Source of the DNA: an uncultured Dictyoglomota bacterium
GTDB lineage: Bacteria > Dictyoglomota > Dictyoglomia > Dictyoglomales > Dictyoglomaceae
Direction of reading: 5' to 3'
Length of the DNA stretch: 10,779 nt
NCBI GenBank assembly: GCA_964654465.1
Contig: CAZZIO010000038.1
Location: forward strand, 1-10,779
A program made the translations under genes and the position numbers. Below, in pieces: positions 1-10,779 of this stretch. A model generated the notes under the pieces. That model saw only the letters and a list, made by a program, of their open reading frames with translations, ran no database searches and had not been told where the DNA came from. Each line of letters begins with the position of its first letter. The first letter of the stretch is position 1.

Positions 1-704
1 TGCTTTTATTTCTTGATGCTGATGTGGAACCAAGAGAAGATTTTATAGAGGTTCTTTTAACAAGTTATGAAAAATATAAAGGATTGGTATCTTGTTGGCC
101 ATATCAAAGATTTGAAAGGTTTTATGAGCATTTGAATTTTACCTTTAACTTAGTATCCATATTCTCCATGGCATTATTGGGTAAAAAAGATGGGGCCTTT
201 GGACCAGCCATGTTGATATCTAAAAAAGATTACGAAATGGTAGGGGGCCATAAAGAGGTCAAAGATAAAGTAGTAGAAGACATGTCCCTTGCCAAAAATT
301 GCATTCAAAAAAACATACCTGTAAATAACTTCTTAGGAAATGGATATATAAAATTTAGAATGTATCCTAATGGGATTTTAGATCTTTTCAGAGGTTTTAG
401 TAAAAATATGGCCAAAGGAGCTTTTTCAATTAACCTATTAAACTTCCTTCTTATTTTCTTTTATATTTATGGTGTATATGCCAGCATCTTCTATTTCAAG
501 AGCAATCTTTTCAATATACTATACCCCCTTTATGTCTTTCAATTTTATATACTACAAAGAAAATTAGGAGATTATAAATGGTATGATGCCCTATTTTTTC
601 CCTTACATTTTATCTTCTTTTTATTTGTCTTTTCCTACTCCATATTTAGAACCTTCTTTACAAAAACAGTAATATGGAAGGGGAGAAAAATTCGTGTGGA
701 TTAA
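1..704 (+). CDS. Family 2 glycosyltransferase, 5'-truncated by the window (CrtQ/CruC-like membrane-associated type)
   Basis: The frame is open from base 3 (LLFLDADVEP, a DxD motif), so GTG 24 is not the true start. It has GAFGPAMLIS..Y...GGH, VVEDMSLA (catalytic ED), FRMYP and a hydrophobic C-terminus ending in WKGR, typical of this GT2 subgroup. Confidence 0.85.
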   Translation, partial: LLFLDADVEPREDFIEVLLTSYEKYKGLVSCWPYQRFERFYEHLNFTFNLVSIFSMALLGKKDGAFGPAMLISKKDYEMVGGHKEVKDKVVEDMSLAKNCIQKNIPVNNFLGNGYIKFRMYPNGILDLFRGFSKNMAKGAFSINLLNFLLIFFYIYGVYASIFYFKSNLFNILYPLYVFQFYILQRKLGDYKWYDALFFPLHFIFFLFVFSYSIFRTFFTKTVIWKGRKIRVD

Positions 705-1305
705 CATTTTGGTAATTCTTTTTCAATTTCTTTCAGGTTCCATAATGTACTCATATATTATAGCTAAGATGTTAAATATAGACCTATCAAAAATAAGAGA
801 TGGAAACCCAGGGGCATCAAATTTATGGAGAGCAAAGGGATGGAAATATGGCATATTAGCCCTACTCCTTGATTACTTGAAAGGAGCATTACCCCTTACC
901 ATTTTTATATCCTTAGGTATGGTAGAGAATAAATATATCATAGCTTTTTCTGCTCTTGCTGGAGTACTTGGACATGCCTTTTCCCCTATGTTAAGATTTA
1001 AAGGGGGAAAAGCTGTAGCTGTATCCTTTGGAGCATGGTCTGTACTTACCAAATGGGAGGCTCCTACTATTTTAGGAGCCACTTTTACTATCTTTACAAT
1101 GATAAAACCTAAAGATACCACTGTAGAAGAGGATGCATTAAGAGTAATCATGGGATTTATAGTACTTTCTCCATACATAACTTATAAATTCTTTTTGGGT
1201 GAAAAACATTTACTATTATTTTACGCTGGTAATTTTGCCGTTATACTGTATAAACATTGGAAAGATCTTAAAGGTTATCTCTCAAAATTTTTAAATTATT
1301 CGTAA
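694..1305 (+). CDS. PlsY-family (DUF205) membrane acyltransferase, divergent paralog
   Basis: 203-aa hydrophobic ORF with PlsY-like motifs DGNPGASNLWR, LLLDYLKG and GHAFSP..RFKGGKAVA. The GTG start overlaps the GT2 3' end, with GGGAG upstream. Confidence 0.85.
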   Translation: MWINILVILFQFLSGSIMYSYIIAKMLNIDLSKIRDGNPGASNLWRAKGWKYGILALLLDYLKGALPLTIFISLGMVENKYIIAFSALAGVLGHAFSPMLRFKGGKAVAVSFGAWSVLTKWEAPTILGATFTIFTMIKPKDTTVEEDALRVIMGFIVLSPYITYKFFLGEKHLLLFYAGNFAVILYKHWKDLKGYLSKFLNYS

Positions 1306-1384
1306 GGGCCTATTTTAGTTTTTTTAAAATATAAGAAAAATTTTCTATAAGTTCTTTAACCTTTTGAGGAGTGGAGTGTTTTTT

Positions 1385-1495
1385 CTATAAGTTTTTTAAT
1401 TTTCCATTTTTTCTTTTATATTTATCCCAAACTTCTGAAATAGGAAGTTTAATTATTGTGTGTTTCTTATTGATTATAACCTTTTTATCAAGCAT
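1385..1495 (-). pseudogene. Short or frameshifted remnant of an unknown gene
   Basis: AGGTGA RBS-like site, then MLDKKVIINKKHTIIKLPISEVWDKYKRKNGKLKNL*. Coding-like text (HSTPQKVKELIENFSYILKKLK*) continues in another frame toward ~1315. No family recognised. Confidence 0.3.
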
Positions 1496-1895
1496 ATTTT
1501 AGATCACCTATTATTTTGCATCCTGGTAGTGTTTTCTTTTTAAGAATCTACTTATATAGTTCAGATAGATCAATAAATATATATTCAAAATAGAGAAGAA
1601 ACAAAAGAACTTTATCCTCTTTCCATAACTTTTATATATGAACCCTTATTTCTAATTCTTAGTATGAGTTTGATGGTATTAAGAAAGGTTTTTTTCCCCA
1701 GAACATAAAAGAGATATTAAACACCTCCAGTCTTTCCACATAAGCCTTTTAAAACGCCTTTAAACTTGCAAGAGTCTCAGATTTCATCGGTGAAATAAGT
1801 GTTAATAAACAAATACTAATCTTACTCGAGGCTTTAGAAAAAAATGAAATCAAATACAGAACTTATAAACTATCATAAGATTGTAAATTAAAAAC

Positions 1896-1934
1896 ATGAA
1901 CCAATTTACCAGTGGCTAAATTGCTACGGGTTTT
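1896..1934. mobile_element. Possible degenerate IS200/IS605-family terminal hairpin
   Basis: ATGAACCAATTTACCAGTGGCTAAATTGCTACGGGTTTT has an imperfect stem, CCAGTGGC (1909-1916) / GCTACGGG (1923-1930). The minus strand ends ...GGTTCAT, resembling IS605/IS1341 right ends. No tnpA/tnpB in the window. Confidence 0.35.
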
Positions 1935-2026
1935 TAACACATCTTAGTAGATTTTACATTAAAGATGCATAAGATTAAATTTCTCCACTTTATATAGCCT
2001 AACCATTAAGTAAAGTTAGATCTGAA

Positions 2027-2055
2027 TTGCTGAATCAGTTATTTCATGTTATTAT
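2027..2055 (+). promoter_or_regulatory. Sigma70/SigA-type promoter with extended -10 for the three-gene operon
   Basis: TTGCTG (2027-2032), 17-nt spacer, TATTAT (2050-2055), with TG at 2047-2048. RBS GAGGT at 2088-2092 precedes ATG 2099. Confidence 0.55.
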
Positions 2056-2098
2056 TAATACAGATAAGTTAATAGATAATCATTATTGAGGTAAAATT

Positions 2099-3184
2099 AT
2101 GATTAGAATATGTATAATAGGTGCAGGAAACGGAGGACAAGCTTTAGCAGGTTACCTTTCTATGAAAGGTTATGATGTTTCCTTATACAATAGAAGCGAG
2201 TGGAGAATAGAACCTATTAAAAATTCTGGAAAAATCATATTAGAAGGAGAATATTCTGGGGAATATGAAATCTCTTTAGCAACTACAGATATAAAATCTG
2301 CAATAAAGGATAGAGAACTAATCTTAGTTGTAGTACCAGCCTTTGCTCATAGAGAGATAGCTGAGAAATTGGCACCTCACTTAGAAGATGATCAATTAAT
2401 TGTTTTAAATCCAGGAAGAACAGGAGGAGCTTTGGAGTTTAGAAAAGTTTTAAAGGATAAAGGATGTAGAAAAAAGGTGTTTATTGCTGAAGCCCAAACT
2501 TTCATATTTGCTTCAAGATGTTCTAACCCTGGAGTAGTAAGAATATTTAGAAAAAAGAATGCGGTTCCAGTATCCTGCCTTCCTGCAAAGGATAATCCAA
2601 TATTACAGAAAACATTAAAAAGAGTAATGCCTGAATTTGAAATTGCAAAAAATATAGTTATTACAAGTTTCAACAATATAGGTGCAGTTTTTCATCCAGC
2701 TACTACAATTTTAAATGTAGCAAGAATTGAATTCACTTTTGGAAAATTTGAATTCTATTTTGAAGGAATATCCCCTTCTGTAGCAAAAGTTTTAGAATCT
2801 ATTGATGAAGAAAGATGCAATGTTATGAAAGCTTTTAAAGTAGAGCCTCTCACAGCAAAACAATGGTTAAAATATGCTTATGATGTAGATGGTAGAGATC
2901 TTTATGAAGCTATTCACAGTAACTCTGGATATAGAGACATAATGGCACCTACCGTAATTGCTAATAGATATATTTTAGAAGATGTGCCCATGAGTCTTGT
3001 CCCCATCTCCTCCTTTGGAAAACATTTTGGCATCTCTACTCCTACTATAGATGCTACTATACATCTTGTTTCTGTTATGATGGGAGAGGATTACTATTCT
3101 AAGGGGAGGACTGTAAAATCTTTGGGCTTAGAGGGAATGACTGCAGAAGATATAATAAGATACATAGAGGTGGGGGAAGAGTGA
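2099..3184 (+). CDS. NAD(P)-dependent octopine/nopaline (opine) dehydrogenase family protein
   Basis: 361 aa. Rossmann IIGAGNGG followed by YNRS; family motifs LNPGRTGG, AEAQT, NNIGAVFHP, FYFEG and RYILEDVP. Confidence 0.9.
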   Translation: MIRICIIGAGNGGQALAGYLSMKGYDVSLYNRSEWRIEPIKNSGKIILEGEYSGEYEISLATTDIKSAIKDRELILVVVPAFAHREIAEKLAPHLEDDQLIVLNPGRTGGALEFRKVLKDKGCRKKVFIAEAQTFIFASRCSNPGVVRIFRKKNAVPVSCLPAKDNPILQKTLKRVMPEFEIAKNIVITSFNNIGAVFHPATTILNVARIEFTFGKFEFYFEGISPSVAKVLESIDEERCNVMKAFKVEPLTAKQWLKYAYDVDGRDLYEAIHSNSGYRDIMAPTVIANRYILEDVPMSLVPISSFGKHFGISTPTIDATIHLVSVMMGEDYYSKGRTVKSLGLEGMTAEDIIRYIEVGEE

Positions 3185-4812
3185 AAAAGATTTTAGGGGC
3201 AAGTATTGGAAGTTGTATTCATACCGCAGGAGTTCTTAATTTTTTAAACCTTGCTGAGAAATTAGGCTTTAAAACTATATATCTTGGAGGAGCAATTTCC
3301 ATAAAGGAACTCATAGAGGCAATTATTGAGACAAATCCAGAAATTGTTGCTATAAGTTATAGATTAGGAAGAGAACCGTTAAGAAATTTACTTTCAGATT
3401 TAGAAAAGGAACTTAAAAGCAAAAACTTAATGGAAAACAGGATATTTCTATTTGGAGGTACAAAGGAAACAGGTGAAGTAGCAAGGGAATTTTCCTATAT
3501 TTATAAGGTTTTTGATGGCTCAGAAGAGATAGAAGATGTCATAGATTTTTTAAAAGAGATTCAGGGAGAGATTATAGATAAAAAAGATAAAAGGACATTT
3601 CCTCAAACTTTAAAAGAAAGAATAAATTGGAAAAGTCCCTTTCCTCTATTCAGACATCATATAGGCCTCCCAAGTCTTGATGAAACCATAAAAGAAATAG
3701 AAAAATTAGCAGATTCAGGATTATTAGATATTATCTCAATAGCTCCAGACCAAAATACTCAAAGCTATTTTTTTGAACCTGAAAAAATGGATCCAAAACA
3801 AGATGGTGCAGGAGGGGTTCCGTTAAGGAAAAAAGAGGATTTTATAAGATTATATAATGCTACAAGAAGAGGAAACTTTCCATTATTAAGATGTTATTCT
3901 GGCACTAAAAATCTTATTGAATTTTCAAAGCTTCTTAAAGAAACCATTAATAATGCATGGTCCGCTATACCTCTAACTTGGTATTCTGATTTGGACAGAA
4001 GATCAGATCGAGAACTTTTATCAGCAATAAAAGAAAATATGGAAGGTATAAAATGGAATGCAGAAAATGGAATTCCTGTAGAAATCAATGAATCTCATCA
4101 ATGGGAACTAAGAAATGCCCATGATGCCATTGGAGTTGCAACATGCTATATAGCTAGTTTAGTAGCAAAGAAACTTGGGGTTAAGGAATACGTAGCTCAA
4201 TATATGCTAAATACTCCTCCCAATATATCACCTAAGATGGATATAGCAAAGGCTCTTGCAAAGATTGAGCTTGTAGAATCTTTACATGATGAAGATTTTG
4301 TCTCTTACAGAATGATAAGAACAGGACTTTTATCCTTTCCAGCAGACCCTTATTCTGCTATGGGACAATTGGTATCCTCAATGTTTTATGGGGCCTATTT
4401 AAAACCCCATATAATTCATGTAGTATCCTATTCTGAGGCTATGTATCCTGCGAGGAGTAAAGAGATTATAGAGAGTGTAAAGATGGTGAAAAGAGCTTAT
4501 ATCTTAGCTTCTTCAGGGCTTCCTGATTTCTCATCGGATCCCGAAATTCTCAAAAGAAAGGAAGAACTAAAAGAGGAAGCTTTAATTATTCTCGACGCTA
4601 TAAAAAACTTGGCAAAATCAGAGGATGATTTTTTATCACCTGAAAATATATATAATGCCATCAAATGCGGTATATTAGATGCTCCCATGCTCAAAGGATT
4701 CTCTGTGGCAAGAGGGGAAGTTAAAACTTTCGTAATAAATGGTGCTAATTATTGTGTAGATGAAAGGGGAAAAATTCTTAAAGAAAAGGAAAGAATAGAA
4801 AGATTAATATGA
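3181..4812 (+). CDS. Cobalamin-binding-domain protein fused to a large catalytic domain (putative AdoCbl-dependent mutase-like enzyme)
   Basis: 543 aa. The N-terminal B12-binding domain has CIHTAG (variant of DxHxxG, His14), SYRL and FGG at the expected spacing. The ~400-aa C-terminal domain has no CxxxCxxC. GTGA overlap with the upstream stop; GAGGTG RBS. Confidence 0.8.
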   Translation: MKKILGASIGSCIHTAGVLNFLNLAEKLGFKTIYLGGAISIKELIEAIIETNPEIVAISYRLGREPLRNLLSDLEKELKSKNLMENRIFLFGGTKETGEVAREFSYIYKVFDGSEEIEDVIDFLKEIQGEIIDKKDKRTFPQTLKERINWKSPFPLFRHHIGLPSLDETIKEIEKLADSGLLDIISIAPDQNTQSYFFEPEKMDPKQDGAGGVPLRKKEDFIRLYNATRRGNFPLLRCYSGTKNLIEFSKLLKETINNAWSAIPLTWYSDLDRRSDRELLSAIKENMEGIKWNAENGIPVEINESHQWELRNAHDAIGVATCYIASLVAKKLGVKEYVAQYMLNTPPNISPKMDIAKALAKIELVESLHDEDFVSYRMIRTGLLSFPADPYSAMGQLVSSMFYGAYLKPHIIHVVSYSEAMYPARSKEIIESVKMVKRAYILASSGLPDFSSDPEILKRKEELKEEALIILDAIKNLAKSEDDFLSPENIYNAIKCGILDAPMLKGFSVARGEVKTFVINGANYCVDERGKILKEKERIERLI

Positions 4813-5744
4813 GAATTGGGATAGCTTATAATCTTCCTTGTTCTTCAGATTATGAATTAATGGTAAATGAAATAGAAAATATTCTAAAAGATGAGGGATA
4901 TACTGTAACTTTAATCCCTGTCTCAGAAAACTTTCTAGAAAGAATTAAAAGTGTTGACTTTGTTTTCAATCTTTTCACTCAAGGAAAAGAAACAAGACAA
5001 ATACTTATACCATCACTATGTGATTTTTTAGGGATCCCCTATACAGGTCCTTCAGCATATACCCACTCTCTCTGTCTTAATAAAACCCATACCAAGATTT
5101 TATTACAATACTACAAAATTCCAACACCTCCATTTTTTCTTGTGTATCCTGATGAAAGAATACCCAAGAATATTAATCTTTCTTTTCCTCTTTTTGTCAA
5201 ACCAAACAGAGAGGGGAGTGGAAAGGGAATAAGAAAAGAGTCCTTAGTAAGAAACAAAGAAGAGCTAAAATATATGATAGATTATATTCATAAAGAATTT
5301 CAAGAAGAAGCTTTAGTTGAGGAATTCATAGAGGGTAAAGAGATAAGTGTGGGAATTCTCGGAAACAAGAAGAATTTAGAGATTCTCCCCCTCTTGGAAA
5401 TTGATTTTTCAGAACTTCCTGAAAGTGTTGAAAGATTTTACTCTGGAAGAGTAAAAGAAGAGTTTGGAGAGAAAACTAAATATTTTTGTCCTGCAAGAAT
5501 AGATAAAAATATAGAAAAAAGTATAAAAGATATTGCAAGAAGTATTTTTATGTATTTTGGACTTAGAGATTATGCAAGGATTGATGTGAGAGTAAGAGGA
5601 GAAGAAATTTTTATTTTAGATGTAAATTCACTTCCTCTTTTAATTCCTAATTACTCTGATATTGTAAAAATGGCAGAAGCAAAAGGATACAGTTACAAAG
5701 ATTTAATATTAAAAATCCTTAATAGCTCACTATCCAAAGAGTGA
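4809..5744 (+). CDS. ATP-grasp ligase, D-Ala-D-Ala ligase-like but not canonical Ddl
   Basis: 311 aa with GIPYTG, LNKTHTK, FPLFVKPNREGSGKGI, LVEEFIEGKEISVG, YARIDVR and ILDVNSLP. Lacks the Ddl N-terminal GGxSxE motif. ATGA overlap with the upstream gene. Confidence 0.88.
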   Translation: MRIGIAYNLPCSSDYELMVNEIENILKDEGYTVTLIPVSENFLERIKSVDFVFNLFTQGKETRQILIPSLCDFLGIPYTGPSAYTHSLCLNKTHTKILLQYYKIPTPPFFLVYPDERIPKNINLSFPLFVKPNREGSGKGIRKESLVRNKEELKYMIDYIHKEFQEEALVEEFIEGKEISVGILGNKKNLEILPLLEIDFSELPESVERFYSGRVKEEFGEKTKYFCPARIDKNIEKSIKDIARSIFMYFGLRDYARIDVRVRGEEIFILDVNSLPLLIPNYSDIVKMAEAKGYSYKDLILKILNSSLSKE

Positions 5745-5811
5745 AATAGAAGATCATTTCTACAGAATAAAAGATAAAAACTAATAATATCTAACGAATT
5801 GAAGTTGTGCT

Positions 5812-5840
5812 ATTTAAATCCCACATAGTTCAGATCAAAC
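5812..5840 (-). CRISPR. Solitary CRISPR-like repeat (29 bp, type I-B-like); no array
   Basis: The minus strand reads GTTTGATCTGAACTATGTGGGATTTAAAT. Length, GTTT start and ATTTAAAT 3' handle match, from memory, Thermotogae/Clostridia-type I-B repeats. No second copy at spacer distance on either side. Confidence 0.65.
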
Positions 5841-5915
5841 TTTTTCATGATAATATCTTTAAATTTTACCTTAATGAACTAAGAGACAGGATAAGAGCTT
5901 ATAGATGTGGAAGAG

Positions 5916-6083
5916 ATGAAAACTTTATTAAAAAGGATAGTTTGTGGATATTTTAAGACTTCAGATTATAAATCTATTGAAAAAGGAGAAAAATTGTTAT
6001 ACTTAGGGGAAGTAAGAGAAAAAAGATATTTAGTATCTATCAAAGATTTAAAATGGACAATTAATGATTGGAGAGATTTTTAG
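5916..6083 (+). pseudogene. 55-aa ORF, probably the C-terminal fragment of a larger unknown gene
   Basis: MKTLLKRIVCGYFKTSDYKSIEKGEKLLYLGEVREKRYLVSIKDLKWTINDWRDF*. The frame extends upstream (ELIDVEE) to a stop; purine-rich, coding-like composition. Confidence 0.4.
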
Positions 6084-6122
6084 AGGATAACAAGATTTTA
6101 AAACTAAAAGGAGGAAATTAAT

Positions 6123-6213
6123 ATGGTAAATTTAGATAATTGAAGTTATTAAAACAAGAAGAATTGTTAGAGAATATATAGATAAAGAGATTGAAGAAGA
6201 AAAGCTAAAGTAA
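6123..6213 (+). pseudogene. Nitroreductase-family N-terminal remnant (frameshifted, truncated)
   Basis: Strong RBS AAGGAGG at 6108-6114 and ATG at 6123, with a stop at 6141. The +1 frame from 6136 reads IIEVIKTRRIVREYIDKEIEEEKLK*, matching the nitroreductase IxxRRS(I/V)Rx(F/Y)xxxxI FMN-binding start. Confidence 0.7.
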
Positions 6214-6474
6214 AAAGCAGTTTAAAAAAGAGAAAGATGAATTTTTCATTAAGTGAGATATTTTGGCTAAGTTTACTAAAAGATTATAGGTAAACCAACC
6301 ATCCTTTGTGATAAAATATATAGACTTAGAAGTAACAGTAAGAATTCCTGTATCCACATGAACTTTTTTAAAAGTTTCTACAGAATTTCCTTTAAAAGAT
6401 CCAACACGATAATAAACCCTTTTGGCTATTTTAATATTTTCTCCATACTTCTCTTCAAGGTAGTCTATACTACC
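6205..6474 (-). pseudogene. Start-less fragment of a conserved hypothetical protein
   Basis: 89 open codons GSIDYLEEKYGENIKIAKRVYYRVGSFKGNSVETFKKVHVDTGILTVTSKSIYFITKDGWFTYNLLVNLAKI..., preceded by TGA TAA with no start codon. The beta-rich GxLxVTxKxIYF pattern is reminiscent of bacterial PH-like domains. Confidence 0.5.
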
Positions 6475-6476
6475 TT
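6457..6476. repeat. Perfect 8-bp inverted repeat
   Basis: AAGGTAGT-CTAT-ACTACCTT, located at the broken 5' end of the minus-strand fragment. Confidence 0.7.
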
Positions 6477-6781
6477 ATCAAAGTATATTAAACTCATTTA
6501 AATTAAAGGTTAAAGAAATAAGATAAAGTTCTAAAAAAAGCAGAAACAAAGGAAATTTTCTTGTAGAGATTGAAGTAAATTTAAAGACTTGTAATCTGCT
6601 CTCGCTTATGATAAACAAAATGTAACCTAAAAAATAAAAAAACATTACAACTCTACTATAATCCATACCTTTATAAATGATACTTTTTTTAATAAAAATT
6701 ATCCTTAATTAAAGTAACAAGTATACCCATTATAAACTGTATTAATGTTGGGCTATATATTCTTTTTTGGGATAAAAATTC

Positions 6782-9322
6782 TCACACTTTTTCCTCTTTC
6801 TCAATCTCTATCCCTGCTTGTTTTAGCGTTTCTAATATTTTATCTTCGTAATCAGAAACACTAACTTCTCCATTCTGTGCAGATATCTCAATCTTTACCC
6901 TACACTCATCAAAACGGGCATTCAGATAATTAACGACTTTTACTACATCAGATATTTTCCCTTTGGGAACATCCAATTTAAGGTCTATTTTTTTATATCT
7001 TTTAGAAATAATTTTCCCTTCTTCTTCTCCTATTTGAGATTCTTCTACAGATACTTGATATTCATATAAGGCCTTTTGTTCTTCAACTTTCTGGAATTTA
7101 GGTTCTTCACTTTTAGTTATACAAAGTTCTGGTTTTAAGATTATCTCATTATCTGAAAACTCTGGATATATATTTTCCTTAAAATACTTACATTCGGGTA
7201 TTCCATTTTCAAGATACCCAAGACCAAAGATTCCTTTTTCAACTCCTTCCTTAATACTTTCTTTAAAAATCTCTGAAGACATTATTCTTAGCTCTCCAGG
7301 AGTTTTCCATAAAGACTCAAGTATTTTTCTTGTTTCGACGTATTCTCTATCAGATAGATATTTATTCTTTATCATCGCTGGAGAAAGTTTTTCAAGGATT
7401 TCTTCATCATTTTTAAGTTTGTTATATATCTCGTTAGTTGATTCTCCAAAAGTTTGAATGCCAAGATCTATTTCTTTGAAACCATCCTTTTTAGGTATAA
7501 AAACCTTGCGATAATACTTTCTTAATTCCTCATATAATCTTTTTTCGTGAGTTAAAAGCTTATTTTTTACCTCATTCTTCTGAGCCTCACTCAAATGTAG
7601 GCTTTCATCCCTACTAATAGATCTTAATGCCAACATCCTTCTAACAAACCTATAGAAATTCTCTCTCTGAGTCTCGTCTATACAAAGAAAAATCATTGTA
7701 TTGCAATATACCCTTGGGCTTTCTCCGTGTTTTTCAATAAAATCCCTATCTGGCTCTCTCTTATTCAATACAATCAGTTTTATGTCACTTGTGTCTGGAA
7801 TATCTCTGTGATCTCTGGGCCATATATATTTTTTTGAAAACTGCCTTTCGTTTGAAAGATATTTTTCTATAATCTCTCTTTCTTCCTCTATAATCTCATC
7901 ATTGATTATATTCTCCTCTCTCGTTAACAAGATCTTATTAAGGTTAGGTCGGTTTGTGAAGTATAATCCCTCGTCAGATAAGTAAAACAGATGTTCCCTT
8001 AAATTAGTTATAACTGTATCAATTACAGTACTTGAAAGGTCTGGATGCAATACGCTGAGTTTGAGCTCTTTTATGGTACTACTTCTCTCACCTTTACCCG
8101 AGAAAGATAGCATAAAGATAGTAGTACCTACGACGGTTCCAAGTTGATAGGGTTTATAAGCAGAGCCTATAATATTGTCCACCTTCTTTGCTCCTGAATT
8201 TTGGGAAACTATATCATTAGCGATAATACTATCCCACTCTTGACCTATATGTTTAATCAGCTCCCTTTTTATCTCATTATTTTCAAGATTAAAGTCCCCA
8301 AGGCGAATGAATGGAATATTTTTTCCAAGAAGGTTATGAATAACAAGGGAAAGAAGTCTCAAAACACTTCTTGTTCTCTGAAAGGTTGGAAAGGATCCCC
8401 ATCTTTTATATAAAACATCAATAACTTCCGGTTTGAAAGGATAACTTTTTAAAAACCTTTCTCTGTATTTTACCGCTTCTTCATCTGAAAGTAGTCCTTC
8501 GCTTTTTGCATAATCCACAAATTCATCCACCACTTCTTTTGCTTCCTTTTCATTTATGCTCTGAAAGAGTCTTTTTCTTATTACATACTCAATCTCATCA
8601 TCCTCTACTGGAGTATAGATTTTCTCAGTTCTTCCAGTAATTTTTTGTAATTGTGTAAATAGCTTTTCAGCATTTTCATCGTAATGCTCTAACTCACTTG
8701 AGGGCAGAGTAATAACAAGAAGAGCATTTCCAACAGTAGATACTACTCCAGAAAGTTCCTGAATAAAAGCAAATACCTGAGCAGCAAGATTGGAATCTCC
8801 AACCTTTATACCAGCTGCTTTTGTAGTATATAGAAGGACTTCATCCATAAGAATAAGTACAGGAGAATTCTTTGAAATCAATTCAAAAAGTTTCTCTCTA
8901 CCGGGTGATATATCTCCTTTGGTAATCTCAACTTTTCCTGTTAGCTGTCTCTCAAGTTCCTCCCATAGCCTTGTTTCCTTGATATCAAATTCAGTTCCAT
9001 CTAAAACCACAACCTTCACGTTCCATTCCTTTGCTTTATGGTAAAGGGCAATTAAAGTATGGGTTTTACCTCCGCCAAAGGGTGTCTGGAGCTGAATTAC
9101 TGGATCTCCAGATTTGCCTTCAAGTCGGTTTTTAGCTATCTCAAGAACTTCCCTTAATCCTTTTGTTATATGAGTTTTTCTAAAAAATAGATCCTTGTCC
9201 TGATATTCTGCTTGAGCTATTCCTTTTGCCACCTGCCAGAGGTCTGCTGCAAAAACATCCATGGTAAGACGTCCTTTAAGAATATCTTCATGAGGTTTTG
9301 ATATCTGAGTAAATGGTTTCAT
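6782..9322 (-). CDS. DUF499-family AAA+ ATPase (BrxC-related) of a restriction-like defence locus
   Basis: 846 aa. N-terminal PHEDIL..FAADL, Walker A LQTPFGGGKTH, Walker B LILMDE, SYPFKPE and FQRTRSVLRLL are typical of DUF499. GGAGG RBS at 9334-9330. Adjacent to a DNA methyltransferase. Confidence 0.9.
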   Translation of the reverse strand: MKPFTQISKPHEDILKGRLTMDVFAADLWQVAKGIAQAEYQDKDLFFRKTHITKGLREVLEIAKNRLEGKSGDPVIQLQTPFGGGKTHTLIALYHKAKEWNVKVVVLDGTEFDIKETRLWEELERQLTGKVEITKGDISPGREKLFELISKNSPVLILMDEVLLYTTKAAGIKVGDSNLAAQVFAFIQELSGVVSTVGNALLVITLPSSELEHYDENAEKLFTQLQKITGRTEKIYTPVEDDEIEYVIRKRLFQSINEKEAKEVVDEFVDYAKSEGLLSDEEAVKYRERFLKSYPFKPEVIDVLYKRWGSFPTFQRTRSVLRLLSLVIHNLLGKNIPFIRLGDFNLENNEIKRELIKHIGQEWDSIIANDIVSQNSGAKKVDNIIGSAYKPYQLGTVVGTTIFMLSFSGKGERSSTIKELKLSVLHPDLSSTVIDTVITNLREHLFYLSDEGLYFTNRPNLNKILLTREENIINDEIIEEEREIIEKYLSNERQFSKKYIWPRDHRDIPDTSDIKLIVLNKREPDRDFIEKHGESPRVYCNTMIFLCIDETQRENFYRFVRRMLALRSISRDESLHLSEAQKNEVKNKLLTHEKRLYEELRKYYRKVFIPKKDGFKEIDLGIQTFGESTNEIYNKLKNDEEILEKLSPAMIKNKYLSDREYVETRKILESLWKTPGELRIMSSEIFKESIKEGVEKGIFGLGYLENGIPECKYFKENIYPEFSDNEIILKPELCITKSEEPKFQKVEEQKALYEYQVSVEESQIGEEEGKIISKRYKKIDLKLDVPKGKISDVVKVVNYLNARFDECRVKIEISAQNGEVSVSDYEDKILETLKQAGIEIEKEEKV

Positions 9323-9356
9323 TTTTCATCCTCCCCTATATTTTCTTAATCTATCT

Positions 9357-10616
9357 TTACTTCTTGCTTTGAAAATCTTCATTCAAAAGTTCCCTTTGTA
9401 TCGGTATATCTTTAATCTCATCTATCAGTTTCTCTTTCCCACTTAAAAATCCATCAAGGAGTTTTTTCTCCCTGCTTTCAATAGGCAAAGTCTCTGAAAT
9501 AGCTTGGGCAACTTTATAAAAAATTTCCTTTTTAATGTATCCAGTTTCTTCAAGCACCTTTTTCATGTTCTCTTTCTTACCAGCTTTCCAAAGTAGCAAA
9601 ACATGGTGAAGAACATCAATAAGTTCATATGAACCTTCAAGCTCCTCAAGTTTTCTATCTTGGGGTCCAAGAACCCTTATAAATTCCTTCTCCTTCTTTA
9701 TAAAGCCTTTATTCCAATGTTTCTCAAGATCAATTCCTGTACTCTGGGCAAGCTTTCTTGCATCGTCAAAAGGTACAGTAGCCTCCTCATACGTCCATCT
9801 CCATAGGATGTAAAACCTTGTTAACGGGGTTAGCTCTCCTGCAATGCCATTGTGAAGAATTTGCCTTACTGCATAATCGGTAACAATCTCTCGGACATAC
9901 TCAAGGAGTTTATAAGCCTCAACTATATTTCCTTCATAATCCATTATTTTTTTGTATTTACCAAATATCTCAATGGCAGAGCCAATTGCTGCAATAAAGT
10001 AATCAGCCCCACTTACTCCCTCTTTCCAAAGATGATCCAATTTATTATATACATATTTTTTGATCTCCTCTTTTACCTCATGAAACCATCCTATACCCTC
10101 CTTTTTTGCTTTTCTTGCCACTATATATATGGAGGATGCAAGAGATGCTGTTTCTTTTGCATTAATCCTTGACTTCATCTCGGTATCTATAGGCCAAGAG
10201 GCAGAGGGCACAAGACCAGAATCTAAAAGGGAGTTTATCAAAGTCTCCCAACCTGAGGTAGATTTATGAGTGTACACAATCACACAGATTCCATTAGGCT
10301 TTAATACTCTATATATCTCTTGAAAAGCCTTTTTAAGATTTTCCTCAAAAAATTTCTTTGCATTGATCGAACCACCATGCCTAACAGGATTTGCTACTAT
10401 TTCTTTACTCTTAAGTGTCAAAGGGGTTAAAAATAAATCTGGGTATAAATCCCCTATACTTCTTTTTAACCACACATAGAAAAAGTCTGAAAGTTCAGAA
10501 TAATTTATATTATCATAATAAGGTGGATCAGTAAAAACAGCATCAAAGAAATTATCAGGATAAGGAAGTTCTGTGGCTGATGCTTGAATAACTTTGGGTA
10601 GCAAGAGTTTTTTCAT
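9357..10616 (-). CDS. Amino-DNA methyltransferase, C-terminal half of a DUF1156-type enzyme
   Basis: 419 aa with DAVFTDPPYYDNINYSELSDFFYVWLKR (motif IV), RVLKPNG, WPIDTE and LASSIYIVARK. No FxGxG SAM-binding motif I in this ORF. Own GGAGG RBS at 10628-10624. Confidence 0.88.
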   Translation of the reverse strand: MKKLLLPKVIQASATELPYPDNFFDAVFTDPPYYDNINYSELSDFFYVWLKRSIGDLYPDLFLTPLTLKSKEIVANPVRHGGSINAKKFFEENLKKAFQEIYRVLKPNGICVIVYTHKSTSGWETLINSLLDSGLVPSASWPIDTEMKSRINAKETASLASSIYIVARKAKKEGIGWFHEVKEEIKKYVYNKLDHLWKEGVSGADYFIAAIGSAIEIFGKYKKIMDYEGNIVEAYKLLEYVREIVTDYAVRQILHNGIAGELTPLTRFYILWRWTYEEATVPFDDARKLAQSTGIDLEKHWNKGFIKKEKEFIRVLGPQDRKLEELEGSYELIDVLHHVLLLWKAGKKENMKKVLEETGYIKKEIFYKVAQAISETLPIESREKKLLDGFLSGKEKLIDEIKDIPIQRELLNEDFQSKK

Positions 10617-10672
10617 TCTTTTCCCTCCAAAAGTTCAAAATAAATTTTTTCAAGGGAAGATTTCCGTTTCAT
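10613..10672 (-). pseudogene. 19-aa bridging ORF, probably an in-frame internally deleted HEPN/DUF86 toxin gene
   Basis: MKRKSSLEKIYFELLEGKE*. Its ATG overlaps the MNT stop (ATGA) and its TGA overlaps the methyltransferase ATG (ATGA). It occupies the usual HEPN position. Confidence 0.55.
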
Positions 10673-10779
10673 ACCCTTTCAAGCTCCCTTAATATATCAC
10701 TTTTAATTTCCTCTCTAAGAAGCTTTTCCCTCACAAGGTCAACCTCACAACCAAGAATTTTTTCAAGTTCATCCCACAA
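10669..10779 (-). CDS. Minimal nucleotidyltransferase (MNT/MntA-like antitoxin), C-terminal part; start lies outside the window
   Basis: Reads LWDELEKILGCEVDLVREKLLREEIKSDILRELERV*, matching the MNT C-terminal LExxLGxxVDLV...L...I pattern. Confidence 0.8.
   Translation of the reverse strand: MWDELEKILGCEVDLVREKLLREEIKSDILRELERV

Follow-up and report, generated by a model that had tools for sequence, protein, structure and literature searches.

What is made by three overlapping genes in an uncultured bacterium of the Dictyoglomota? The window, the whole stretch of 10,779 nucleotides analysed here, carries on its plus strand an opine dehydrogenase (ODH) gene (2099-3184, 361 aa), a gene for a B12-binding, GlmE-like protein (3181-4812, 543 aa, hereafter the mutase) and a gene for a Ddl-like ligase (4809-5744, 311 aa). 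A preliminary description of this DNA had proposed a minimal amino-acid pathway of three enzymes. The enzyme classes and the idea of one small pathway were upheld by our analysis, but the combination of genes proved not to be new.

Extent and conservation of the operon

Both gene junctions were read in the sequence, and the three plus-strand ORFs are joined as originally described: the ODH and mutase genes share a GTGA overlap (GAGTGAAA) and the mutase and ligase genes an ATGA overlap (AATATGAGA). The view that the unit is discrete was also borne out. A genome from another genus (G008) matches the window with 85% DNA identity over exactly 2042-5725, and no Dictyoglomaceae relative has the same flanking DNA. 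At the upstream edge of this match lies a promoter-like element (2027-2055, plus strand), composed of TTGCTG (2027-2032), 17 nt and TATTAT (2050-2055), with TGT before the second hexamer. Alignment of upstream regions showed that the element is common to the window and two of four related loci (L001 and L002), but it was not among the sites listed by a consensus promoter scan, which returned fewer promoter-like sites in the window than in shuffled sequence (16 versus 25.3). The single promoter previously assigned to the three-gene unit is plausible.

Degraded DNA had been reported on both sides of the operon, and this was not confirmed. With about 25% GC, the DNA on either side (1306-2098 and 5745-6781) is AT-rich, and its only ORF of at least 60 aa is a 62-aa frame. 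A tblastx search of both flanks against the rest of the genome and 38 related loci gave no match and hence no protein-level remnant, and no pseudogene remnants were found in them with the neighbours' proteins. A solitary CRISPR repeat was their only recognisable feature. No long direct or inverted repeats bounding the cassette were found, and an Rfam scan of the window at E values up to 1 detected no riboswitch; matches to DUF805 and mir-1892 were discarded as far below their thresholds.

The ODH gene adjoins the B12 gene in 36 of the 38 related loci, and the two loci without a visible ODH neighbour are cut off, starting inside the B12 gene. The Ddl-like ligase gene is adjacent in 23 loci and not adjacent in the other 15. 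Co-occurrence across homologous neighbourhoods, looked for on the strength of the three-enzyme proposal, therefore held for the ODH-mutase pair and in part for the ligase; the conserved core is the pair. Three gene orders were seen (ODH-B12-Ddl, Ddl-ODH-B12 and B12-ODH). Five genomes in which the ligase gene is not adjacent were tested, and two of them contained orthologue-grade matches away from the cassette (54% and 48% identity); no ligase orthologue was found in one Bacteroidales genome. Since it is missing from 15 loci and has no orthologue in that genome, the ligase would not be essential to the core chemistry.

The cassette ranges over Dictyoglomota, Caldisericota, Thermotogota, Bacteroidales, Actinomycetota and Firmicutes, and the carriers seen are without exception anaerobic fermenters or MAGs from habitats of that kind. 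Four congeners of the present genome do not have it. Together with the match to another genus, this distribution makes the cassette look horizontally mobile. Its other neighbours in the loci examined are unrelated housekeeping genes. A GHMP kinase gene beside the cassette in Mesoaciditoga, considered as a PduX candidate, is actually IspE. The B12 family as a whole comprised 666 cluster representatives at E values up to 0.001 in a 50% identity library.

Identity of the three enzymes

The enzyme classes first proposed were recovered in profile searches: PF02317 (157.2 bits against a cut-off of 30, E 3.9e-46) for the ODH and PF02310 (33.7 bits against 32.1) for the mutase scored above their cut-offs, PF07478 was matched by the ligase (118.7 bits), and PF06368 scored 25.6 bits on the mutase, just below its cut-off of 26.6.

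The ODH is encoded by the only PF02317 gene of the genome and is of the CENDH/ArODH type, matching the Arthrobacter CENDH (1BG6) with an E value of 5.5e-82 over residues 5-353. Among 26 B12-adjacent ODHs, the dinucleotide-fold glycines G8, G10 and G13 are invariant. The same holds for H199, D295 and R290 (26/26), which align with the 1BG6 catalytic residues His202, Asp297 and Arg292. His202 and Asp297 are the dyad and Arg292 is the substrate arginine; the position of His202 was confirmed by counting along the alignment. Three further residues invariant in 26/26 sequences, R107, G195 and R32, fall at ArODH positions 111, 198 and 35 in the 1BG6 alignment. According to Telek et al. 2024 (PMC10787698), double mutants with Arg111/Gly198 shift the preference of opine dehydrogenases to L-Asp, and Arg35 is a mark of NADPH acceptance. 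The ODH is accordingly predicted from its residues to belong to the acidic-amino-acid class and to be able to use NADPH. This validated signature narrows the chemistry of the cassette beyond the reach of the preliminary description.

The ligase fell below every Ddl cut-off, scoring 158.7 (cut-off 243) and 146.3 (cut-off 245.65) on NCBIfam Ddl models, versus 339.6 and 312.7 for the canonical Ddl encoded on contig C18 of the same genome. Its best PDB matches were VanA and Ddl (E about 1e-25). The ATP-grasp residues K131, K216, R257, D259, D/E271 and N273 are invariant in 22 ligase orthologues, their DdlB counterparts presumably being Lys144, Lys215, Arg255, Asp257, Glu270 and Asn272. At position 217, the site of the omega-loop Tyr216, the genome's Ddl has the Tyr and the orthologues have E, N, H or K; the N-terminal Glu15 motif (D-Ala1 site) of the orthologues is variable. 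At 261 and 284 the orthologues invariably have Arg and Asp, where the Ddl on C18 has Ile and Leu. Judged from its sequence, the ligase is a divergent Ddl-family paralogue whose catalytic residues are intact and whose substrate pocket has changed. It had been called a non-canonical ATP-grasp ligase; the ATP-grasp class stands, and the identity is corrected to a Ddl-family paralogue.

The AlphaFold model of the 543-aa protein (mean pLDDT 93) predicts a B12-binding domain at residues 1-130 and a TIM barrel at about 150-543. The top Foldseek matches were GlmE structures (6h9e_B, E 3.3e-18; 1cb7_B, E 9.4e-18), followed by ornithine and lysine aminomutases (OAM and LAM) and MCM barrels. The GlmE matches had TM scores of 0.65-0.67 by target, and identity to GlmE was 17%. 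Each of the eight predicted barrel strands ends, on its C-terminal side, in invariant residues peculiar to this enzyme. The B12 domain had been likened to those of glutamate mutase or of lysine and ornithine aminomutases; the GlmE fold agrees with the former, but the PLP aminomutases are not the closest in fold. In the window, the B12 motif reads S-C-I-H-T-A-G, followed by SYRL and FGGT, with Cys for the Asp of DxHxxG. The His (His14 in the window) is kept in 29 of 30 family members, and at the Asp position 22 of them have Cys, 7 retain Asp and 1 has a different residue.

Residues were mapped between the mutase and GlmE by a low-confidence profile alignment (hhalign probability only 14.5%), in which GlmE E330, a ligand of the adenosyl ribose, falls on the near-invariant E419. 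Opposite R66, R100 and R149 of GlmE stand H160, Q194 and Y239, and opposite Glu171 a gap. Arg66, Arg100, Arg149 and Glu171 are presumably the glutamate-binding residues of GlmE; Arg158 and Arg237 of the mutase lie two residues from the arginine-aligned sites in this low-confidence alignment. Equivalog models scored far below their cut-offs (TIGR01503 MutE, 16.4 versus 390.1; NF002612 MutS, 24.8 versus 110). A canonical glmS-glmL-glmE operon with methylaspartate ammonia-lyase is present on contig C32 of the same genome, and its true GlmE scores 735 bits on PF06368. With this canonical operon in the genome, and with other residues where the low-confidence mapping places the glutamate-binding arginines, the protein is probably a glutamate mutase paralogue with another substrate, not glutamate mutase itself. 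It is predicted to be a radical adenosylcobalamin enzyme with a GlmE fold.

Three relatives of the mutase (P0147, P0151 and P0155) are fused to MutL, the glutamate mutase reactivase family, and another with 43% identity (P0132) is joined to an ATP-grasp ligase of the GshB/RimK type. In three Caldisericota loci, a cobalamin riboswitch and then BtuF/BtuC/ABC-ATPase genes are found directly upstream of the cassette. The present genome encodes a CobA-type adenosyltransferase, and no MutL gene adjoins the cassette. The fold ranking, the E419 match, the MutL fusions, the Caldisericota loci and the adenosyltransferase speak for a radical B12 enzyme; the frequent Cys in the B12 motif, the PF06368 score below its cut-off and the lack of an adjoining MutL gene speak against it. 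MutL was rejected as a dedicated partner of the mutase: both genomes with a stand-alone MutL also hold ornithine and lysine aminomutases, which are possible MutL clients. A candidate second family paralogue in Thermotogota was likewise dropped, its weak PF06368 match being methylmalonyl-CoA mutase.

A proposed pathway and its alternatives

We favour, with moderate confidence, the reading that the cassette is a mobile three-gene biosynthetic operon built on an acidic amino acid and making a rearranged acidic opine or opine-peptide. Reductive condensation of an Asp- or Glu-like L-amino acid with pyruvate by the ODH would consume NAD(P)H and yield an N-(1-carboxyethyl) amino acid. The mutase would catalyse a radical 1,2-rearrangement, either of the acidic amino acid before condensation or of the polycarboxylate opine after it, and the NAD(P)H-driven ODH step would pull this rearrangement forward. 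The ligase would then spend ATP to form an amide bond from the product to a further amino acid or acceptor. What finally emerges would be an opine or opine-peptide, small and highly anionic, which may serve as a solute or as a decoration of the envelope or of glycans. The biosynthetic direction is suggested because an ATP-consuming ligase belongs to the unit. A bolder version, which we regard as rather improbable, is that the mutase has as its substrate the very opine made by its fixed ODH partner, a polycarboxylate with a secondary amine, and subjects it to a cobalamin-dependent skeleton rearrangement of an undescribed kind; the branched "iso-opine" would then be ligated into a small anionic solute or envelope decoration in anaerobes of a dozen phyla.

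The metallophore previously suggested as a product was rejected: neither a CntL-type gene nor a transporter adjoins the cassette, and no nicotianamine-synthase-like gene or exporter recurring beside it was found. A role as a stress solute has no support in the present data set, since a c-di-AMP riboswitch was found in none of the window and 37 loci scanned (L022 lay outside the scan).

The same enzymes could also run in the opposite direction. Opine dehydrogenases work reversibly, and the pair might serve to break down either an amino acid of the acidic kind or a secondary amine resembling an opine. The mutase would rearrange the skeleton in the manner of the methylaspartate pathway, and the ODH would oxidatively free pyruvate and an amino acid. 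The carriers seen are all anaerobic fermenters or MAGs of such habitats, and B12 mutases are typical of anaerobic amino-acid fermentation; the same genome ferments glutamate via the methylaspartate route, and the 15 loci without an adjacent ligase show the core pair alone. However, genes for a lyase, hydratase, CoA-transferase or transporter are not recurrent neighbours of the pair in the loci examined, the ATP-consuming ligase is adjacent in the other 23 loci and fused to the mutase in P0132, and the NADPH acceptance predicted from Arg32 would fit reductive biosynthesis. We consider a catabolic module unlikely.

Less likely still is a cell-envelope function, in which the Ddl-like ligase would attach the product to peptidoglycan, a surface glycan or a lipid. 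This reading draws on the Ddl family membership of the ligase, on one relative (P0139) with a weak Peptidase_M15 match (E 5e-4) and on the genes upstream of the cassette in the window, which encode a family-21 glycosyltransferase and PlsY. The glycosyltransferase/PlsY pair occurs also in congeners without the cassette, so its adjacency is incidental; across the 38 loci, envelope genes are not recurrent neighbours of the cassette, and the D-Ala-specific Ddl residues are not kept in the ligase.

Finally, it is very improbable that the 543-aa protein is a corrinoid-dependent methyl-transfer or B12-binding regulatory protein instead of a radical mutase: the best PDB sequence matches of its N-terminal domain are corrinoid proteins of methyltransferase systems (4jgi and 7xcn), several sources label homologues methionine synthase and the motif Asp is replaced by Cys, but the fold of its C-terminal 400 residues is closest to GlmE, followed by OAM, LAM and MCM, and does not resemble methyltransferase barrels, relatives carry MutL fusions, and no methyltransferase or activation partner is encoded nearby.

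Comparison with known systems

To our knowledge, adenosylcobalamin isomerases come in only about a dozen kinds, every one of which has defined a piece of anaerobic metabolism. For the acidic opine pathway proposed here, a small assay panel of acidic amino acids and pyruvate opines should be enough, because of the ODH signature, the separate true glutamate mutase, and the reactivase and ligase fusions.

The mutase resembles glutamate mutase GlmS/GlmE (EC 5.4.99.1; 1CB7, 1CCW and 6H9E) in combining a Rossmann B12 domain with a conserved His and a TIM barrel. Unlike glutamate mutase, which has two subunits, it is a single chain, and no GlmL or methylaspartase gene is adjacent in the cassette. The ligase shares with Ddl and VanA-type ligases the ATP-grasp fold, the catalytic Lys, Arg, Asp and Asn residues and the Mg-ligand Glu/Asp, but not the D-Ala pocket residues (omega-loop Tyr and N-terminal motif). 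The ODH is similar over its full length to CENDH/ArODH, the Arthrobacter N-(1-D-carboxyethyl)-L-norvaline dehydrogenase (1BG6), with shared catalytic His, Asp and Arg. In contrast to ArODH, which has Ala111/Asn198 and favours apolar amino acids, it has Arg and Gly at these positions. In this respect it resembles the hot-spring mODHs of Telek et al. 2024 (PMC10787698), which share with it Arg111 and Gly198 as well as Arg35 in ArODH numbering.

Literature searches gave no characterised pathway with this combination, as had been stated, and no paper giving the function of the B12 family or the cassette, but the gene combination itself was published in 2009. Zhang, Rodionov, Gelfand and Gladyshev (BMC Genomics 10:78, PMC2667541) predicted a B12 family "always adjacent" to octopine/nopaline dehydrogenase PF02317, with a D-Ala:D-Ala ligase nearby in several organisms. 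[quoted passage not shown] The N-terminal B12 domain and the immediate PF02317 neighbour of our mutase make it a member of that family. For a family with hundreds of cluster representatives, the constant enzymatic partner has been on record from 2009 onwards. To that account, the present analysis adds the predicted GlmE fold of the barrel, the MutL and ATP-grasp fusions, and a range that now includes Dictyoglomota, Caldisericota, Bacteroidales and Actinomycetota.

Gene content and surroundings of the cassette

The window spans an entire contig (10.8 kb) from a genome of Dictyoglomaceae type. The cassette is made of three + strand ORFs encoding an opine dehydrogenase (ODH; 2099-3184; Pfam Octopine_DH, 157 bits), a 543-aa B12 protein (3181-4812; Pfam B12-binding, 33.7 bits for a cut-off of 32.1; Met_asp_mut_E sub-threshold, 25.6 vs 26.6) and a Ddl-like ligase (4809-5744; Pfam Dala_Dala_lig_C, 118.7 bits). 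The junctions consist of one GTGA and one ATGA overlap; the gene content, overlaps and domains given in the preliminary description were therefore correct. Its proposal of a single promoter is plausible: a promoter-like element (TTGCTG-17-TATTAT, with TGT upstream) was found at 2027-2055 and recurs in two out of four aligned related loci, but a generic promoter scan, itself not enriched compared to shuffles, did not list it. The DNA on both sides, previously described as degraded, corresponds to AT-rich spacers, and a search for protein remnants of these flanks in the genome and in related loci detected none.

Several other features were observed on the contig. A solitary CRISPR repeat (5812-5840) lies 68 bp past the ligase stop. 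Its sequence is exactly that of the repeats in a C1 array of the same genome, with 9 copies by exact-pattern scan and a partial tenth by BLAST. Congeners carry the same repeat in arrays located 5-13 kb from their glycosyltransferase-21-like (GT21) and PlsY genes. A core of 11 bases from this repeat is also present in one copy ahead of the cassette (1556-1566), with 0.03 chance matches expected. A defence-type region adjoins the cassette, with two genes of anti-phage-associated kinds on the - strand: a DUF499-like gene (6782-9322, 846 aa; 162 vs an NCBIfam cut-off of 1200) and a DUF1156-like methyltransferase gene (9357-10616, 419 aa; 97 vs 1000). The latter aligns solely with positions 574-883 of a model 960 positions long, which suggests a C-terminal fragment or a shortened version. 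At the other end, a GT21-like ORF (3-1305) extends off the contig 5' end; in each of two complete congeners (loci L044-L047), this GT21 region occurs as two paralogues, with 73-74% and 66-67% DNA identity.

Linkage and probable mobility of the three genes

Linkage was analysed across 38 loci encoding a relative of the 543-aa protein, taken from one-genome-per-species contigs. The ODH gene is the immediate neighbour of the B12 gene in 36 loci, the other two starting within the B12 gene, and a Ddl-like gene adjoins in 23 of the 38. Three gene orders were found (ODH-B12-Ddl, Ddl-ODH-B12 and B12-ODH), and the remaining neighbours are unrelated housekeeping genes that vary by lineage. Where no ligase adjoins, five genomes were searched for one at other sites: two encode a copy of orthologue grade (54% and 48% identity), two contain weaker candidates, and the fifth has a canonical Ddl-like match only. 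The linkage of the three enzyme classes is tight and ancient.

Of 11 genomes from the phylum, 5 carry the B12 gene, including the one studied here. The other four members of its genus all lack the gene; two of these genomes are single contigs with 99% completeness. The segment 2042-5725 has 85% DNA identity to a genome of another genus, and the three cassette proteins are 85-92% identical to their counterparts in that relative. The flanking GT21 and PlsY genes have only 73-74% DNA identity to congeners and no match in that other genus, and ten further genes of the relative's locus have best matches of 49-87% in the genome studied. This patchy presence and the restriction of the DNA match to the cassette indicate that it is accessory and was probably moved horizontally as a unit.

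Properties of the three encoded enzymes

The ODH aligns along its entire length with the Arthrobacter enzyme ArODH (CENDH, PDB 1BG6; E 5.5e-82). It retains the catalytic His, Arg and Asp, none of which varies among 26 ODHs adjoining B12 genes. In Telek et al. 2024 (PMC10787698), six hot-spring ODHs combine pyruvate preferentially with L-Asp, L-Glu and sulfonate analogues, reciprocal double mutants attribute the acidic preference to Arg at ArODH position 111 and Gly at 198, and Arg at position 35 marks NADPH acceptance. Counted through the 1BG6 alignment, these positions correspond to R107, G195 and R32 of the window ODH, all invariant in B12-linked ODHs; the comparison with the hot-spring enzymes covers these three positions. 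The Arg/Gly signature predicts that the ODH forms N-(1-carboxyethyl) derivatives from acidic amino acids.

The ligase is a paralogue within the Ddl family, with VanA and Ddl as its best PDB matches. It falls under every NCBIfam Ddl cut-off (158.7 vs 243), whereas a second Ddl gene of the genome, on contig C18, passes (339.6). The ATP-grasp catalytic residues are invariant in 22 ligase orthologues, but the omega-loop Tyr of Ddl is replaced by E, N, H or K and the N-terminal D-Ala1 motif varies. All orthologues have Arg261 and Asp284, at positions occupied by Ile and Leu in the genome's Ddl.

The 543-aa protein belongs to a large family: 2582 of the 8000 candidates examined matched at E up to 0.001, and a 50% identity library contains 666 representatives. 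Named homologues come from cultured bacteria such as Thermosipho africanus, Petrotoga mobilis and Kosmotoga pacifica. An alignment of 30 diverse members revealed the B12 motif C/D-x-H-x-x-G followed by SYRL and FGGT; the first position is Cys in 22, Asp in 7 and another residue in one, and His is present in 29 of 30. The AlphaFold model built from this alignment (mean pLDDT 93) was closest to glutamate mutase E (6h9e_B, E 3.3e-18; 1cb7_B, 9.4e-18; TM 0.65-0.67 by target), followed by ornithine 4,5-aminomutase, lysine 5,6-aminomutase and acyl-CoA mutases. Near-invariant residues lie at or just past all eight predicted barrel strands (for example R158/H159/H160, D190/Q191/N192, R237/Y239, E301/N303/H306, R380 and H413/E419), as expected for a catalytic barrel. 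Three relatives (P0147, P0151 and P0155) carry a fusion to MutL, which belongs to the reactivase family of glutamate mutase, and another (P0132) has a glutathione-synthetase/RimK-type ATP-grasp ligase tail. Directly before the cassette, and on the same strand as ODH-B12-Ddl, three loci of Caldisericota have a cobalamin riboswitch (92-99 bits) and then BtuF-, BtuC- and ABC-ATPase-like genes (L004 654-3862, L005 654-3862, L007 from 1542), and a CobA-type adenosyltransferase is encoded in the genome studied. Fold, barrel residues, fusions, riboswitch loci and CobA support the prediction of an adenosylcobalamin radical isomerase; the rival reading is that of a non-mutase corrinoid protein.

Among mutase-like relatives, P0139 has a weak Peptidase_M15 (VanX/LD-peptidase-like) tail. 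In Mesoaciditoga loci, ispE directly follows the cassette (L025 6205-7011), and a Fervidobacterium genome has a stand-alone MutL gene two genes upstream of ispE (L049 7225-10011), which may be a trace of common neighbourhood ancestry or chance.

The 543-aa protein is not itself glutamate mutase. The genome has its own textbook glmS-glmL-glmE operon on contig C32 (~97,300-104,300, locus L041; glmS 141 aa, glmL/MutL 455 aa, glmE 483 aa) with methylaspartate ammonia-lyase, AtuA-like and fumarase-type genes, the canonical operon for glutamate fermentation. An M20 peptidase and an Asp/Glu racemase are encoded upstream of it. The GlmE of this operon and its C. cochlearium counterpart can be aligned with no gap. 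In a low-confidence family-to-GlmE profile alignment (probability 14.5%), H160, Q194, Y239 and a gap align with GlmE Arg66, Arg100, Arg149 and Glu171, and a Glu is kept at the Glu330 position. Since this alignment is of low confidence and the roles of these five GlmE residues come from structure papers, the pocket is described as probably rebuilt.

Proposed pathway and relation to known systems

The present analysis shows three linked enzyme classes and an acidic-substrate signature of the ODH, and we infer a biosynthetic route. Rearrangement by the mutase would affect either an acidic amino acid or the corresponding opine; the ODH, using NAD(P)H, would supply or trap the secondary amine; and an amide bond would be added by the ligase. 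Rival readings of this biosynthetic route are a catabolic one and one of envelope decoration. Neither the window nor any of 37 scanned loci contains a c-di-AMP riboswitch, and we therefore do not rely on a role in salt stress.

Our literature search found no paper linking opine dehydrogenase with glutamate mutase and none giving a function to the module. The B12 family was predicted by Zhang et al. 2009 (PMC2667541) on the basis of 11 genomes; they describe it as "always adjacent" to a dehydrogenase of PF02317 and note Ddl and asparagine synthase in the vicinity. We conclude that the cassette of the window is a further member of this described, uncharacterised family, and that the system is a variant combining known enzyme kinds.
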